From: Candidatus Campbellbacteria bacterium RIFOXYC2_FULL_35_25 | GTDB taxonomy: Bacteria > Patescibacteriota > Minisyncoccia > Phycocordibacterales > UBA12079 | NCBI GenBank assembly: GCA_001774495.1 | Contig: MFAE01000014.1 | Coordinates: forward strand, 10,573 to 74,572 | Reading direction: 5' to 3' | Length of the DNA: 64,000 nt | Part shown: one piece after another, positions 1 to 64,000 of the stretch | Numbering within the stretch: the stretch's first letter is position 1 | How the letters are laid out: each line of letters opens with the position of its first letter | Position numbers and translations under genes: made by a program | The notes under the pieces: generated by a model | Database searches by the model: none | Seen by the model: the letters and a program-made list of their open reading frames with translations, nothing else | What the model was told of the DNA's origin: nothing

Positions 1-1
1 A

Positions 2-1966
2 AGAGCATTATTAAGAGAGCAGGGGATACAAGTTCCTGATGAAGTTAGAAAAATAACACAACAAAGTAAAAAATATTTTAAAAATCCTTTAGCTGAATTT
101 ATTTACTACCGTTCTTATTCACGTTGGAGAGAAAAAGACGGCAGAAGAGAGACTTGGATTGAAACTGTGGATAGATATATGGATTTTATGAAGGAAAATG
201 TCGGTAAGAAATTAAATGAAGGAGAATACAAAAAAGTAAGAGAATTTATTTTAACTCAAAAAACAATGCCATCCATGCGTTTAATGTGGAGTGCTGGTAC
301 TGCGGCAAGAAAGACAAATGTTTGTGGCTATAACTGTTCTTTCCTCGCAATTTCTGATCCTCAAGACTTCGGAGAAATCATGTATATCTCAATGTGTGGT
401 GGAGGAGTCGGTTTTAGTGTAGAAAGTCATAATGTTCAAAATCTCCCTCAAATAAAGAAACAAAATGGCGGAAAGATTAAAGCCCATGTCGTTGATGATA
501 GTAAAGAGGGCTGGGCAGATGCTTTTGTTTTAGGTATGAAAGCTTGGTTTGATGGAGGGGATGTTGAGTTTGATTATTCAAAACTTCGTGCTAAAGGAGC
601 AAAATTGAAGACTATGGGGGGGAAGAGTTCTGGACCTGATCCACTAATCGAATTAATGGGTTTTGTGAAGAGAAAGGTTTTAAATAGACAAGGGAAAAGA
701 CTTTCAAACTTGGATGTTCATGACATTGTTTGCAAGATAGGAGAAATCGTCGTGTCTGGTGGAGTAAGAAGAACAGCCTTAATCTCTTTGTCTGATTTAG
801 ATGACAGAGAAATGAGATCTGCGAAATTTGGTCAATTTTATATTACGGAACCTCAAAGAAGTATTGCGAATAATTCCGCTATTTATAATGAAAAGCCAAC
901 CAATCTTGAATTTATGGACGAATGGGTTGCTCTTATGAAGAGTGGTTCTGGAGAAAGAGGAATTTTTAATCGAGGCTCATTAGAAAAACAAATGCCAGAA
1001 AGAAGATGGGCAACTTTTAAGAAAGATTTAGATAGTTCAGGAGTAAATCCTTGCGGTGAAATTGTTTTAAAGTCAAAACAGTTTTGTAATCTATCAGAAA
1101 TAGTCGCGCGAGTAGACGATACCGAAAAAACACTTATTGAAAAAGCTAAAATTGCCGCGATTTTAGGAACATATCAATCAACCCTAACTAACTTTGGTTA
1201 TTTGTCTAAAGATTGGGAAAAGAATTGTAAGGAGGAAAGGTTGTTGGGAGTTTCGATTACTGGGCAATGGGATTGCAAGATTTTAAGAAACAATGATGCT
1301 TTGTTGAGAAAATTAAAAAATCAGATAATAAAAACAAACAGAGAATATGCAAAGAAGTTCGGGGTTAACGCTTCAACCGCCACTACTTGTGTTAAACCTT
1401 CAGGAACAGTTTCTCAACTAGTAGACTCTTCTTCAGGTATGCATCCAAGACACTCAGAATATTATATAAGAAGAGTTCGAATTTCATCTACGGACAGTTT
1501 GTTCGAAATGCTGAAAGACCAAGGAGTTCCTTATTACCCAGAAGTTGGGCAAAGTATGGAAACTGCAAATACCTATGTATTAGAGTTCCCAGTAAAGGCT
1601 CCACTTAAATCAGTTTTTAAAAATGACCTAACAGGTATTCAACAATTGGAACAATGGAAAGAGGTAAAGGTTAATTTTACAGAACACAATCCTTCGGTAA
1701 CGGTTTCTGTTGGGGAAAATGAATGGATAGAAGTAGGGAATTGGGTTTATGAAAATTGGGAAATTGTTGGAGGACTTTCATTTTTGCCTCGCTCCAACCA
1801 TGTTTACAAAATGGCTCCGTATGAAGAGATAGACAAGAAGACTTATGAAGAAATGTTAAAAAGATTCAAGAACATAGATTTCTCCAAGATTGTTACTTAC
1901 GAAAAAGAAGACGAGACCGAGGGAGCAAAAGAGATGGCTTGTGTAGCAGGGCTTTGTGAGGTGTAA
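2..1966 (+). CDS. nrdJ: Class II (adenosylcobalamin-dependent) ribonucleotide reductase, 5'-partial. The frame is open back to the window start, so the tool's start at 167 is internal.
   Basis: Frame is stop-free from nt 2; N-terminal FIYYRSYSRW..ETWIETVDR motif; active-site loop NPCGEI; C-terminal redox cysteines CVAGLC. Confidence 0.7.
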   Translation, partial: RALLREQGIQVPDEVRKITQQSKKYFKNPLAEFIYYRSYSRWREKDGRRETWIETVDRYMDFMKENVGKKLNEGEYKKVREFILTQKTMPSMRLMWSAGTAARKTNVCGYNCSFLAISDPQDFGEIMYISMCGGGVGFSVESHNVQNLPQIKKQNGGKIKAHVVDDSKEGWADAFVLGMKAWFDGGDVEFDYSKLRAKGAKLKTMGGKSSGPDPLIELMGFVKRKVLNRQGKRLSNLDVHDIVCKIGEIVVSGGVRRTALISLSDLDDREMRSAKFGQFYITEPQRSIANNSAIYNEKPTNLEFMDEWVALMKSGSGERGIFNRGSLEKQMPERRWATFKKDLDSSGVNPCGEIVLKSKQFCNLSEIVARVDDTEKTLIEKAKIAAILGTYQSTLTNFGYLSKDWEKNCKEERLLGVSITGQWDCKILRNNDALLRKLKNQIIKTNREYAKKFGVNASTATTCVKPSGTVSQLVDSSSGMHPRHSEYYIRRVRISSTDSLFEMLKDQGVPYYPEVGQSMETANTYVLEFPVKAPLKSVFKNDLTGIQQLEQWKEVKVNFTEHNPSVTVSVGENEWIEVGNWVYENWEIVGGLSFLPRSNHVYKMAPYEEIDKKTYEEMLKRFKNIDFSKIVTYEKEDETEGAKEMACVAGLCEV

Positions 1967-2002
1967 GTAAGATTTAAGATTTAAGATTTAGGAATAAAAA
2001 AC

Positions 2003-2047
2003 AAATGGCTCAAATTGCTTCGCAATTTGAGCCATTTGTTTTCTTTG
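2003..2047 (+). terminator. Rho-independent terminator after nrdJ
   Basis: Hairpin caaatggctcaaattgc/gcaatttgagccatttg followed by a T-run. Confidence 0.6.
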
Positions 2048-2134
2048 TGGAGGCAAGGTATGAAGTAATTTAGAGGTAAAGACTCCATTGAGAAGGTTCG
2101 TATAGGTAAGTTACTTAAATTTTAGCTATTTTGT

Positions 2135-2163
2135 TTGACAAATACTTTTGTTTGTTATATAAT
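2135..2163 (+). promoter_or_regulatory. Near-consensus sigma70-type promoter TTGACA-17-TATAAT
   Basis: TTGACA at 2135-2140 and TATAAT at 2158-2163 with a 17-nt spacer. Confidence 0.5.
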
Positions 2164-2169
2164 TAATAA

Positions 2170-2468
2170 TAGAAATAGAGTTGGCATAAGGCTGACTCTG
2201 AAAAATCACGGGGGTGATAAGATGGCTCGACAGGTTGTTATTATAGAAAAAAACGGAAGCAAGACTACCCAAAGGGTAATTTGGGTAGAAGAAGGCAGAA
2301 GGGCTTCTCAGGTGAGCGCCGAAACCTTCTTTTCAACTTCGGCTGGGAGGGGAAGTAACCCCAAACGACTTCGTCAATCTGCTCGTATTCGCTAGCGCTA
2401 ACATGAGCACAAAAAGCCCTGGGAGGATTCACATCTCCCGGGGCTTTCATTTTTATTTGATTTTTTTT
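2170..2468 (+). ncRNA. Candidate ~300-nt non-coding transcript, family unassigned. It is bounded by the consensus promoter and a 9-bp GC hairpin terminator at 2417-2443 plus a T-tract. An alternative reading is a 57-aa basic ORF at 2222..2395.
   Basis: GC-richer than its surroundings; no convincing long ORF (the 86-aa tool ORF starts inside the promoter); hairpin ccctgggag..ctcccgggg then tttcatttttatttgatttttttt. Confidence 0.3.
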
Positions 2469-2581
2469 AGAAATCGTGTAATATATAGTGATTATATGGA
2501 GCGAGCATATAATTACGTCACTCGGATTATATAAAAACACATTATTATCATAATCGTTTTTACAAATCCTCGCTAGAAATT

Positions 2582-2899
2582 ATGAAATTTGCAGTAATAG
2601 AAACAGGAGGAAAACAATATAAGGTATCAGAAGGTGATATCATTAAGATTGAGAAACTTTCCGATGAAAATAAAGTAGGAGATAAGATAACTTTTGATAA
2701 GGTGCTTCTTATTGATGATGGAAAAACAACAAAGATAGGTTCTCCTTATATAGCAAAAGCTGTTGTTTCCGCAACACTTGAAGAAGAAGGAAAAGACAAA
2801 AAAATTCACATCATAAAATTTAAATCAAAGAGTAACTATTCAAAGAAGATAGGACACCGACAACCTTTTAATAAGGTAAAAGTTGAGAAGATTGCTTAA
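2582..2899 (+). CDS. rplU: 50S ribosomal protein L21
   Basis: MKFAVIETGGKQYKVSEGD matches the L21 N-terminal signature; 105 aa. Confidence 0.9.
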   Translation: MKFAVIETGGKQYKVSEGDIIKIEKLSDENKVGDKITFDKVLLIDDGKTTKIGSPYIAKAVVSATLEEEGKDKKIHIIKFKSKSNYSKKIGHRQPFNKVKVEKIA

Positions 2900-2905
2900 A
2901 TGATA

Positions 2906-2929
2906 AAATCCCCGCAAGGGGATTTTTTA
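2906..2929 (+). terminator. Rho-independent terminator after rplU
   Basis: aaatccccgcaaggggattttttag. Confidence 0.7.
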
Positions 2930-3227
2930 GTAGGTTCTATGGAAAGTAAGTTTATTTCCTCGTCCTTATTATGAGAGGAAGTTTTGAAAAAAGATTTCTT
3001 TTGAGAGACTGCACTCTCCTGAATAATTTGCTAAAGTGAGATTTCTCCTTTAAAAAATTTTTACGTTCTTGGCGGGTGAAAGGAAATACTTTTCTTTTTG
3101 TAGGCATAGAACCTCCTCGTAAGTTGAAAGGACCATTATTTTTCTAAATAAACAATAGCAAAGGTATGTTTAGTTTACAAGTTTTTAGGTAGCAAAAGCG
3201 CTAGAATTTTTATCCTTTTTGTATTAT

Positions 3228-3331
3228 AATTGCGAGCGAGGATAAATAAGAATAAATCTAAATTTATTCTTATTATATCCGAGCGAAGGAATTATATGCT
3301 TCGCATATAATTGCGAGCGAGGATAAATAAG
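3228..3331 (+). repeat. Two direct copies of the 25-nt motif ATAATTGCGAGCGAGGATAAATAAG, separated by small hairpins, just upstream of tRNA-Cys
   Basis: Exact 25-mer at 3228-3252 and 3307-3331; related TATAATTGCGAGC at 20744-20756; the CGAGCGAG/CTCGCT motif also occurs near the rplU start. Confidence 0.6.
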
Positions 3332-3347
3332 GGGGAATCGGATAAAA

Positions 3348-3419
3348 GGCGTAGTGGCGAAGTGGTAACGCTGTGGTTTGCAAAACCACCATGCGCCGGT
3401 TCGATTCCGGCCTACGCCT
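3348..3419 (+). tRNA. tRNA-Cys (GCA)
   Basis: Acceptor GGCGTAG/CTACGCC, anticodon loop TTGCAAA, T-arm GCCGGTTCGATTCCGGC, discriminator T. Confidence 0.85.
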
Positions 3420-3436
3420 CAGTTGTTCTTTAAATT

Positions 3437-3518
3437 GCCTAGGTGGCGGAATTGGTATACGCGCACGACTTAAAATCGTGTCTCTCACGGGATGCGGGTT
3501 CGACTCCCGCCCTAGGCA
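3437..3518 (+). tRNA. tRNA-Leu (TAA)
   Basis: Acceptor GCCTAGG/CCTAGGC, anticodon loop CTTAAAA, long variable arm, T-arm GCGGGTTCGACTCCCGC. Confidence 0.85.
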
Positions 3519-3900
3519 CATTAGAAATACTAAATATAATTTATTAAAAATTATATTTAGTATTTCTAATTCGTAAGTTGAGGGAGTCGAACAGAACTTT
3601 TTAAAAGCAAATTTCTTTGCTTTTAAAAAGTCCGAGGCTTCGGAGGAAAAAATTTTGATGTCGTTTCACGACCAAAAATTTTTGGAGGAGAAGGACTCCC
3701 GCCCTAGGCACATTAGAAACATTGAATATATTTTTTGTGGGGTATATTCAATGTTTCTAATCCGTAGGTTGCGGGAGTCGAACAGAACTTTTTAAAAGCA
3801 AATTTTTTTGCTTTTAAAAAGTCCGAGGCTTCGGAGGAAAAAGTTTTCTTTATCGCTTTGCGATTGAAAACTTTTGAGGGAGAAGGACTCCCGCCCTAGG
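3519..3900 (+). repeat. Two tandem ~190-nt structured units (3519-3710 and 3711-3900). Each ends with a direct copy of the tRNA-Leu 3' end (GGACTCCCGCCCTAGG, followed by CA in the first unit).
   Basis: Each unit has a ~50-nt perfect palindrome (cattagaaatactaaatataatttattaaaaattatatttagtatttctaat), then tcgtaag, then gagggagtcgaacagaac (the reverse complement of the Leu T-arm), then small hairpins, then the tRNA 3' copy. Confidence 0.7.
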
Positions 3901-3914
3901 AAAATTAGAAATAT

Positions 3915-3987
3915 CCGTTCGTAGCTCAGTTGGTAGAGCAACCGGCTCTTAACCGGTAGGTCGAAGGTTCGAACCCTTCCGAGCGGA
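3915..3987 (+). tRNA. tRNA-Lys (CTT)
   Basis: Acceptor CCGTTCG/CGAGCGG with one G-U pair, anticodon loop CTCTTAA, T-arm GAAGGTTCGAACCCTTC. Confidence 0.85.
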
Positions 3988-4181
3988 CAAGTGAGCCCTT
4001 TTTGGGCGAGCGCGGAAGTTCGGAGAAAAGCAAACAATTTTGCTTTTCGTAAGGGTTCGAACGACGGAACATGTCGAGCAGAGCGAGACAGTGAGTCGCG
4101 TCCAGTAGTACTTAAATTTTTACGAGCGAAGCGAAGTAAAAAGTTTAGTAACTATGGGACGAACCCTTCCGAGCGGACAAG
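3988..4181 (+). repeat. ~190-nt tRNA-linked element ending with a direct copy of the tRNA-Lys 3' end (GGGACGAACCCTTCCGAGCGGACAAG at 4156-4181)
   Basis: Contains ttcgtaagGGTTCGAACgacggaacatg (reverse complement of the Lys T-arm) and a core related to the Trp- and Ala-linked elements. Confidence 0.65.
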
Positions 4182-4566
4182 CGAGTCTTTATTAGATGAG
4201 CATAAAAAAAGTACAAAAACATTTATAAATTAAAAAATAATAAGTATGTCACAAGATCAATTGATAAAACTAGCATGCCAGGATTGTAAAAGGATTAATT
4301 ACTGGAGCAGGAAAAACAAAAAACTTGTCACCAAAAAGATAGAACTTAAAAAGTTTTGTAAGTGGTGTAAGAAGCAGACTAATCACAAAGAAGTTAAGAA
4401 ATAAACTTAAATTTAGCGCAGGGCTTTGTCGGTTTCAGAAAAATTTGTTTCACCGTATTTGTAATACGTTTCAAAAAATTTTTCCTTACCTCCTCGCCCT
4501 GCATCTAAATTAAAATTTATTTAACGATTTTGTAATTTGGTGATTGAAATTTGTTATTTTAAACAC

Positions 4567-4638
4567 TGGGTCTATAGTTTCAATGGTAAAACATCGGTTT
4601 CCAAAACCGCAGTTCGAGGTTCGAGTCCTCGTGGACCC
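4567..4638 (+). tRNA. tRNA-Trp (CCA)
   Basis: Acceptor GGGTCTA/TGGACCC, anticodon loop TTCCAAA, T-arm CGAGGTTCGAGTCCTCG, discriminator G. Confidence 0.8.
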
Positions 4639-4682
4639 GCAAAATAAAAGCCCCCTAAGGGGGCTTTTATTTTGCGGGTCCA
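4630..4682 (+). terminator. Perfect 25-bp inverted repeat with a 3-nt loop that incorporates the tRNA-Trp 3' acceptor strand; probable intrinsic terminator
   Basis: gtggacccgcaaaataaaagccccc taa gggggcttttattttgcgggtccac. Confidence 0.6.
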
Positions 4683-4692
4683 CAGCAAAGTG

Positions 4693-4870
4693 CCTGCGCA
4701 CTTTGCGTGAGGACTCGAACGGCGGAGACATGTTTTGCAAAGCAAAACAGTCGAGCCGCGTCCAGCGATACTTTGTAAATTTTGAGGTACGAAAAAATTT
4801 ACTTAGTAATCGCGGGACGAGTCCTCGTGAAAGTGCCTGCGCACTTTGCGTGAGGGCTCGAACGGCGGAG
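4693..4870 (+). repeat. tRNA-Trp-linked element. It ends with a direct copy of the T-loop/T-stem (GGGACGAGTCCTCGTG, 4814-4829) and is followed by a second partial copy of its 5' part (4830-4870).
   Basis: aaagtgcctgcgcacttt hairpin, then gcgtgaGGACTCGAACggcggagacatgttttgcaaagcaaaacagtcgagccgcgtccag; the hairpin plus gagggctcgaacggcggag is repeated at 4830-4870. Confidence 0.65.
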
Positions 4871-4940
4871 CAGTTTTGTGAATATAAAAAAGAGGTGTGC
4901 CCATCACGAGCACACCTCCTTGTTCTTAAACCCAGAGCCA

Positions 4941-5504
4941 TTAGTTTGGCCATGCTTCAATCAAAGCTTCGAGAATTCTTGCCATTTCCATACTGCCACC
5001 ACATTGCCCAGTGACGATTGCTTCGTCGACAAACCCATGTTTTTTGAGGTTCTGTAGACTCGGAAATTTATCCTTAAGGCCACAATCGCAAGTTAGCGTC
5101 GCGATGTAAGCATCCGGGAAGTCATCCCTTAAGGACTCGGTAAAATGAGTGGCTTCAGAAAAGCCAGACAGCCCGAGGTAAATCATGAAAAATAGGTTCT
5201 CGTGCAGGACAACTTCTGGATGTTCCCCGAGCAAACATTGTTCTACGTTTTGCTGGCAAATACTGGCCCTCATCTCCATTTGTGAAGGAGATGACCATTC
5301 CGAAACTCGTTCTCTGTGTCCATTTTCCGTTTCGCTCGCCGAGTAAACACTCAAACCTTGTTTCCCCGTGTCCACTTGGCCCCTATAACCCTGAATGCTG
5401 TTATAGGAGGTGAAGACGGCCGATAATTGACTTTTGCCTTTAATAATTTCTGGTATCTTCGCAATAAAATCTTCGGGTTTGATTAGCATCTCGGATTCCT
5501 CCAC
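4941..5504 (-). CDS. Hypothetical protein with visibly higher GC than its neighbours
   Basis: 187-aa ORF containing CDCG and GQCGGS motifs; a hairpin terminator at 4893-4920 lies downstream on the minus strand; no family recognised. Confidence 0.45.
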   Translation of the reverse strand: MEESEMLIKPEDFIAKIPEIIKGKSQLSAVFTSYNSIQGYRGQVDTGKQGLSVYSASETENGHRERVSEWSSPSQMEMRASICQQNVEQCLLGEHPEVVLHENLFFMIYLGLSGFSEATHFTESLRDDFPDAYIATLTCDCGLKDKFPSLQNLKKHGFVDEAIVTGQCGGSMEMARILEALIEAWPN

Positions 5505-5606
5505 AGAGAAGATTAATATAAAAGACTACCTACTCGAAATCTACGGTAAAAGGTACCAGGAAAAAATATTTTTGTCAACAAAAAACCCCTTACGGGGTTC
5601 CTCAAA

Positions 5607-5936
5607 CTAAGACCGGCTTTCCTTAGATATTTCATCAATCCTTTGCCTATTTTTTTCTCCTTTATCTATTTCAAAATCAAAAAAGGGAACTGATTTCATC
5701 TTTAATTTACTCTTTGCAAAACTCTTGAAGTCTTTCCTTTTTCTCTTTACGAAATTTAGCGCCGATTCTTCTCCAGCAGTTGGATAAACTGTTATAAAAA
5801 TTGTAGCACGTTTTAAGTCTTTTGAAACATCCGCGCTTGTAACCGTAATCAAAGAAGTATAGTTAGATTCGTTCTGCAAAAACTGTGCCGCCAAGCTCTT
5901 TAATAATTCTGTTACTTTTTCTTGTCTTTGGGTCAT
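5607..5936 (-). CDS. rbfA: Ribosome-binding factor A
   Basis: 109 aa starting MTQRQEKVTELLKSLAAQFL, a typical RbfA N-terminus; sits upstream of infB in the usual operon order. Confidence 0.8.
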   Translation of the reverse strand: MTQRQEKVTELLKSLAAQFLQNESNYTSLITVTSADVSKDLKRATIFITVYPTAGEESALNFVKRKRKDFKSFAKSKLKMKSVPFFDFEIDKGEKNRQRIDEISKESRS

Positions 5937-6026
5937 AAATTAGTTTTTAGTCTATAGTTTTTAGTTTTTAGATTTGGGAATTAAATTAAATATTAATAAT
6001 TTGTATTCTTATTAGAAATTTATTTT

Positions 6027-7562
6027 CTATTCTTCAACTACGATAAATGCTTCTAGTATATCTCCTGGGGCAATTTCTTTTTTTGATTCAACTACCGAGC
6101 CAAATTCTTCTCCTTCTCTAACTTCTTTGGTTTCGATTTTTTGAGACTGTAAACCAAGAACCTTTCCTTCTCCTATTTCATGCTCTCTTCTTGATATTTT
6201 AACTTTTGCACCGACAGAGATGGTTCCTTCTAATATTTTTCCTCCAATCACTTGCTTGTCTTTTGTTTGGCTAAAAATTCTTATTATTTTCGCCTTACCT
6301 ATAACTTTATTTGTCTTTACCTTGGGAGTTTTTTCTTTTATTTTTTCTTCTAACCACTCAGTCAATTTATATATTATATTGAAAGTATTTGTTTGAATTT
6401 TCATTTTCTCTGAAGAATCCTTGGCCTCTCTGTCTATTTTTACATTGAATCCAACTACGATAGTATTTGGGTCTCCTCCCGCTGTTTGGATATCATTTTC
6501 TGTTACATTTCCGACTCCCGCTTTAATTATTTTTACTGTAACTCGTTCATTTTTGATTTTCTCTATTTCGTGTTGAATTGCCTCTAGGGTTCCGAGAACA
6601 TCCACTTTTATGATTATTGGGATTATGGCTTTTTCTCCAGTAAAATCTGTTTCAGTGGCTCCCTGTTCTTTTGTCCCTTTGTTTTCTTTTATTTCTTTAC
6701 TTGCTATATATTCAAGTGCTTTTTTTTCAGCATCTTTTTTGGAACTGAAAGAATAAAAAGGGGAACCCACGGTGGGGATCTCCTTAAACCCTGTGACTTT
6801 TATTGGGCTCGAGAAAGAAGCTTCTTTTATTGGTTCGCCCAAGAAATTATTCATTGTCCTGACTGGTGCATATTTATCTTCGCAAACAATGAAAGAACCT
6901 GTTTTTAATGTTCCATCTTTAACCACCAAAGTAACACAAACTCCTTTTTTGGAATCGTGGTTGGCTTCAAGAACAATCCCTTCAGCTAATTTACTCTCAT
7001 CACTCCTTAATTCTTCCATTTCTGCCATTAAAAGGACGTTATCAAGCAATTCAGACACTCCTTCTCCTGTCTTGGCTGATATCGGGTTGTAGGGGATATC
7101 CCCACCATAACCTTCCAAATATATTTCATTTTCAATTAAGTTCTGTTTTACTTTCTCAACATTGGCTCCGGGTCTGTCTATTTTATTAATAGCCACAATA
7201 AAAGGAATCCCGGCTTCTTTTATGGACTTCAGAGCCTCTAGTGTTTGTGGCTTTGGTCCTTCTTCGGCTGATATGATAAGAATAGCAATATCAGCTATAT
7301 TTGCCCCTCTTAGACGCATAGCAGTAAAGGCCGCGTGTCCTGGGGTGTCGAGAAAAGTTATTTTTTTATTTTTTCCATCCTTGGTTTTATGGACAACTTC
7401 ATAGGCTGAAATATGCTGGGTAATTCCTCCCGCTTCTCCCTCAACAATATTTGATTTTCTTATGTAGTCTAGGAGGGCAGATTTTCCATGGTCAATATGC
7501 CCCATAATAGCAATTACAGGCGGTCTCTCAACAGTATTGTTTTTTTCTGCATTTTTATCCAT
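6027..7562 (-). CDS. infB: Translation initiation factor IF-2, short form (511 aa)
   Basis: G-domain motifs GHIDHGKS, DTPGH and NKID. Confidence 0.9.
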   Translation of the reverse strand: MDKNAEKNNTVERPPVIAIMGHIDHGKSALLDYIRKSNIVEGEAGGITQHISAYEVVHKTKDGKNKKITFLDTPGHAAFTAMRLRGANIADIAILIISAEEGPKPQTLEALKSIKEAGIPFIVAINKIDRPGANVEKVKQNLIENEIYLEGYGGDIPYNPISAKTGEGVSELLDNVLLMAEMEELRSDESKLAEGIVLEANHDSKKGVCVTLVVKDGTLKTGSFIVCEDKYAPVRTMNNFLGEPIKEASFSSPIKVTGFKEIPTVGSPFYSFSSKKDAEKKALEYIASKEIKENKGTKEQGATETDFTGEKAIIPIIIKVDVLGTLEAIQHEIEKIKNERVTVKIIKAGVGNVTENDIQTAGGDPNTIVVGFNVKIDREAKDSSEKMKIQTNTFNIIYKLTEWLEEKIKEKTPKVKTNKVIGKAKIIRIFSQTKDKQVIGGKILEGTISVGAKVKISRREHEIGEGKVLGLQSQKIETKEVREGEEFGSVVESKKEIAPGDILEAFIVVEE

Positions 7563-7601
7563 ATTATTTTTTTTGAAATGTGAAGCCTCTTCATAAAAGT
7601 A

Positions 7602-8069
7602 TTACTTACCTTTATTCAATTTCACCTTTTGCAAAACCTCTTTTTCTTCTCCTGACAACTCATGTTCACAAAGCCAATTCTTTATTGGTTTCGCAAAAAC
7701 ACTGACCTTTTCTCTAGAATAAAGACTTGATATAACAACTCCGTTTCCATTGTTGTCGATCATGGCTGTAGCAAAGCTTTGATTTCCGCCGATGCCATCT
7801 CCTTTGAAAGGATTAAATCTTACTGTTTCAATTCCTTGAATAGATTTGTCTATTTCTACATCTATACTTTGAATTTTATTATTTGTGGCATTCTTAAATT
7901 CATTTAGAATATTTGTATTTTTTTGAAGAGCTCCAATTTGGTCATTCAAATTCTGATTATTTTTTACAGAAGGAATGTTCTTAATTTTTACTTCAAGTCG
8001 AATAATCCACAAAATCAGTAAAAAACTGATAGCAATTAGGGAATAAATCATTATTTCTTCTGTTGACAT
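7602..8069 (-). CDS. Hypothetical membrane-anchored protein, possibly DUF4446-like
   Basis: N-terminal TM helix, coiled-coil, RFNPF..GNQSF..GNGVVISSLY segment. Confidence 0.45.
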   Translation of the reverse strand: MSTEEIMIYSLIAISFLLILWIIRLEVKIKNIPSVKNNQNLNDQIGALQKNTNILNEFKNATNNKIQSIDVEIDKSIQGIETVRFNPFKGDGIGGNQSFATAMIDNNGNGVVISSLYSREKVSVFAKPIKNWLCEHELSGEEKEVLQKVKLNKGK

Positions 8070-8145
8070 AACTATAAAAATTAACTTATATACTTAAAGA
8101 TTATACATTTTTAATGCTTTTTTGCAATTTTATGTAATTTATAAT

Positions 8146-8910
8146 TTATATTACTTCGATTGTGTAATTATAATTTGCGAAATGTTTTTCAACCATTTTT
8201 CTGAAATTCGGAGAATCTTGGGAAATTATAAATTTTAGTTCACCATCTCCAACATTATTATTAAACTTTGAGAGAGCGGTTTCGGCTACAACAGAAGCTG
8301 GGTCAAAGATTTCAACTTTTCTCCCAATTTTTTTAAAAGATTGCTCAAATTTATCTAGGAAGAAAGGATAGTGAGTACAACATAAAATAACCTTATCAAA
8401 ATTATCTTGGGAGACCCCTGTTGTTGCCTCATCGATTATTCTTTCAATTTCATTTTCATCTGCTCCAAATTCAATTGCTCCAGCTAACTCGGCAATCGGA
8501 AATGTTTTTATTTCTACGTTATGTTTTCTAAAATTTTCTTGGTATGCCCCTGACTCTATTGTGGCTGGTGTAGCAAAGATCAAGATTTCCCCAGAATGAT
8601 TTTTAAATTCTGATACGGTTGGGTTTATCATCTCAACTATTCCAAACGGAACATCCGACAAGAGTCCAATTTCTTCAAGAACCATAAAAGCGGAAACACT
8701 ATTGCAAGCGCTTAAAATATTTGTTGCCCCATTTTCAAGAAGTTTTTTTACTCCAAGAGCGGTTAATATTTTTAAATCGTCTTGCGTTTTTATTCCATAA
8801 GGAGCATTTTTTATATCACCAAAATAAACCACATCTGTTTGCGGAGATTTTTCTTTGAGAGCTTTTAAAACAGTAAGCCCTCCGATTCCTGAATCAAAAA
8901 TACCAATCAT
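8146..8910 (-). CDS. murI: Glutamate racemase
   Basis: IGIFDSGIGGLTV N-terminus and CTHYP motif. Confidence 0.85.
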   Translation of the reverse strand: MIGIFDSGIGGLTVLKALKEKSPQTDVVYFGDIKNAPYGIKTQDDLKILTALGVKKLLENGATNILSACNSVSAFMVLEEIGLLSDVPFGIVEMINPTVSEFKNHSGEILIFATPATIESGAYQENFRKHNVEIKTFPIAELAGAIEFGADENEIERIIDEATTGVSQDNFDKVILCCTHYPFFLDKFEQSFKKIGRKVEIFDPASVVAETALSKFNNNVGDGELKFIISQDSPNFRKMVEKHFANYNYTIEVI

Positions 8911-8982
8911 GAGGATAATTATACTCTGAGAGTCAAAAAGTTAAAAGTTTAAGAGCTCTTTTTATGAAAAGAGAGGTTGAGG

Positions 8983-9537
8983 TTATTCTTGCGCTAAAAT
9001 AAGAATAATGTCATCAGAATTATATAAATTAAGACCTATTCCATCTGGACCGTATGATCCAAGAGCAACGGCGTTTTCTCCTGCTACAGTATAGTCCGTG
9101 TCGAGAAAATAAGGATGTCCCCATGGGTCAATTATATTTGCATTGATATAAGGTCCCCGCCATCCTGAGTAAGGAGTGATAGGGTCGTTAGCTGTTAGAC
9201 CAGCCGATGCAACTGTAATATCTTCTACCTCATTACTTCCACAGGCACCACAAACACTGTAGGGAGTCTGGTGCCCTGGCCATTCTCCAGTATCCATTTC
9301 CATTACTTCCATTGCTGTGCGTATATTACCAAGTTCAGCTATTGCTTTGGCAGTACGGGCTTTTGCTCGGGCACCATTTAAGGAAGCCATGACCACAGAG
9401 GATAAAATACCAATAATTGCGATAACCACTAGGAGTTCGATTAAAGTGAAACCAAAGTTATTTGATAGTTGATAGTTTTTAGTTTTTAGTAATAAAAATT
9501 TGCTACGTAAATTTTTATCTTTTTTATTCTTTAACAT
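8983..9537 (-). CDS. Type IV pilin / pseudopilin with a prepilin-type N-terminal cleavage-methylation domain
   Basis: G-FTLIELLVVIAIIGIL with G-1, F+1 and E+5; a long basic leader partly encoded by an AT-rich micro-repeat. Confidence 0.75.
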   Translation of the reverse strand: MLKNKKDKNLRSKFLLLKTKNYQLSNNFGFTLIELLVVIAIIGILSSVVMASLNGARAKARTAKAIAELGNIRTAMEVMEMDTGEWPGHQTPYSVCGACGSNEVEDITVASAGLTANDPITPYSGWRGPYINANIIDPWGHPYFLDTDYTVAGENAVALGSYGPDGIGLNLYNSDDIILILAQE

Positions 9538-9687
9538 TTTTTTATTATATCAATTTTTTTGTTTTTTGTTTTCAACAGAATAGAGGATTGTTCCTAATTC
9601 TTTATTTTTTGATTCGCGTATAGTTTTATGCGATAATGAATCTAATTATAACTCATTATGTTTAAAATAAGAAAAACAAGAATATTT

Positions 9688-10839
9688 ATGGACTATGCTA
9701 CATCTACTCCTATCAGAAAGGAGGTTTTGAAAGCGATGCAACCTTACTGGATCGAAAAATACGGTAATCCCGGAACCATTCATCAATTTGGGGTAGAAGC
9801 AAAAAAGGCACTGGATGATTCTCGAAAAAAAATATCTCAGATTTTGAAATGCCATTCTGATGAAATAATTTTTACTGCGAGCGGAACAGAATCAAATAGC
9901 ATGGCTATTTTCGGTGTAATAGAAAAATTAGCAGAAAAAGGGGCTGATTTAAATAAATTACACATGATAACAACTGTTATGGAGCACCCATCTATTTTGG
10001 AGTGGTTTGCTCGATATGAAAAAAAAGGAGTGAGAGTGAATTACATTGGAATAGACGAAGAGGGAATCATTGATTTAAAAGAATTGCGGAAAGTTCTTTG
10101 TCCAGAAACATTTTTTGTGTCTGTTATGTATGTAAATAATGAAATCGGAACAATTCAGCCTATTACAAAAATAGCCCATATAATAAAAGACCATAATAAA
10201 AAATTTACAGGCGTGAAGCGGTTACCAACTATTTTTCATACTGATGCGAGCCAAGCCCCTTTGTATCTACCTTTGGATATTCACAGCTTGGGGGTGGATA
10301 TGCTTACTATTGATGGACAAAAAATTTATGGGCCAAAAGGAGTGGGAGTTTTATTTAAGAAAAGGGAAGTAGAAATAAGTCCGTTGGTTGTAGGAGGGAG
10401 CCAAGAAGGAGGTTTGAGAGCGGGAACAGAAAATATTCCTCTTATTGTTGGGTTGGCAAAAGCATTAGAATTAGCTAATGAAGACAGGGAGAAAGAATCT
10501 GCCCGTCTTACAAAAATAAGAAATGGTTTTATAGATAGGGTTCTGAAAGAGATTTCTGGCTCCGTGTTAAACGGTAGTAGAGAAAAAAGATTACCCAACA
10601 GTGTTAACGTTTCAATCCCCAATATTGATACAGAATTTACCATTATAAAATTAGACAGTAAAGGAATCGCTTGTTCCTCAAAAAGTGCCTGTATGGGAAA
10701 ATCAAAAAAAGATTCTTACGTTGTAGAGGCTTTGGGAAATAATATGGGTAATTCTTTAAGATTTACTCTCGGGAGAAGCACCTCCAAAAAAGATGTAGAT
10801 TATGTGGTTGATATGATAAAGCGAAGTATTGGCAAATGA
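9688..10839 (+). CDS. Cysteine desulfurase (class V aminotransferase, IscS/NifS-like)
   Basis: MDYATSTP start, HTDASQA, TIDGQKIYGPKG PLP-lysine region; tool start at 9658 is probably upstream of the true start. Confidence 0.8.
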   Translation: MDYATSTPIRKEVLKAMQPYWIEKYGNPGTIHQFGVEAKKALDDSRKKISQILKCHSDEIIFTASGTESNSMAIFGVIEKLAEKGADLNKLHMITTVMEHPSILEWFARYEKKGVRVNYIGIDEEGIIDLKELRKVLCPETFFVSVMYVNNEIGTIQPITKIAHIIKDHNKKFTGVKRLPTIFHTDASQAPLYLPLDIHSLGVDMLTIDGQKIYGPKGVGVLFKKREVEISPLVVGGSQEGGLRAGTENIPLIVGLAKALELANEDREKESARLTKIRNGFIDRVLKEISGSVLNGSREKRLPNSVNVSIPNIDTEFTIIKLDSKGIACSSKSACMGKSKKDSYVVEALGNNMGNSLRFTLGRSTSKKDVDYVVDMIKRSIGK

Positions 10840-10846
10840 ATTTCAC

Positions 10847-11920
10847 ATGAAAAATTATCTTATAAACAAAAAAGAGAGATTGAAGGGACACTTCTCTACT
10901 TCAAAAAATTGGGTGGAAAAAAATGACAAATATTTATCACCCGCTTTTTTTATTGCTGGTTTTATCTTAGATAATTTGACTCTGACAAGGATTGATATGT
11001 TTTTTGATAATGCTATTCTTTTTGGTTATTTATCCTTAGTTGCTTTCAGCATAATTATGATGAGAGCAGTTAAGCGAGAGGGAATCGTTAAATATTTACC
11101 ATTTGTTTTGCAGTTTGCTTTTGGAGGTTTGTTCAGCGGTTATGTGATTTTTTATACAAAAAGCGCTTCTTTGGCATCAAGTTGGATTTTTCTCTTTCTT
11201 TTGTATGGGTTATTTTTAGGGAACGAAAGACTTAGGCATTATTATAAAAAATCAGATTTTCAGATAATAATTTTCTTTGTCGCAATTTTCTCTTTTATGA
11301 TTTTCTTTATTCCAGTTTTATTGAAGGAAATGGGCTGGCAAATCTTTATTCTTAGTGGACTCGTAAGTTTATTAGTTATTTATCTGTTCATTTTTTTCAC
11401 TTTAAAATTTTCTGAGGTTAGAGGAAAAAGAGACTTTAGAAATATATTGGTTGTTTACATTATTTTTAATATTCTTTATTTTACAAATATCATTCCTCCG
11501 GTACCATTATCTTTAAAAAACCTAGAACTTTATCATTCTGTTGAGAAAAGTTTTTCTGGAAATTATATCGTGCAAAAGGAAGTAGGGGCTTGGAGTTTGT
11601 TTAATAAATTCACAAAAACACAAAATAGTTCTATTTATGTTTATAGCTCTGTTTTTGCTCCCACTGATTTAAACATCGATGTTGTTAATGTTTGGCGAAA
11701 ATATGATGAGAAAAAAGGCGAGTGGGTGACGAGAGAAAGAATAACGTATTCAATAAAAGGGGGGAGGTCCGAAGGATACCGAGGTTACTCTTTCATTTCA
11801 AATGTTGAGACCGGAAAATGGAAGGTTAGTATCGAGACAGAAAGGGGGCAAACTTTGGGAGTAATAAAATTTAAAGTAATAGAAGGAAAACCAGAACTGG
11901 AAACAGAGGAAATAAGATAA
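10847..11920 (+). CDS. Hypothetical polytopic membrane protein
   Basis: Multiple hydrophobic segments; start ambiguous (TTG at 10829 or ATG at 10847). Confidence 0.45.
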   Translation: MKNYLINKKERLKGHFSTSKNWVEKNDKYLSPAFFIAGFILDNLTLTRIDMFFDNAILFGYLSLVAFSIIMMRAVKREGIVKYLPFVLQFAFGGLFSGYVIFYTKSASLASSWIFLFLLYGLFLGNERLRHYYKKSDFQIIIFFVAIFSFMIFFIPVLLKEMGWQIFILSGLVSLLVIYLFIFFTLKFSEVRGKRDFRNILVVYIIFNILYFTNIIPPVPLSLKNLELYHSVEKSFSGNYIVQKEVGAWSLFNKFTKTQNSSIYVYSSVFAPTDLNIDVVNVWRKYDEKKGEWVTRERITYSIKGGRSEGYRGYSFISNVETGKWKVSIETERGQTLGVIKFKVIEGKPELETEEIR

Positions 11921-12028
11921 AGAATAAAGAGTTAACTTAGGTGGTGTGGTTGACATCTGGCATAGTTTTGTTATCCTATCCTAGGAAATGTTACCATTTT
12001 TTTTAAATTTTAGAGTTGGAGGAGCAGA

Positions 12029-12448
12029 ATGATGAAGAGAGTGTGGAGTATTTGTTTGCTTATTGGGTTGATGTTGTGGTGTTCTACATCCACGGCTTCA
12101 ACCCTGACCCCCGCAGTTTCAGGTCTTTCATTTCACCAGGGTGAAACAGGAGACTTTGAATGGGAAATTTTAAAAAAAGGAGGGAAGGAACACAAGAGCG
12201 AATCAGTTCGCTTTGAGGACAAAAAAAATGAACGGGAGGGGTCTTTTTGGATGACGGGGGGGCATTATGGCGTCGACGATTTTAAAAAAGAAAAAATTCG
12301 TTTTGATAAAAAAGGAAAAGGTCATCACTACGGACGGGGAAAGAATCCCCCTCGTTGTGAAGTCCCTGCACCCTCGAGTATTCTTTTGCTCACCGCCGGC
12401 TTGGTTGGTCTAGCCAGTTTTGGGGCAATCTTAAAAAAGAAGGCGTAA
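12029..12448 (+). CDS. Small secreted protein with a PEP-CTERM-like C-terminal sorting signal (VPAPSS variant), in a GC-rich patch
   Basis: N-terminal signal peptide; C-terminus VPAPSSILLLTAGLVGLASFGAILKKKA. Confidence 0.5.
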   Translation: MMKRVWSICLLIGLMLWCSTSTASTLTPAVSGLSFHQGETGDFEWEILKKGGKEHKSESVRFEDKKNEREGSFWMTGGHYGVDDFKKEKIRFDKKGKGHHYGRGKNPPRCEVPAPSSILLLTAGLVGLASFGAILKKKA

Positions 12449-12633
12449 TTTTTTATGCACGCCTTCGCGCAATAACCTTGTCGTCTCTTTGTGAGATGAC
12501 GAGGTTATTTTTTTATTTGAAATCTATTGACAGACAGGCAATAAGAGTGTAAGTTTATAGAGAAATTTTGCAGTTCTTCGAAGTTTAGAGGGGGGCGTTT
12601 TGCCTAAAATTAAGAACACAAGGAGAGAACAGA

Positions 12634-13307
12634 TGCAACAAACGAAGAGGGTAAGTATGGCCGATTTTCTTGCCGGGATGGTTGGTAACGACGAATCGTT
12701 CATTTTTGGGGTACCCCGTGAGACGATGGCAAGGGAAAGCCCTAAAGATCGTCTTCTGCGAAAAGCAGTGACCGACGGAGAGGCTGCCAAACCGATTGAC
12801 CTCCTTTCTGTCCATGCGGAAACCGTTTCGGCCCTTGCCGCGGCCGACTATTTCCAGGAGCTCTTGGATCTGTCACTCGCGACGAGTGAAGATCTTCGAA
12901 ACAAACTCGAGGTGATGACTCATATCAAGAATGTTCAGGAGAAAAGGGCGAACTCTTTATTCAAAAGGCTGAAGGGGCTCTCTGAGGAAGAGCCTCTCAA
13001 GCAGGCGGTAGTCACGCGGATGAAGAGCCGGATAGCATCTCTGGAGGAGATCACAAACGCCCTTGCCGAGGAAAACGAGCTTCTTATGGAAGCTCTCGAC
13101 ACAATCTCTGCACTCATTGCCTCTCCTCCCAAGTGTTCCCCTCCGGCGAAGAAGGATCGGGTACCTTTAATCAAGCGGATTAAGGAAATCTCGGATGCCT
13201 TTGGTAGTTCCTTCATTCCGTTGGATCAGGCTCCTAAGCCAGGCTGGGTGGAACCGGAAAAAGATTGGCCTCGGTTGCCCATCGACAAACCGAAGTCCGA
13301 GTGTTAG
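12634..13307 (+). CDS. Hypothetical protein, GC-rich with atypical codon usage
   Basis: SD aaggagag 6 nt before the ATG at 12634; GC-rich stem-loop terminator at 13340-13385. Confidence 0.45.
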
Positions 13308-13513
13308 GGGAAATCCGGCTATAGCCGTTTTCCCAAGAGTTTCACGCCGCGCGCCCTTCACAGGGTTGCGCGGTGTTTTTTATTTAAAATCATCTTTTAT
13401 AAACTCACCCTTTTATTTTATCTGTTGATTTATAAAATTATTTATAATACAATAGTTCTTGCCTATATTTTGGGTTAGTTTCATTTTGAAATTAGTTGAT
13501 TTGTTTACGTTTT

Positions 13514-13587
13514 GGGCCAGTAGCTCAGTTGGCTAGAGCGCCTCATTTGCACTGAGGAGGTCGGGGGTTCGATTCCTCTCTGGTCCA
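13514..13587 (+). tRNA. tRNA-Ala (TGC)
   Basis: Acceptor GGGCCAG/CTGGTCC with the G3:U70 identity pair, anticodon loop TTTGCAC, T-loop TTCGATT. Confidence 0.85.
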
Positions 13588-13593
13588 CACAAC

Positions 13594-13632
13594 CAAAATA
13601 AAACACCATTTTTTTAGATGGTGTTTTATTTT
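13594..13632 (+). terminator. Palindromic rho-independent terminator after tRNA-Ala
   Basis: aaaataaaacaccat ttttttag atggtgttttatttt. Confidence 0.7.
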
Positions 13633-13639
13633 GTGTTGC

Positions 13640-13850
13640 TGTGCCAGAAGAAAGCAAACTGCTTTGCTTTCGTGAGGAATCGAAAGGCGGAATCATGTTT
13701 TGCGAAGCAAAACAGACGAGCCGGGGTCGCGAGCACTTAATAGATTTCGAGCCGAAGACGAAGAAATATATTTAGTGACTCGTGACCGATTCCTCTCTGG
13801 TCCATATTTTTACTTAGAACTGGGGACCGATTCCTCTCTGGTCCACCAAA
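13640..13850 (+). repeat. tRNA-Ala-linked element with two direct copies of the tRNA-Ala 3' end (GACCGATTCCTCTCTGGTCCA at 13784-13804 and 13825-13845)
   Basis: ctttcgtgaGGAATCGAAaggcggaatcatgttttgcgaagcaaaacagacgagccggggtcgcgagcactt; the core is homologous to the Trp-linked element. Confidence 0.65.
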
Positions 13851-14399
13851 ATCTAGACCCAAAAGCGACAGCTTTCGGGCCTAGATTTTGGTGGAATATT
13901 CTAGACTTTGCGCGAAATTATTTTGAGAACGAATGAAGCTTACGCTCCGATTTCTTCTAAACTTTAAACCGCCTGCTACGCCCCACTAAAGCGGAAGTTT
14001 CGGCGAAACGACTTGTCGCCTCCGTAAACTCTGGCGACAACCAACACCAAAAAAATTCTTTTCCTTTTCTCTCTAGGGTCTGTTCAAGATTTCACCGCAA
14101 ACATATATTATTTACTACTCTAAAGAGTAGAGTTTGCTTGTCGGCTAAAACTTCATAATTTTGGCTACAAATTTTTAAAATTTCGTCAGTATATCTTGAT
14201 ATACTTCTTCAATTTTTAAAATTTTCGCACAAAATTCTGAAGTTTTATCTCGACATGAAATCTTGAACAAACTCTTGAAATTTGGGGGGGGCGAAAAAAG
14301 AAAGGAAAAAACGCAAAGAAATTTTTTTGGGTTGGTTTCGAACTTATAGGCAGTATCTTAATACTTTAAGATGCTGCCCGCTTCTAGCCATTTTTTGTT

Positions 14400-14427
14400 C
14401 CAACGGCTCAACGACTTGAGCCGTTGG
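14400..14427. repeat. Copy 1 of the palindromic motif CAACGGCTCAACGA(C/G)TTGAGCCGTTG; further copies at 18387-18410 and 20755-20780
   Basis: Three near-identical 11-12 bp stem palindromes in intergenic positions: copy 1 ahead of the first island gene, copy 2 inside the island, copy 3 after the last. Confidence 0.7.
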
Positions 14428-14496
14428 TTTATCGACATACCGTTATATTATAATATAACATTGTGGTATACTATAACAAGCGATATACTGTTGATA

Positions 14497-14703
14497 ATGA
14501 ATGGTGAATCTGAAAAACTTGGTAAAAATTTAAATAAAATTAGAACAAGTAAAAAAATATCGCAAGGTGATATTGCTCGCTCGTTAGGAGTTAGCCGTGG
14601 TTTTATTAGTAACATAGAAAATGGTAAAACTAACCCTACACTTGCAACGATTAGTAAAATAGCAAAAGCTGTTGGTGTTTCTACTGACGAATTATTAAAA
14701 TAA
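14497..14703 (+). CDS. XRE-family HTH regulator, resembling a restriction-modification controller (C) protein
   Basis: ~68 aa; LGKNLNKIRTSKKISQGDIARSLGVSRGFISNIENGKTNPTLATISKIAKAVGVS. Confidence 0.65.
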   Translation: MNGESEKLGKNLNKIRTSKKISQGDIARSLGVSRGFISNIENGKTNPTLATISKIAKAVGVSTDELLK

Positions 14704-14705
14704 TT

Positions 14706-15776
14706 ATGAGTAAAGAAAAAACAAGTTCAAATAGTAACCTACATAAAGCTAATAGGGCAAAAAAAGACGAGTTTTATACTCAGCTTATTGATATTGAAAA
14801 GGAGTTAAAACACTACAAAGAACAATTTCGTGACAAGGTAGTATATTGTAACTGCGATGACCCCTTTGAAAGTAATTTTTTCAAATATTTTGCCTCAAAC
14901 TTTAATGTTCTGGGCTTAAAAAAACTCATTGCCACCAGTTACAAACCATCCCCAATTGCTAATACTCAATTAGGATTATTTGGTGATGACAAAAAACTCT
15001 CAAAATCAAAAGGTCGCCCAAAAACAACAGCTAATAAATTTATCATCAACGAAGCTAGTGATTTTGATGGTGATGGTGCATTTGACCTTCATGATATAGC
15101 AGAACAACTAAAGGCTAATAAAAATAATGAGTGGGCTCCTCTTAAAGGTGATGGGGATTTTAAAAGCCCAGAAAGTATAGAACTTTTAAAACAAGCAGAT
15201 ATTGTCGTAACTAATCCACCTTTTTCATTATTTAGGGAATATGTTGCTCAATTAGTTGAGTATGATAAAAAATTTTTAATATTAGGTCAGCAGGGAGCGG
15301 TGATCTATAAAGAATTTATTCCTCTAATCAAAGAAAATAAAGTTTGGCTCGGACATGATAATGGTGGAACAAAATGGTTTCAAGTTCCTATGGATTATGA
15401 CATCCCAACAGAATCAAGAAAAAAAAATGTTGACGGTGTAAAATATTTCAGCATGGGAAGTGTTAATTGGTATACAAATCTCGAAGTTGCTCGTCGCCAC
15501 AATGATCTTGTATTATATAAAAAATATAATCCTAAGGAATATTTTAAATATGATAATTATGATGGAATTAACGTAAATAGATATATCGATATCCCAATGG
15601 ATTATGAAGGAGTAATGGGTGTACCAATTACTTTTCTTAACTACCATAACCCTGATCAGTTTGAGATTATAGGATTAGATAGGTACACGGGAAAGAATGG
15701 AGATAAAGATTTTACTATTAACGGGAAAATGTTGTTTCGTCGTATATTAATTAAAAATAAAAGACCACAAAAATAA
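14706..15776 (+). CDS. N6-adenine (amino-class) DNA methyltransferase
   Basis: DEFYTQ (motif X-like), VYCNCDDPFESNFF (motif I-like), IVVTNPPFS (motif IV, NPPF). Confidence 0.65.
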   Translation: MSKEKTSSNSNLHKANRAKKDEFYTQLIDIEKELKHYKEQFRDKVVYCNCDDPFESNFFKYFASNFNVLGLKKLIATSYKPSPIANTQLGLFGDDKKLSKSKGRPKTTANKFIINEASDFDGDGAFDLHDIAEQLKANKNNEWAPLKGDGDFKSPESIELLKQADIVVTNPPFSLFREYVAQLVEYDKKFLILGQQGAVIYKEFIPLIKENKVWLGHDNGGTKWFQVPMDYDIPTESRKKNVDGVKYFSMGSVNWYTNLEVARRHNDLVLYKKYNPKEYFKYDNYDGINVNRYIDIPMDYEGVMGVPITFLNYHNPDQFEIIGLDRYTGKNGDKDFTINGKMLFRRILIKNKRPQK

Positions 15777-15780
15777 TGAT

Positions 15781-16884
15781 ATGATAATAAATTTACATAA
15801 GATTAAAATCTCTGAGATTGTAAAGGATTATAAGGACAGCGATGAAGAAGGGGTGTCTGCTTTTGGTGGTAAATTAGATATTCGTCCTAAGTATCAAAGA
15901 GAGTTTGTATATAGTGGTAAACAAAGAGATGAAGTGATCAGAACTGTCAAAAATGGTTTTCCTTTAAATGTTATGTATTGGGTGAAAAAAGAAGACAAAA
16001 ATTTTGAAGTACTTGATGGACAACAAAGGACAATTAGTATCGCCCAATTTGTAAATGGAGATTTTTCAATTGAATTTAACGGAAGAATCGCAATGTTTCA
16101 TAATCTAACTAAAGAAGAACAAGAGCAGATTATGAATTATGATCTTATGATTTATCACTGTGAAGGAACCGATAAGGAAAAGCTCGACTGGTTTAAGATT
16201 ATTAATATTGCTGGTGAGAAATTGTTTCCTCAAGAGCTACGAAATGCTGTGTATACTGGCCCATGGCTTTCAGATGCAAAGCTGAAGTTTAGTAAATCAA
16301 ATTGTGCGTCTTATTTGTTAGCAAATGACGGTGGTCAATTAATAACAGGTTCTCCTATAAGACAAGAGTATCTAGAAACTGCATTATCATGGATAAACAA
16401 TGATGAAATAGAACAATATATGGCACAACATCAACATGACAAAGATGCAGATGAGTTGTGGCAGTATTTTCAAAATGTAATCCATTGGGTACGGAAAACT
16501 TTTCCTCATTATAGAAAAGAGATGTCAGGCGTAAATTGGGGCGAACTCTATAACGCATTTAAAAACAAAAAACTTAATCCAGAAAAATTAGAGAAAGAAA
16601 TTAAAAGATTGATGCAAGATGAAGACGTCACAAAAAAATCTGGGATCTATTCATATATATTAACTCTCAAGGAGCGATACCTTTCTATACGGGCATTCAC
16701 ACCAAATATGAAACGTGAAGCATATGAAAGACAAAATGGTGTTTGCCCTGAATGTAATAAAGATTTTTCACTTTCAGAAATGGAAACGGATCATATTGAT
16801 CCGTGGCATGAAGGTGGAAGAACAATAGCAGAAAATTGCCAGATGTTATGCAAAGAATGTAATAGACGAAAATCTGGAAAATAA
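15781..16884 (+). CDS. DUF262 (ParB-like, DGQQR) plus C-terminal HNH nuclease fusion; GmrSD-like restriction-type nuclease
   Basis: LDGQQRT motif; C-terminus CPECN..HIDPWHEGGRT..NCQMLCKECNRRK. Confidence 0.65.
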   Translation: MIINLHKIKISEIVKDYKDSDEEGVSAFGGKLDIRPKYQREFVYSGKQRDEVIRTVKNGFPLNVMYWVKKEDKNFEVLDGQQRTISIAQFVNGDFSIEFNGRIAMFHNLTKEEQEQIMNYDLMIYHCEGTDKEKLDWFKIINIAGEKLFPQELRNAVYTGPWLSDAKLKFSKSNCASYLLANDGGQLITGSPIRQEYLETALSWINNDEIEQYMAQHQHDKDADELWQYFQNVIHWVRKTFPHYRKEMSGVNWGELYNAFKNKKLNPEKLEKEIKRLMQDEDVTKKSGIYSYILTLKERYLSIRAFTPNMKREAYERQNGVCPECNKDFSLSEMETDHIDPWHEGGRTIAENCQMLCKECNRRKSGK

Positions 16885-16888
16885 AATT

Positions 16889-17998
16889 ATGAAAAAAATC
16901 GAAGTAAAAATCACAGAAAAAGATAAGGGTACAAAAGACCTGTCCTTGCTTAACCTACGCGATGAAGTTGTTAATTTTCTATATAAAGATACCGTTGCTA
17001 ATTCAACAAAAACAGACATGCAATTCTTCGTTTTGCTTTTCTTTGCGTCTATTCAAGTTGAACAAAAGACCTTTTTGGAAAAAATTTTAGAAGACGGTGT
17101 GCCGAAATTCAAAAAGCTAAATGCAGTATTTTCAAACAGAAAAGGATATTTACATGCAGGAGAGTATAAAAAGATGGTTGACGAACATGGGCTTACTGAG
17201 TTGTTTAAAAACGATATTTTCTTTGTAATTATTGAAGCCGTTTTAAATATTGACGAAATAAAAAGTCGTTTCTCTGAGCTTTTTGAAAAACATAAAAAAT
17301 TAGGAGATTCCATAATTTCAATCGGAGAAAAATATTCAAGAGATTTAGAAGAAAGTTTCAAAGATTTCCAGACCTCAAGAATTCAGGACGATAGATACGA
17401 TGAGCACGGAAATTATCATGATTTAAGCAAAAGCGTATATAGGACTGTTAGGATGCGAAATTCTAGGAACCTTGATTTAAATCTTCAGCGATATACCTCA
17501 ATAAAGAAGATTACCAGTGAATCGCCAGTTGATTTAACCTTTCTTCAACATATTGATCCACAAATCATTTTTGATTTGTGGGATAAGTATCAAGTTGCTG
17601 AATACATGAAGTCAATGTGGAGTACAGCAAATAATAGCCCGATAATCGCTAATACAGTTGGGGGTATTTTTGGTGGATTGGTTGTGCTGTATGCTCAATG
17701 GAAACTTATCGACGGAAGAAAAAATAGAACAGAAAAAAAGAAAGCGAAGCAAAAATTCGAAAAATCAAAAACAGAGAACGGACATATTCTTGATGATCTT
17801 ACACTTAGGCTTGTTGATTCTGTGTTAAAGGCAAACGAAAGATTAGAAAAAGAGGTTGAGGTAAATAGAACAAAAGTTCGAGAACTTTCGAGTGAAAATC
17901 TCCTGATTCAAGATAAAGATAAAATAAAAAAGCTTGAAGAGCGAATTGCTCAACTTGAAAACTTATCTGTACAAGCAAAAGTTATTGACTATAAGTAG
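16889..17998 (+). CDS. Hypothetical protein with a C-terminal coiled coil
   Basis: 369-aa ORF tightly packed after the nuclease gene. Confidence 0.4.
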   Translation: MKKIEVKITEKDKGTKDLSLLNLRDEVVNFLYKDTVANSTKTDMQFFVLLFFASIQVEQKTFLEKILEDGVPKFKKLNAVFSNRKGYLHAGEYKKMVDEHGLTELFKNDIFFVIIEAVLNIDEIKSRFSELFEKHKKLGDSIISIGEKYSRDLEESFKDFQTSRIQDDRYDEHGNYHDLSKSVYRTVRMRNSRNLDLNLQRYTSIKKITSESPVDLTFLQHIDPQIIFDLWDKYQVAEYMKSMWSTANNSPIIANTVGGIFGGLVVLYAQWKLIDGRKNRTEKKKAKQKFEKSKTENGHILDDLTLRLVDSVLKANERLEKEVEVNRTKVRELSSENLLIQDKDKIKKLEERIAQLENLSVQAKVIDYK

Positions 17999-18081
17999 AT
18001 GATAGGGAGCCACGCTTGCGCGCTTATGAGCAGGTGAGGCAATCACAATATGATTTGTTTATGGTGTGTTAAAATAAACTT

Positions 18082-18372
18082 ATGAATTTTATACTTTTAA
18101 TAATAGTTGCAATAGCAGGAATAATTATCGGAAGTTATTTTGGTGTGAAAAAAGATGGTTTGATTTTTGGGCAAACGAAGAAAAAGAAAGAAAACAAGGA
18201 AAGAATATTGAAATTTTTGGAAACTAATGAAAAAGTGACAAATAATGATATTGAGAAATTATTAGGAGTATCTGATGCAACTGCAACAAGGTATCTAAAT
18301 GAATTAGAAAAAGAGCAAAAAATCAAACAAATCGGCACGGTCGGTCATGCCGTATATTATCGCTTAATGTAG
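18082..18372 (+). CDS. Small membrane-anchored protein with a C-terminal winged-HTH tail
   Basis: N-terminal TM helix; C-terminus ATATRYLNELEKEQKIKQIGTVGHAVYYRL. Confidence 0.45.
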   Translation: MNFILLIIVAIAGIIIGSYFGVKKDGLIFGQTKKKKENKERILKFLETNEKVTNNDIEKLLGVSDATATRYLNELEKEQKIKQIGTVGHAVYYRLM

Positions 18373-18408
18373 CCACGAAGTGGCTGAACGGCTCAACGAG
18401 TTGAGCCG

Positions 18409-20061
18409 TTGAAAAGATTTATGAAAGACAAAGAATATTATTCAAATTTTGAAAACCAGCGTGATGAACACACTCAGAATATTTTAGGTTCGGAAAGCAA
18501 AAATAAAATTATTCTTGCTGGACCAGGAACTGGAAAAAGTTATTTATTTCAACAAATATGTAAAAACAATATTGAAAATGATCTTAACAACAATTTGACT
18601 CTATCTTTTATCAACGAATTAGTTAATGATTTATCAAAAGATTTACACGGACTTTCTGATGTAAAAACATTACACAGTTTTGCCTTAAAAAACATCTCTA
18701 AAAATACTAATTTTTTTATGAATTTAGGTGATGTAATTCAAGAAGATTATAAAATTATAAAAAATAAAGAAGTTAGTTTTAAAGATATATTTTATAACCT
18801 TGAGGAAGAAAAAGAAGACGAATTAAATTTTTATTCAGAAAGGAGAAAATTTTATAATTTCTTTGGTCCAAACTGTTCTATATATACATTAATAAAAATA
18901 TTTGAAAATAATGAAGAAAAAATTCCAAAATATTCTCAAATTTTAATAGATGAATTTCAAGACTTTAATAAATTAGAAAGCCGCCTGATAGACTTATTGG
19001 CAGAAAAAAACTCAATGGTCATTGCTGGGGACGATGACCAATCATTATATTCTTTCAAAAATGCAAATCCTCAAGAAATAAGAGACAAACACAAATCAGA
19101 AGAATATACATCTTTTGAGTTACCTTTTTGTTCAAGATGTCCTGAAGTTATAATAAATTCTTTTCATAATATAGTCGACAAAGCTAAGGCAGAAGGTTTT
19201 TTGAAAGATAGAATTTCAAAAGAATACAAGTATTTTCCTTCAGTAGAAAAAGACCTACTATCATCGCAAAACCCTAAACTCATAATAAATAAAGGGGTAT
19301 ATCAAAACCAAATTGCTTTTAACATTGAAAAAGAAATAAAAAGCATATCTGATTCAGGAAAAAAAGATTTTTCTGTTTTAGTAATATGTTCTTTAAAATC
19401 ACAAATAAAAAGCTTAGAGAAAGCTTTGCGTAAAAAAGGCTTTAATAATATTGAATCACCTCAAGAAAAGAAAGGAGGTGATTTAATTGACGGGCTAAAA
19501 TTGTTACAAAAAGATAAAGAATGTAATTTAGGGTGGAGAATTGTCTCAAAAATAATTTTAGAAAATAATAATAAAGATATTAAAGATATTATTAAAAAAA
19601 GCCACTCTAATTTAAATAAAAAATTTTATGAATTATTAGATAAAAATGATGTTAAATATATAAAACAAGTACTCGCAATATTTAAAAAAGTTAATGAAAA
19701 TAAATCATTAAAAAAAGAAGAGTATCAAAAAATTTTAGATTGTTTCGGTTATAATCAAGAAAATATTGTGTTAGAAAAATTAAAAGAAGATTTTCAAGAT
19801 AACAATAATCAAAAAACAAATTACAAGAATATACCTATAAAAATAACAACCATTCTCGGCTCAAAAGGGCTGACCAATGATTATGTCTTTCTTGTCAATT
19901 TTGATGATGGATATCTTTTTGGAAAAGAGAAAAAAATAACTGATGAAAATATTTGTAAATTTTTAGTTGCGTTAACAAGAGCAAAGAAAAAAATCTATCT
20001 TTATGCAAACAACAACAAGTTACCTACTTTTGTAAATTGGATTGATAAAAATAATTATTAA
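18409..20061 (+). CDS. Superfamily 1 (UvrD/PcrA-like) helicase, short form
   Basis: Walker A AGPGTGKS, motif II ILIDEFQDF, C-terminal ILGSKGL...VALTRAKKKIYLY. Confidence 0.6.
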   Translation: MKRFMKDKEYYSNFENQRDEHTQNILGSESKNKIILAGPGTGKSYLFQQICKNNIENDLNNNLTLSFINELVNDLSKDLHGLSDVKTLHSFALKNISKNTNFFMNLGDVIQEDYKIIKNKEVSFKDIFYNLEEEKEDELNFYSERRKFYNFFGPNCSIYTLIKIFENNEEKIPKYSQILIDEFQDFNKLESRLIDLLAEKNSMVIAGDDDQSLYSFKNANPQEIRDKHKSEEYTSFELPFCSRCPEVIINSFHNIVDKAKAEGFLKDRISKEYKYFPSVEKDLLSSQNPKLIINKGVYQNQIAFNIEKEIKSISDSGKKDFSVLVICSLKSQIKSLEKALRKKGFNNIESPQEKKGGDLIDGLKLLQKDKECNLGWRIVSKIILENNNKDIKDIIKKSHSNLNKKFYELLDKNDVKYIKQVLAIFKKVNENKSLKKEEYQKILDCFGYNQENIVLEKLKEDFQDNNNQKTNYKNIPIKITTILGSKGLTNDYVFLVNFDDGYLFGKEKKITDENICKFLVALTRAKKKIYLYANNNKLPTFVNWIDKNNY

Positions 20062-20063
20062 AA

Positions 20064-20735
20064 ATGCCACCAGAAGAAAATCAAAAAAATACAGTTGAAG
20101 AAATTCCTGTTTCGGCTCCGCCGAAACAGGAAGTCGTTGAAAATGTTCCCGTTGTTGAAGAAACCCCTGCTCCAATTGAAACTCTTGTGGAAGAACAAAC
20201 TGAAAATATTGAAAATATTGAAAATGTTGAAACTGAAGTCGTTGAGCCAATAATAATTGAGTCTGTAACAGAAACGCCGATTATTGAAACGACTGAACCG
20301 ATAGAACAAATAGAAAACGAAGAAACTGGATTGCTTCACTTTGTTCGCAAAGACGAAGCTGTTGAAGAAATTCCACAAGTTGAAGAAGTGAAACAGTCTC
20401 AATCTGTTCAACAAGAACAACCTCAACCGCAGTCAGAACCTCAACCACAACAAACTCAAACTGTTGAAAAAATTATTTATCAAACTCCGCCTAATTTGAT
20501 TCAAAATCTCTTAACCAAAGCGAGAGCAAAAATTCAAGAAAGGAAAAATAAGAAGTTGAATAAAATAATGTCACTTTTTGAATCAAATTCAAATATTTCT
20601 AACTCGGATGTTCAAAAATTGCTACGAACTACTAAAAGAAGTGCAACAAGATATTTAAATATTCTTGAAAAAGAGCAAAAGATAATTCAAGTTGGAAATG
20701 CTGGCAGAGGTGTAAAATACATCAAAAAACCTTAA
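20064..20735 (+). CDS. Acidic low-complexity protein (ENIENIENVETEVVEP, QPQPQSEPQPQQ) carrying the same winged-HTH tail as the 18082 gene
   Basis: C-terminus SATRYLNILEKEQKIIQVGNAGRGVKYI. Confidence 0.45.
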   Translation: MPPEENQKNTVEEIPVSAPPKQEVVENVPVVEETPAPIETLVEEQTENIENIENVETEVVEPIIIESVTETPIIETTEPIEQIENEETGLLHFVRKDEAVEEIPQVEEVKQSQSVQQEQPQPQSEPQPQQTQTVEKIIYQTPPNLIQNLLTKARAKIQERKNKKLNKIMSLFESNSNISNSDVQKLLRTTKRSATRYLNILEKEQKIIQVGNAGRGVKYIKKP

Positions 20736-21036
20736 GATAGAATATAATTGCGAGCAACGGCTCAACGAGTTGAGCCGTTGATTTAAATCAATTTTATATT
20801 TTTTAACATCATATAGATTAAATTTGCACAATCTGTTTTCTTAATATAAAATCTACCTTAGATTTGTTCTCGAAATTTGAATAGTTGTAAAAACTAAAAC
20901 CGAAAGCAATAACCGTTTTTACGGTTTTTTAATTTTACTGAAAAAAGGAGGTGATTAAATTGGTGTAATTAACGAAGTACCTGACAAGAAATAGGAAGTT
21001 CAGCATGACAAACAAAAAAGACCTAAGGAGGTCAAG

Positions 21037-22245
21037 ATGAAAAGACTGATTTTTCTTTCTCTAATTTTGTTGGGAATAACATTTTCCCAGCATGTGTTCG
21101 CTTCAACTGTAAACTACCAGCCGACACCATATCCTCTTTTGGATAAAAACGGGGATTCAATGTCTCAAGATTTGGACAAGGTTCACCTCTGGGACGGATG
21201 GCTTCCAAGTTACTACTATAACCAAGAGTTTACTCGCGACGATAAACTGCAACTCGGTGGTTGGGGTGACCAGTATCGTATTTATGTCAAATTTGATATT
21301 GAAGGACTTCCTTACGATCCCGATGACGTAATTATGTTTATGAAATCGTTTGACCGTGGAGATTCTTCAACGGCTACACCTTTTGCTTTTTGCCAGGCGA
21401 GTAGTTCGTGGGATTTGTCGTTAACGTGGAATACTCAACCCTCGTTTTCTGGATGTTGGGGTTGGTATAGCGCACCTACACCAGGCGATTGGTGGGGGCG
21501 GTATATAACACCAATGTACTCTGATTGGAAAGATGGGACATCGACAAATTATGGAGTAATGATGTATCCTCAAAACACAAATAATAACTTTAACGTGTTT
21601 AGGAGCTCTCGGTATTCAACCGCAAGTTATCGCCCTGTTTTGCAATTTGTTTTTACTCCAACGATTGAACTCAAAATGCCACTTCCTGGAAATCACACAT
21701 GGTTGGTAACAACCGAAACTGGTGGTTGGGATTGTATGGGTGATTACGACCAATATCATGACGGCACGAATTATTTCTCTCTAGATTTTTCTTGGAGAAA
21801 CCAAGCTGATGCTGGAGCGGCAGTGTATGACGAATCAACTGATGATATTCCTATTCTCGCCGCTGGTGGAGGAAAGGTCTACCAAGCAACGTACTCATCA
21901 GCAAATGGCTATTACGTTGTGATTGATCATGACGGAGACGGTAATATTAACACAGGAGTGTCTACCAGATATCTTCATCTTAAATATTCCCCCTCCGTAA
22001 CAGCTGGTAATACCGTTCAGCAAGGAGCTCTCATCGGTTATATGGGAGATACCGGCTTAAGTAATGGTGTTCATCTTCATTTTGGGGTTCGCTATCAAGA
22101 TAGTGGTTCATCGAGTGTTAACCAGCTTAGTAAAGTAACCGTGGATGGTCAAATTCTGAAAGGATACCAGACAAAATGCTCGGAGAGCAACGGCATCCCA
22201 ACAGATTGGATTCGTTATTATCGTTCTTACAACACAGCTTATTAG
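21037..22245 (+). CDS. Secreted M23-family (LytM-like) metallopeptidase
   Basis: Signal peptide; YVVIDHDGD and GVHLHFGVRY zinc-ligand motifs; SD cctaaggaggt. Confidence 0.75.
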   Translation: MKRLIFLSLILLGITFSQHVFASTVNYQPTPYPLLDKNGDSMSQDLDKVHLWDGWLPSYYYNQEFTRDDKLQLGGWGDQYRIYVKFDIEGLPYDPDDVIMFMKSFDRGDSSTATPFAFCQASSSWDLSLTWNTQPSFSGCWGWYSAPTPGDWWGRYITPMYSDWKDGTSTNYGVMMYPQNTNNNFNVFRSSRYSTASYRPVLQFVFTPTIELKMPLPGNHTWLVTTETGGWDCMGDYDQYHDGTNYFSLDFSWRNQADAGAAVYDESTDDIPILAAGGGKVYQATYSSANGYYVVIDHDGDGNINTGVSTRYLHLKYSPSVTAGNTVQQGALIGYMGDTGLSNGVHLHFGVRYQDSGSSSVNQLSKVTVDGQILKGYQTKCSESNGIPTDWIRYYRSYNTAY

Positions 22246-22334
22246 ATTTAATCTCGTAAGTTTTACACAGCGGGGCTTTTTGCCTCGCTGTTTTTGTATT
22301 GGAATTATTTAAATTTAATATATAATAATAGATT

Positions 22335-22874
22335 ATGAAAAACAAAAAAATTCTTTTAATTCTTATTATTATCTTAATAATCTTAGGTTTCTTTTATTTT
22401 ACAAAATACGATAAAAATAATAGCGAAGTAATTATTTTGAATGACAACCAAGATGGAACAAAACATCTTGAAACTTATTCAAACGAGAAATATGGTTTTA
22501 TTTTTTCTTACCCTCAAGATTGGAATGCTAAAGCAGAAAATTCTGAATTGATACAACTTTATAATTATTCAAAAATAGGAGACCAAACACTTTCTGAAAA
22601 TGTTTTAAATAAAGTTGAAGTTGTTATTATTGAAGAAATAAATTATGAAGAATCCAGCGATTATCCAGAAGAAAATAAATCTATATCTGATACAGTCATC
22701 GGAGGACAAAATGCGAAGAAAGTTGAGGTAGAACTTATTGGGGGAGAAAAAATTAACTCTTATTATGTTCAAATTCCTTCAATAAACAAATATATTTCTT
22801 TGAGTATTTACGGAGATTCAAAGAATTTCTATGTTCTCGATAATATAGCCAATAGTTTGAGATGGACAAAATAA
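22335..22874 (+). CDS. Hypothetical membrane-anchored protein
   Basis: N-terminal TM helix (ILLILIIILIILGFFYF). Confidence 0.4.
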   Translation: MKNKKILLILIIILIILGFFYFTKYDKNNSEVIILNDNQDGTKHLETYSNEKYGFIFSYPQDWNAKAENSELIQLYNYSKIGDQTLSENVLNKVEVVIIEEINYEESSDYPEENKSISDTVIGGQNAKKVEVELIGGEKINSYYVQIPSINKYISLSIYGDSKNFYVLDNIANSLRWTK

Positions 22875-23040
22875 TTTAATAAATCTACAAAGCCAAAAGG
22901 GACAAATACACCATTTGTCCCTTTTATCATACAAAACCACACGAAGTGTGGTTTTGGTTGTTTAGGGAGCTTTTTTGTGTGCGCTGGGAGGGTTGGGGCA
23001 AACACAAGATAGAAAGCGTTTTAGTTTTGTTTTGTTTTTC

Positions 23041-23157
23041 TTTGGAGCATATTATAAGGCAATAAAAGAAGAAAGATTGTTAACAAAACATTTTTCTAAT
23101 GAATATTCTGAATATAAAAAACAAGTAAGGGCTTTAATTCCTTTTATTTTCTAGCTC
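23041..23157 (+). pseudogene. 3' remnant of an isoprenylcysteine-carboxyl/phospholipid methyltransferase-family gene
   Basis: Translates FGAYYKAIKEERLLTKHFSNEYSEYKKQVRALIPFIF*, the typical C-terminus of ICMT/PEMT-family enzymes; no upstream body. Confidence 0.45.
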
Positions 23158-23401
23158 AAAAGAAGAAATAATTTACAGCAACTTTAACTTATTGGTTATT
23201 TGGTTTAGGCCTATTCTAGTTATCCACAATTCATCTAAAAAAGCTTGCTTTTTTTTCTGAGTTTAGTATACTAATTAAAGTACTTATTATTTAGCTTGCT
23301 ACTTAATAGGTACTATGAAAGAAATCGCTTCGGCGGTTTTTTTCATATCTACTGAAGCCATTTTGAGTAGAGGTGAAAAAAACTGACGGTGGTTTAAAAA
23401 C

Positions 23402-23637
23402 AAAAATCCACAGTAGCCAGGCTACTGTGGATTTTTGTTTAGTAACTAAAAACTATCGACTATAAACTATAAACTAAAAACTATTCTTTCTCCTCTTTCA
23501 ACTGTACAAAGAATGTTGAACCTTTTCCTTCTCCTTCCGATTCTGCCCCTATCTTAACATCCTTTTCGGATGTTCGGGCGAACATTTTACCACTAAAACA
23601 ATTTATAAAATTGTTTTAGTGGTAAAATGTTTTAGCC
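23402..23637. repeat. Copy A of a repeat family derived from the 3' end and terminator of the histidine-kinase gene at 36506..38092; copy A also carries a ~115-nt hairpin insertion
   Basis: Hairpin aaaatccacagtagccaggctactgtggattttt; micro-repeat ctatcgactataaactataaactaaaaacta; antisense of ...AESEGEGKGSTFFVQLKEEKE*. Confidence 0.75.
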
Positions 23638-23713
23638 AAATTGTTCCAGGTTCAGTGTTGAATTCAAGATTTATGTTTATAGAAACTTGTTTTTGGGGTA
23701 TAATGATAAAATT

Positions 23714-25003
23714 ATGAAAAAACATATTATTATTGCCACCTATGATGGAATCGGTACTTATTATTCAGGAGTGGGGACCATTGCAAAAAATATCGTTGAT
23801 TCACTTACCATTCTTTCAGATAAAATAGACATAAAAGTCAGTATTGCTTATGTGAGTATGGATAAACAATCAGATGTTTTTAATAAAGGATGTTTTGATA
23901 CAGCAAATAATCTAACCATAAAAACTGGAGGTAAAATGATTCCTTTGTGTAACACCACAAAAGGTCAGAGTGAATGGGATATGTGGAGGAGTTTTGATGA
24001 ATGGAGATTTACTTGTGTGTCACTTGTAACTGCTTTAAACCTTATATTAGATGAGAAAGATGACAATATCATTATTCTTAATGACACGCCATTTTTATTT
24101 TTTTCTAAGTATAAAGACTTGGTTTTAGACAAAAATTTAAAATGTTTCTATTTCCCTTTGAGTACCGGGAAAAATCATGCTTTTGGCGATGAAGATTGGA
24201 GAAATCATAGAATTAAAGCCGAAGAAAGGTGTTTCGAAATAGTTCAAAAGGATCCAAATTCAAAAGTAATATCTTTGGGTGAAAAATTTGCTGAGAGAAT
24301 GAATCAAGATTATGGGTTGAAGTTTGGAGAAGTTGACTATTTGCAAAATGGCTTATGTTTTGATAAATATAAAGATTTTCTTGATACTAAGTTTTCTAAT
24401 AAAGATTTACAAAAATATGGGATTAAAATAGAAGAAGACAAAAAAATAATTTTTGCTTGGGGTAGATGTTCTATCGCAAAAGGATTTAAGGAACTTGCAT
24501 TGGCTTGGGTTAAAGCACATAATTTTTTACCAAATCATTATTTACTTTTACAAATACCAAATAATTCAGGCGAGACTGATTACTTCGATGAGATTAAAGG
24601 AATTCTGAAGAATATTCCTAGGGTTATTATTTTAGACAATTTTAATCCAAATATTTGGAAAACAGTTTTAAGGTCAGTAAATACTGAAATTGTTTGCATC
24701 CCCTCATTAATGGACCCTTTTCCTCACACTTCTATAGAAGCAAAACTTTTCTCAAAAGGAATGAATTATATCACTTTAATTAGCGATATCGACGGAGCCG
24801 TAGACGCTTTCCACGAAGATGAGTGTATATATGTTGATCCTAGGGATACAAAAACTTTTACTGATAAAATTATCGAAGTAGCTAATTTAGATAATTCACA
24901 AAAGAGAGAAATGATTGATAAAAACATTCAGACAATTCAAAATTTCAATTTTCCTAAAATCCTTGAAAAATTTATAAATTCGAATTTATTTAAAAGCAAA
25001 TAG
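23714..25003 (+). CDS. GT-B fold glycosyltransferase (GT4-like)
   Basis: DGIGTYYSGVGT N-terminal motif; C-terminal E..K....G......D.DG motif; preceded by the extended -10 tggggTATAAT. Confidence 0.6.
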   Translation: MKKHIIIATYDGIGTYYSGVGTIAKNIVDSLTILSDKIDIKVSIAYVSMDKQSDVFNKGCFDTANNLTIKTGGKMIPLCNTTKGQSEWDMWRSFDEWRFTCVSLVTALNLILDEKDDNIIILNDTPFLFFSKYKDLVLDKNLKCFYFPLSTGKNHAFGDEDWRNHRIKAEERCFEIVQKDPNSKVISLGEKFAERMNQDYGLKFGEVDYLQNGLCFDKYKDFLDTKFSNKDLQKYGIKIEEDKKIIFAWGRCSIAKGFKELALAWVKAHNFLPNHYLLLQIPNNSGETDYFDEIKGILKNIPRVIILDNFNPNIWKTVLRSVNTEIVCIPSLMDPFPHTSIEAKLFSKGMNYITLISDIDGAVDAFHEDECIYVDPRDTKTFTDKIIEVANLDNSQKREMIDKNIQTIQNFNFPKILEKFINSNLFKSK

Positions 25004-25024
25004 ATATTATTTTAAATTATAAGT

Positions 25025-25777
25025 ATGATATTTAGATGGACAATATGGGGGGAATATAAATTAAAAAATATTGAATTATTAAAATATAGTATTCTTTCAT
25101 TTAAAAAACAATTTGGTGAGAGTCATAATTATGTAGTTTATACAGATGATGAAAAAACTCTTAAAGAGAATCTTAGAGGAATTGCTGAAATTTTTAATAT
25201 TAACTCTTGTGTTGAAAATAAATACAACATTAAATCCAAGGCTACTTGGATGAAATGGTGCCCTTTGGTTAAATTAGATATTGATAAAACTGAGATTTAT
25301 GTTGATTCTGATGTTTTTTTGTTAAAATATCCCATTGAAATTGAAAATTTCATTACTAATCCTAAATTAAAATTTGCAATTATGGATGAGTTTTACGGTC
25401 AGCCATGGCAACATGGAGCTATGCAAAAAAGGGCAACAAAAGTTACTCCTTTTGTTAATGCTGGCCTTTTTATTCAAAAAGCTGGATATAGTATTTCCGG
25501 TGAACTTTCGGAAGAATTTGATTGGTGGGTACAAAATATTTCAAAAGATGAACAGACTCATCATGATGAACAGGGAGCACTGGCAGTAGCCTTAACTAAT
25601 TATTTAGAAAAACAAGAGTTATATATTTTACCTAAAGATAAATATATGTTAATTGGTCCAAACGAGAACAAAGGTATAAAAGATCTAGAGCAAGTTATAT
25701 TATTTCATGCGGTTTATCCTGATCACCCAGCTTTTTATAAATTTAAAGATTATCTCGATAAAATACTTAATTTATAA
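25025..25777 (+). CDS. Hypothetical protein, possibly a GT-A-like glycosyltransferase with a DxD motif
   Basis: YVDSDVFLL motif. Confidence 0.35.
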   Translation: MIFRWTIWGEYKLKNIELLKYSILSFKKQFGESHNYVVYTDDEKTLKENLRGIAEIFNINSCVENKYNIKSKATWMKWCPLVKLDIDKTEIYVDSDVFLLKYPIEIENFITNPKLKFAIMDEFYGQPWQHGAMQKRATKVTPFVNAGLFIQKAGYSISGELSEEFDWWVQNISKDEQTHHDEQGALAVALTNYLEKQELYILPKDKYMLIGPNENKGIKDLEQVILFHAVYPDHPAFYKFKDYLDKILNL

Positions 25778-25806
25778 GTAAAGGTTGTAAATGATATAAT
25801 GTAAAT

Positions 25807-27507
25807 ATGAAAAATAAGTCTAAAGTTGCAATTTTAATGTCTGTAAGAAATGAAGAGATTTTGGTTGATTTTAATATTGCATACCATTTAGATTTAGGTT
25901 TCGACTATATTTTTGTTGCAAACCATTGCTCCACTGATCAAACTAATGAGATTTTAAATTCTTACAAGGATAATCCTCGGGTTGTTGTTATTAATGAAGT
26001 TAACCATGTTTTTGATCATGCTAAAATAATCAATAAACTTTTGAATTTTGCAAATAAAAACTTTAAGATTGATTGGCTCGCTTTTTTGGATGTGGATGAA
26101 TTTCTTTCTATTAAAGAGAAAAACATTCATGAATTTGTTGCAAGGTTAGATTCAAAAAGAATTCCTTATGCGACAATAGGATGGGCAAATGCACTATTCG
26201 ATTATACTCATTCAGATTACACATGTTCTCCTGTGAATAAAATAGATACATTAAAATTTTATTATCCTTGGCCAGAAAAAAACTGGCAAGAATATGGACA
26301 TTTCAGAAAGACGATTGTTAAAAACCATAAAAATATTGAAGTAGTTGCTGGAGGTCACTACGTAAAAACTGAAAATAATCTGAGTTTTTTTGGTGAATTT
26401 GATTGGAATCCTTTCGCTATTCCTTTTGAAGAAGCAAAATTATTACATTTTGAATTTAGAGATACCGCGGAAGCTTTATATGAAAAGTGGCAAAAACTCG
26501 CAGAATTTGAAAATGACACTACCTCAAGTAATAGTGCCCCTTGGTTAGAAAGAATTCAGACAATAAGAAAGTATGTAAAATATTATAAAGATGACATTGA
26601 GAGTATAAATAAAAAATGGTTTTATAATCACAGTACTTTTTGGGGGACTACTATCCCAGAAAATAAAATAATTTATGATAATACTTTAGCTTTATGGTAT
26701 GGTAAATATTTAAGAAATAAAATAAAAAAAGGAAAAATAAAATCTTTGTGTTTATTGCGAAGTGGTAATCTGGGGGATGTTATAATGACTGAACCAATTG
26801 CCAGATTTTTATTAAAATATGTTGACGAAATAGTGCTGGCAACTGATGTAGTAAATTTTAATTTAATCAATAAGACTTATAAAAAAATCATTCCGTTTAA
26901 AAGTGCCTTTATAAATAATAGCTTTGACGCAACAATAAGGCTTGCTTATGAATTCAGTGATAATCAAAAAACATATATTCAAGGATTTATGGAGTCTATA
27001 GGTTTCGGAGATATTGTGATTAATGATATCCCTAGTTTGAATAATAATTTTGAGAATATTGTTAATGAAAAATATGTATTAATTGCTCCTCATATTAGTA
27101 GTTGGGAGGATAAGAAGCGAAATTGGGGTTACTTAAAATTTATTGAGTTAGCTGATCTTATCGAAAAAAATTTAAACATTAAAACCATTATTTTAGAAAA
27201 CACCCATACTTTTAAGGAAATGTTATCTTTGATCTATCATTGTGAATACTTTATAGGAAACGATTCTGGCCCAGGAATAATTTCTCAAAGTTTTAATAAA
27301 AAATCTTTTTTAATTTTTGGAGCAACTCACCCTAAATATTTGCATTTATTAAAATCTACTGTATATATATATGATAAGAATAGACACGCTTTATGCCAAC
27401 ATAAAACACGTCAAGAAGAAATTGATTGCTGCGAATCGTTTTGTATGGATAAATTAAGGGTTAATAGAGTATTTGAAATAATAAAAAACAATTATGAACA
27501 AAAATAA
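25807..27507 (+). CDS. Bifunctional glycosyltransferase: N-terminal GT2 domain and C-terminal heptosyltransferase-like (GT9) domain
   Basis: AILMSVRNEE...DQTNEIL (GT2); LLRSGNLGDVIMTEPIARFL and the C-terminal GT9-like region. Confidence 0.6.
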   Translation: MKNKSKVAILMSVRNEEILVDFNIAYHLDLGFDYIFVANHCSTDQTNEILNSYKDNPRVVVINEVNHVFDHAKIINKLLNFANKNFKIDWLAFLDVDEFLSIKEKNIHEFVARLDSKRIPYATIGWANALFDYTHSDYTCSPVNKIDTLKFYYPWPEKNWQEYGHFRKTIVKNHKNIEVVAGGHYVKTENNLSFFGEFDWNPFAIPFEEAKLLHFEFRDTAEALYEKWQKLAEFENDTTSSNSAPWLERIQTIRKYVKYYKDDIESINKKWFYNHSTFWGTTIPENKIIYDNTLALWYGKYLRNKIKKGKIKSLCLLRSGNLGDVIMTEPIARFLLKYVDEIVLATDVVNFNLINKTYKKIIPFKSAFINNSFDATIRLAYEFSDNQKTYIQGFMESIGFGDIVINDIPSLNNNFENIVNEKYVLIAPHISSWEDKKRNWGYLKFIELADLIEKNLNIKTIILENTHTFKEMLSLIYHCEYFIGNDSGPGIISQSFNKKSFLIFGATHPKYLHLLKSTVYIYDKNRHALCQHKTRQEEIDCCESFCMDKLRVNRVFEIIKNNYEQK

Positions 27508-28519
27508 TTTTAAAATAAAACTTTCTTTTGTTAAAGGTTTAAACAAAATTGTTGTAAAAGAAGTCAAAGAAAAAACATCTTATAAAATACTTGAACAAGG
27601 TGTTGATTTTGTTTATTTAAATTTTGATAAAAACTTTGGAAAATTATTTGTTTTAAAAAGTATAGGGTCAGTGAGTATCGTATTAAATGATTTATTGTAT
27701 AATCCTGCGTATTTGTCAAAGCACAAATCTATTTTGAAAGAAGTAATTGATGAAATAATAAATAAAAAGATAGATAAATTTTCTACTTTTAAAGTTTCTT
27801 GCGCTGGTTTAGATTCTCCAGAGGTAAAAAGTATTTCAAAATATATTGGAGATGAGTTTAAATTAAAGGAAAATGTAGAAGCAGATTTAAAAATTAATAT
27901 CGCTAAGGTTAACGATTTATGGGAAGTATCTGTTCAAGCCACAAGAAGGCCACTTTCTTTTAGAAGCTATAAAATTGTTAATATGAGTGGAGCCATGGAT
28001 CCTACAATCGCCTATGCTCTGAATGAGTATTGTAATGTAAAGAAAAAGAAAACATATCTGAATGCTTTTTCTGGAAGTGCGACTTTGTTGATTGAAGCTG
28101 GGTTAAGTAGCCAAGATTTAGAAACTTTAGTTGGTTTCGATAATGATAAATCACATTTGACATTGGCTTATCAAAATATAAAACAAGCAGGTTTAATTAG
28201 AAGGATAAAACTTCTTGAGCATGATATATATGAACAGCCAAAAATAGGGAAATTTGATGTTATCGTAGCAGATTTACCCTTTGGTATGGTTATTTCAAAA
28301 AATGAAGACTTGGAAAAAATGTATACCGCTTTTGTAAATTTTGCCGAAAATTCTTTAGAGGAGAAGGGTGTCTTAGGGGTTTATACTAATGAGTATAGGT
28401 TGTTTAAAGAGGTGTTAGATTTATCTAAATGGAAAATTATCGAAGAAGTTGACTTAAAGCTACCAACAAATGTTAATTCATATTTATATCCAAAAATATT
28501 CGTATGCAAGAAAATATAA
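27494..28519 (+). CDS. Class I SAM-dependent methyltransferase (UPF0020/RlmL-like, DLPFG motif)
   Basis: AFSGSATLLIEAG and VIVADLPFGMV. Confidence 0.5.
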   Translation: MNKNNFKIKLSFVKGLNKIVVKEVKEKTSYKILEQGVDFVYLNFDKNFGKLFVLKSIGSVSIVLNDLLYNPAYLSKHKSILKEVIDEIINKKIDKFSTFKVSCAGLDSPEVKSISKYIGDEFKLKENVEADLKINIAKVNDLWEVSVQATRRPLSFRSYKIVNMSGAMDPTIAYALNEYCNVKKKKTYLNAFSGSATLLIEAGLSSQDLETLVGFDNDKSHLTLAYQNIKQAGLIRRIKLLEHDIYEQPKIGKFDVIVADLPFGMVISKNEDLEKMYTAFVNFAENSLEEKGVLGVYTNEYRLFKEVLDLSKWKIIEEVDLKLPTNVNSYLYPKIFVCKKI

Positions 28520-29844
28520 TCGAATTAGATTTAAAAAAATACTTATTGCAATTTTCAGATAGCAAGGTTGATTTTTATCGTTTCCCTGGAAATTATGGAG
28601 ATTCTTTGATTTATCACGGAACAAAAACTTTATTAGATGAGTTAAATATAGGCATTGATCTTGTTGAAATAGATTCTGATGTTATTAATGATATTTTATT
28701 TATCGATGGTGGAGGGAATTTTGTGGATGAGTATGACGATGTTTATAATTTTCTAGTTAAAAAACACAGAATGTATAAAAAAATCGTATTATTACCTCAT
28801 ACAATTAGAGGAGAAAAAGAAGCTAGACTTATTCAGTCTTTGGATTCGAATGCAACTATTTTTTGTAGGGAAAAAATCACCTATGAATTTGTTAAAAAGA
28901 ATGCAAAAAAAGCAGAGTATTATCTTTGGAGTGATTGTGCTTTTTACAACGATTTAATAAATTACTTAGAAGTTGGTGAGGGAATTTTAAATTCTTTTAG
29001 AGTAGATGTTGAATCAAGCAAAAAAGAATTACCTGCTGATAATGAAGATATCTCATATGACGGATGGTGTATGAAGCCTTTGAAAGACTTTCTTGGAAAA
29101 ATACAAAAATATGAAGAGATTAGAACTGATAGATTACATGTTGCTATAGCTAGTGCTATGCTCGGTAAGAGAGTATTGTTTTATTCTAACTCGTATTATA
29201 AAAATAAGGCAGTTTACGAGTATTCGCTAAAAAAATACCCACAAGTCATATTTGTATATGAAAATGATTATAATCTAATTTCCTATAATCAAATCCGTTC
29301 TGTATTTTTGGAACATCTTAATAGTGAGACTGTTAAAACAAAAGATAATGTTTTGGATTTATTTAGTGAATTAATTTCTATAAACCATAAATTATGGCAC
29401 TTTGAGGACCTAGCAAGAAATTTAGAATCAACTGATAAATTAGTGAGAGAAATTAAAAAAAATATTGATAAATCAAATCAATCAAGAAATGATCTTATCA
29501 GAAAAATTGATTTTAATTTAATTGATCTACTAAACAACAAAGAGAGTAAGGATATAGAAAAGTTTATCTCTGAAAGTCCTGCTGTATTTATAGATAGGCT
29601 TTCAATTATGTTTATAAGAAAGTTTGAGATAGAAAGGCTTGTGTTTTGTATAAATGATAATCAAAATTTGAATGATATTTATATTCAAAAATTAGATGTA
29701 ATTAATAGTCAGATTAATTTTAATGGCAAGTTTTTAGAATCTCTTTTTAATAAGATAAGATTAGGAACAATATTTTTCAAAATATTTAATCCTGTAAAAA
29801 TATATAATGATCATAGAATCCAAAAATATATAGCTAAAACATAA
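28504..29844 (+). CDS. Polysaccharide pyruvyl transferase family protein
   Basis: FPGNYGDSLIYHG motif. Confidence 0.55.
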   Translation: MQENIIELDLKKYLLQFSDSKVDFYRFPGNYGDSLIYHGTKTLLDELNIGIDLVEIDSDVINDILFIDGGGNFVDEYDDVYNFLVKKHRMYKKIVLLPHTIRGEKEARLIQSLDSNATIFCREKITYEFVKKNAKKAEYYLWSDCAFYNDLINYLEVGEGILNSFRVDVESSKKELPADNEDISYDGWCMKPLKDFLGKIQKYEEIRTDRLHVAIASAMLGKRVLFYSNSYYKNKAVYEYSLKKYPQVIFVYENDYNLISYNQIRSVFLEHLNSETVKTKDNVLDLFSELISINHKLWHFEDLARNLESTDKLVREIKKNIDKSNQSRNDLIRKIDFNLIDLLNNKESKDIEKFISESPAVFIDRLSIMFIRKFEIERLVFCINDNQNLNDIYIQKLDVINSQINFNGKFLESLFNKIRLGTIFFKIFNPVKIYNDHRIQKYIAKT

Positions 29845-30130
29845 AAAGAGGGTAGACCTAAGGCACAAAGCATTTTTTACAGATAAAATAAGAGTTGATG
29901 AAAACAAACCTCAATTATATGGGGCACAAGTTAGAAAAAAAGAAAACGGAGAAATAGAATTAATTGAAATAGAAGACAGAGAAAATGTAAATAAAAGGAG
30001 AAAGGAACTTGGGATGGAATCGCTAGAGAAGTATTTGGAACAATTTGGTGTTAAGTAAAAAATTAATAGAAATTCTATTTTTAATTAGATTTATTTAAAA
30101 GTAACTTAAAATTTTAATAATCTCCTACAC

Positions 30131-30385
30131 CTGTGGATTTTTATTTAGTAACTATCGACTATAAACTATAAACTAAAAACTATTCTTTCTCCTCTTTCAA
30201 CTGCACAAAGAAAGTAGAACCTTTTCCTTCTCCTTCCGATTCTGCCCAAACTTTTCCTCCGTGAGCTTTTACGATTTCTTTTATATTTTAACATAATTTT
30301 AAAAATTTTTAGTTTTTTATTGACATTTTTATTGACAGTTACAAGACTTTTGCTTGACAAAATAGTTTAGGTTGTTATTATTTAA
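30131..30385. repeat. Copy B of the HK-3'-end-derived repeat, fused to a module carrying three TTGACA boxes
   Basis: ~100 nt near-identical to the antisense of the HK C-terminal codons, then ttttatattttaacataattttaaaaatttttagttttttattgacatttttattgacag...cttgacaa. Confidence 0.75.
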
Positions 30386-30442
30386 GTAAACACAGTTCTT
30401 TATGGTAAAGTAGTCTTAATTTAAGAAAATAAGGAGAATGCA

Positions 30443-30529
30443 ATGAATACAGAGATGACAATCGAAGAAGTTTTTAAAAAGGAACGTCGCGGGCCAAAGG
30501 GTGGTTGTTCTAACGGAATCGCGGTGTAA
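30443..30529 (+). CDS. 28-aa small peptide MNTEMTIEEVFKKERRGPKGGCSNGIAV; candidate precursor peptide
   Basis: SD aaggagaatgcaATG; own promoter upstream; hairpin terminator gaggtgacgcaagtcacctc downstream; ATP-grasp gene follows. Confidence 0.4.
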   Translation: MNTEMTIEEVFKKERRGPKGGCSNGIAV

Positions 30530-30616
30530 TAACACCAAGCTCTTTTTTAGCAGAGAGGTGACGCAAGTCACCTCTTAACTTTTTTAGAAATCAGATTTTA
30601 ACAAAAGGAGCTTAGA

Positions 30617-31576
30617 ATGTTATTAATATTTTCTAGTACCTTGTCAAAGAAAAGTTTTCAACTCCAATTATTTGTAGAGGAAATGAAAAGAAGAGGTCTT
30701 CCTTGTGTTGTTGTTGATGTTCATGACATCGCTACTAATACAAAATTCTCAATTCAGCATAGTAATGATGGTGCATTTTTGTTTGAAGATGGTCAAAAAA
30801 TAATATCACCCCAAAAAGTTTATGTCATGAATGTTTGGAGAACTGATTCAATTATACGTTTACCCCCAGATTTTGATAAACCTCAATTGATTAGAAACAG
30901 AGTCTCTCAATTCGTAAATGATATTCGTTTTATTTTTGAAGATTGCATGTGGGTTCCTGGGAGAATTGAGGATATTGAGCGGGCTGATTCAAAAATGAGG
31001 CTATTCAAAGAAGCAGTTAGTTGTGGCCTCAATGTTCCTCGTTTTACAATCGATTCGCCTCATTACGATGGTAAGTTTGGAATTCCCGTCTATAAAAAAA
31101 GTCTTGGGTACCCATTTTCTATTTCTTACTCTAAGCAAAAGAAAAAAGAGGTTGCAGTTATTACGACAAATCTTCTTGTTGACAAGGAAAGTGATTCTGT
31201 GGGAGATGGTTTATTGTGGCAGTGGCAAGCTCCAATTTTGTCGAGCAAACAGATTCGGTGTCATGTTGTTGGAAACAAAATTTGGTCGGTAATGTGGGAT
31301 CGTGGTGTTTGTGGCGTTGAAGATTACAGGCATACATCCAACATAAAAAATGAAGTCATCAATTGGAAGCCCCACTCTCTTCCGGCGGAGATTTCTTCTC
31401 AAATTTTAAAATTAATGAAAAACCTTTCTGTGTGTATGGCAAGCCCAGAGTTTCTCGTTGATAAAAACGGGGATTACATATTAATTGACCTTAATCCTTG
31501 TGGTGATTGGTATGGGTTCTTCTCTAAAATTCAACGCAAAGAAATTTTGGACTCGATTATCCAGTTGTGTTGTTAG
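30617..31576 (+). CDS. ATP-grasp ligase (RimK/MdnC-like)
   Basis: FGIPVYKKSLGYPFS, RCHVVGNKIW, and C-terminal EFLVDKNGDYILIDLNPCGDW resembling the ATP-grasp DxNxxP region. Confidence 0.55.
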   Translation: MLLIFSSTLSKKSFQLQLFVEEMKRRGLPCVVVDVHDIATNTKFSIQHSNDGAFLFEDGQKIISPQKVYVMNVWRTDSIIRLPPDFDKPQLIRNRVSQFVNDIRFIFEDCMWVPGRIEDIERADSKMRLFKEAVSCGLNVPRFTIDSPHYDGKFGIPVYKKSLGYPFSISYSKQKKKEVAVITTNLLVDKESDSVGDGLLWQWQAPILSSKQIRCHVVGNKIWSVMWDRGVCGVEDYRHTSNIKNEVINWKPHSLPAEISSQILKLMKNLSVCMASPEFLVDKNGDYILIDLNPCGDWYGFFSKIQRKEILDSIIQLCC

Positions 31577-31631
31577 GGAAAAATTTTTGTTCGAAACTTG
31601 TTGTAACCAGATAAAGGTTGCAACAAGTTTT

Positions 31632-32195
31632 TTAAAAATATTTTTTAACTTTTTCCGTATAATTTGGGTCTGATATATTGTGGTTAACATCGGGAATTAT
31701 AAAAATCTCTTTTTTAGGAGCAATGATTTTTTTGTAAGAAATTTTTGAACGACGAATTGTTAGTGGCCATTCATTACTACCAACTAAAAAAGTTGTTTTT
31801 GCAGATATTTGTTTTGGAAGTCTTGTAGATTTAAATTCCAACATTCTTCTTTTGCCAAGTATTTTAAAAGCCAAATCTGGTAATTTATTAATATCATCTT
31901 CAAAATAAGGGGATAAAGAGCAAGATATAATTTTGTCTATTTTCGTCTTTTCACTTGCTAATAATGCAATGAAAGCACCAAAAGAAAAACCTATCACTGT
32001 TGTATTTTGATGACTAGAACCAACTTTTTTTGAAAAATCACTCACCCAATCAGACATTTTTTTGTATTTCCATTCGGGTTCCCAAAAAACAACATCGTAC
32101 CCCTTTTCTTTTCCAGATTTTATTAGTTGTTTGTATCCTAGATTTTTTGGGGATTCATGATACCCAGGAATTATATATAATTTTTCTTTTTGCAT
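31632..32195 (-). CDS. Small alpha/beta hydrolase (Ser_hydrolase/YdeN-like); paralog 1 of 4
   Basis: LYIIPGYHES N-terminus and GFSFGA nucleophile elbow. Confidence 0.5.
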   Translation of the reverse strand: MQKEKLYIIPGYHESPKNLGYKQLIKSGKEKGYDVVFWEPEWKYKKMSDWVSDFSKKVGSSHQNTTVIGFSFGAFIALLASEKTKIDKIISCSLSPYFEDDINKLPDLAFKILGKRRMLEFKSTRLPKQISAKTTFLVGSNEWPLTIRRSKISYKKIIAPKKEIFIIPDVNHNISDPNYTEKVKKYF

Positions 32196-32242
32196 AATAA
32201 TTACTACTTACTACTTAATACCCAATACTTGATACTTGATAC

Positions 32243-32560
32243 TATTCTTTCTCCTCCTTCAACTGTACAAAGAATGTTGAACCTTTTCCTTCTCCTTCCG
32301 ATTCTGACCCTATCTTAACATCCTTTTCGGATGTTCGGGCGAACATTTTACAACTAAAACAATTTATAAAATTGTTTTAGTGGTAAAATGTTTTAGCCAA
32401 ACCTTTCCTCCAGGGGCTTTTACTATTTCCTTTATATTTTAACATAATTTTAAAAATTTTTAGTTTTTTATTGACAGTATGCTTAAACGAGAGTAGCATT
32501 CAAGCGTAAGAGTTTGTATAGGATAAACTCTGTTCTTTGAGTATTTTTCAGATGGAAACT
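32243..32560. repeat. Copy C of the HK-derived repeat, with the same ~115-nt hairpin insertion as copy A plus the TTGACA promoter module and a palindromic leader
   Basis: ttattgacagtatgcttaaacgagagtagcat then caagcgtaagagtttgtataggataaactct. Confidence 0.75.
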
Positions 32561-32580
32561 TGTTTTAAGGAGGTTTCGTT

Positions 32581-32796
32581 ATGTCAAAGTGGACAGACAA
32601 GGATACGTCGGATTATTCGGGGGATTCCCCGAGTAAGGTTTCATCAGCAGAACATCAGGCTCGCGACGATGCCGAAAGGGCTGGATTATTTGAACGTGGT
32701 AATTCTGAGAAAAACAGGGAGCGTTTCAGCCACACAGATGAATCTGGTAAGGAGGCGACAAGTTTTTGGGAATCCATTTTCGGATCCAAAAAATAA
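32581..32796 (+). CDS. 71-aa hydrophilic small protein, GC-richer than its surroundings
   Basis: SD aaggaggtttcgttATG; terminator ggcgggcaaatggaaaaaatgcccgcc downstream. Confidence 0.45.
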   Translation: MSKWTDKDTSDYSGDSPSKVSSAEHQARDDAERAGLFERGNSEKNRERFSHTDESGKEATSFWESIFGSKK

Positions 32797-32974
32797 GAAG
32801 TGTGGTGTTGATTTACGGCGGGCAAATGGAAAAAATGCCCGCCACTTTTAATTTATCTTGTTTTTGTTGTATTATATTAAGATAAATCATGAACCATAAA
32901 ATGGTTTCTTATAATTAATTTAATGGCGAATAAGTTAAAATTACAAATCATTTTTATAATTTAAAGCAATTAAT

Positions 32975-33511
32975 ATGAATAGAATTTATAATATAAAATA
33001 TACAGATGCCTATTATATTGATTTATCTTACGGGCATAACAAAAAATTACATAAGACAAAATTATCAGAGCATGAGGCTTATGGGTATGCAGAAAAATAT
33101 GGTAATAATATCGTAATTGCTTTTATAAAAGAAGAAAAAGACGATAGAAAAATCTCAGATAAAATAAAAAGAAAGGAGCATCTCATTAAAGGGATTATTG
33201 TTCCGGATACATCCATTCTATCTAAATTAACAAGTTTTAAAAGAAATATTTTCAAAAATATTCCTTTGGGATCAGAGGTGGTTGTTAATTGGAGAGATAT
33301 AGTTATTGTTGCAAATCAATCAAGATATGACTGTTCCACTATGTATACAGAGGGAGTATTTTTTAGAAACGAAGAAGATCATATTGTTTTAAAAAATCCA
33401 GAAACTATTCGTACCTATCCGACACCAGTTACAAATCATCCGATGGAAAAACCTCTTTTTTATGTTATTCCGAAGTCGTTTATCGTTGATATTTCTCCTG
33501 TAAATAATTAG
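32975..33511 (+). CDS. Hypothetical protein
   Basis: 178-aa ORF with local codon usage; no recognisable motifs. Confidence 0.35.
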   Translation: MNRIYNIKYTDAYYIDLSYGHNKKLHKTKLSEHEAYGYAEKYGNNIVIAFIKEEKDDRKISDKIKRKEHLIKGIIVPDTSILSKLTSFKRNIFKNIPLGSEVVVNWRDIVIVANQSRYDCSTMYTEGVFFRNEEDHIVLKNPETIRTYPTPVTNHPMEKPLFYVIPKSFIVDISPVNN

Positions 33512-33512
33512 A

Positions 33513-33758
33513 ATGGAAAAAAATAATTTAAAAAAAGAGAGAGAAGAAAACCAAATTGTAGAAATTATTCTGCACGATGATTCAAATACAATAAAAAAGT
33601 ATAAATGTGTTGGTGTTCTGATGAAAGAAAATGAAAAAACGTTAAGAATTGGATTTAACGCTGTTGAAAATGTTGTTAAAGATTATTTAGATATTAAGAA
33701 AAAAAATATAGTGGATATAAAAACAATTAATCCGAAAGAAATTTCTTCTTTATTTTGA
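33513..33758 (+). CDS. Hypothetical small protein
   Basis: 81-aa ORF immediately following the previous one. Confidence 0.3.
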   Translation: MEKNNLKKEREENQIVEIILHDDSNTIKKYKCVGVLMKENEKTLRIGFNAVENVVKDYLDIKKKNIVDIKTINPKEISSLF

Positions 33759-33785
33759 GGTTAAATTTATTTCTATCAATGCCTA

Positions 33786-34080
33786 AAAAATCCACAGTAG
33801 CCAGGCTACTGTGGATTTTTGTTTAGTAACTAAAAACTATCGACTATAAACTATAAACTAAAAACTATTCTTTCTCTTCCTTCAACTGCACAAAGAAAGT
33901 AGAACCTTTTCCTTCTCCTTCCGATTCTGCCCAAACTTTTCCTCCATGAGCTTTTACGATTTCTTTTATATTTTAACATAATTTTAAAAATTTTTAGTTT
34001 TTTTATTGACAGTATACTTAAATGAGGGTAATATTTAAGTGTAAAAGTTTGTATAGTACAAACTTTGTTCTTTGAGTAGC
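33786..34080. repeat. Copy D of the HK-derived repeat with promoter TTGACA-17-TAATAT and a palindromic leader
   Basis: Full hairpin, micro-repeat, ~100-nt HK 3' antisense, tttttattgacagtatacttaaatgagggtaatat, agtttgtatagtacaaact. Confidence 0.75.
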
Positions 34081-34123
34081 TTTTACTCTAAATTTTTTTG
34101 TGCCAAAAAAGGAGGTGGGAGAA

Positions 34124-34237
34124 TTGGGCAAAGATATTATTGAGAAGATTATTCGTGATTCCTGTTATTTGGATAATTATTGTGACACACCGGGATATAA
34201 TGATCATTCCGGAAGTGATGAACATAACAAAAATTGA
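34124..34237 (+). CDS. 37-aa small peptide (TTG start) MGKDIIEKIIRDSCYLDNYCDTPGYNDHSGSDEHNKN; candidate precursor peptide
   Basis: SD aaggaggtg 5 nt upstream of TTG; hairpin terminator ggagggtgtggtaaaaacaccctcc; radical-SAM gene 74 nt downstream. Confidence 0.4.
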   Translation: MGKDIIEKIIRDSCYLDNYCDTPGYNDHSGSDEHNKN

Positions 34238-34310
34238 TGGAGGAAAAGTTGAAGGAGGGTGTGGTAAAAACACCCTCCTTCTTTAATAAAAAAGGTAATG
34301 AGGTGTTACC

Positions 34311-35399
34311 ATGTTTTATCCGACGCTTAAAGTTGTTTCTAGTAATTGTAATTTAAGATGCGTTTATTGTTATTACAAAGGAATTCACAGAAAAAAACCA
34401 ATAAGGATGAATGATATAACTTTAAAGAGCATAATTCAAAAATTATTAGCACTTAGCGGCGAAGAGAAAGAAGTTCATTTTTACTGGCACGGAGGAGAGC
34501 CTCTTTTAGCCGGAATAGATTTTTATCAAAAGATTATTTTACTGGAAAATGAATTAAATGTGTATGGTAAGAAAATCTGTAACCATATTCAAACAAATGC
34601 CACTTTGTTAACCGATAATTGGGTAGATTTTTTAGTGGGCAATGATTTTAATGTTGGAATTAGTCTTGATGGTCCAAAAGAAATTCAAGACGTCAATCGG
34701 CCAACTATTTCTGGGGGAGGGAGTTTTGATTCTGTGATGAAAGGTTTGAAACTTTTTCAAGAAAGAGAAAAATTTCCTAGTATCATTTCGGTTGTAACCA
34801 ACGAATCCCTCGGTAATGCTAACAAAATCTTTGATTTTTTTGTTGAAAACAAAATTAAAAGATTTTTACCAAAGGATTGCTGTGAAAGAGATGAAACTGG
34901 TAAATTTCTTCCTTTTTCAACAACTCCCGATGAGTATGTTGATTTTTTGATTGAATTATTTGAGTGTTGGATGAGTAAAAACGATCCAACTATCGAAATT
35001 AGAAATCTCTACCAAATAATCAGGGGTGTTGTTGGAGGGAAGACAACCCTTTGTGAGTATAGTGGGAGGTGCCATTTGTTCTTGACGATTGAGTATGATG
35101 GAACAATTGGCGGTTGTGACAGTTTCCCTGTAAAAAATTATCCAATGGGGAACATAAATGATTCCGCTGTTAGCAGTATTTTCGGGAGTCATGGTTATAA
35201 ATCTTTTTTAAGGGATATGGAATCAACAAGATTAGACTGTCACCATTGTGAGTGGTTTGGCAATGTTTGTGGTGGTGGGTGTTTGGGTCATTCCTATTCC
35301 GAACAAAATTCTGCTTGGGGGAAAAATATTTTTTGTACTCCCAAAAAGAGACTCTTTGAATATATAAAAAGAAGAGTCTCCGAAATACAAAATAATTGA
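34311..35399 (+). CDS. Radical SAM enzyme with C-terminal SPASM domain (anSME-like peptide/protein maturase)
   Basis: CNLRCVYC radical-SAM cluster, WHGGEPLL, auxiliary clusters CEYSGRCH and CHHCEWFGNVCGGGC. Confidence 0.8.
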   Translation: MFYPTLKVVSSNCNLRCVYCYYKGIHRKKPIRMNDITLKSIIQKLLALSGEEKEVHFYWHGGEPLLAGIDFYQKIILLENELNVYGKKICNHIQTNATLLTDNWVDFLVGNDFNVGISLDGPKEIQDVNRPTISGGGSFDSVMKGLKLFQEREKFPSIISVVTNESLGNANKIFDFFVENKIKRFLPKDCCERDETGKFLPFSTTPDEYVDFLIELFECWMSKNDPTIEIRNLYQIIRGVVGGKTTLCEYSGRCHLFLTIEYDGTIGGCDSFPVKNYPMGNINDSAVSSIFGSHGYKSFLRDMESTRLDCHHCEWFGNVCGGGCLGHSYSEQNSAWGKNIFCTPKKRLFEYIKRRVSEIQNN

Positions 35400-35453
35400 G
35401 TGAAACGGCAGGTAAACACATTGTTGCCTGTCGTTTTTTAATAAGATTTTAAA

Positions 35454-36434
35454 TTACCTTATTATTTTAATAATTTCACTTATAAAGTGTTTATCTATTT
35501 TTTTATTATCGTTTAAATATTCTTTGATCAGAGGATGTAGGTTTATCGCTATAAAAAAGTACACACCTATTTCATCATTTCTAGTTATGTTGCTTTTGTT
35601 ATTTTTAACAGATATAAAAGTATTTTTGTATTTTTTGAGATTTGAAGACGTTGTTTCTTTCGGGTGTTTGTAAAAATATTTATTTGACAAAAATCCGTGG
35701 TAAGAAAACAAAGAATGAACGACAATTTCTTCCATGGTATTTCTCAGGTCACGATAGGGTATTATTTTACTCTTCCCATTCTCTTCATAGAAATGACTGC
35801 TAATTATTCTAATTTTTTTTCCAAATAGCATGTGTAAAAATTCATGGTAAACAACAGATATTGCGTTGTTCAAAATCTCTTTTCCTGTCTCTGAAAGGTC
35901 GTTGCATTCAATTGTTATCCCTTTGTTTTTTAAGTTAGCTCCACCAGATACAATCTTATTTTTGTAAGGGTGTTGCAGTAGATAAATATCAAATTTTCTT
36001 CTTCTAATTTTACCGAATAAAGTTTCTAAAGCATTTATTATTTTTGGTAAAGTCTTATTAATTTCTTTTGTTAATATTTTAATATTTTTTTCTAAAATCT
36101 GGGAATTCCAGATTTCTTTGAATTTATCTTCAAAAATATCAAAAATTTCTTTTAATTCTCCTAGCTCTGTTTTTGTGACAATCTTTGAAAGATTTTTCCA
36201 AACCTTTTTTTCTTTACTTGTGATAAAAAATAATCCTAAATAATTTGCAAAATTATATTTTTGTAAAATTTTTTTAAATTGTTCTAGTGAATTTTTTTCT
36301 TTTTTTGATAAATCGCCGATTTTATTCAGCCAAACTTCATTATAATTTTTTCTGCAAGAAAAATGCCATTCTGTTAAATTTGAAACAAAGAAAAATTTAT
36401 TACCCATTCTGCTATATTTAATATTAAATTGCAT
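35454..36434 (-). CDS. Hypothetical protein
   Basis: 326-aa ORF, AT-rich and lysine-rich, no motifs recognised. Confidence 0.4.
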   Translation of the reverse strand: MQFNIKYSRMGNKFFFVSNLTEWHFSCRKNYNEVWLNKIGDLSKKEKNSLEQFKKILQKYNFANYLGLFFITSKEKKVWKNLSKIVTKTELGELKEIFDIFEDKFKEIWNSQILEKNIKILTKEINKTLPKIINALETLFGKIRRRKFDIYLLQHPYKNKIVSGGANLKNKGITIECNDLSETGKEILNNAISVVYHEFLHMLFGKKIRIISSHFYEENGKSKIIPYRDLRNTMEEIVVHSLFSYHGFLSNKYFYKHPKETTSSNLKKYKNTFISVKNNKSNITRNDEIGVYFFIAINLHPLIKEYLNDNKKIDKHFISEIIKIIR

Positions 36435-36505
36435 ATCTATACCTGTGGATTTTTATTTAGTAACTACAAACTAAAAACTATCGACTATAAACTATAAACT
36501 AAAAA

Positions 36506-38092
36506 CTATTCTTTCTCCTCTTTCAACTGCACAAAGAAAGTTGAACCTTTTCCTTCTCCTTCCGATTCTGCCCAAACTTTTCCTCCGTGTGCTTTTACGA
36601 TTTCTTTTACTAAATAGAGACCCAAGCCCGTTCCCATCACACTAACGCTGTTGGCATTTTCGAGTCTGATAAATTTCTTGAAGATTTTGTGAGCTTCCTT
36701 CTTTGGTAATCCGATACCAGTATCTTGTATTTTTAATAGTATTTTATGAGCTTTTTTTGATAGGCTAATATGAATAGAACCCTTCGGAGTATATTTGATT
36801 GAATTATCAATCAAATTGGTGACAATTTGTCTTATTTTTTCTGGGTCAATTTGTGAAAAGAATATTCCTTCTTGTAATTCAAATTTCATTTTTAGGCCTT
36901 TTTCTTCAATAACATGTTTCATGTCATTAACGACTTCTTGAACTATGGGTTTAATATCGGCTTTAACAAAATTAAATTCAATTTTACCTCTCTCTATCCT
37001 TGAAAGGTTAAGGAAGTCGTCTACGATAAAAGCTAGATTGCTACTTGATTGAAAAATTCTTTTAATTATTTCAGAAATTTTTTCAGATGTCGGTCCGTAT
37101 GATCCTTCCATCACCATTGAAGAGTAGCCCTTTATGGAAGCAATAGGGGCTCTTAATTGGTGAGAGGCAACGGAAACAAAATCAGATTTTTGTTGGTCAA
37201 GTTTTTTAAGTCTAATATTCGCTTTTTCAAGTTCCTCTGCAAGTAATTCGATTTTTCTTTTCGCTTGTATTTCTTTGAAAATACTTCTGTTCAGGAGAAC
37301 CACAAAAATGACCATCATGACAAATAAGGCAAAATTTATCATCCATTCATCTACCGAATTCGTTGGCTTCAAAAAATTAAACAAGAAGATTAAGGCCATT
37401 GCTCCAGAAAAAAGTTGAGCAGAGATTATTTTTGTATTTAAAAATTTGTATTTAAGGATAGCGTAACTTACAAAAAATACATATAAGATTATAAAATAAT
37501 TTCCAAAAGGATAAATATTGAAAAGTTGAGGAAAAAAGTTTGTAATTCCCCCACTGAAACCAATAAATCCAGCAATTATTTGGTTTCTTATCTGCCCACG
37601 GTAAAGATAATCTTTTTTATTTTTTAAGTATGTTTTTATTAGATACAGTAAAGAGATTATTATTATAATTATAAAAAAGGTCGGAAATAAAAAATAATAT
37701 TTTCCGGGATCTACCCAATAAAAATCAAAAGTTTTTACCACTCCTAGTTTGAACAATGGAGAAAAACTAAAAATTGCTAATAATCCAGTGAGAAAAAGGA
37801 CAGCTTTTTTAAAATTAGTTTTTTTTATTTCTAAAAAATTAAAAATAAAATTAAGATATAGAATAGGAATAAAAATTGCTGTAAAGTCTAAGCAATATAA
37901 CCATAATAAAGCTGAATTTTCTGTTTGGGAGTAAGCCCCTTTGTAAAGAAAAATGCTCCAAAAAGCAATAAATATAGATAAAATTAACCAAGATTTATTT
38001 AGTTTTGATCTTCTGTTGCTAGAGTATACAATTAAACCAAAACCGATACTGGTAAAAAAAGTTATAATACTTGTTATTCCAAATAATGTCAT
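36506..38092 (-). CDS. Sensor histidine kinase (polytopic N-terminal membrane domain, HisKA and HATPase_c)
   Basis: SHQLRAPIASIKGY H-box; GTGLGLYLVKEIVKAHGGKVWAESEGEGKGSTFF G-box region; its 3' end is the source of the repeat family. Confidence 0.8.
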   Translation of the reverse strand: MTLFGITSIITFFTSIGFGLIVYSSNRRSKLNKSWLILSIFIAFWSIFLYKGAYSQTENSALLWLYCLDFTAIFIPILYLNFIFNFLEIKKTNFKKAVLFLTGLLAIFSFSPLFKLGVVKTFDFYWVDPGKYYFLFPTFFIIIIIISLLYLIKTYLKNKKDYLYRGQIRNQIIAGFIGFSGGITNFFPQLFNIYPFGNYFIILYVFFVSYAILKYKFLNTKIISAQLFSGAMALIFLFNFLKPTNSVDEWMINFALFVMMVIFVVLLNRSIFKEIQAKRKIELLAEELEKANIRLKKLDQQKSDFVSVASHQLRAPIASIKGYSSMVMEGSYGPTSEKISEIIKRIFQSSSNLAFIVDDFLNLSRIERGKIEFNFVKADIKPIVQEVVNDMKHVIEEKGLKMKFELQEGIFFSQIDPEKIRQIVTNLIDNSIKYTPKGSIHISLSKKAHKILLKIQDTGIGLPKKEAHKIFKKFIRLENANSVSVMGTGLGLYLVKEIVKAHGGKVWAESEGEGKGSTFFVQLKEEKE

Positions 38093-38769
38093 TTTATTTT
38101 TTTAAATTCTAATATTTGCCAACCTCTTTTTTTTGCTTCTTTTTTTAATTTTGTGCTCGGGTTAACAATAAAAGGATATTTAACTAATTCTAGCACAAAA
38201 ATATCTGAAAAATGATCACCGTATCCCCAACTTTCTTGGTCTTCTAAAGAGATACCTTTTTCCTGTAAGAAATCTAGCATTTTTTTTACTTTATTTTTGC
38301 CATATGTGACATTTCCACTTATTTTTCCTGTAAAAAAACCATCTTTTGTTTCTAGTTTTGTGCAAATATAATCATTAATAGTTAGATGGTTGGCCACTTC
38401 TTTGATTATAATCTCAATAGCGTTGGAGAGTAAAATTATTCTTCTTCCTTTTTCTTTATGTTCTTTTAGTAAGTTCAAAGCCTCTTCGTAGAAATATTTA
38501 GATAGATTATTATCAAAAAAATCTTTGGAAATTTTTTCTATATCGCTCACATTTTTATCTTTAAATAACTCGAAAGAGTATTCGGCAATTTTTTGAGGAT
38601 CACTAACAAAACCTAGTTTATAAAAAATAAACCAAATCATTATTTTAAAATATTTAAGATAAGATAAAAGACCTTTTTTGAGAAGGTATTTTATAAATAA
38701 TTGCTGACTCTGAGTTTTAATCAAAGTATCATCAACATCTAAGATAACTATGCCGTTATTGATTCCCAT
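38089..38769 (-). CDS. HAD-superfamily hydrolase (HAD-IB/SerB-like)
   Basis: ILDVDDTL motif I. Confidence 0.55.
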   Translation of the reverse strand: MGINNGIVILDVDDTLIKTQSQQLFIKYLLKKGLLSYLKYFKIMIWFIFYKLGFVSDPQKIAEYSFELFKDKNVSDIEKISKDFFDNNLSKYFYEEALNLLKEHKEKGRRIILLSNAIEIIIKEVANHLTINDYICTKLETKDGFFTGKISGNVTYGKNKVKKMLDFLQEKGISLEDQESWGYGDHFSDIFVLELVKYPFIVNPSTKLKKEAKKRGWQILEFKKIK

Positions 38770-39491
38770 TTTTCTCTGTGTGGATAAGGTTTATCTGATA
38801 ATTTTTCTATTCTGAGCATTATTTTTGTGGTCAATGTTCTTAATGCTTTTTTATTTAATTTTGCTTTCTCAGTATATGATGAAAGGTGAAGAGGTTCTCC
38901 AATATGTATTTCAATAATTTTTTTAAACTTTGGTTTCTTGTCATATCTAGTCATAACTTTTTCCGCATGCTTAATCCCCACAGGAACAACAGGAATATTG
39001 TTGAGTGTCGCATATTTTGCCACCCCAGTAAAAGCTTTTATCATTTGTGTTTCATCTGGGTTCCTTGTTCCCTCTGGGAAAATGCCGATCATAAATCCTC
39101 TGCTCAGGTGTTCGCTTACTAGGTTGTGAACCTCTCTTTTATCTTTACTTGTTCTCTTCACTTCGATTTGTCCCGTTATTCGCATTAGAGGAAGCCAAAA
39201 TCTATTTGTGAAAAATTTTTCGGCAGATAAGTAATGAATATTTCTAGGAGAGATAGCAATAAAACAGATAAAATCAAAATAGCTTTGATGGTTAAAGGCA
39301 ATAAGAACCGCTCCTTTTTTTGGTATATTTTCTAACCCGGTTATTTTTTTAACCCAAATTAATCTAACAATAGGGCCAAATATTTTTCTGATAAGGAAGT
39401 AAGAAAATTTAACAAAAGTAGTGTCACTTTTACAATTTATATGGGTATTTTTTTTCTGTTTATCGTTCTCGTCCGCTATATTTTCTTTCAT
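38748..39491 (-). CDS. plsC: 1-acyl-sn-glycerol-3-phosphate acyltransferase
   Basis: NHQSYFD (HX4D) and FPEGTR motifs. Confidence 0.7.
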   Translation of the reverse strand: MKENIADENDKQKKNTHINCKSDTTFVKFSYFLIRKIFGPIVRLIWVKKITGLENIPKKGAVLIAFNHQSYFDFICFIAISPRNIHYLSAEKFFTNRFWLPLMRITGQIEVKRTSKDKREVHNLVSEHLSRGFMIGIFPEGTRNPDETQMIKAFTGVAKYATLNNIPVVPVGIKHAEKVMTRYDKKPKFKKIIEIHIGEPLHLSSYTEKAKLNKKALRTLTTKIMLRIEKLSDKPYPHREKWESITA

Positions 39492-39552
39492 ATTTAAAAT
39501 TATACCCCAAAATTTGATATTAAAAAGTATTATAAAAAATTAGAAACAATTA

Positions 39553-40725
39553 TTATATTATTTCAAAACCTTCTATTGTATTATTCTCAATTTTTGATAT
39601 AGACTTATCTTTTTTAGGATATATATGAAGTCCGTTAGGTATTGATCTACCAGGTGCCACAATACATCCTGACCCGAGATAAACTCCGTTACCCAAACAA
39701 CTTCCTAAAAATATGTTTCCCGTATCAATTAAATGATTATCTTTTTTTGTTAAAACATTCTTATTATCAAGCCGAAGGTCGGTTAATATAACGCCAGCCC
39801 CAATAAAGACATCTTTCCCGATGATACTTGCTGATATCATTTGGTTTGCAATTTGTGCGTTTGAATAAATAGTTGAATAAAGAATATGTCCATCAACTAT
39901 TGTGCAGTTATTTCCTATAACTGAATATTCGATGGTTATTCCATTTCCAATAAATGAATCATTCCCGATTACAGATTCCCTTATTATCGTTCCGGCTCCT
40001 ATTGTTACATTATCACCTATGACGCTACATTCAACGATGGCTGTTGGGTGTATATCACATTTTTTTCCTATTTTGTTTAATGAACCTGCTATTTTCCATC
40101 TATTGAAAGAAAAATTTTTAATTGCAAGTAGCAATAAAAGTATTTTATTAGTTTTATTTGCTTGCTCAATTATTGTTATAACAAAAGCAAGATTTGCCGC
40201 CCATAGGTTACTCCAATGATCTATTTGTATGATCGATTTGGTCGTTAATGGTATAAAATATTTACCACTTTTTGATAAATGTTTAGGTAATGGCAAATAC
40301 TCAAATTTTTGGTTTAAATCAAAAATAATTTTTTTTGTTTCGCCCCTTAATTCTTTTGGTGGAAAATAAAATAAATTATAATTAAAATAATCTTTTTTAT
40401 TTTCAACATTTTGCAAATTAATGAAAGTTCTTTCTGTAAAAATTCCTTTTTTCATAGAACATACAGTATTAGATTTAATTTTTTTGGAATTCTGAATAAA
40501 CTCTTTCAAAAGTTCATATTCAAAATATATGTTGTCGTTTATTACCAGATGTTCCTCCTCATCTCTGATTTCAGATAAATTATCAACAATAACGGGGTTT
40601 AGATTAAGTTTCAAGAAATTATCATTCTGTATCTCGTTCAATTTTCTGTTTCCAATTTTTAAATCTTTAGACAACTTTTGAAAAGGTTCTATTAATTCCT
40701 GTTTTTTTATTACATAAATTTTCAT
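39553..40725 (-). CDS. Left-handed beta-helix (hexapeptide-repeat) transferase family protein
   Basis: Run of [LIV]GxxxxI hexapeptide repeats in the C-terminal half. Confidence 0.5.
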   Translation of the reverse strand: MKIYVIKKQELIEPFQKLSKDLKIGNRKLNEIQNDNFLKLNLNPVIVDNLSEIRDEEEHLVINDNIYFEYELLKEFIQNSKKIKSNTVCSMKKGIFTERTFINLQNVENKKDYFNYNLFYFPPKELRGETKKIIFDLNQKFEYLPLPKHLSKSGKYFIPLTTKSIIQIDHWSNLWAANLAFVITIIEQANKTNKILLLLLAIKNFSFNRWKIAGSLNKIGKKCDIHPTAIVECSVIGDNVTIGAGTIIRESVIGNDSFIGNGITIEYSVIGNNCTIVDGHILYSTIYSNAQIANQMISASIIGKDVFIGAGVILTDLRLDNKNVLTKKDNHLIDTGNIFLGSCLGNGVYLGSGCIVAPGRSIPNGLHIYPKKDKSISKIENNTIEGFEII

Positions 40726-40847
40726 ACTAAAATTATACCTTAAAACCTTTTATCGTAGAATGTTAAAGAGGGGATATTTATTAATTTTTTATCTGTTTTC
40801 GAAACAAAACCCCAAAAACCTTTGTTGAATTAAATTTTCTTTTATTT

Positions 40848-40977
40848 AAAAAAATGTTTAGCTGGAGCGGGGGATTAAAGAGAAAACCGTTGACATACAG
40901 GTCTGTTCTGTTACCATTAAGTCGATAGTTCTTAGGTAGTTTGCCTGTAATCTTTGGAAAAAAAGGAGGTGGTAAAA
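40848..40977 (+). promoter_or_regulatory. Promoter/leader cassette P1: G-rich box, TTGACA-16-TACCAT, conserved ~45-nt leader, SD AGGAGGTGGTAA
   Basis: tgtttagctggagcgggggattaaagagaaaaccgTTGACAtacaggtctgttctgtTACCATtaagtcgatagttcttaggtagtttgcctgtaatctttgg..aaggaggtggtaa. Confidence 0.6.
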
Positions 40978-41139
40978 GTGAAAGAGTTGTTGGGTAACAA
41001 CGGAGAAAGAGGAACCCCTTTCCTGTTAGGGTTTCTTGAGAAGATTGAGGTTCCACCAACTGGCTCAGCAAATTGCGCCACATATGTTGGAGCCACCCCA
41101 ACTCCAAGCGGAGACGCTTACGATTACGATCAAGATTAA
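40978..41139 (+). CDS. 53-aa small protein (GTG start) KELLGNNGERGTPFLLGFLEKIEVPPTGSANCATYVGATPTPSGDAYDYDQD
   Basis: Driven by cassette P1; SD 6 nt upstream; bidirectional terminator at ~41165-41215. Confidence 0.4.
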   Translation: MKELLGNNGERGTPFLLGFLEKIEVPPTGSANCATYVGATPTPSGDAYDYDQD

Positions 41140-41196
41140 TCGTCTTTCTAACCCGCGCAAAGGAAAAGATGCTGGTACACCGCCGGCATCTCTTTA

Positions 41197-41844
41197 TTAT
41201 TTATTTTTCAAGATTTTACGCATCGATTTGCTTTCCAAGCTATCCCCTAGAATGAGTTTTAATGTTTGATTTTTATATACTTCTGCTTTTCCATTTTCAC
41301 CAATTTTTTTATAGAAATTTGATAAACCCTGTTTTGCTAAAATTAATTCGTCTTTATTTTTTTTATCAGAAATTTTTTCTGTGTTTTTATACCACCAGAG
41401 TGCTTTATTGTTTTGGTTAAGTCTATCGTATATGTCAGCTAATCTATTTGAAGTTACTGGGTTTTTTTTAATTTTGTAATTTTCCTTTCCTAATTTTATG
41501 GCTTTTTTACTGTTGTTCAAAATAGCATATATTTGTGCTAGGTAAATTCGAGAGTTGAAGGTGATCGAATTTTTTATTTGGGGATCTTTTTTAATTATTT
41601 TTTCTAAAATTTTAATTGATTCGTTAAAATAATCTTTGATATTTCCGGTTTCCTTTTTGCTTTTCTTGTTTTGATATAATCGTTGGGTGGCATCATGATA
41701 CAGAAAAAAAGCTAATTGAAGCATAAGAGTATCTGCCGGAGGGTTTTTTTCTAGATATTTTCTTATAAGAAGAATAGCTCCTGACCGGTCACCCGACATA
41801 TTTAATTTTTTAAGTTTTTTCTCTAATTGGTTTGTTTTTTTCAT
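41197..41844 (-). CDS. TPR-like repeat protein
   Basis: Helical repeat composition (AQIYAILNN.KKAIKL, ALWWYKN). Confidence 0.4.
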   Translation of the reverse strand: MKKTNQLEKKLKKLNMSGDRSGAILLIRKYLEKNPPADTLMLQLAFFLYHDATQRLYQNKKSKKETGNIKDYFNESIKILEKIIKKDPQIKNSITFNSRIYLAQIYAILNNSKKAIKLGKENYKIKKNPVTSNRLADIYDRLNQNNKALWWYKNTEKISDKKNKDELILAKQGLSNFYKKIGENGKAEVYKNQTLKLILGDSLESKSMRKILKNK

Positions 41845-41847
41845 ATG

Positions 41848-42279
41848 CTAATTTATTAAATTTAAGCCGTTTTTTATTGATTCTTTTTCTTGTTCAAAAG
41901 CCAAATATGAATCAACTAAATCAAAAGAAACCCATTCTGCTTTTTCTATTGTAAAACCACCTTCGTTTTTAGAGTCTACTTTAATTTCATCATTTTTTGT
42001 ATTTTCAACAAGAAAAACTCGTACTTTATGTAATATTTCTCCAGCTTGGTACGAATATTTCTCTAATTCATCCATCAAAAGTAAATTTTCCAAACCTGTT
42101 TCCTCTTTTATTTCTCGTATAATAGTTTCCTCAGGTATCTCTCCTGTTTCTATTCCACCTTTTACCAAACGGTAATCAGTTCTGTCTCGCTCTTCGTCAT
42201 ATCTTTTCAATAGTAAAAATTCTACACGTCCTGTGTTTTTTTTAAAAATGACAGCTTGGGCATCTTTACTTATTTCCAT
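41848..42279 (-). CDS. NUDIX hydrolase
   Basis: Nudix box GGIETGEIPEETIIREIKEETGL. Confidence 0.75.
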   Translation of the reverse strand: MEISKDAQAVIFKKNTGRVEFLLLKRYDEERDRTDYRLVKGGIETGEIPEETIIREIKEETGLENLLLMDELEKYSYQAGEILHKVRVFLVENTKNDEIKVDSKNEGGFTIEKAEWVSFDLVDSYLAFEQEKESIKNGLNLIN

Positions 42280-42334
42280 AATATTTTTAATTTAAATATA
42301 ACTTTCTAAATAATAACACATAGGATGCCGTTCT

Positions 42335-43651
42335 TTGATTTTAAAACAAAATGTTAGTATTATTATAACAATGAGTATTTTAAATACATTTAATGTAGTT
42401 CGCTTTGAGAAAAAGCTTAGAAATGGCATTAAGGTTGTTTTATTTTACCGTCCCGGATCTCCCATTACAACACATGCTGTGCTTAATTCTGGCTCAAGAT
42501 TTGACCCTGTAGGTATGTTTGGGGTTGCTCATTTTTTGGAACATCTTGTGGTTGGAGGGTCAGCAGAATTTCCTACTAAAGATTTACTTGCTGAACACAT
42601 CGAATCAATCGGGGGGAGTTTTGGAGCAAGGACAGGTCAGGACTCTTTAATTATTGCAACAGAGGTTCCAGACAAATCTGATTATGGCAGGGTAGTCGAC
42701 ATCTTTAAAGCAACTCTTTGTGAGCCATTGATAGATAAAAAATTTTTTGAAAATGAAAAAAAGGTTGTTGTAAAAGAAGTTAATAGAAGTAATTCAAATC
42801 CTGCTCAGGTTTTAATTAAGACCTGCCGAGATTTATTTTTTAAGGGAACTTCTTTTTCACACGAGGTTCTCGGTGATGCGGAGAGTATTCAGGAACTTGA
42901 TTATGAAAAAGTTGTTGCTATCCATAAAAGAATGTTTGATAAAACAAGGATTACTTTTATCGTATCAGGAGATATTTCTATTGAAGAGCTTGTTTTAAAT
43001 TTAGAAAAACTTAATTTTTTAGAAGGGAATGATTTTTTTGAAAAAAGTTATGAACCTAAGGTTATTTATGAAAAGAGGATTTCATCTTCCCCCCTTGATA
43101 TTCCTCAAACATATATCTGTTTTGGGATTCCGGCACCTAAGCTGTTTAGCAAAGAGTTAGTCCATTTGAATCTAGCGGGAGACATACTAGCCGGTGGTCG
43201 CTCTTCTCGGTTAACAAAGCGTCTTCGTTATGATAAAGGGCTTGTTTACGGTGTAAGATACGGCAGAGTTGGTGGTTTAGAGCTTGGTTTTTGGGGATTT
43301 TTTACTGACACAGCAAGCGAGAATGTTAATGATTTGATGAGTGAAATTTCTGAGGAAATAAAAAATATTAGAACTAATGGAATTAAAGCCTCTGAATTAG
43401 AGTTTGTAAAAAACAAAAATATAAAGTCTCTTAAACGGACGATGCAAACATCAAATAGTTGGGTAGATTTTCATAATCTTTCAGAAGCGTTTTCATCAGA
43501 ACCTTATGATATAGATAATTTCGCAAAATATATTGAGGAAGCAACAGTAGAAGATATTGAAAATATTATTAATAAATACTTTCAAACAAACAATTGGAGA
43601 TTAGCTACTTGTGGGAAAACAGAAGAAGAATCCGTGATTTATAAAATATAG
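42335..43651 (+). CDS. M16-family (pitrilysin-like) zinc peptidase
   Basis: Inverted zinc motif HFLEH (HxxEH). Confidence 0.65.
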   Translation: MILKQNVSIIITMSILNTFNVVRFEKKLRNGIKVVLFYRPGSPITTHAVLNSGSRFDPVGMFGVAHFLEHLVVGGSAEFPTKDLLAEHIESIGGSFGARTGQDSLIIATEVPDKSDYGRVVDIFKATLCEPLIDKKFFENEKKVVVKEVNRSNSNPAQVLIKTCRDLFFKGTSFSHEVLGDAESIQELDYEKVVAIHKRMFDKTRITFIVSGDISIEELVLNLEKLNFLEGNDFFEKSYEPKVIYEKRISSSPLDIPQTYICFGIPAPKLFSKELVHLNLAGDILAGGRSSRLTKRLRYDKGLVYGVRYGRVGGLELGFWGFFTDTASENVNDLMSEISEEIKNIRTNGIKASELEFVKNKNIKSLKRTMQTSNSWVDFHNLSEAFSSEPYDIDNFAKYIEEATVEDIENIINKYFQTNNWRLATCGKTEEESVIYKI

Positions 43652-43682
43652 AGAAATAATTTAAGAAAATAAAAACTCAAAA

Positions 43683-43814
43683 ATCTGGTGGGGTCGATTT
43701 TACTTGACGAAACGCTTGAGGGGGGTAAAATATAGATGAAAGTTTACTTTATGTGAACTTAGTCCTTGGGCGATATTGTCCGTAAAATTCACTAACTACT
43801 AAGGAGGTAGAAAA
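43683..43814 (+). promoter_or_regulatory. Promoter region with G-rich box (tggtggggtcgatt) and TTGACG -35
   Basis: Shares the G-rich box with cassettes P1, P3, P4 and P5. Confidence 0.4.
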
Positions 43815-44027
43815 GTGAAGCATAAAAAGAATTTTGCAGTTAATGATGGGGATTTTAAAAAATCATCTTGGTCAAAGAATAACCCCAAAACCTGTGTCAT
43901 GGTTGCTGTTAAACCGGAGGGGGTTGCTGTTCGGGATAGTAAAGATCCGGCTAAACAGACATTATTTTTTGATCATGATGAGTGGACCGCCTTTGTTAAG
44001 GGCGTGGAAGGTGGTGAATTCCGCTGA
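43815..44027 (+). CDS. DUF397-like small protein (GTG start)
   Basis: CVMVAVKPEGVAVRDSKDPAKQTLFFDHDEWTAFVKGVEGGEF matches the DUF397 pattern; SD aaggaggtag. Confidence 0.45.
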   Translation: MKHKKNFAVNDGDFKKSSWSKNNPKTCVMVAVKPEGVAVRDSKDPAKQTLFFDHDEWTAFVKGVEGGEFR

Positions 44028-44102
44028 GTTCTGCATCATCACTGTTGTCGAGACGGATAGGTGTTAAATCTATCCGTCTTTTATTAGATAAAATATAGTA
44101 TT

Positions 44103-44585
44103 ATGGAAAAAACTTTATATATTATTCCAGGGCTTGGAGAAACTTGTCGGCGTAAACCATATCAATTATTAGCAAAAAAAGCCAAAGAGAAGGGTTATGA
44201 AGTAATCTTTAAGAATGTAGATTGGAATCAAAAATTATCTTTACAAACTTTTTCTGTATCCAAAGACGACATAATTTTTGGTTTTTCTTTGGGGGCTGTT
44301 TTGGCATGGTTGGTAGCACAGGATTATAAATGTAGACACATAATTTTAGCTTCAATGACACCTCATTATTCTTGGAAAGATAAAGAAATAAAAAAAGCAC
44401 TAATTGATTTATTAGGCTTAAAATTTGTAAATGATGTTATAAAAAAACTTGATTCAAAACATCAGGCCAAAAGACAAACAATAATGTATGGGGATCTTGA
44501 GAATGAAAAAGGTGATATTATTGTATCTAAAACAGAGCATGAATTAACTGAAAATTATCTTAAGGAAATTGAGCAAATAATTTAA
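44103..44585 (+). CDS. Small alpha/beta hydrolase, paralog 2
   Basis: LYIIPGLGET and GFSLGA. Confidence 0.5.
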   Translation: MEKTLYIIPGLGETCRRKPYQLLAKKAKEKGYEVIFKNVDWNQKLSLQTFSVSKDDIIFGFSLGAVLAWLVAQDYKCRHIILASMTPHYSWKDKEIKKALIDLLGLKFVNDVIKKLDSKHQAKRQTIMYGDLENEKGDIIVSKTEHELTENYLKEIEQII

Positions 44586-44588
44586 GAA

Positions 44589-45404
44589 ATGAAAATTAAA
44601 GACTTAACACAAAATTATATAACAAACATTTTAGAGAAAGATAATTTGGACTTATATAAAAAAAGTATGCCCGAGTTATTTTCTCATTATTTTGAGTATT
44701 GGGCTTTGGAAGATTACTTTCATAAATCGTTAAAAATAAAAGAAGAAGTTGAAGAAAAAACGGATTTGATAAAATCTCGTTTAGATTTTATTGAAGAAAA
44801 ACTTAAAGATTTTGGTTTTGATACTTCTGATGTAGAAATACTTTTGTTTGTTGGGCAAAACTGCACAAACGGACACGCTTTTGAAAAAGATGGAAAGTTT
44901 ATTGTCTGGCTACCGATTGAGGCTTATGAGAGTAAAGAAGATATTGATATTTTTGTAACCCACGAGATAATCCATGCTTTGCATTATTCTGTAAACCCCG
45001 ATTTTTATTTCAAAACAAAAGAAGAAAAAATGAATGTTGGTAGACAAATAATAACCGAGGGCCTTGCAACTTATCTTACATCAAAAGTTTTGAATATAAA
45101 CGAAGGAAAAGCCTTGTGGGCGGATTTTCTTAATAAAGATGAATTGAAAAATTGGTTTGATAGTTGTGAAGATAAACGATATGAGTTATATGATTTTGTT
45201 TTGAAAAATTTTAATTTTTCAAATAAAGATATTCAGATTTTTTGGGCAAATGATCCAAAAGACGTCTATAAGTATAGAGCGGGTTACTTTGTGGGGTCAG
45301 AATTAATAAAAGATTTTATAAAAAACAATAAGATAGAAGATAAGGACTTATTGTCTTTAGATAGGGTAAAATTTGAAAAAAAAATTACTGAGATGTTGAA
45401 ATAA
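44589..45404 (+). CDS. HExxH motif protein (putative zinc-dependent peptidase)
   Basis: VTHEIIHALHYS. Confidence 0.4.
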   Translation: MKIKDLTQNYITNILEKDNLDLYKKSMPELFSHYFEYWALEDYFHKSLKIKEEVEEKTDLIKSRLDFIEEKLKDFGFDTSDVEILLFVGQNCTNGHAFEKDGKFIVWLPIEAYESKEDIDIFVTHEIIHALHYSVNPDFYFKTKEEKMNVGRQIITEGLATYLTSKVLNINEGKALWADFLNKDELKNWFDSCEDKRYELYDFVLKNFNFSNKDIQIFWANDPKDVYKYRAGYFVGSELIKDFIKNNKIEDKDLLSLDRVKFEKKITEMLK

Positions 45405-45502
45405 AACCCCCAAAAACTGTTGTTGGTTTAGAGCTTATTTTATTTTAAAAGGCAAATAAAGAGGGCTGTTCTGCAGTCCTCTTTAAATATATAATAATAA
45501 TT

Positions 45503-46030
45503 ATGGAAAAAATCATTTATATCATTCCAGGATTGGGAGAAAATTGTAATTTGTTAAGATATAAAAAGTTAGCAGAGGCTTTACAATTTAGTGGTTACAA
45601 AGTGAATTGTGTTAACCCTGATTGGTACATGCCTATTTCTGGACAAGTTTTCAAAATCGAAAAAGAAGCTATTTTGCTCGGTTTTTCTTTCGGTGCCATT
45701 CTCGCTTACCTTGTTGCACAAAAATATCCTTGTAAAAAGGTTATTTTTGCTTCTATGTCACCAATACAGAAGTTTTCTTTTAAAGAACTCGAAAAAGATT
45801 TTAGGAGAGATATTGCCCCTAAGTTAGGAAAAAAGCTTGCTAAGGAAAGAGGGACTGAGTTGGCCAGAGATATAAAAAATATAAAAATTTCCTTGAAGGA
45901 ATTACAGACACCTTTTATTACATTAGTAGGAGAAAAAGAAGAGGAAATGATGCCCGCTGATTTTATTGTTCCACAAACAGGACATATTATGACGAATAGG
46001 TATATAAAATGTATTCAAAAATTAGTTTAA
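45503..46030 (+). CDS. Small alpha/beta hydrolase, paralog 3
   Basis: IYIIPGLGEN and GFSFGA. Confidence 0.5.
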   Translation: MEKIIYIIPGLGENCNLLRYKKLAEALQFSGYKVNCVNPDWYMPISGQVFKIEKEAILLGFSFGAILAYLVAQKYPCKKVIFASMSPIQKFSFKELEKDFRRDIAPKLGKKLAKERGTELARDIKNIKISLKELQTPFITLVGEKEEEMMPADFIVPQTGHIMTNRYIKCIQKLV

Positions 46031-46060
46031 ATTTTATCAAATAATTTTAAAATAAACCCA

Positions 46061-46549
46061 ATGACTAAATTTTATATTATCCCTGGACTGGGGGAAAAGA
46101 GAGAAAACTATCGGTGGCTAATATCAGAGGCAAAAAAGAAATATGATGTAGAATTTCTTAATTTACAACTAAAAAATAATTCTTTTTTAAAACTCACTCA
46201 AACAAAAATAGAACCAAATTCAGTAGTGTTTGGTTTTTCTGTGGGTGCACTTATCGCATATAAATTAAAAACTTATATACAGAAAGGAATTTATTGCTCA
46301 ATGTCTGATTTTTTGGGCAGTGATAGCAAGAAAGTGTTTAAAGATTTGGTTGATTTTTTTGGTGAAGAAACTGCTAATGAATTAAAAAAATTGAGGTATG
46401 GAAAACCAAAAGCAAAAGAAGTTTTTTTGTTTTGTGGAGATAGAGAGATGAGTGAAAGGATGAATAAGATCGGTGGTGTTAAAATTATTAAAAACACAGA
46501 ACACAAATTTACAAAGAACTATAAAAAAGCTGTTCTAGATGTTATTTGA
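46061..46549 (+). CDS. Small alpha/beta hydrolase, paralog 4
   Basis: FYIIPGLGEK and GFSVGA. Confidence 0.5.
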   Translation: MTKFYIIPGLGEKRENYRWLISEAKKKYDVEFLNLQLKNNSFLKLTQTKIEPNSVVFGFSVGALIAYKLKTYIQKGIYCSMSDFLGSDSKKVFKDLVDFFGEETANELKKLRYGKPKAKEVFLFCGDREMSERMNKIGGVKIIKNTEHKFTKNYKKAVLDVI

Positions 46550-46781
46550 ATTAAGAAAAAATAAATAAAAATTGTTTTTAAATTATAACATTATAATTTA
46601 AAAAACTAAAAAAAAGCAGGGGATTAGGGGTTATTTGGTTTCTAACTCCCAAAAACTGTTGTTGGTTTAGATTTCCTTTTATTTTAAAAAATTTCGGTTG
46701 GGGTGGGGTTATTGACTTTTCGCTTATAAAAGAGCATTTTCTAATTAGGTTGAACCTTTAATAATAGAGAGGAGGTTGGTG

Positions 46782-47423
46782 ATGTCACTAAAGGGAATAT
46801 TCATTGTAAGACATGCTGAGTCAGATGAAGATATTAATCCTAATTTAAATGGCGAAGTGGTAGACTCGGAGATATCTATCACCACGCTTGGTCAAAAGCA
46901 GGCTTTCGAAATAAAATCTCAACTCCAAAAAATCCTTCCAGTATTCAGAGGGTTGAGGGTTATTGTCTCTACGTCGAATCGAGCAATTGAAACAGCTAGA
47001 ATTTTAACTGAAGGATTTGTTGATGAGGGGAATAAGTATTATTCTTTCGAAAATTCGATACGGAACCTTAATTGGGGAGATGTTAATCAAACTAATGTTA
47101 GACAGATAGAAAAGGAGAGATATGAAGTGGGAGTTTTATTCTATAGTTTCCTTGGTGGGGACCATACTCCTGAGTATGTGAAAAACATCCAGTCTTTTAC
47201 CGACAGATGTCTAAAGGAAGGTTTGCAATCCAATCATCCAGAAGCATTACTGATTGTTGCTCATGGTTTTTCCATGAGAGTCATTGTGAAATGCTTTCTA
47301 GGTATGAGCGATGATGAATTCAAATGGCTAGCAAATCCCCACAACTGTTTTATTGTAAATCTTGCAGTGGATGGTGAACACATTAACCTTAAGACAAAGA
47401 TGCCTATCTATAAAGCAAGATAA
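46782..47423 (+). CDS. Histidine phosphatase superfamily (phosphoglycerate-mutase-like) protein
   Basis: IVRHAES (RHG-type) motif; preceded by the G-rich box ggttggggtggggttaTTGACT and SD gagaggagg. Confidence 0.65.
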   Translation: MSLKGIFIVRHAESDEDINPNLNGEVVDSEISITTLGQKQAFEIKSQLQKILPVFRGLRVIVSTSNRAIETARILTEGFVDEGNKYYSFENSIRNLNWGDVNQTNVRQIEKERYEVGVLFYSFLGGDHTPEYVKNIQSFTDRCLKEGLQSNHPEALLIVAHGFSMRVIVKCFLGMSDDEFKWLANPHNCFIVNLAVDGEHINLKTKMPIYKAR

Positions 47424-47484
47424 ATAATGGCGAAAAGCCTGTCTCTGGTTTCATTTAGAGCAGGCTTTTGTTATAATAATTTGT

Positions 47485-48015
47485 ATGAATAAATTAGATT
47501 TAGTACTTACAGACTTGTTAATATTTCCCACAAAAGAATATCCTAATCCAGAAAAATACGAAGAAAGAGTAACAGTAAAAGCGATTGTTGAGAACGGAGA
47601 AGGTAAAATTGCATTTGTTACAAATCCAGTACATGGATTTTATATTTTGCCTGGGGGTGGTGCCGAGTCAGACAATTTGATTGAAGAGGTTAAAAGAGAA
47701 TGTGATGAAGAAATAAATTGGGAAGTTGCTGAAGTTGCTGAAGTTGCAAGCATAGAAGAGTTTAGAAATAGAAATGCTAAACATTACATGACATATTGTT
47801 ATAGTGCAAAACCTACTAAAGAACTTCCTAGTGACACAAGAACTGATGACGAAAAAGAAAATGGACTTGAGGTTGTTTGGTTAGAAAAAAATGAGGCTAT
47901 TAAAAAATTATTGTCACAGACAGAATCTCTTAAAAGAGGTGAGGTAGAATTTTATAATACAGGATTTAACATACTTAGAGATTGCATGTTTCTACAGAAG
48001 TACTTAGATAATTAA
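47485..48015 (+). CDS. NUDIX hydrolase
   Basis: Nudix box GGGAESDNLIEEVKRECDEEI. Confidence 0.7.
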   Translation: MNKLDLVLTDLLIFPTKEYPNPEKYEERVTVKAIVENGEGKIAFVTNPVHGFYILPGGGAESDNLIEEVKRECDEEINWEVAEVAEVASIEEFRNRNAKHYMTYCYSAKPTKELPSDTRTDDEKENGLEVVWLEKNEAIKKLLSQTESLKRGEVEFYNTGFNILRDCMFLQKYLDN

Positions 48016-48016
48016 T

Positions 48017-49033
48017 TTATTTTTTGATAAAGTCTATAATAGTTTTAGTGACCTCTCTCTCTAAGTCTGGTTTTTCGTAAACTCTTTTCCAAGAGCTGTT
48101 GTTTTGTTTGTAGTGAAAGCTAGATTTTTCTAGAGTATATTGCCCTAGACATAAACATTGGAATTCAAATAAGTAAAACTTGCCATCTCTATAGCCAATA
48201 TCTAAAGACATAAACGGGGTGTTAAATTTCTCATATATTTTCTTTGAATAGTCCAACAAACCTTTTGGTGGAGTTATTTCAAAATTTAATTTACCACTCC
48301 CACTAGCTCTGAAATCATCTTTTCTATTTTCTCTGTACACACAGTAATATTTATCTCCATAGGCTAAAATCCTATAATCACCTTTTAAATCTGGTATAAA
48401 ATTTTGAATAATAAATTTACATCGATTATTAGACATAGGAGTGTATCTTCTACCTGTTTTAATTTTGGAGACCCACAATTTAAAATTTTCAAAAGTAAAA
48501 GACCTCGATATTTTATGGGCATATTTTCTCTTTTTTGATTGAGTATTTAGAAGTTCGATATTAGAACTTCTTGTTCCAGATCCAGGTTTAATTATTGTTA
48601 ATTTATTGGATTTGAATAGGTCACTTTTAGAATATTCTTCAAAGGTACCAAAACCTCGTGATTGTATATTTTTAATTTCATCAATATTCATAGAATCGCG
48701 AAGTATCTCCATAAAAACCTTGTTATGATGTGCTCTAAAATATGGAAAATTTGGAATAAGTTTTGCACCCTGTAATTCTAGAGCTAATACAATATCTTCT
48801 ATGTAACTTTTATATAGTAGATTAGGATCTTCTGACGATTGGTATAGTACCCATTCATTAGTGTAATTCTCTGTTCGGAAGTTTATTTCATGGAAATTTT
48901 TAATAATTAGGTCAAAACCAGCTTTTTTGAAATTAGCTTTAAGTTTATTAATATCTATACAAGCACCACGATATCGAGTTGAGAAATAAAACTGATCTCG
49001 GTAGTCTATTAGTAAGTAAATTTTATTATTCAT
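48017..49033 (-). CDS. ATP-grasp fold ligase-like protein
   Basis: LTIIKPGSGTRSSNIEL, FIIQNFIPDLKGDYRILAYGDKYYCV, FMSLDIGYRDGKFYLFEFQ. Confidence 0.45.
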   Translation of the reverse strand: MNNKIYLLIDYRDQFYFSTRYRGACIDINKLKANFKKAGFDLIIKNFHEINFRTENYTNEWVLYQSSEDPNLLYKSYIEDIVLALELQGAKLIPNFPYFRAHHNKVFMEILRDSMNIDEIKNIQSRGFGTFEEYSKSDLFKSNKLTIIKPGSGTRSSNIELLNTQSKKRKYAHKISRSFTFENFKLWVSKIKTGRRYTPMSNNRCKFIIQNFIPDLKGDYRILAYGDKYYCVYRENRKDDFRASGSGKLNFEITPPKGLLDYSKKIYEKFNTPFMSLDIGYRDGKFYLFEFQCLCLGQYTLEKSSFHYKQNNSSWKRVYEKPDLEREVTKTIIDFIKK

Positions 49034-49069
49034 ATGAATAATAAAACTTTACCCATAATAAAGCTCTTT

Positions 49070-49171
49070 GTCTAGTAAAATCGTTGACAGATTAAGCAAC
49101 TTTGTTACTATTAAGTTGATAGCTCTTAGGTAGTTTGTCTGTAATCTTTTGAAAGAAAGGAGGTGGTAAGA
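49070..49171 (+). promoter_or_regulatory. Promoter/leader cassette P2 (TTGACA, conserved leader, AGGAGGTGGTAA)
   Basis: tcgTTGACAgattaagcaactttgttactattaagttgatagctcttaggtagtttgtctgtaatcttttg..aggaggtggtaag. Confidence 0.55.
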
Positions 49172-49240
49172 ATGTCTGGTAACGGTGGAAACCATCAAGG
49201 TGGTGGAACTGGAGGGGGCGGCGGCGGCCGGAAGCAGTAA
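49172..49240 (+). CDS. 22-aa glycine-rich peptide MSGNGGNHQGGGTGGGGGGRKQ
   Basis: ATG 7 nt after the cassette SD; hairpin and T-run downstream; C39-like peptidase gene follows. Confidence 0.35.
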   Translation: MSGNGGNHQGGGTGGGGGGRKQ

Positions 49241-49298
49241 CCTTCGGTTTTTTCTAAAAGGGGTGGCTGTTGCCACTCCCTTTTTATATAATAAAGAC

Positions 49299-49940
49299 AT
49301 GAAAAAAATACCATTTTATTCTAATTTAAAAGATAATAATCATTGCATCCAAGCTTGTTTGAAGATGGTTATTAAGTATTACTTTCCAGCAAAAAATTAC
49401 TCTTTTAAAGAGTTAGACAAAATGTCAAAACATAAAAAAGGAATGTGGACTTGGCAGGGAGCTTCTTTGCTCGCTCTCGCAGATATGGGTCTTGAAGTTG
49501 TAAATATTGAAAATATAGATTACAAAAAATTTGCTGAGCAGGGGGAAATGTATTTACAAAATATTTGGAGTGAAGAGGTTTTTGCAACACAAGATAAATA
49601 TTCAGATTTAAAGCAAGAAAAGAAAATTGCACAAAAAATGGTTGAGAGTAAAAAAATGAAATTGGCAAATAGGGATGCAAAATTTTCTGATGTTGAGGGT
49701 TATTTTGCCAAGGATTATTTGGTTTTAGTTTCTGTGAATCCTTGTGTTTTTGAAAATAAAAAGTGTTATTGGAGTCACATTGTTTTAATTACCGATATAA
49801 ATGACCGCTGGGTCACATTTCATGATGTCGGTTTACCTCCTGTCGAAAATAGAAAAATCAGTAGAAAAATTTTTGAAAAAGCGATGACTAAACCTTGGAA
49901 AGAGGACACTAATGTCATTGCTTTAAAATATGAAAAATAA
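49299..49940 (+). CDS. Papain-like cysteine peptidase, C39-like (bacteriocin-processing type) domain protein
   Basis: NNHCIQACLKMVIKYY (Cys nucleophile context) and HIVLITDINDRWVTFHDVG (His context); tool start at 49185 lies upstream of the likely ATG at 49299. Confidence 0.45.
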   Translation: MKKIPFYSNLKDNNHCIQACLKMVIKYYFPAKNYSFKELDKMSKHKKGMWTWQGASLLALADMGLEVVNIENIDYKKFAEQGEMYLQNIWSEEVFATQDKYSDLKQEKKIAQKMVESKKMKLANRDAKFSDVEGYFAKDYLVLVSVNPCVFENKKCYWSHIVLITDINDRWVTFHDVGLPPVENRKISRKIFEKAMTKPWKEDTNVIALKYEK

Positions 49941-49982
49941 AAACTGTTGTTGGTTTAGATTTTTTTTATTTTAATTATATTT

Positions 49983-50110
49983 AAAAAATGTTTAGCTAGG
50001 GTGGGTGATTATGCAAAACCGTTGACATACAGGTCTGTTCTGTTACCATTAAGTCGATAGTTCTTGGGCAGTTTTCTTTAATCTCTTGTGAAGAAAAGGA
50101 GGTGGTAATA
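49983..50110 (+). promoter_or_regulatory. Promoter/leader cassette P3 (G-rich box, TTGACA-16-TACCAT, leader, SD)
   Basis: tgtttagctagggtgggtgatt..ccgTTGACAtacaggtctgttctgtTACCATtaagtcgatagttcttgggcag..aaggaggtggtaa. Confidence 0.6.
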
Positions 50111-50302
50111 GTGGGTTGGTTTACTGGAAACAGTGACGATGGATCAAAGGTGAAGGTTACGGATTCTGGGGATACTCACAAGACGGAAAAGATATCTTCC
50201 TCTGACCGTCCTCATTCTCATGACATCGTGAAGATTGATAAGCCCTCAGGATCTGTGAAGGAAATAAGTATTGGGCCTAATGCTTCACGAAGAGGCAAGT
50301 AA
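50111..50302 (+). CDS. 63-aa hydrophilic small protein (GTG start)
   Basis: Driven by cassette P3; hairpin terminator gacacagccctcacggctgtgtt. Confidence 0.35.
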   Translation: MGWFTGNSDDGSKVKVTDSGDTHKTEKISSSDRPHSHDIVKIDKPSGSVKEISIGPNASRRGK

Positions 50303-50410
50303 GCTTTTTATGTGGCAAGACACAGCCCTCACGGCTGTGTTTCATTTTATATTTATTCTATAATATAAAATGTAAGAAATTTAATTTTTTAGTAATATTT
50401 ATATAAATAA

Positions 50411-51637
50411 ATGAAAGCCCCATTCCAAAAAAAAGACAATGACTTATATGTCGTTAATTTCCCTCAAAAAACCAAGGATATTTTTTTTGATATTTATCTG
50501 AGAACTGGTTATTCTGAAGAATCAAATAATGAGTTTGGTATTGGCCATTTGCTAGAACATTATTTGGTAGAATCTCTAACTGATAATATGAAATTTGTTA
50601 ATGGTTCTACTGGACAAGATTTTACCAATTATTATTTACAGTCAGATTCTAAAAGAATAGTAAAAGATGTTAAAATTTTTTTGAATACTATTTTAAATTC
50701 AAATTTTAGCGACGAGAAATTATTTAAAAGAGAAAAAGAAGTAATTGAAAATGAAATTCGCAACAAAAAAAATATTAAAGAAGAATCTCTTAATTTTATT
50801 TTAAAAAAATTTTTTGGTAGTAATTTCCCCTACGCTAGAGAAAAAGTAAATCAAATTTCAAATATTAAAAAATTCAAATTTGGCGATATTAAGAAACACC
50901 ATAATAAGATTTTTTGTAGCGGAAATATTTTTTTTGTTCTTTCTGGTTTTAATATTGATGGGAAAATGGAAAATAATATTTTAAATATTATTAAAGAACA
51001 TAAACTTGCTAAAATTAAAAAAAATAAAAGAATAGAGTATTCTTTTTCGGGGGAAAAGTTTGTTAAAAACTCAAAATATTACTGGAATGACGAATTGATA
51101 GTTAATGTTTCTTTTGATTTTTCGAAGAAAATTAGAAAAAATACAAAAAACATAAAAGCTATAAACATGCTTAGAAAATATTTTGAAGATTTAGATTTTT
51201 ATTGTGCAAAAAATATGAGAGATTTGGGGATCTACTCTAGTTCTTTCGAATGGATGATTTGGGATAACGCGGGAATAGTTATTTTGTCTTCTATGTTAAA
51301 TGGAGGGAAGGCGAATATTATTTTGGGAGAGTTTTTAAAATTTTTAGAAAAAGTTAAAAAAGATGGAATTTCAAATGGCGATTTAGTCAAATTGAGGAGA
51401 AAAGAAAAAGAGGGGCTTACCAAAGCCTTCGGGAATAATGCAAGAAGATTAAGTTGGGTTGTAAATGATTTGCTCTCCTATGGCGATGTGACTTTATTAA
51501 AAGATGATATTAAAGAATTAAAGAGTATTGATTCCAATTATATAAAAAAAATTGCTAAAAAACTTTTTGATTTTGATAAGATGAATATAACTATCTTAGG
51601 AAAGGATGCTGGAAAGACTAAAATTAAACTGGACTAA
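50411..51637 (+). CDS. M16-family zinc peptidase
   Basis: HLLEH (HxxEH). Confidence 0.6.
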   Translation: MKAPFQKKDNDLYVVNFPQKTKDIFFDIYLRTGYSEESNNEFGIGHLLEHYLVESLTDNMKFVNGSTGQDFTNYYLQSDSKRIVKDVKIFLNTILNSNFSDEKLFKREKEVIENEIRNKKNIKEESLNFILKKFFGSNFPYAREKVNQISNIKKFKFGDIKKHHNKIFCSGNIFFVLSGFNIDGKMENNILNIIKEHKLAKIKKNKRIEYSFSGEKFVKNSKYYWNDELIVNVSFDFSKKIRKNTKNIKAINMLRKYFEDLDFYCAKNMRDLGIYSSSFEWMIWDNAGIVILSSMLNGGKANIILGEFLKFLEKVKKDGISNGDLVKLRRKEKEGLTKAFGNNARRLSWVVNDLLSYGDVTLLKDDIKELKSIDSNYIKKIAKKLFDFDKMNITILGKDAGKTKIKLD

Positions 51638-51654
51638 ATAATTTTAATTATATT

Positions 51655-51796
51655 TTTAAAAATGCTTGGTTGGAGTGGGGTATTAAAGAGAAAACCGTTG
51701 ACACAAGTAGTCGTTTTGTTATTATTAATGGGATAGTACTTTGTTTTTCGGTTCTAATTTTACAATTGGATATTTCCAAAAAAGGAGGTGGTGATC
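51655..51796 (+). promoter_or_regulatory. Promoter/leader cassette P4 (G-rich box, TTGACA, longer leader, SD aaggaggtggtga)
   Basis: tgcttggttggagtggggtattaaagagaaaaccgTTGACAcaagtag... Confidence 0.55.
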
Positions 51797-51959
51797 TGTG
51801 AATATCCCCGAAATAATGGTAACGGGTATTAACCCAGGTAAAAAACCCACTGGCTTTTATCTTGATGTTTCGCAAGGTTATAATGAATGTGAAAATGATA
51901 ATTGCGGTGGCGGTTTTGGGGATTGCTCTGATTGTGGAGCTGATCCAGATCCAAACTAA
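51797..51959 (+). pseudogene. Cysteine-rich small peptide gene with an apparent frameshift at the A-run at 51899-51901. The GTG-initiated frame stops at 51929-51931; the Cys-rich end (NCGGGFGDCSDCGADPDPN) is in the adjacent frame.
   Basis: Removing one A from gataaattgc would give the continuous 53-aa product NIPEIMVTGINPGKKPTGFYLDVSQGYNECENDNCGGGFGDCSDCGADPDPN; a sequencing error or a genuine frameshift. Confidence 0.3.
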
Positions 51960-52072
51960 TTATCAAATTGTTTTTAAGCACCTTATCCCTGATACAATTG
52001 GGGATGAGGTGTTTTTTGTGGTAATATACTTAATAATATAATGTCTAAAGTTAATAATTTTTAAATAAAAAT

Positions 52073-52696
52073 ATGAAATTTAATATATATTATTCCATTG
52101 ATTTTGATGTTGATCGGGTCTTAGAAACTATAAATAAATTTGAATGGTTTAAATCCAATAATTATAGTGTAATTTTACCTAAATACCTTGATTTATCTGA
52201 TATAAAAAAAATAACAAAAGAGGATGTCAAAAAAGTAATACTAAAAGAATATAACGAGCAAGATTATTTAAAACAAAAAGAGTATTTAGAAAATAATTTA
52301 GAAAAGTTGATATTAAATGAAAATATTGAAGAAAAAATTAAAAGCACAACCCTTGTTTTATCAAAAGACTATAATATCTATTTTACAAAATATGGTGTTG
52401 GTGGGAGTTACCATTTGCCAAATAAAATAGTAATAAACATAAATCGTTGTTTCGAATTTGGTTTACTTAGGACGATAATTCATGAAATTATTCATCTCTC
52501 AATCCAGCTTTTTGTTGAAAAATATAATATTAATCATTGGACAAAAGAAAGATTGGTTGATTTGTTATTTGATAAATTTGCTCCCAAAATAAATAAAATT
52601 CAAACGATTTCTATTGATACAAATTTAATTGATGAAAGTTTTGAAAAAAATTATCCAAATGTAGAAAAAATAATAAGTGAGATAAGAGAAAAATAG
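52073..52696 (+). CDS. HExxH motif protein (putative metallopeptidase)
   Basis: RTIIHEIIHLSIQ. Confidence 0.4.
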   Translation: MKFNIYYSIDFDVDRVLETINKFEWFKSNNYSVILPKYLDLSDIKKITKEDVKKVILKEYNEQDYLKQKEYLENNLEKLILNENIEEKIKSTTLVLSKDYNIYFTKYGVGGSYHLPNKIVININRCFEFGLLRTIIHEIIHLSIQLFVEKYNINHWTKERLVDLLFDKFAPKINKIQTISIDTNLIDESFEKNYPNVEKIISEIREK

Positions 52697-52861
52697 TATT
52701 GTTCGGTGAAATTTATTTTTTTTAACTCTTTCCTTGACTCTTATTAGTGTTTTTTGATATCCTTTTCTAGGAGGTATGGTGATGTTTATATTTTAGTTCT
52801 TTAAAATAAAACTCATTAATTAAGCAATATACAAAGATTTACAGACAAAAGGAGATAAGCA

Positions 52862-53908
52862 ATGACTGCTATAAGAAAAGTAGATCAAAACAATGAAATT
52901 ATTCCCCGCTCCGCTTGGATAACAGTTAATCGTGCTTGCAATTTTCGTTGTAGCGGATGCTATGCTAAAAATACAGGGTATGGTTTAAAGCAAAGCATGA
53001 GTTTTGAACTTTCAAAAAAGATCGCAAACCTTGTTTCATCGTTAGGGATTTCAAGAATTACAATAATTGGAGGAGAACCTACTTTATGGAATAATTTATC
53101 TAATTTCAATAAATTTTGTATAGATAAAGGTTTGCAAACTAGAATTGTTACAAATGCAATGAGATTTGGAGATGATAATTTTTGGTTAGATTATACAAAA
53201 AGCCCAAATACAAGAGCCGGAGTATCTATAAAAGCTTTTGATAAGAAAAGCTTAAAGGATATTACGGGAATTGATTCATTTGAATTTGTTAAAAAAGGTT
53301 TGCAGAGAGCTATTTCACATTTTAAATGTGGGGTTAGCACTGTTTATTCTACAACTTCGGCTAGTCATATACTTAATATTACTAAATTCGCTATGGATTG
53401 TGGGGCAAAAAGTATAAGTATAAGCCCTTGTACGCCAAGATTTTGTAATGGAAAAGTAGACGGCGCTTATGTTGTAGAGCCAGTAGCAATGACAAAACAT
53501 CTTATTAAAATCTATCCAAAACTTGTTGAGATCACTAATGGTAATATTGTATTTTTAATGAAATTACCTCTGTGTTTGTGGCCGGATGATTTTGTTAAAA
53601 ATCTAATAGAGGAAAATCAAATTAACACTATTTGCCAATTACAACATAGGAGTGGCATTATTTTTGATGTTGATGGAAAACTTATGTTATGTAATAGTCT
53701 TTTCGATTACCCTGTTGGTAAATATGGGGTTGATTTTTTTAACAAAAAATCGTTAATTGCTTTATTAAACAACCGGAAGACTCTTGATGTTTATGATAGG
53801 TTAACATCTTATCCATCAAAAAAATGTATGAATTGTAATCGTTACGATGTTTGTGCCGGTGGATGTCCTTTATTTTGGGCTCTTTTTGACCCAGAAAGTT
53901 TAATTTAA
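52862..53908 (+). CDS. Radical SAM enzyme with C-terminal SPASM-like cysteine cluster
   Basis: CNFRCSGCY, IIGGEPTL, C-terminal CMNCNRYDVCAGGCP. Confidence 0.75.
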   Translation: MTAIRKVDQNNEIIPRSAWITVNRACNFRCSGCYAKNTGYGLKQSMSFELSKKIANLVSSLGISRITIIGGEPTLWNNLSNFNKFCIDKGLQTRIVTNAMRFGDDNFWLDYTKSPNTRAGVSIKAFDKKSLKDITGIDSFEFVKKGLQRAISHFKCGVSTVYSTTSASHILNITKFAMDCGAKSISISPCTPRFCNGKVDGAYVVEPVAMTKHLIKIYPKLVEITNGNIVFLMKLPLCLWPDDFVKNLIEENQINTICQLQHRSGIIFDVDGKLMLCNSLFDYPVGKYGVDFFNKKSLIALLNNRKTLDVYDRLTSYPSKKCMNCNRYDVCAGGCPLFWALFDPESLI

Positions 53909-54011
53909 TTTTTTTAACACGAAAAAATTACTGATCAAAAATAAAGAAGGGTGGCTTTTGCTACCCTTCTTATTTTTTATACATTTTTATGTATAATATA
54001 CTCACAAAAAC

Positions 54012-56288
54012 ATGTCAGATAAAAATATTTTTAGAATAGGGAAGGGGCTTGTTGGGCTTTGGATAATCATAACCGTTGTTTTTTCTTTTTTTGTGATGAT
54101 GGGTTTTTTTGTAAGTATTCCCCAAGCTTCGATGGATCCTAAACACGAGATATTTGTCGCTCAGGAAAGAATAGATAAAGAGTTTCCTAATTCCGTCCAT
54201 CCTATACCTTTTGTGATATTAGGGGAAAATGGGGAAGACGTGCTTACAAAAGATGTTTTAGCAGAACTATACGAGAAGAGTCAGTCTTTAAGAGTCTCTG
54301 AATTAGGAAAAGAATATTTAAATGATTTTGCTCTTCCATTTTTGGGGAACACAGGGACTTTGGGATTATTTTCTCTCGCAGATATCACAGAATCTTTTTT
54401 AAACAAACAAGGTTCTTCATTAAAAGAAGCCACAGACGGTGAGGTAAAAAATGCTATTAGCATTTTGTTGGAAGACCCTCAGTACGGGAGTTTTCTTCAA
54501 GCTCAATTATCGAGTGAGGCTGAGTTTAAAAACGGAGAATGGCTTTCTCCCACTCTCGCTTTTTTTGTTAGTGCTAATAATGAGAAATTGGGTGGAGGGG
54601 TTTTTAGACGGACAGTTGGTGGTGACGAGGTCATGTTAGAAAAAGAAGAGTTTAACAGAAAGATAGAAGCTTCTCTCCAAGGAGAAAATTATAAACTTTT
54701 AGGGATCGGGATTGATCTCAATATTGAATCTGAAGAAGAGGGATATTCTCCTTCAATTTTAATTTTAATTTCTACGCTTTTGTTTACCTTGGCTATTTTT
54801 ACAGGCGTTCTATTTTCATCATTTCGTCTATTTTTACTCACTATGTTTGGTTTGCTCAGTGTTTTCATTTGGGTGAGAGGTTTTCCTCTTGCTACCTTTG
54901 GTTTGGTGAAGCCGTCTCTGACTACTGATGTAATTCTTCCAATCGCATTTATGTCGTTTGGTGTTGATTTTTTAATTCATGTCGTTCACCAGTACAAAGA
55001 AAAGTTAAAAACTTCTAGCCAGGGTTTTGAAAAATCTTTTATAGAGTCGTTTAGAAAAGTAAATCTAGCCCTTTTCTTGGCGATGTTTACTACCGCGATA
55101 GCTTTTGCTGCTAATTATGTTTCTAGTGTTGAGGCGGTTAAGGCTTTTGCGATAACGGGTTTCTTTGCTTCATTTGCTTCTTATTTCATTATGGGAATGA
55201 TTATTCCTTTTTTGTTTGCACTTTGGGAAAAAGATAAAACAAGCTCTAAAAGCTATCAACTAAAAACTAAAAACTATTTTAATATGGGAGCTTTAATGAA
55301 CTCTGTAATAAAAAATAAAAGCTTTGTCGTTATTTTATTATTTATAGCAACAGTTTTCTTTGGTTCAAATGTGTTCTTGGTAGAAAAAAGTCTTGATCCT
55401 ATAGATTTCATAAATTCAGAATCTAATTTTGTCGTCAGCTTAGACCAGCGTGATATTCATTATGGTGATACTCGGGGGGAAGAGGCTTCAATTTATATTA
55501 AAGGAAATTTCACTGATGCCAAGGTTCAAAGAGCGTTAGAAGATATTTTGGTTTTATTAAACAATAATTCTTATTTAGCTCATACTAAAGAAGGACAGTT
55601 GGTTTTGCCTTATGGTCTTCCAGAGGTCAACAAAATTGATGAGGAAACCTATTCTGAGAGAATTATTTTTGAAGTTATAGGAACAAGAGAGCAAAAGACA
55701 GTGAAGGAAGCTTTTGCAAGTTTAGAGTCAGACTTAAAAGTCTTTGACGGGATTGCTTCTTACGAGATAGTCGGGTCTCCATTTACAAGAGACGCCAGCT
55801 TAGAGGCTGTTACTGATTCATTGATAAGTACAATTATTACAGCATTGTTAATAATCTTTCTCGTTCTTTTGATTGTATTTCGCTCTTTCTTCTACGCCAT
55901 TATTACTCTTATTCCTATGCTTTTGGTTGTTGTTTGGATTTATGGATTAATGGGAATTTTTAATCTTTCACTCAATTTTATTACAGCCACCGTCGCAGCG
56001 GTTTCTTTGGGAGTGGGGATTGATTATTCAGTTCACCTCGTTCAGAGATTCAGACAAGAATACAAAAAAGAGATTTCTTTTGAAGAGACCCTAATGAGAG
56101 TTGGAAAGACAACAGGGTTTGCTCTTTTTGTTTCCGCTTTATCTAGTACTATTGGCTTTATGTTTCTTGCTCAAGCTCAAATGCCACTTTTTGCAACTTA
56201 TGGATTATTAGCAACTGCGATGATAATTTTTTCTTTCTTTGCTACTTTTTTTGTTCTCCCTCTTCTCCTCGCTTTAAAAAAGAAATAA
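54012..56288 (+). CDS. MMPL/RND-superfamily membrane transporter (two 6-TM bundles, 758 aa)
   Basis: Duplicated polytopic hydrophobic blocks separated by large soluble loops. Confidence 0.55.
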   Translation: MSDKNIFRIGKGLVGLWIIITVVFSFFVMMGFFVSIPQASMDPKHEIFVAQERIDKEFPNSVHPIPFVILGENGEDVLTKDVLAELYEKSQSLRVSELGKEYLNDFALPFLGNTGTLGLFSLADITESFLNKQGSSLKEATDGEVKNAISILLEDPQYGSFLQAQLSSEAEFKNGEWLSPTLAFFVSANNEKLGGGVFRRTVGGDEVMLEKEEFNRKIEASLQGENYKLLGIGIDLNIESEEEGYSPSILILISTLLFTLAIFTGVLFSSFRLFLLTMFGLLSVFIWVRGFPLATFGLVKPSLTTDVILPIAFMSFGVDFLIHVVHQYKEKLKTSSQGFEKSFIESFRKVNLALFLAMFTTAIAFAANYVSSVEAVKAFAITGFFASFASYFIMGMIIPFLFALWEKDKTSSKSYQLKTKNYFNMGALMNSVIKNKSFVVILLFIATVFFGSNVFLVEKSLDPIDFINSESNFVVSLDQRDIHYGDTRGEEASIYIKGNFTDAKVQRALEDILVLLNNNSYLAHTKEGQLVLPYGLPEVNKIDEETYSERIIFEVIGTREQKTVKEAFASLESDLKVFDGIASYEIVGSPFTRDASLEAVTDSLISTIITALLIIFLVLLIVFRSFFYAIITLIPMLLVVVWIYGLMGIFNLSLNFITATVAAVSLGVGIDYSVHLVQRFRQEYKKEISFEETLMRVGKTTGFALFVSALSSTIGFMFLAQAQMPLFATYGLLATAMIIFSFFATFFVLPLLLALKKK

Positions 56289-56401
56289 TTTAAAAATAAA
56301 AACCCAAAAATCTATGGAGTAGTGGATTAAATTAAAAAAGTTCCCCATATGCATACTACATACAATAGAGAACTTTACTCTTGTCTGCTTCTTAGGGGCA
56401 T

Positions 56402-56653
56402 TCAATGCCCAGCAGTACATTTCAGCGGGCAATTATTACTCTTAGGGAAGATGCTCCCACATTTGATGCACTGCAACTTGTTTCCTGGACTTAGCAGATT
56501 CCTCCCGTCGGTTCTTCCTTTTTTGCATACTGGGCAAAAAGCTTGTTCTGCTTTTATTCCAGAAAAAGTTAGACGACAATGAGGACAAAAAATCCTCTCT
56601 AAACTACTAGGCCATTCGCCGATTATTCTTATTGTTGTTCCTGTCACAACCAT
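56402..56653 (-). CDS. Small zinc-ribbon protein (4x CxxC) in a GC-richer patch
   Basis: CPHC..CPVC..CIKC..CPLKC; SD aaggaggtagcaaATG. Confidence 0.45.
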   Translation of the reverse strand: MVVTGTTIRIIGEWPSSLERIFCPHCRLTFSGIKAEQAFCPVCKKGRTDGRNLLSPGNKLQCIKCGSIFPKSNNCPLKCTAGH

Positions 56654-56923
56654 TTGCTACCTCCTTTTTCTAGGGCGCATAGTGATTAATAAGAAGATAA
56701 AGCATCAGCATTTCTTTTTACATATTATGTAAAAAACACCACACTGTCAATTCTTTTTTGATTCTTTTTGAAATTGACTTCTTTTGAACATTATGTGAAA
56801 ATACAAGTATATGAGAAGCAAAATAAATTCATCTTGGTGGTCTATTTTTTAAGGATTGTTAAGTCTGAAGTTTTTTATTTTGTTTTTTGAAATCTCTGAC
56901 TTAACAGGGGTTTTTTAATTATT

Positions 56924-57886
56924 ATGAAGATACCAAATAACATATATCATATAAAAGGAAATAACGGCGGGCCTAATGTTATGGTCTTGGGGGGGACTCA
57001 TGGAGATGAGGTTGTTGGTGTTGAGGTGGTTAGAAAACTTCTTGATTTTTTTGGGGTTAAAGGAGAGTCTGGAAAAACTTACGAAAATGAAATTATTTCT
57101 GGAAATTTGTATCTTGGTTTTGGTAATCCAGAGGCCATCAAGAAGGGGACTCGGGGGGCTGGTGTCGGTCCTGACCTAAATAGGTCTTTTCAAATTGATG
57201 AATTGAATACTCCTGCCTCTGAAGACGATAGGTATGATTTAGTAAGAGCCAGAGAACTTTTCCCACTTCTTGAAAATATGGATTATCTTTTTGATTTGCA
57301 TAGCACTTATACCCCGTCAGAACCTTTTATCTGTATGGGTAATTATAATTCTGAGAATCAAAATTTATATAATGTTGTTCCTTCAAAATATATTTTGGCT
57401 GACCCCGATAATGTTTTACCAAAAGATTTTAATAAAAAAGAATTGGGTACTACTGATTATGTTGTGAATACCAGCGGGGGAAGTGATTGGAGTGTTAAAA
57501 AATATGGAAAAAGAAAAGGGGTTGCTTTTGCATATGAGTCTGGCTCAAAGGAAGATTTGGGTAAAAGCGATAAGGTTTTTGAGACAGTGTTATTATTGCT
57601 GGGAGAAATTTCTTTGTTAAATAATAAAAGAGATTTGGCTGAAAATAATAAGCAGGAAGTGTACAAACTTTCTAAAATAATAAAAGCAAATAATACAGGC
57701 AAGTTTTCTTTTTATGATGAATTTAAAGATGGTTGGGTAGCTGTTAAGAAGGGTGATGCTATAGGTTTTTATTCTGAAAGTAATCAAAAAGAGATAGCCC
57801 CTTGTGAAGGTAGATTATTATTTCAAAAAGAAAAAGATGGCTTTGATAAAGGGGAGTCTCTCTGTTATTTAGCTACTTTGTTGTAA
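56924..57886 (+). CDS. Succinylglutamate desuccinylase/aspartoacylase (AstE/AspA) family zinc hydrolase
   Basis: VLGGTHGDEVVG motif. Confidence 0.65.
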   Translation: MKIPNNIYHIKGNNGGPNVMVLGGTHGDEVVGVEVVRKLLDFFGVKGESGKTYENEIISGNLYLGFGNPEAIKKGTRGAGVGPDLNRSFQIDELNTPASEDDRYDLVRARELFPLLENMDYLFDLHSTYTPSEPFICMGNYNSENQNLYNVVPSKYILADPDNVLPKDFNKKELGTTDYVVNTSGGSDWSVKKYGKRKGVAFAYESGSKEDLGKSDKVFETVLLLLGEISLLNNKRDLAENNKQEVYKLSKIIKANNTGKFSFYDEFKDGWVAVKKGDAIGFYSESNQKEIAPCEGRLLFQKEKDGFDKGESLCYLATLL

Positions 57887-57983
57887 TGTTTTTATCCTCT
57901 TGACTCATTTTTTTTAAAAAAGTACTATTAAGGAAACTGAGTCCTTTTTTAAATTGATGGTAAAAACAAAGGAGGTTCGAATC

Positions 57984-58679
57984 GTGAGAATTCAAAAAGT
58001 TCCATGGCAATGGCCCCAAAGGAGGAAAGGACAAATCAACATCAGTATTTTGGATGACCCACAGAAGCAACTCTCTCTCTACGAAGGTTTTTTTGACCAA
58101 GTGGTAGAGCAGGCAGACGATGTCGTCAGTAGGAGTTTCGGCTCATGCCTGAAGGGGTGCGATAGCACAAGAGAACATTTGTTAAATGTCGACTTGATCG
58201 CTATTGCGTATTCAGACAAAATTTTAGGTTTTGTCTCAGCTAAGATTTTTAAACCTCACAATCTGCTTTATATCCACGGTGTGGTAGTTGACCCTAGTGT
58301 CAAAGGAAAAGGAGTTTGTCGATTTTTGATTGATTCCTTGATTAAGAAAGAAGGTGTTGACTGGTTGTCTTTTACAACACAAAACCCAGTAATGTTTAAG
58401 GTATTAAATTCTTTTTGTGGCGAAGAAGTTTATCCTTCTCCAAACTCTTCTGCCCCATCTTCACTGGAAGGCTTAGCAAAAAACATAATCCAAGGTAGGG
58501 AAGGAACCTTCGATGCTCAAACTTTTGTTGTCAGCAACTTATATCAAGAATGCCTGTACGACAGCATTCCTTCTGTCACGGACCAAGATTTACACCAATG
58601 GTTTAACGATTCTCTTTGTATTGATGAGCTTAGAAAAAGTAATCATGGATTTTTATTTTTTGGAAAAATTTACCATTGA
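57984..58679 (+). CDS. GNAT-family N-acetyltransferase
   Basis: IHGVVVDPSVKGKGVCRFLIDSL acetyl-CoA binding motif; GTG start after SD aaggagg. Confidence 0.55.
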   Translation: MRIQKVPWQWPQRRKGQINISILDDPQKQLSLYEGFFDQVVEQADDVVSRSFGSCLKGCDSTREHLLNVDLIAIAYSDKILGFVSAKIFKPHNLLYIHGVVVDPSVKGKGVCRFLIDSLIKKEGVDWLSFTTQNPVMFKVLNSFCGEEVYPSPNSSAPSSLEGLAKNIIQGREGTFDAQTFVVSNLYQECLYDSIPSVTDQDLHQWFNDSLCIDELRKSNHGFLFFGKIYH

Positions 58680-58800
58680 AATTTCGGAACCCGCACTCTG
58701 CTGTTTTAAAGAGGCGGGTTTTTTAGTATCGCAAGAAATCTTTACAATTAAAGAAACAAACTCTTGCTTGTTACCATTAAGTAGATATAATTAATTTATT

Positions 58801-60219
58801 ATGCAGAGAATTTATATTAAAGATTTAAAAGAACATATAGGGAAAGAAGTTACTATTAAAGGTTGGGTTGATACGGTTAGACACCAAGGGAAGATGGCAT
58901 TTTTTGATTTTCGAGACACAACCGGAAAAATTCAAGGAGTAGTTTTTGGCAAGCCAGAAGTGTTAGAAAAAACAAAAGAAATGAGAGACGAATTTGTTGT
59001 TGAGGTATCAGGAATTGTTAATGAACGACCTGAAAAATCAAGAACAGAAGCTCAAAATGGCAGTATTGAATTGGAGGTTACTAATATAGAAGTTTTAAAT
59101 AAAGCCGAGACCCCTGTTTTTGATACAAAGGAAGATACTCGAAAAATAAGTGAGGAGGTTCGTTTAAAGAACCGTTATTTAGATTTGCGTTCCGAAAGAA
59201 TGCAAAAAAATCTTATTAATAGACATAAAGTAATTAAATTTATTCGCGACTTTTTAGATAAAGAAAATTTTATTGAAGTTGAAACTCCGATGCTTACGAA
59301 ATCAACTCCCGAAGGGGCAAGAGATTATCTTGTGCCTTCCCGATTGTATCCCGGAAGATTTTTTGCTCTTCCACAATCACCACAACAATACAAACAACTG
59401 TTGATGGCATCTGGTGTTGAAAAATATTTTCAAATTGCCCGATGTATGCGAGATGAAGACATGAGAGGGGACAGACAGCCAGAATTTACTCAATTAGATA
59501 TGGAAATGGCTTTTGTTAAAGAAGAAGATGTCTTGCAACTAAACGAAAAACTTTTAATCGAGATTGTTGAAAAATTGTATCCAGAAAAAAGAATTCAGCA
59601 AGTTCCTTTTCCTAGGATCACTTATAAAGAGTCGATGGAAAAACATGGAAATGATAGGCCGGATATAAGGGAAGATAAAGAAGATAAAAATTTATTAGCT
59701 TTTTGTTGGGTAGTAGATTTTCCATTTTTTGAAAAAACAGCAAATTCTGATGACCCCCAAGCAAAAGGGGAATGGACTTTTACCCACAATCCTTTTTCTC
59801 TCGCAAAAACAGAGGATATTGAAAAGTTAAAGAATGGGGAAGAGATTGGTTCTATTACAGCGGCTCAATATGATATTGCTTTGAATGGTTCTGAAATCGG
59901 GGGTGGAAGTATTAGAGCCCATGACCCAGAGATTTTAAAATCTATCTTGGGTATCTTGGGGCATTCTGAAGAAAAGATTGAAGAAAATTTTGGTCATATG
60001 CTGAAAGCTTTGGGTTCCGGGACACCACCACATGGGGGGATCGCTTGGGGCTTGGACAGGCTCTTAACTATTCTACAAGGGGAAGAAAGTATTAGAGAGG
60101 TAATCGCTTTTCCAAAGACTCGAGAAGCTCGGGATCTATTAATGGAAGCACCTGCAGAAGTTTCATCAGAACAACTTAACGAATTAGGGATTACGATAAA
60201 AAAAGATTCTAAAAAATAA
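58801..60219 (+). CDS. aspS: Aspartyl-tRNA synthetase, short form (472 aa) lacking the bacterial insertion domain
   Basis: Class II motifs FRDEDMRGDRQPEFTQLD and GGGSIR; N-terminal OB fold. Confidence 0.85.
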   Translation: MQRIYIKDLKEHIGKEVTIKGWVDTVRHQGKMAFFDFRDTTGKIQGVVFGKPEVLEKTKEMRDEFVVEVSGIVNERPEKSRTEAQNGSIELEVTNIEVLNKAETPVFDTKEDTRKISEEVRLKNRYLDLRSERMQKNLINRHKVIKFIRDFLDKENFIEVETPMLTKSTPEGARDYLVPSRLYPGRFFALPQSPQQYKQLLMASGVEKYFQIARCMRDEDMRGDRQPEFTQLDMEMAFVKEEDVLQLNEKLLIEIVEKLYPEKRIQQVPFPRITYKESMEKHGNDRPDIREDKEDKNLLAFCWVVDFPFFEKTANSDDPQAKGEWTFTHNPFSLAKTEDIEKLKNGEEIGSITAAQYDIALNGSEIGGGSIRAHDPEILKSILGILGHSEEKIEENFGHMLKALGSGTPPHGGIAWGLDRLLTILQGEESIREVIAFPKTREARDLLMEAPAEVSSEQLNELGITIKKDSKK

Positions 60220-60364
60220 TAATTGAAAAAAAACAAACTATACTAAAATTTATGCGGTCGCATAAATTTTAGTATAGTTTCTTTTTTATGTTTCTTTTCT
60301 ATAAAAAAACTCCCCAGTCGACGTGAGTTGACTGAAGAGTTTGTACAGGGGAGGGGGAAAGCTT

Positions 60365-60700
60365 TTAGTATCTCCCGTGAGGTTTGGGGACAAGTCTCCC
60401 TCCTCGGTATGGCCGGTCTTGATGCCTTACATTGCAAGGCCGGTGGTTGTAGTAAACCATGCGTGGCTGGTAGTAAACTACCGGCGGTGCATAGTAGACA
60501 GGGGGCACAGGTCGTTCATAGTAGTCACCGTTGCTGACTACCATCGGGGCTATCATCGGCCGACCGGTGATGATGGTCGTCAATGCATTGATTCCGAAAA
60601 CCCCGAGGATGACGGCTCCTGCATCGGATGCCTGACTCTTGGGAGCACTGGCTCCCAAAATTGCCATAACCATTACTGCAATTACCAGAATCCGTTTCAT
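60365..60700 (-). CDS. Small secreted Tyr/Pro-rich protein in a GC-rich patch
   Basis: Signal peptide MKRILVIAVMVMAILGASA; SD ataaggaggaagctATG. Confidence 0.45.
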   Translation of the reverse strand: MKRILVIAVMVMAILGASAPKSQASDAGAVILGVFGINALTTIITGRPMIAPMVVSNGDYYERPVPPVYYAPPVVYYQPRMVYYNHRPCNVRHQDRPYRGGRLVPKPHGRY

Positions 60701-61020
60701 AGCTTCCTCCTTATTGTGGGTGCTTGACCCACTTTTTTTGTTTTGATGAACTCCTAACTCCTATATAAATATTATACCATTTTATGATATTTGTCAAGAC
60801 TTATAGATTGGTTAATTTTAAAAATATTACACCTTAAGAAAGTAACTGTTTTTATCTTGTCTATCAACTAAAAACTACAAACTATAAACTACAAACCACA
60901 AACCACAAACCCTATTTTGGCTTTGATAAAACAACGCTTTGTTGTTAACTGTAAGCTGTCAGCTGTGAGCTTTTTTAATAACTATTGCTTAATATTCCGT
61001 CTTTTGTTAGTATATTGACT

Positions 61021-61536
61021 ATGTTGAAAATACGATTACAAAGAGTTGGGAGAAAGCACGATCCTTCATTCAGGGTTGTTTTAACTGATTCAAAAAATGG
61101 ACCTAAAAGTGGAAAGTTTTTAGAGGTACTTGGAAATTATGATCCTAAGAAAGATGTCAGAAAAGTGAATGGTGAAAGAGTAAAAGAATTAATGTCTCAG
61201 GGAGCTCAAATATCTGATACCCTTCATAATATTTTGGTAAGTGAAAAAGTAATTATTGGAAAGAAAATAAACGTTCTTCCTAAAAAATCTCCAGTGGTGA
61301 ATGAAAAAGCAGTAGCAGAAGCTAAAGCCAAAGAAGAAGCTGAAGCAAAAGCTAAGGCTGAAGCAAAGATAAGAGAAGAAGGAGAAGCTAAGGAAAAAGC
61401 TGAAGAAGAAAACAAAGAAACTGAAGAACAAAAGAACATAGAAACAAAGACGGAAGAAAAGATTGAAGAAACTCCAGTAGTAGAAGTTGAAGAAATCGCA
61501 AAAACAGAAGAAGCTCCTGTTGAAGAAGTTAAATAA
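61021..61536 (+). CDS. rpsP: 30S ribosomal protein S16 with a Lys/Glu/Ala-rich C-terminal extension
   Basis: MLKIRLQRVGRKHDPSFRVVLTDS; tool start at 60985 lies upstream of the conserved N-terminus. Confidence 0.85.
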   Translation: MLKIRLQRVGRKHDPSFRVVLTDSKNGPKSGKFLEVLGNYDPKKDVRKVNGERVKELMSQGAQISDTLHNILVSEKVIIGKKINVLPKKSPVVNEKAVAEAKAKEEAEAKAKAEAKIREEGEAKEKAEEENKETEEQKNIETKTEEKIEETPVVEVEEIAKTEEAPVEEVK

Positions 61537-61550
61537 TAAAATCAAAATTA

Positions 61551-61590
61551 AAAATCCACAGTAGCCTTGCTACTGTGGATTTTTAATTTC
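61551..61590 (+). terminator. Rho-independent terminator (another copy of the aaaatccacagtagcc..gctactgtggatttt hairpin)
   Basis: aaaatccacagtagccttgctactgtggatttttaatttctttttt. Confidence 0.7.
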
Positions 61591-61998
61591 TTTTTTAAGC
61601 TGTAGGCTGTCAGCTGTAAACTGTAAACTTTTTTTACCACTTACTACTTACTACTTATTACTGAATAACCCAGTTTAACCTTAACCCTTGTTAAGCTGGG
61701 TTATCCACAATTGACAAAACGGCCTGTTGACAAACTATTTTGTTTAGTATAAACTTTCCCTTAATCGTATATAGGAATTTGTTTTTGGCAACAAATTCTT
61801 TTTTCTGTTATATATTAGTTGCTGTTGAATTCTGAATAGATTATTTTTTAATAGTTAAGATGTCATCGAAATGGTCATAAAAAAGATGATATTAAATTTT
61901 TTGTTTGAATACAACAATAAAAAATAATTAAAAATTAAGGAAGACCTACTTTTTTGTGTGGTTTTTTTGTTTTTTAATTTTAATTTATTTAAATCAAT

Positions 61999-64000
61999 AT
62001 GAGTAATATGAATAACACACCTATAGAAAAGAAGTATTTTGGTAAATTCAAAGAACCTTTGGCAGATTTGCCTAACTTAATTGAAGCACAAACAACTTCC
62101 AATAAATGGTTTCTTGAGGAGGGTATAAAAGAAGTTTTAAAAGAATTTGGTCCTATTAGGGATTATTCTGAAAAGAAATTCGAATTAGAGTTTAAAGGCT
62201 TTAGTCTTGCAAAACCTGAGCACGATGAGTTTTATGCAAAAGAAAATAAACTAACTTATGACGCTTCTTTAAAAGTAAAAGTAAAACTAAAGAACATAAC
62301 ATTAAACTCAGAGAAGGAACAGGATATTTTCTTTCTTGATTTGCCTTTGATGACTGACCACGGAACATTTATCATAAATGGAGTTGAAAGAGTTGTTGTC
62401 CCACAGTTAACCCGTTCTTTCGGTGTTTTCTTTACATCCCAAGAAATTAAAGGGAAAAAATATTTTGGTTCAAAAATAATTCCTCAAAGAGGTGCTTGGA
62501 TAGAGTTTGAATCAGACTCAGATGGAGTGATTTATGTAAGAATAGATAGAAAGAGAAAATTCCCAGTAACTTCGTTATTGCGAATCATAACTAATTCAGA
62601 TGATTTGAAATCAGTAATCAGTGATAAAAATATTAAAGCTATTTTAGAACCTTCTTTTGCAAAAGACCCAGCTAAGACATTGAATGAGTCTTATGTTGAA
62701 GTTTACAGAAGATTGAGAGACGGCGGAATGGTAGCTCCTAGTCATGCTAGAGAGTTTGTTGATTCTGTTTTTAGTTCTGAAAAGTATGACTTGTCTGAGG
62801 TAGGAAGATACAATTTCAATAATAGATTTAAAAGATCTTTAGAAAAGAAGGATCTTGCCCTACGATTGATAACCGAAGAAGATATTAAAATTATTATTGA
62901 GAGGATTGTTAAGTTAAACAGTACTCCTAATTCTGTTGAGGATGATATCGACCACTTGGGAATGAGAAGAGTTAGATATTATGGAGAAATGATTCAACAA
63001 AAGTTTCGAGTTGGAATGTTGCAAATGAAAAGAAATATTCAGGACAGAATGTCTATCATTGATGCTGAATCTGTTTTGCCTGTTCAATTTATAAGTGCGA
63101 GACCTCTTCAAGCAAGAATTAAAGAATTCTTTACGACTAACCAGTTGTCTCAGTTCATGCCACAAGATAACATTTTGTATGAGCTAGAAAGTTTGAGAAC
63201 CGTTTCCGCTCTTGGCCCCGGTGGTCTTGTTAGAGAAAGAGCCAGCTTCGAAGTTCGAGACGTTCACACTTCTCACTATGGAAGATTGTGTCCAATCCAG
63301 ACTCCAGAAGGACCAAACATCGGTCTTATTCTAAGATTGGCTAGTTATGCTAGAGTAAATCCTTACGGGATGATTGAAACTCCTTTTGCAAAAGTAAAAA
63401 ATGGTAAAATAACAAATGAAATCGTTTTCCTAAATGCTTTGGAAGAAGAAGAAAAAAATATTGCTCACTCTGCGATTGGCTATGATAAAAATGGTGTGAT
63501 TTTGGATAAATTCGTTGAAGTAAGAAACACCGGGAAACCAGCTTTGGTTGATAAAAATGATGTTGATTACATCGACGTCGCAACTAACCAAGCCTTTTCT
63601 ATCGGAACCACAATGATTCCTTTCGTGAACCACGATGATGCCAACAGAGCTTTGATGGGTTCAAACATGCAGAAACAAGCAGTTCCTTGTCTTATCCCAG
63701 AGGCTCCTTTGGTAGCTACCGGTATAGAAGAAAAGGCTGCAAAAGATGTAGGAAGACTTGTCTTCGCTAAAGAAGGAGGAGTTGTTTCATATGTTGACGC
63801 TAAAAAAATAAAAGTAAAAAATTCTTCAGGTAAAGAAGACGAATATAACCTTGTTAACTTTTCTAGAACTAACAATTTTTCAGCCTTCCACCAAAGACCT
63901 TCTGTTGATTTAGATCAAAAAGTAAAGAAAGGGGATGTGTTAGCTGATGTTACATCTAGTGATAAAGGACAGATCGCCGTTGGGCAAAATATGTTGGTAG
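61999..64000 (+). CDS. rpoB: DNA-directed RNA polymerase subunit beta, 3'-partial (runs off the window end)
   Basis: GTFIINGVERVVV, HTSHYGRLCPIQTPEGPNIGL, NHDDANRALMGSNMQKQAVP; not in the ORF track because there is no stop within the window. Confidence 0.9.
   Translation, partial: MSNMNNTPIEKKYFGKFKEPLADLPNLIEAQTTSNKWFLEEGIKEVLKEFGPIRDYSEKKFELEFKGFSLAKPEHDEFYAKENKLTYDASLKVKVKLKNITLNSEKEQDIFFLDLPLMTDHGTFIINGVERVVVPQLTRSFGVFFTSQEIKGKKYFGSKIIPQRGAWIEFESDSDGVIYVRIDRKRKFPVTSLLRIITNSDDLKSVISDKNIKAILEPSFAKDPAKTLNESYVEVYRRLRDGGMVAPSHAREFVDSVFSSEKYDLSEVGRYNFNNRFKRSLEKKDLALRLITEEDIKIIIERIVKLNSTPNSVEDDIDHLGMRRVRYYGEMIQQKFRVGMLQMKRNIQDRMSIIDAESVLPVQFISARPLQARIKEFFTTNQLSQFMPQDNILYELESLRTVSALGPGGLVRERASFEVRDVHTSHYGRLCPIQTPEGPNIGLILRLASYARVNPYGMIETPFAKVKNGKITNEIVFLNALEEEEKNIAHSAIGYDKNGVILDKFVEVRNTGKPALVDKNDVDYIDVATNQAFSIGTTMIPFVNHDDANRALMGSNMQKQAVPCLIPEAPLVATGIEEKAAKDVGRLVFAKEGGVVSYVDAKKIKVKNSSGKEDEYNLVNFSRTNNFSAFHQRPSVDLDQKVKKGDVLADVTSSDKGQIAVGQNMLV

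What the first reader, a model, noticed from the sequence alone, without database searches (positions are those of the whole stretch)
48017..49940. Divergent ATP-grasp-like gene, cassette-driven 22-aa Gly-rich peptide, then C39-like cysteine peptidase
On the plus strand, cassette P2 drives MSGNGGNHQGGGTGGGGGGRKQ (49172..49240). It is followed by a terminator-like hairpin and then a ~214-aa protein with NNHCIQACLKMV and HIVLITDINDRW...HDVG motifs typical of C39 bacteriocin-leader peptidases, which cleave after Gly-Gly. On the minus strand, diverging from the same intergenic region, is a 338-aa ATP-grasp-like ligase. Peptide, GG-type protease and ATP-grasp together make another precursor-maturation module. 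The peptide itself is almost entirely Gly.
Basis: partly seen in the sequence, partly recalled or inferred. Interest (0 to 1): 0.65.

Follow-up and report, generated by a model that had tools for sequence, protein, structure and literature searches.

The report
Glycine-rich micro-gene paired with cysteine peptidase
A 22-codon, glycine-rich gene sits just upstream of a stand-alone C39-like cysteine peptidase gene in this groundwater CPR bacterium and in at least 17 related genomes, so the two form a real but uncharacterised gene pair, while the neighbouring ATP-grasp gene belongs to a different cluster.

Summary
A repeated promoter/5'UTR cassette (49074..49171) drives the ORF MSGNGGNHQGGGTGGGGGGRKQ (49172..49240). 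A terminator follows (49260..49279), then a 213-aa papain-fold protein (49299..49940) with a conserved Cys16-His160-Asp176 triad. Its nearest relatives are C39/DUF3335 peptidases.

The micro-ORF is a real gene:
- It lies 52-106 nt upstream of the peptidase homologue in 18 of 22 non-redundant loci where that homologue is at least 44% identical.
- Among seven close variants, differences fall 225:31:27 on codon positions 3:1:2.
- Every locus has a strong ribosome-binding site before the ORF and a terminator hairpin of different sequence after it.
- No peptidase gene has a ribosome-binding site.

The 338-aa divergent gene has an ATP-grasp fold (RimK/LysX-like). It is never found beside other copies of the pair. 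Its own family travels with, or is fused to, a NUDIX hydrolase plus a histidine phosphatase, and both of those flank it here.

Best reading (confidence about 0.45, inferred): a self-contained two-gene unit in which an abundant glycine-rich peptide is the substrate of a scarce Gly-Gly-type cysteine peptidase. It has no canonical leader, transporter or modifying enzyme, so it is a new variant of a known kind. No description was found in the searched paper library. Function is untested.

The parts
49074..49171 (+). Promoter plus 5'UTR cassette: -35 TTGACA 49084..49089, TG-extended -10 TACTAT 49106..49111, Shine-Dalgarno AAAGGAGGTGGT 49156..49167
   Evidence: One of four paralogous copies in the window. 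A related cassette precedes the Gly ORF in L026 (nhmmer E 1.5e-9). No supported RNA structure in the UTR.
49172..49240 (+). Gly-rich micro-ORF, 22 aa: MSGNGGNHQGGGTGGGGGGRKQ
   Evidence: Present upstream of the peptidase homologue in 18 of 22 non-redundant loci with at least 44% identity. Coding signature: 192 synonymous against 36 non-synonymous codon differences, and 225/31/27 differences at codon positions 3/1/2. Only Gly-rich small ORF in the window.
49260..49289 (+). Intrinsic terminator: GC-rich hairpin 49260..49279 followed by a T-run
   Evidence: A hairpin of 9-16 bp and different sequence occupies the same position in 18/18 loci. No alternative antiterminator fold is predicted.
49299..49940 (+). 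Stand-alone C39-like (clan CA, papain-fold) cysteine peptidase, 213 aa. Putative triad Cys16, His160, Asp176. No Shine-Dalgarno.
   Evidence: Pfam C39 E 2.6e-4 and DUF3335 E 2e-3, both just below the curated cut-offs. Family-wide Pfam hits. AF2 pLDDT 94.6. Foldseek hits to PeiR, PCAT1, ComA and LahT. Residue conservation. 0 of 19 homologous genes have an SD.
48017..49033 (-). ATP-grasp ligase (RimK/LysX-like fold). Adjacent and divergent, but judged NOT to belong to the peptide-peptidase pair. It belongs with NUDIX 47485..48015 and His_Phos_1 46776..47423.
   Evidence: AF2 pLDDT 89.9. Foldseek hits to ArgX/LysX/RimK, E 1e-13 to 1e-11. Absent from all other C39-like loci. NUDIX fusion P0120. 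Conserved His_Phos_1/NUDIX/ATP-grasp/AsnB context.

Best explanation
The finding is a self-contained two-gene unit found in Paceibacteria-type CPR bacteria. A strong promoter and a near-perfect ribosome-binding site produce large amounts of a 22-46-aa peptide. That peptide is glycine-rich, free of hydrophobic residues, and has a basic tail. An intrinsic terminator directly after its stop codon lets only a fraction of transcripts continue into the next gene. That gene has no ribosome-binding site and encodes a cytoplasmic, stand-alone C39-like cysteine peptidase.

The most likely relationship is substrate and enzyme. The peptidase would use its Cys16-His160-Asp176 triad to cut the peptide at one of its Gly-Gly sites. 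The most plausible cuts either remove the short polar or basic tail that follows the last Gly-Gly (RKQ, KDGK, RGK, DRGK, RRGK), or separate the N-terminal MSGNGG from the His-containing remainder.

Shown: the anatomy, the conservation of the pair, the coding status of the micro-ORF, the fold and conserved triad of the enzyme, and the exclusion of the ATP-grasp.

Inferred: that the peptide is the substrate, where it is cut, and what the product does.
For: - Strict adjacency and shared orientation in 18 of 22 non-redundant loci, spanning 44-79% enzyme identity, with no third conserved gene.
- The pair also occurs as a unit inside a phage-like contig carrying HNH, terminase small subunit and ParB-methylase genes. 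This argues that it is self-sufficient.
- Amino-acid-level purifying selection acts on the peptide, including its non-Gly residues S2, N4, N7 and H8.
- The expression design is conserved: SD before the ORF, a terminator after it in 18/18 loci, and no SD on the enzyme gene in 0/19. This is the arrangement that, from established knowledge of lantibiotic and bacteriocin operons, gives an excess of precursor over processing enzyme.
- The enzyme family has an intact, conserved catalytic triad: C16 in 87% of sequences at 88% occupancy, H160 in 99%, D176 in 88%.
- Its nearest structural relatives cleave after Gly-Gly (PCAT1, ComA, LahT), and the peptide is full of Gly-Gly.
- In the same window, two sister cassettes are also followed by a small ORF, a terminator and a peptidase-like gene: M16 at 50411..51637 and an HExxH protein at 52073..52696.
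Against: - There is no direct evidence of cleavage.
- The peptide lacks the amphipathic hydrophobic leader (positions -4, -7, -12) that characterised C39 domains require (PMC10885120). Recognition would therefore have to differ.
- There is no exporter, signal peptide or modifying enzyme, so no obvious fate for a product.
- Foldseek TM-scores are only about 0.5. Equally close structural neighbours are not leader peptidases: pseudomurein isopeptidase PeiR, phytochelatin synthase, amide synthase CtaG and AziU2/U3.
- Four loci with close enzyme homologues lack the ORF (L007, L030, L036, L047). All homologues at or below about 40% identity also lack it. The enzyme can therefore exist without this peptide.
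Confidence: 0.45

Rival explanations
1. The two genes are conserved neighbours but not substrate and enzyme. The Gly-rich peptide is an abundant stand-alone small protein, for example a disordered stress-protective, nucleic-acid-binding or antimicrobial peptide. The peptidase acts on other substrates, and adjacency reflects shared regulation only.
For: The terminator makes the peptide gene a transcription unit of its own. The enzyme family (840 clusters at 50% identity) is much wider than the clade that carries the ORF. Four close homologues lack the ORF. Several variants resemble KGG-type Gly/Lys-rich repeats (L045, L042).
Against: Twenty of 22 Gly-rich small ORFs in 428 kb lie at exactly this position. 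The enzyme gene starts 10-35 nt after the terminator and has no SD in 0/19 loci, so its expression looks dependent on the upstream unit. The pair moves together into a phage-like contig.
Confidence: 0.2
2. The peptide regulates or inhibits the peptidase. It would act as a pro-region or inhibitor supplied in trans, in the manner of staphostatin/staphopain or a toxin-antitoxin pair. An excess of Gly-rich peptide would occupy the active-site cleft and hold a potentially harmful cytoplasmic protease in check.
For: The design gives a large excess of peptide over enzyme. The small gene lies upstream of the larger one, as in many type II toxin-antitoxin pairs. The unit occurs on a phage-like element. 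Staphopain-staphostatin complexes appear among weak structural matches (ranks 44-45). From established knowledge, staphostatins rely on a Gly at P1.
Against: A 22-aa disordered poly-Gly peptide would not be expected to bind tightly. Toxin-antitoxin pairs are normally co-transcribed without an intervening terminator. PADLOC models gave no hit. Close enzyme homologues survive without the ORF (L007, L030, L047).
Confidence: 0.15
3. The ORF is a transcription-attenuation leader peptide that senses glycyl-tRNA supply. Ribosome stalling in the Gly run would control read-through of the terminator into the peptidase gene.
For: The ORF is short, has 6-7 consecutive codons for one amino acid, is followed at 5-38 nt by an intrinsic terminator, and sits immediately upstream of a gene with no SD.
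Against: In all 18 loci the terminator hairpin stays in the minimum-energy fold when the RNA covered by a ribosome stalled mid-ORF or at the last Gly codon is masked. No antiterminator is therefore predicted. Non-Gly residues are conserved through synonymous changes, which a mere sensor does not need. Distant variants are only 38-47% Gly. The same cassette drives non-Gly small ORFs followed by terminators elsewhere in the window. The downstream gene is not a glycine biosynthesis or transport gene.
Confidence: 0.08
4. This is the first reader's model: a three-part RiPP module in which the divergent ATP-grasp ligase modifies the Gly-rich peptide and the C39-like peptidase removes a leader.
For: The ATP-grasp fold is confirmed. 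Its closest structures (ArgX/LysX, RimK) ligate amino acids onto the C-termini of small proteins. The genes are divergent across one 138-nt intergenic region. An unrelated MvdD-type ATP-grasp lies 2-4 kb from the pair in L028, L037 and L048.
Against: This ATP-grasp is absent from every other locus with the pair. Its homologues sit in His_Phos_1/NUDIX/ATP-grasp/AsnB clusters with no C39-like gene and are fused to NUDIX. The peptide has no Asp or Glu for graspetide cross-links (sequence). BLASTP finds no similarity between the window ATP-grasp and the MvdD-type ones.
Confidence: 0.06

Closest known systems
Peptidase family C39: double-glycine leader peptidase domains of PCAT/AMS transporters (ComA, PCAT1, LahT)
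   Same: Papain-type fold. The Cys...His-16 residues-Asp arrangement (C16, H160, D176) is the same as I recall for ComA. The motif around the Cys (HCxQACLKM) is similar. Pfam C39 hits occur in 20 of 23 family members. A small Gly-Gly-containing peptide gene lies next to it.
   Different: The protein is a stand-alone 213 aa with no ABC transporter. It carries an insert of roughly 65 residues, mostly helical, between the Cys and His. The window protein scores just below the Pfam cut-off (21.3 against 22 bits). The peptide has no hydrophobic amphipathic leader, which C39 domains such as LahT150 need (PMC10885120). No exporter is conserved nearby.
Pfam DUF3335 (PF11814) and Peptidase_C39_2 (PF13529): uncharacterised stand-alone C39-like papain-fold families
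   Same: Single-domain proteins of about 200 aa. All 23 close family members hit DUF3335, and 12 hit C39_2. These families sit in the same papain-like cluster as C39 (PMC10318531).
   Different: Scores are below the curated cut-off for the window protein (18.1 against 25 bits). According to PMC10318531, DUF3335 members are often fused to GNAT domains. That paper and the four literature searches run here turned up no association with a Gly-rich micro-ORF.
Precursor gene, leaky terminator, processing-enzyme layout of lantibiotic and bacteriocin operons
   Same: A small, highly expressed peptide gene is followed by a hairpin terminator and then the processing gene. The comparison with those operons rests on my own knowledge.
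   Different: There is no modifying enzyme, immunity gene or transporter. The peptide is 55% Gly, has no recognisable leader/core division, and is too short (22 aa) for the usual architecture.
Other papain-fold enzymes that use the triad for transfer or isopeptide chemistry: phytochelatin synthase (C83), pseudomurein endoisopeptidase PeiR (C71), amide synthase CtaG
   Same: They are as close structurally as the C39 domains (Foldseek E 1.6e-5 to 3e-3, TM about 0.5).
   Different: There is no sequence-level family match and no glutathione, pseudomurein or thioamide pathway context. They are listed because they keep open a transpeptidase reading rather than a hydrolase one.

Membership tests
Peptidase C39 (double-glycine leader peptidase) | Papain-type fold with a Cys-His-Asp catalytic triad | tested here: met
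   AF2 pLDDT 94.6. Foldseek hits to PCAT1, ComA and LahT peptidase domains, E 3e-5 to 1e-3. C16, H160 and D176 conserved in 144 representatives. Triad geometry in the model could not be inspected.
Peptidase C39 (double-glycine leader peptidase) | Score at or above the Pfam PF03412 gathering threshold | tested here: not met
   21.3 bits against a cut-off of 22 for the window protein. Twenty of 23 close homologues hit at E<0.01, best 1.4e-7. Borderline.
Peptidase C39 (double-glycine leader peptidase) | N-terminal domain of, or encoded next to, an ABC exporter (PCAT/AMS) | tested here: not met
   The family is made of stand-alone proteins of about 210 aa. No conserved transporter neighbour. The ABC protein beside L008 is a two-ATPase-domain type with no membrane domain.
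Peptidase C39 (double-glycine leader peptidase) | Substrate leader with hydrophobic residues at -4, -7 and -12 ahead of GG/GA/GS (PMC10885120) | tested here: not met
   The window peptide contains no L, I, V, F, W or Y. The other 17 variants have at most one or two such residues. Gly-Gly itself is abundant.
Peptidase C39 (double-glycine leader peptidase) | Cleavage after Gly-Gly | not testable with these tools
   Needs an enzyme assay with the synthetic peptide.
RiPP biosynthetic gene cluster | Small precursor gene adjacent to and co-conserved with a processing enzyme | tested here: met
   18 of 22 non-redundant loci.
RiPP biosynthetic gene cluster | A class-defining modifying enzyme conserved with the precursor | tested here: not met
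   No third gene is conserved. The commonest neighbour families occur in at most 4 of about 20 loci.
Graspetide (ATP-grasp-modified RiPP) | ATP-grasp ligase co-conserved with the precursor | tested here: not met
   The window ATP-grasp is absent from all other loci and is linked to NUDIX instead.
Graspetide (ATP-grasp-modified RiPP) | Core with Asp/Glu plus Ser/Thr/Lys for side-chain macrocycles (PMC8939145) | tested here: not met
   MSGNGGNHQGGGTGGGGGGRKQ has no Asp or Glu (sequence).
ATP-grasp superfamily (for the 338-aa protein) | ATP-grasp fold | tested here: met
   AF2 pLDDT 89.9. 445 PDB matches at E<=1e-3, led by ArgX/LysX, synapsin, RimK, DcsG and Ddl. Pfam and NCBIfam give only sub-threshold hits.
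Leader-peptide transcription attenuator | Alternative antiterminator structure that replaces the terminator when the ribosome stalls | tested here: not met
   The terminator is retained (91-100% of pairs) in 18/18 loci under both ribosome-masking schemes.
Leader-peptide transcription attenuator | Short ORF enriched in one amino acid, followed by an intrinsic terminator | tested here: met

The most novel reading that the evidence does not exclude
The pair may be a minimal peptide-conjugation system. The papain-fold enzyme would form a thioester with the oligoglycine peptide at a Gly-Gly, releasing the short basic tail much as ubiquitin-like precursors are trimmed. It would then transfer the Gly-rich peptide to an amine on a protein, cell-wall precursor or small molecule. 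In that case a ribosomally made oligoglycine serves as a tag or donor in CPR bacteria and their phages. The evidence does not exclude this. Structural neighbours include transpeptidase and acyl-transfer enzymes (phytochelatin synthase, CtaG). Thirteen of 19 variants end 3-4 residues after their last Gly-Gly, and six carry R-G-G there.
Probability: 0.07. Interest if true: 0.9.

Novelty: new variant of a known kind. Interest (0 to 1): 0.55.

Why it matters
CPR (Patescibacteria) bacteria have tiny genomes and mostly unknown biology, and genes of 22 codons are invisible to standard gene callers. This work identifies such a gene with clear comparative evidence that it is translated and selected. 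It is tied to one enzyme partner, and the pair is compact enough to test directly with one synthetic peptide and one recombinant protein. If the peptidase acts on a leaderless, hydrophobic-free oligoglycine peptide, that would extend the known substrate logic of C39-like enzymes. It would also give a first functional handle on a family of about 840 sequence clusters that currently has no assigned role. The analysis also corrects a tempting mis-assignment: the ATP-grasp belongs to a separate NUDIX-linked cluster that is itself uncharacterised.

Tried and rejected
- Sequence search of PDB chains with the peptidase profile and with the ATP-grasp gave only noise.
- NCBIfam, PADLOC and PHROGs had no model for the peptide, the peptidase or the ATP-grasp.
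- A profile of 18 Gly-rich peptides searched against the protein collection gave 4 non-significant hits. The sequences are too short and of too low complexity, and most such ORFs are never called as genes.
- The cassette 5'UTR was tested as a structured regulatory RNA. The consensus fold energy was -0.17 kcal/mol with no covariation, so this was rejected. Rfam found only tRNAs in the window.
- I tested whether the peptidase gene has its own -10 box and makes a leaderless mRNA. Nine of 19 loci have a -10-like hexamer, against 38 of 113 background ORFs. This is not distinguishable from background and was dropped.
- The attenuation model was tested by masking ribosome-covered RNA. No antiterminator appeared.
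- A search for a conserved third gene by clustering all neighbour ORFs and by Pfam counts found none.
- Four literature searches found no description of this pair.
- A scan of viral contigs for the back-translated MSGNGGNH motif found nothing.
Full report
**Source and anatomy**

The window is low-GC (32.7%). Exact copies of the peptidase lie on groundwater metagenome contigs, and its closest named relatives come from Candidatus Pacebacteria/Paceibacterota MAGs. The organism is therefore a CPR (Patescibacteria) bacterium.

The finding's interval contains the following features:
- A 338-aa ORF on the minus strand, 48017..49033.
- A 138-nt intergenic region.
- On the plus strand, a sigma-70-type promoter: TTGACA, 16 nt, TG-extended TACTAT, at 49084..49111.
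- A 5'UTR of about 55 nt that ends in AAAGGAGGTGGT (49156..49167).
- The ORF ATG 49172..TAA 49240, encoding MSGNGGNHQGGGTGGGGGGRKQ.
- An 8-bp GC-rich hairpin with a T-run, 49260..49279.
- ATG 49299..49940, encoding a 213-aa protein.

The promoter and UTR form one of four paralogous cassettes in the window (40889, 49083, 50021, 51697). The search pattern gave 4 matches against 0 expected. Each cassette is followed by a small ORF and a terminator.

**The peptidase**

Pfam gives sub-threshold hits:
- Peptidase_C39: E 2.6e-4, 21.3 bits against a cut-off of 22. It covers the Cys region, residues 11-78.
- DUF3335: E 2e-3. It covers the His region, residues 110-179.

Among 23 homologues at 50-79% identity, all hit DUF3335, 20 hit C39 and 12 hit C39_2.

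An AlphaFold2 model built from that alignment is confident (pLDDT 94.6, pTM 0.91). Foldseek against the PDB returned these matches:
- Pseudomurein endoisopeptidase PeiR (E 1.6e-5).
- The peptidase domains of PCAT1, ComA and the LahT-type double-glycine protease (E 3e-5 to 1e-3).
- AziU2/U3, CtaG, cyanobacterial phytochelatin synthase, and a Bacillus 'C39-like' protein.

All have TM-scores of about 0.5. This places the protein in clan CA, near C39, but in no characterised family.

A profile search of 1.84 billion representatives found 840 clusters at E<=1e-3 and 162 at E<=1e-30. Almost all are stand-alone proteins of about 210 aa. In 144 of the best-matching representatives:
- Cys16 of the H-C motif is present wherever the N-terminus is covered (87% at 88% occupancy).
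- His160 is present in 99%.
- Asp176 is present in 88%.

Cys20, which the 'QAC' motif might suggest, is variable. The His-to-Asp spacing of 16 equals what I recall for ComA. The Cys-to-His distance is about 65 residues longer because of a mostly helical insert. The family therefore looks catalytically active.

**The micro-ORF is a real gene and the peptidase's only conserved partner**

I fetched 66 loci around peptidase homologues from genome and metagenome collections.

Among non-redundant loci whose homologue is at least 44% identical and which have enough upstream sequence, 18 of 22 carry a Gly-rich ORF of 22-46 aa. It lies on the same strand, 52-106 nt upstream. The exceptions are:
- L007, which keeps the hairpin.
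- L030.
- L036, whose peptidase gene looks frameshifted.
- L047.

Homologues at or below about 40% identity lack the ORF. These come from Saccharibacteria, Microgenomates and others. L013 has only a 16-aa MSKKKGSKVRGGTRGR.

Across 428 kb of loci, on both strands, only 22 ORFs of 14-70 aa have at least 38% Gly, and 20 of them are at this position.

Seven variants share MSGNGGNH-x-GGG-x-GGGGGG. Over 19 codons they differ as follows:
- 225 differences at third positions, against 31 at first and 27 at second positions.
- 192 synonymous against 36 non-synonymous codon differences.
- The non-synonymous changes are confined to three codons.
- Ser, Asn and His codons also vary synonymously.

The constraint is therefore on the peptide and not merely on a (GGN)n nucleic-acid repeat.

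More distant variants keep three features:
- A G-x-H-G / S-P-H-G element.
- A Gly run.
- A basic C-terminus such as ...RGGDRGK, ...RGGRRGK or ...GGPRGK.

Hydrophobic residues are essentially absent.

Clustering all neighbouring ORFs, and counting Pfam families among 92 neighbours, showed no third conserved gene. The commonest families reach only 4 loci: a 7TM histidine kinase directly upstream, NUDIX, and methyltransferases.

One copy of the pair (L040/L041/L076) lies in an IMG/VR viral contig. That contig carries HNH endonuclease, phrog_98, ParB-methyltransferase, terminase small subunit and GroES/GroEL genes. The two genes therefore behave as a portable unit.

**Expression design**

The following features are shared across loci:
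- Most loci have an AGGAGG-type ribosome-binding site at the right distance before the micro-ORF.
- In 18 of 18 loci a 9-16-bp hairpin of unrelated sequence lies 5-38 nt after the stop codon, usually with a T-run.
- The peptidase start codon follows within about 10-35 nt of that hairpin.
- None of 19 peptidase genes has a recognisable Shine-Dalgarno.

Structure is thus conserved while sequence is not. The design predicts much more peptide than enzyme. From established knowledge, this is the arrangement seen in lantibiotic and bacteriocin operons with a leaky terminator after the precursor gene.

I tested the obvious alternative, a glycine-sensing attenuator. I masked the RNA a stalled ribosome would cover and refolded the rest. 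The terminator stayed in the minimum-energy structure in all 18 loci, so no antiterminator is predicted. The cassette UTR has no supported structure.

**The ATP-grasp gene is real but belongs elsewhere**

Pfam and NCBIfam give only weak hints (GSH-S_ATP E 0.035). An AlphaFold2 model (pLDDT 89.9) matches ArgX/LysX, synapsin, RimK, DcsG, D-Ala-D-Ala ligase and PsnB at E 1e-13 to 1e-10. It has an ATP-grasp fold of the RimK/LysX kind.

Three lines of evidence separate it from the pair:
- tblastn found it beside the peptidase only in contigs identical to the window (L001-L006). It was in none of the other 66 loci.
- Its own family has more than 1,300 hits. About ten of the top 120 are 520-aa fusions with a NUDIX domain.
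- The fusion P0120 is 46% identical over its N-terminal part to the window's NUDIX gene (47485..48015). It is 51% identical over the rest to the ATP-grasp.

I looked up four homologues. In P0029, P0041 and P0060 the order is His_Phos_1, NUDIX, ATP-grasp. An AsnB-like amidotransferase follows in P0029 and P0060, and the P0041 contig ends before that position. P0082 has only the AsnB-like neighbour. No C39-like gene is present in any of the four.

The window has the same His_Phos_1 (46776..47423) and NUDIX genes, with the ATP-grasp inverted.

An unrelated MvdD-type ATP-grasp occurs 2-4 kb from the pair in three loci. However, the window peptide has no Asp or Glu, so graspetide chemistry (PMC8939145) cannot apply.

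**Mechanism**

The best-supported reading is a two-gene substrate-enzyme unit. An abundant, disordered, Gly-rich peptide would be cut at a Gly-Gly by a scarce C39-like cysteine peptidase.

The cut site is not known. In 13 of 19 variants the last Gly-Gly is followed by a 3-4-residue polar or basic tail, which would suit C-terminal trimming. A conserved His shortly after an early Gly-Gly would suit N-terminal trimming.

Recognition cannot follow the canonical rule. Characterised C39 domains need hydrophobic leader residues at -4, -7 and -12 (PMC10885120), and these peptides have none. The extra helical insert may replace that function, but this is inference.

I put this reading at about 0.45. 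The rivals are:
- Mere co-regulated neighbours: 0.20.
- Peptide as inhibitor or antitoxin-like partner: 0.15.
- Attenuator: 0.08.
- The three-part ATP-grasp RiPP: 0.06.

A conjugation or transpeptidation reading is not excluded, because phytochelatin synthase and CtaG are equally close folds. I give it about 0.07.

**Comparison with known systems, and novelty**

The pair resembles the precursor plus double-glycine-peptidase logic. It fails several defining features of C39/PCAT systems:
- No transporter.
- No leader.
- Sub-threshold Pfam score.

It also fails the defining features of RiPP clusters (no modifying enzyme) and of graspetides.

NCBIfam, PADLOC and PHROGs have no model for either gene. 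The one paper that mentions DUF3335 describes it only as an uncharacterised papain-like family, often fused to GNAT domains (PMC10318531). Four literature searches found no description of a Gly-rich micro-ORF paired with such a peptidase.

I classify it as a new variant of a known kind. Interest is moderate (0.55). The comparative evidence is strong and the system is easy to test, but the function is still inferred.

Noticed in passing
window 40889..41139, 50021..50302, 51697..51959: Three more copies of the same promoter/5'UTR cassette each drive a small ORF (53, 63 and 53 aa) followed by a terminator. Two are followed by peptidase-like genes: M16 at 50411..51637, and a 207-aa protein with an HEIIH motif at 52073..52696, which is followed in turn by rSAM/SPASM at 52862..53908 and MMPL at 54012..56288. 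The ORFs of cassettes 1-3 share an N-terminal G-N-x-G element. The cassette-3 ORF ends in RRGK, like Gly-peptides of other loci.
   Followed up: partly
window 46776..49033: His_Phos_1, NUDIX and a RimK/LysX-like ATP-grasp form a cluster conserved in Paceibacteria. An AsnB-like amidotransferase is often present, and NUDIX and ATP-grasp are sometimes fused. In the window the ATP-grasp is inverted relative to NUDIX, with the two stop codons one base apart. The function of the cluster is unknown.
   Followed up: partly
L040 5843..6630 (same as L041 and L076 2607..3403): One copy of the Gly-peptide/C39-like pair lies in a predicted viral contig (IMG/VR). That contig carries HNH endonuclease, phrog_98, ParB-methyltransferase, terminase small subunit and GroES/GroEL genes.
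   Followed up: partly
L017, L019, L020, L057, L060 (directly downstream of the C39-like gene); L007, L034, L036 (within about 1 kb): NUDIX hydrolase genes recur next to C39-like homologues in Saccharibacteria and Paceibacteria loci. The window also has a NUDIX gene 1.3 kb away. I did not test whether this exceeds the high background of NUDIX genes in CPR genomes.
   Followed up: no
L008 3763..5439, L010 4054..5748, L034 3919..5583, L048 3207..4835: A 7TM-receptor histidine kinase (HisKA_7TM, HisKA, HATPase_c) lies directly upstream of the Gly-rich ORF in four non-redundant loci. It may be a regulator, or it may simply reflect shared gene order.
   Followed up: no
L028 3006..3926, L037 8877..9836, L048 162..1157: An MvdD-type (graspetide-like) ATP-grasp lies 2-4 kb from the pair in three loci. 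It is unrelated by BLASTP to the window's ATP-grasp.
   Followed up: partly
L034 6724..7311, L037 6717..7328, L010 2486..3070: A second, divergent C39-like paralogue (36-40% identity to the query) sits in tandem with the first, or a few kb away. It has no Gly-rich ORF of its own.
   Followed up: no
L007 5900..6001: The closest non-identical relative (79% identity) has lost the Gly-rich ORF but keeps the terminator hairpin and the TATAAT-ATG junction. Its peptidase gene follows an rSAM/SPASM gene and is followed by a homologue of the window's 207-aa HExxH protein.
   Followed up: partly
P0258 (400 aa) and P0146 (272 aa): P0258 fuses an unrelated N-terminal domain of about 190 aa to the C39-like domain. 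P0146 is a gene call that starts with MGKSGGQGSGNAG, so the Gly-rich ORF appears to have been merged with the peptidase ORF by the gene caller or by a frameshift.
   Followed up: no
window 49185..49940 and 49049..49300 (minus strand): A 251-aa in-frame upstream extension of the peptidase ORF exists, and one database entry (P0001) calls it at 246 aa. An 83-aa antisense ORF also overlaps the micro-ORF. Both are probably artefacts, because homologues align from MKKIPFY onward.
   Followed up: yes

Follow-up and report, generated by a model that had tools for sequence, protein, structure and literature searches.

Within a 64,000-nucleotide stretch of DNA from Candidatus Campbellbacteria RIFOXYC2_FULL_35_25 (hereafter the window), the forward strand encodes in succession a short Cys-rich peptide, a 207-aa HExxH protein, a 348-aa radical-SAM/SPASM enzyme and an MMPL-type transporter. 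The question raised by this locus is whether these genes constitute a system for making a modified peptide and, if so, which of them belong to it. A preliminary description took them for a complete gene set whose precursor had been disrupted by a frameshift. We found instead that the first three genes form a conserved trio with an intact peptide gene; no curated family covers either the peptide or the HExxH protein.

The precursor gene and its expression signals

The precursor gene (51798-51959, + strand) starts with GTG and encodes 53 aa in a single open frame: translation of 51798-51962 in one frame yields VNIPEIMVTGINPGKKPTGFYLDVSQGYNECENDNCGGGFGDCSDCGADPDPN* with no internal stops. The TGA at 51929-51931, which had been thought to truncate it, does exist, but it lies 2 nt out of phase with the peptide, whose own codons there read TCT GAT; the earlier reading had lost the frame near 51897-51905, a segment that reads in frame as GAT AAT TGC. 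The 162 nt of the ORF are letter-identical in six independently assembled contigs (L001-L006, from ENA, JGI and Logan), on which gene callers report an intact product of 53 or 47 aa. Given the open frame and this identity, neither a homopolymer sequencing error nor a recent inactivation, the two causes originally put forward, applies. The GTG start lies 9 nt past a GGAGG and the alternative ATG (51816) 27 nt away from it, and the residues upstream of this ATG are covered by homologues (MHALPEMFVTGV...). Approximately residues 1-30 (NIPEIMVTGINPGKKPTGF...) would form the leader, with an N-terminal hydrophobic stretch followed by VTGI and then P-T-G-F; the Cys/Asp-rich core, CENDNCGGGFGDCSDCGADPDPN, contains 4 Cys and 6 Asp/Glu.

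The gene is preceded, as first described, by a promoter and 5' UTR cassette termed P4 (51636-51797, + strand), which comprises a conserved upstream block, a -35 element, an extended -10 element and a Shine-Dalgarno sequence. Its promoter-like element (51698-51725) has a TTGACA at -35 (51698-51703) and, after 16 nt, a TATTAT that an upstream TG makes into an extended -10 (TGtTATTAT, up to 51725); with 11/12 matches plus the TG it was the best hit of a promoter scan in the 49.9-57 kb region. A perfect Shine-Dalgarno sequence, AAGGAGGTGGT, follows at 51782-51792, just ahead of the GTG. P4, which has no match in Rfam, belongs to a set of exactly four such cassettes in the window; every one of them lies on the + strand, 5' of a small ORF. 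Directly 3' of the peptide gene a terminator scan identified a hairpin (51976-52014, + strand) with an 18-bp stem followed by a T-run; the region shows 12 terminator-like sites against 3.2 expected. We propose that a strong sigma-70-type promoter and the ribosome-binding site drive the precursor, with the hairpin acting by attenuation such that transcripts of the enzyme genes would be held below those of the peptide.

The radical-SAM/SPASM enzyme and its HExxH partner

The candidate core-modifying enzyme (52862-53908, + strand) scores above the cut-offs of both PF04055 (58.2 versus 29.5) and the SPASM model TIGR04085 (30.4 versus 27), in agreement with the domain content initially proposed for it. 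It carries CNFRCSGC at residue 26 and ends in the tail CMNCNRYDVCAGGC; C26, C30, C33 and eight further Cys are conserved, which would accommodate one SAM cluster and be sufficient for two auxiliary clusters. Its structure model (pLDDT 91.7) has anSME and SuiB as the nearest solved folds (TM 0.65-0.70), and its top profile matches in the PDB are SuiB (4.5e-13) and CteB (1.2e-10), with SkfB also among them. The nearest solved folds (anSME, SuiB, CteB, SkfB and PqqE) all belong to enzymes acting on peptides or proteins. Among curated models, it reaches only the generic radical-SAM and SPASM ones: it is far under the cut-off of every characterised maturase family (for instance, PapB 43.5 versus 340 and anSME 56 versus 349) and falls in no cofactor-biosynthesis clade, an assignment that the preliminary description had named as refuting its reading.

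The maturases of SCIFF (six-cysteines-in-forty-five) ranthipeptides, such as CteB, and of sactipeptides, such as AlbA and SkfB, likewise adjoin a short precursor with a Cys-rich C-terminal core and combine a radical-SAM core with SPASM/twitch domains. However, the window enzyme reaches the cut-off of none of their curated models and SCIFF models do not match the peptides of the trio family. Further, CteB, SuiB and SkfB bear an N-terminal RRE-type extension of ~100 residues, with the alignments starting at their residues 97, 136 and 112, respectively, whereas the window enzyme has its CX3CX2C motif from residue 26 onwards. Since it has no N-terminal RRE domain, we propose that it would bind the leader directly and then modify the core.

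The HExxH protein (52073-52696, + strand) lies downstream of the peptide gene, as originally noted, and is a stand-alone protein with a zincin fold. HExxH is invariant in its family, and so is a Glu on the following helix, 17 residues past the second His, as in gluzincins. The only recurrent, albeit weak, Pfam matches are to SprT-like (11 of 37 members), Peptidase_MA_2 and DUF6782, pointing in sequence terms to affinities with hydrolytic zincins throughout. It is thus a candidate leader peptidase, and the most likely agent by which the leader would be removed.

Conservation of the trio and composition of the cores

The enzyme has at least 221 homologues. Distant ones, at 27-64% identity, are spread over Saccharibacteria, Parcubacteria, WWE3, Firmicutes, Bacteroidales and others; at this identity, homologues with adjoining peptides of the same family come from Saccharibacteria, Vogelbacteria, Nealsonbacteria, Kuenenbacteria and WWE3, as well as Lachnospiraceae, Erysipelotrichaceae, Paludibacteraceae and others. 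Nearly all the distant homologues adjoin a short ORF (36-65 aa) whose leader is related and whose core is rich in Cys and Asp. A strict precursor test demanded a same-strand ORF at most 450 nt away, having 4 or more Cys as well as a CxC within its last 32 residues. Of the 35 non-redundant loci, 20 passed it, with an expectation of 0.028 per locus; when the peptide lists were judged by eye, a plausible precursor was present in ~29 of the 35. A small HExxH protein occurs in about 20 of these 35 loci: 13 of the fetched loci, 11 of them non-redundant, have a homologue 3' of the peptide and 7 more have a divergent subtype there, while the partner is missing in about a third, mainly in Firmicutes. 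The HExxH subtype co-varies with the leader type, consistent with direct contact between leader and HExxH protein. This co-conservation across distant lineages bears out the original suggestion of a genuine peptide-plus-maturase locus of the RiPP type.

No conserved exporter was found beside the trio across the loci compared. Upstream of it in the window is an M16-family peptidase-like protein (50411-51637, + strand; 408 aa; HLLEH motif; PF00675 28.1 versus 22.3), whose gene keeps its place beside the trio in L004, a contig of the sister strain that is collinear with the window from 50386 onwards, and in none of the other lineages compared. A TonB-dependent receptor adjoins the trio in one locus (L012), and a 7TM histidine kinase is encoded near it in two.

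Across the family the cores contain 28.9% Cys and 19.5% Asp, with Asp as the X in 28 of 59 CxC motifs; in the window peptide each Cys has an Asp 1-5 residues downstream. This composition recalls the freyrasin system, in which the radical-SAM/SPASM enzyme PapB acts on a leader-bearing peptide, PapA, with a core mostly of Cys and Asp, joining Cys sulfur to the Asp C-beta and tolerating CX0-6D motifs (PMC9413430). The PapB model can be aligned with the window enzyme over its full length, although, as noted, with a score far below the cut-off. In contrast to PapA, the window core has no repeated CSANDA-type unit and in many family members the CxC core contains little Asp; unlike PapA/PapB, the trio also includes a small HExxH partner. 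Since cores with little or no Asp exist (CGGACGACGACGAC, CQCRCANCKCNC), Asp is excluded as the universal acceptor. With the enzyme so far under all characterised maturase cut-offs, a thioether assignment rests on analogy and core composition, and we regard 'thioether-type' as a reasonable guess: the likeliest modification would be thioether cross-links, in which an H atom is abstracted from an acceptor (either an alpha-carbon or the C-beta of Asp that PapB uses) that is then joined to the Cys sulfur.

Alternative explanations and the best reading

An unlikely alternative that keeps the same module has the HExxH protein as an Fe(II)/alpha-ketoglutarate tailoring oxygenase acting on the core by beta-hydroxylation of Asp or other residues, with the leader cut by another protease, which in this genome could be the neighbouring M16 or the C39-like protein. 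Alpha-KG-HExxH enzymes, formerly mis-annotated as metallopeptidases, share the zincin-like fold, occur fused or adjacent to radical-SAM/SPASM maturases (as in the ChlB/FxsB-type triceptide systems and with PflC and PesO) and hydroxylate Asp, His, Gln and Pro of modified peptides (PMC12636437, PMC13060819); the Asp-rich family cores and the M16 peptidase directly upstream are compatible with such a role. However, the defining model (TIGR04267/IPR026337) gives no hit to any member of the three HExxH subtypes even at E<=1, and at 207 aa the stand-alone protein is much smaller than the 342 aa of the solved alpha-KG-HExxH domain chain 8s5f. The Cys-rich precursor is without aromatic cyclophane motifs, and both the invariant Glu and the weak Pfam affinities speak for a hydrolytic zincin. 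Moreover, no other protease adjoins in most loci. Alpha-KG-HExxH chemistry needs O2, and many of the host organisms are anaerobic fermenters.

More doubtful still is that the product stays inside or attached to the cell as a metal-binding or redox peptide, akin to metallothioneins or chalkophores, rather than being exported as an antimicrobial or signal, with the enzyme performing other Cys chemistry or stabilising a metal-binding scaffold. The CxC and CxxC repeats in cores that are 29% Cys do resemble metal-binding peptides, and the want of a conserved exporter, the retention of the trio in many reduced CPR genomes and the TonB-dependent receptor in L012 would be in keeping with this. Nevertheless, the cores are hypervariable in both length and sequence, as is typical of secreted bioactive peptides, whereas cofactor precursors such as PqqA and MftA have fixed cores, and the 7TM histidine kinase near two loci better fits signalling. 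The same distinction separates the trio from the PQQ and mycofactocin pathways, in which a peptide likewise goes with a SPASM radical-SAM enzyme and a metallopeptidase and there is no dedicated exporter: their precursor cores are strictly conserved, the window enzyme is far under the PqqE and MftC cut-offs, and no PqqB, PqqC, PqqD or MftB-type partner gene is found at the locus.

The preliminary description in its full form, namely a recently inactivated, frameshifted precursor in a complete set with the MMPL protein as dedicated exporter, is very improbable. The 758-aa MMPL/RND (HAE3-like) transporter is indeed encoded downstream (54012-56288, + strand; PF03176 67.5 versus 20.5), starting on the same strand 104 nt past the end of the radical-SAM gene, and its synteny with the trio is kept in all assemblies of the strain. 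Against this, besides the unbroken peptide ORF, MMPL homologues adjoin the trio in none of about 35 other loci, and between the two genes lie a terminator-like hairpin (53944-53971, + strand; 12-bp stem and T-run) and, at ~53990, 5' of the MMPL ATG, a TATAAT-like box. Hence, the peptide and maturase of the proposed set stand, while its completeness with an exporter is unsupported; the adjacent transporter may or may not take part in export.

Finally, that the small ORFs are chance occurrences and the enzyme acts on a protein or small molecule elsewhere is hardly tenable: anSME, which acts on Cys in a polypeptide, is the top Foldseek match (E 1.7e-12, TM 0.66), of equal size and the same RRE-less architecture of radical-SAM core and SPASM domain, and is among the best full-length NCBIfam alignments, but identity is only 18-19%, the anSME model score is far below its cut-off, the last SPASM Cys is missing because the window enzyme ends 13 residues after CxxCx5Cx3C (with C190 and C238 conserved upstream instead), the sulfatase-type CxPxR target (C/S-x-P/A-x-R) is absent from the window peptide as read from its sequence, and a dedicated small peptide is encoded alongside, with its own predicted strong promoter, ribosome-binding site and terminator and with leader motifs and a Cys-rich core common to the small ORFs across phyla, well in excess of chance.

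Taken together, the best reading is that the locus represents an uncharacterised radical-SAM peptide-modification family. We assign a probability of roughly 0.6 to this intact, conserved three-gene module yielding a ribosomally synthesised and post-translationally modified peptide by the steps proposed above. The modification made by the family, which recurs in many tiny-genome CPR bacteria, is probably thioether cross-linking through Cys, and the HExxH protein is probably its leader peptidase.

The precursor gene and its promoter cassette

The genes of this locus lie where the preliminary description had placed them, and the precursor, which it held to be frameshifted, is intact. Both the ORF listing and direct translation give a single unbroken product of 53 aa for positions 51798-51959 (VNIPEIMVTGINPGKKPTGFYLDVSQGYNECENDNCGGGFGDCSDCGADPDPN*); a TGA does exist at 51929-51931, but it is out of frame and spans the in-frame codons TCT GAT. 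Moreover, six contigs that were assembled independently (sources ENA, JGI and Logan) carry the 162-nt gene without a single difference, and on them the gene callers report an intact product of either 53 or 47 aa. Direct translation and the six identical assemblies thus exclude a frameshift, and what had been reported as a pseudogene is an intact gene. The GTG at 51798 is, judging from the sequence, more likely to be the start codon than the ATG at 51816, since it lies 9 nt after the GGAGG as against 27 nt for the ATG, and since the alignment of homologous peptides (MHALPEMFVTGV...) takes in residues that precede this ATG. The window itself derives from a Parcubacteria/CPR genome of the Rifle aquifer, and its HExxH protein is identical to one recorded for Candidatus Campbellbacteria bacterium RIFOXYC2_FULL_35_25. 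The locus is also found on contigs that include the record ANAN16-1 and other environmental metagenome assemblies.

All four Cys in the core of the peptide have an Asp 1-5 residues downstream, with the spacings C-EN-D, C-GGGFG-D, C-S-D and C-GA-D, which is the CXnD/E arrangement of the ranthipeptide type. The anSME target motif C/S-x-P/A-x-R was not found in the 53-aa peptide.

Upstream of the gene is a promoter-like site (51698-51725, + strand) with TTGACA and TATTAT separated by 16 nt and an upstream TG, which at 11/12 matches is the top match in the 49.9-57 kb region. It is followed on the same strand by a perfect Shine-Dalgarno sequence (AAGGAGGTGGT) that begins at 51782. An 18-bp terminator-like hairpin (51976-52014, + strand) comes before the genes for the HExxH protein and the enzyme, and another terminator-like hairpin (53944-53971), together with a TATAAT-like box, separates the gene of the enzyme from that of the MMPL protein.

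The promoter/Shine-Dalgarno cassette is present in exactly four near-identical copies in the window, all on the + strand, that contain CGTTGACA, an extended -10 and the same Shine-Dalgarno sequence; in three of them the conservation also takes in ~40 nt ahead of the -35. Each copy is followed by a different small ORF: the first, P1 (40828-40980), by an ORF at 40978-41139 (MKELLGNNGERGTPFLLGFLEKIEVPPTGSANCATYVGATPTPSGDAYDYDQD); P2 (49080-49155) by a Gly-rich mini-ORF at 49153-49221 (MSGNGGNHQGGGTGGGGGGRKQ); P3 (49962-50112) by an ORF at 50111-50302 coding for a 63-aa peptide (GWFTGNSDDG...); and P4 (51636-51797) by the radical-SAM precursor. A P-[ST]-G motif is common to the P1, P3 and P4 peptides. 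The four cassettes suggest a co-regulated set of small peptides. An Rfam scan matched tRNAs only, and the promoter/UTR cassette therefore belongs to no known riboswitch or other RNA family. At 3348-4890 and 13514-13712 a tRNA cluster (Cys, Leu, Lys and Trp, with Ala further on) is interleaved with ~190-nt direct repeats and a 73-nt repeat family (D6, D9, D12, D13). After the P2 mini-ORF and a hairpin, positions 49300-49940 code for a stand-alone protein of ~213 aa with weak, sub-threshold similarity to Peptidase_C39 and C39-like (DUF3335) domains.

The radical-SAM/SPASM enzyme and the HExxH protein

The 348-aa enzyme (52862-53908) is recognized by the radical-SAM model PF04055 (58.2 bits; cut-off 29.5) and carries a CX3CX2C motif, CNFRCSGC, at residues 26-33, with C26, C30 and C33 being invariant in 36 homologues. 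It also exceeds the cut-off of the SPASM model TIGR04085 (30.4 vs 27), the corresponding pattern being C258-x13-G-x4-C277 ... C322-x2-C-x5-C-x3-C335. Outside of the SAM cluster there are eight conserved Cys (190, 238, 258, 277, 322, 325, 331 and 335), a number sufficient for two predicted auxiliary clusters. The canonical final SPASM Cys is absent because the protein ends 13 residues past the CxxCx5Cx3C.

With the CX3CX2C motif starting at residue 26, the enzyme is devoid of an N-terminal RRE domain, and in this it differs from the CteB-type enzymes. Profile alignments start at residue 136 of SuiB, 97 of CteB, 112 of SkfB and 14 of anSME, and in an AlphaFold2 model of the enzyme (pLDDT 91.7) residues 1-9 are disordered and directly followed by the core barrel, with no CteB-like RRE. 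The closest folds to this model are those of anSME and SuiB (TM 0.65-0.70, 17-19% identity), and the next are those of DesII, CteB, SkfB and PqqE.

Classification of the enzyme placed it in no curated maturase family: no curated equivalog came near its cut-off, and the same was true of five homologues from other phyla. For instance, the PapB model NF047865 scored 43.5 vs 340 for the window enzyme (51-71 for the homologues), the MftC model 42 vs 265, and the anSME model TIGR03942 56.1 vs 349.45, the fold similarity to anSME being TM 0.66; the SCIFF maturase model TIGR03974 was listed only for a homologue from Myxococcales, at 47.9 vs 425. The enzyme thus constitutes a distinct, unclassified SPASM clade, and its closest relatives of known structure are enzymes that act on polypeptides. 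A cofactor-type pathway, such as that for PQQ or mycofactocin, was judged unlikely because the peptide cores are hypervariable.

The window encodes a second radical-SAM ORF (34311-35399), with CNLRCVYC at residue 13, for which phmmer shows no relationship to the first at E<=1e-3. It sits among repeated intergenic cassettes of 141-182 nt (families D1-D4) at 23.4-36.6 kb, and its region is probably the other candidate locus of the preliminary description.

The 207-aa HExxH protein (52073-52696) matched no Pfam or NCBIfam family at cut-off, and a PDB sequence search with its profile recovered nothing meaningful. Across 37 sequences of its family H137, E138, H141 and E159 are invariant, as are D163 and a strand motif, TKYGVGGSY. 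In the structural model (pLDDT 94.9) the HExxH is carried by a helix spanning residues 129-151, and E159 by the one that follows it (155-169), an arrangement that is gluzincin-like and identifies the protein, at the level of the model, as a zincin with a putative metal site. Such a protein might be either an oxygenase or a peptidase. With respect to the former, the window protein has no NCBIfam match at E<=0.01, and none of 10 members drawn from three HExxH subtypes matches the alpha-KG-HExxH beta-hydroxylases (TIGR04267/IPR026337) even at E<=1. The sole recurrent weak Pfam matches in the 37 members, all sub-threshold, are to SprT-like (11), Peptidase_MA_2 (3) and DUF6782 (2), which are without exception hydrolytic zincins. 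Taken together, these comparisons favour a candidate peptidase over an oxygenase. An exhaustive profile search recovered 905 clusters at 50% identity, 649 of them at E<=1e-10, so that this is a large family, and one without curation; stand-alone proteins of ~200-230 aa make up almost all of the best 150 matches listed.

Conservation of the trio and its genomic neighbours

At least 221 strong homologues of the radical-SAM enzyme were detected, and a scan with one genome per species yielded ~37 full-length relatives with 27-57% identity. Within the CPR, these belong to Saccharibacteria, Vogelbacteria, Nealsonbacteria, Kuenenbacteria, WWE3 and unclassified Parcubacteria/Patescibacteria; outside of it, they are found in Lachnospiraceae, Erysipelotrichaceae, Christensenellaceae, Bacillales, Paludibacteraceae, Muribaculaceae, Myxococcales, Gammaproteobacteria and Nitrospirae. 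When the 53-aa peptide was the query of a word-indexed protein search, only the peptide itself and one relative came up; the peptide family was recovered by a six-frame scan in which the ORFs around each enzyme relative were listed. Nearly every locus has a same-strand ORF of 36-65 aa, the start of which is usually within ~100 nt of the enzyme stop. These peptides share a leader plan with M-x-K/E-L-x-E-L, then (V/S)TG(I), a P-x-G-hydrophobic motif and ~10 more residues. Their cores are made up of 28.9% Cys, 19.5% Asp and 11.8% Gly, and the middle residue of the CxC motif is Asp in 28/59 instances, with a minority of the cores being free of Asp.

When a strict adjacency test was applied (same-strand ORF, <=450 nt, with >=4 Cys and a CxC in its last 32 residues), 20 of the 35 non-redundant loci passed, against 0.028 expected per locus from flanking DNA; the small ORF next to the enzyme is a conserved candidate substrate. 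The failures are mostly real peptides, with cores that are of the CxxC kind or contain just 2-3 Cys, or reflect the rearranged gene order of the window; one is a contig end. The usual order is enzyme, peptide, HExxH protein, while that in the window is peptide, HExxH protein, enzyme.

The third gene is co-conserved with these two. Of the fetched loci, 13 (11 non-redundant) have a clear homologue of the HExxH protein after the peptide, and in another seven this place is taken by divergent HExxH proteins of 194-285 aa. The leader type follows the HExxH subtype: VTGI leaders occur with type A, LYKG...MICDCD peptides with type B and KKLL...CGSQ peptides with type C, as one would expect were the peptide to be recognised by the HExxH protein.

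The closest relative, locus L007, has an enzyme 64% identical to that of the window and two tandem precursors, the core of one of which starts exactly as that of the window (NECENDNCGGGFGDCSDCG...). There (L007 5730-8689) a Transposase_mut gene abuts the radical-SAM gene, which is followed by the tandem precursors, with no adjoining HExxH protein. The Myxococcales locus (L023 5980-8126) has two tandem radical-SAM paralogues and no obvious precursor. In two type-B loci (L039 8956-11957 and L043 9205-10875) a HisKA_7TM histidine kinase is encoded 1-2 genes after the trio, and L039 also has an ICMT-family carboxyl methyltransferase; these neighbours hint at signalling or C-terminal methylation in the type-B subfamily.

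The preliminary description had completed the gene set with an MMPL exporter. The 758-aa protein in question (54012-56288, + strand) does belong to the MMPL family (PF03176, 67.5 vs a cut-off of 20.5), its score with the HAE3 model TIGR00921 (135.9) being below the cut-off of 351.9. In iterative searches of all ORFs at 91 loci, neither MMPL nor M16 homologues were found beside the trio outside this strain, and both were dropped as conserved components. Likewise, Pfam scans of seven other loci detected no recurrent transporter among the downstream genes, which are a mixture of S9 peptidase, TonB-dependent receptor, DprA, DUF2268 and, in two loci, 7TM histidine kinases. With no linkage in any non-identical locus, and a terminator-like hairpin between the genes, the MMPL protein is not sustained as the exporter of the system.

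The 408-aa M16-like gene (50411-51637, + strand), with an HLLEH motif, lies directly upstream of promoter P4 and is distantly related (phmmer E 3.9e-07) to another M16-like gene 8 kb away (42335-43651); M16 pairs are leader peptidases in some modified-peptide clusters (PMC13060819). From 50386 on, the window is matched at 99.8% identity by a sister-strain contig (L004), with the collinearity starting just upstream of the M16 gene, and in the first part of this contig (1-2963) unrelated genes, PilM-like and others, replace the P1-P3 cassette region. This boundary represents either a strain-level replacement or an assembly chimera. Between the MMPL gene and an AstE-like gene, there is an 83-aa, CPxC/CxxC-rich, zinc-ribbon-like ORF (56402-56653, - strand) with its own Shine-Dalgarno sequence and a promoter-like site, TTGACA-17-TAATAT, at 56750-56722.

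Proposed mechanism and significance

We propose that promoter P4 would drive abundant precursor mRNA, with the 18-bp hairpin at 51976-52014 limiting read-through into the HExxH and enzyme genes. The SPASM enzyme would bind the leader directly and modify the Cys-rich core, and the HExxH zincin would take off the leader. Thioether cross-linking is the leading candidate for the modification, as Cys is the only universal feature of the cores, each Cys of the 53-aa peptide is followed by an Asp within 1-5 residues, and there is a precedent in PapB, an enzyme that joins Cys to the C-beta of Asp by thioethers in a CX0-6D context (PMC9413430). Since some family cores have no Asp, this residue cannot always be the acceptor.

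By analogy, the trio may work like a ranthipeptide or sactipeptide system. It differs from those described in that the enzyme falls outside every curated maturase family, and the peptide and its HExxH partner are without a curated family: none of the three matched one at the equivalog cut-off, inclusive of their homologues from Firmicutes, Bacteroidales and Myxococcales. The searchable literature on ranthipeptides of CPR/Patescibacteria and on Cys-rich radical-SAM peptides yielded only genome-mining surveys and general reviews, with no description of the trio in them, which does not prove that none exists.

A bolder reading, which we consider rather unlikely, is that the trio defines a new class of modified peptides characteristic of CPR/Patescibacteria, in which an RRE-less SPASM enzyme performs an undescribed Cys chemistry and the product mediates the interaction of an episymbiont with its host. 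Under this unlikely scenario, dense networks of thioether or other sulfur-to-carbon links on the CxC/Asp-rich cores might give rise to a metal-binding or signalling peptide, and the HExxH protein might be an unrecognised minimal branch acting as a leader peptidase or an oxygenase.

In CPR/Patescibacteria, with their genomes of ~1 Mb, hardly any secondary metabolism is known. The trio is kept across many of their lineages despite these small genomes, and is also present in gut Firmicutes and Bacteroidales. It joins an unclassified SPASM enzyme with a small-HExxH family of more than 600 sequence clusters that has no curated model. The module is ~2 kb, small enough to be synthesised and expressed, and hence both the chemistry of the Cys/Asp core and the question of protease versus oxygenase are directly testable in a compact system that is widespread in CPR bacteria.
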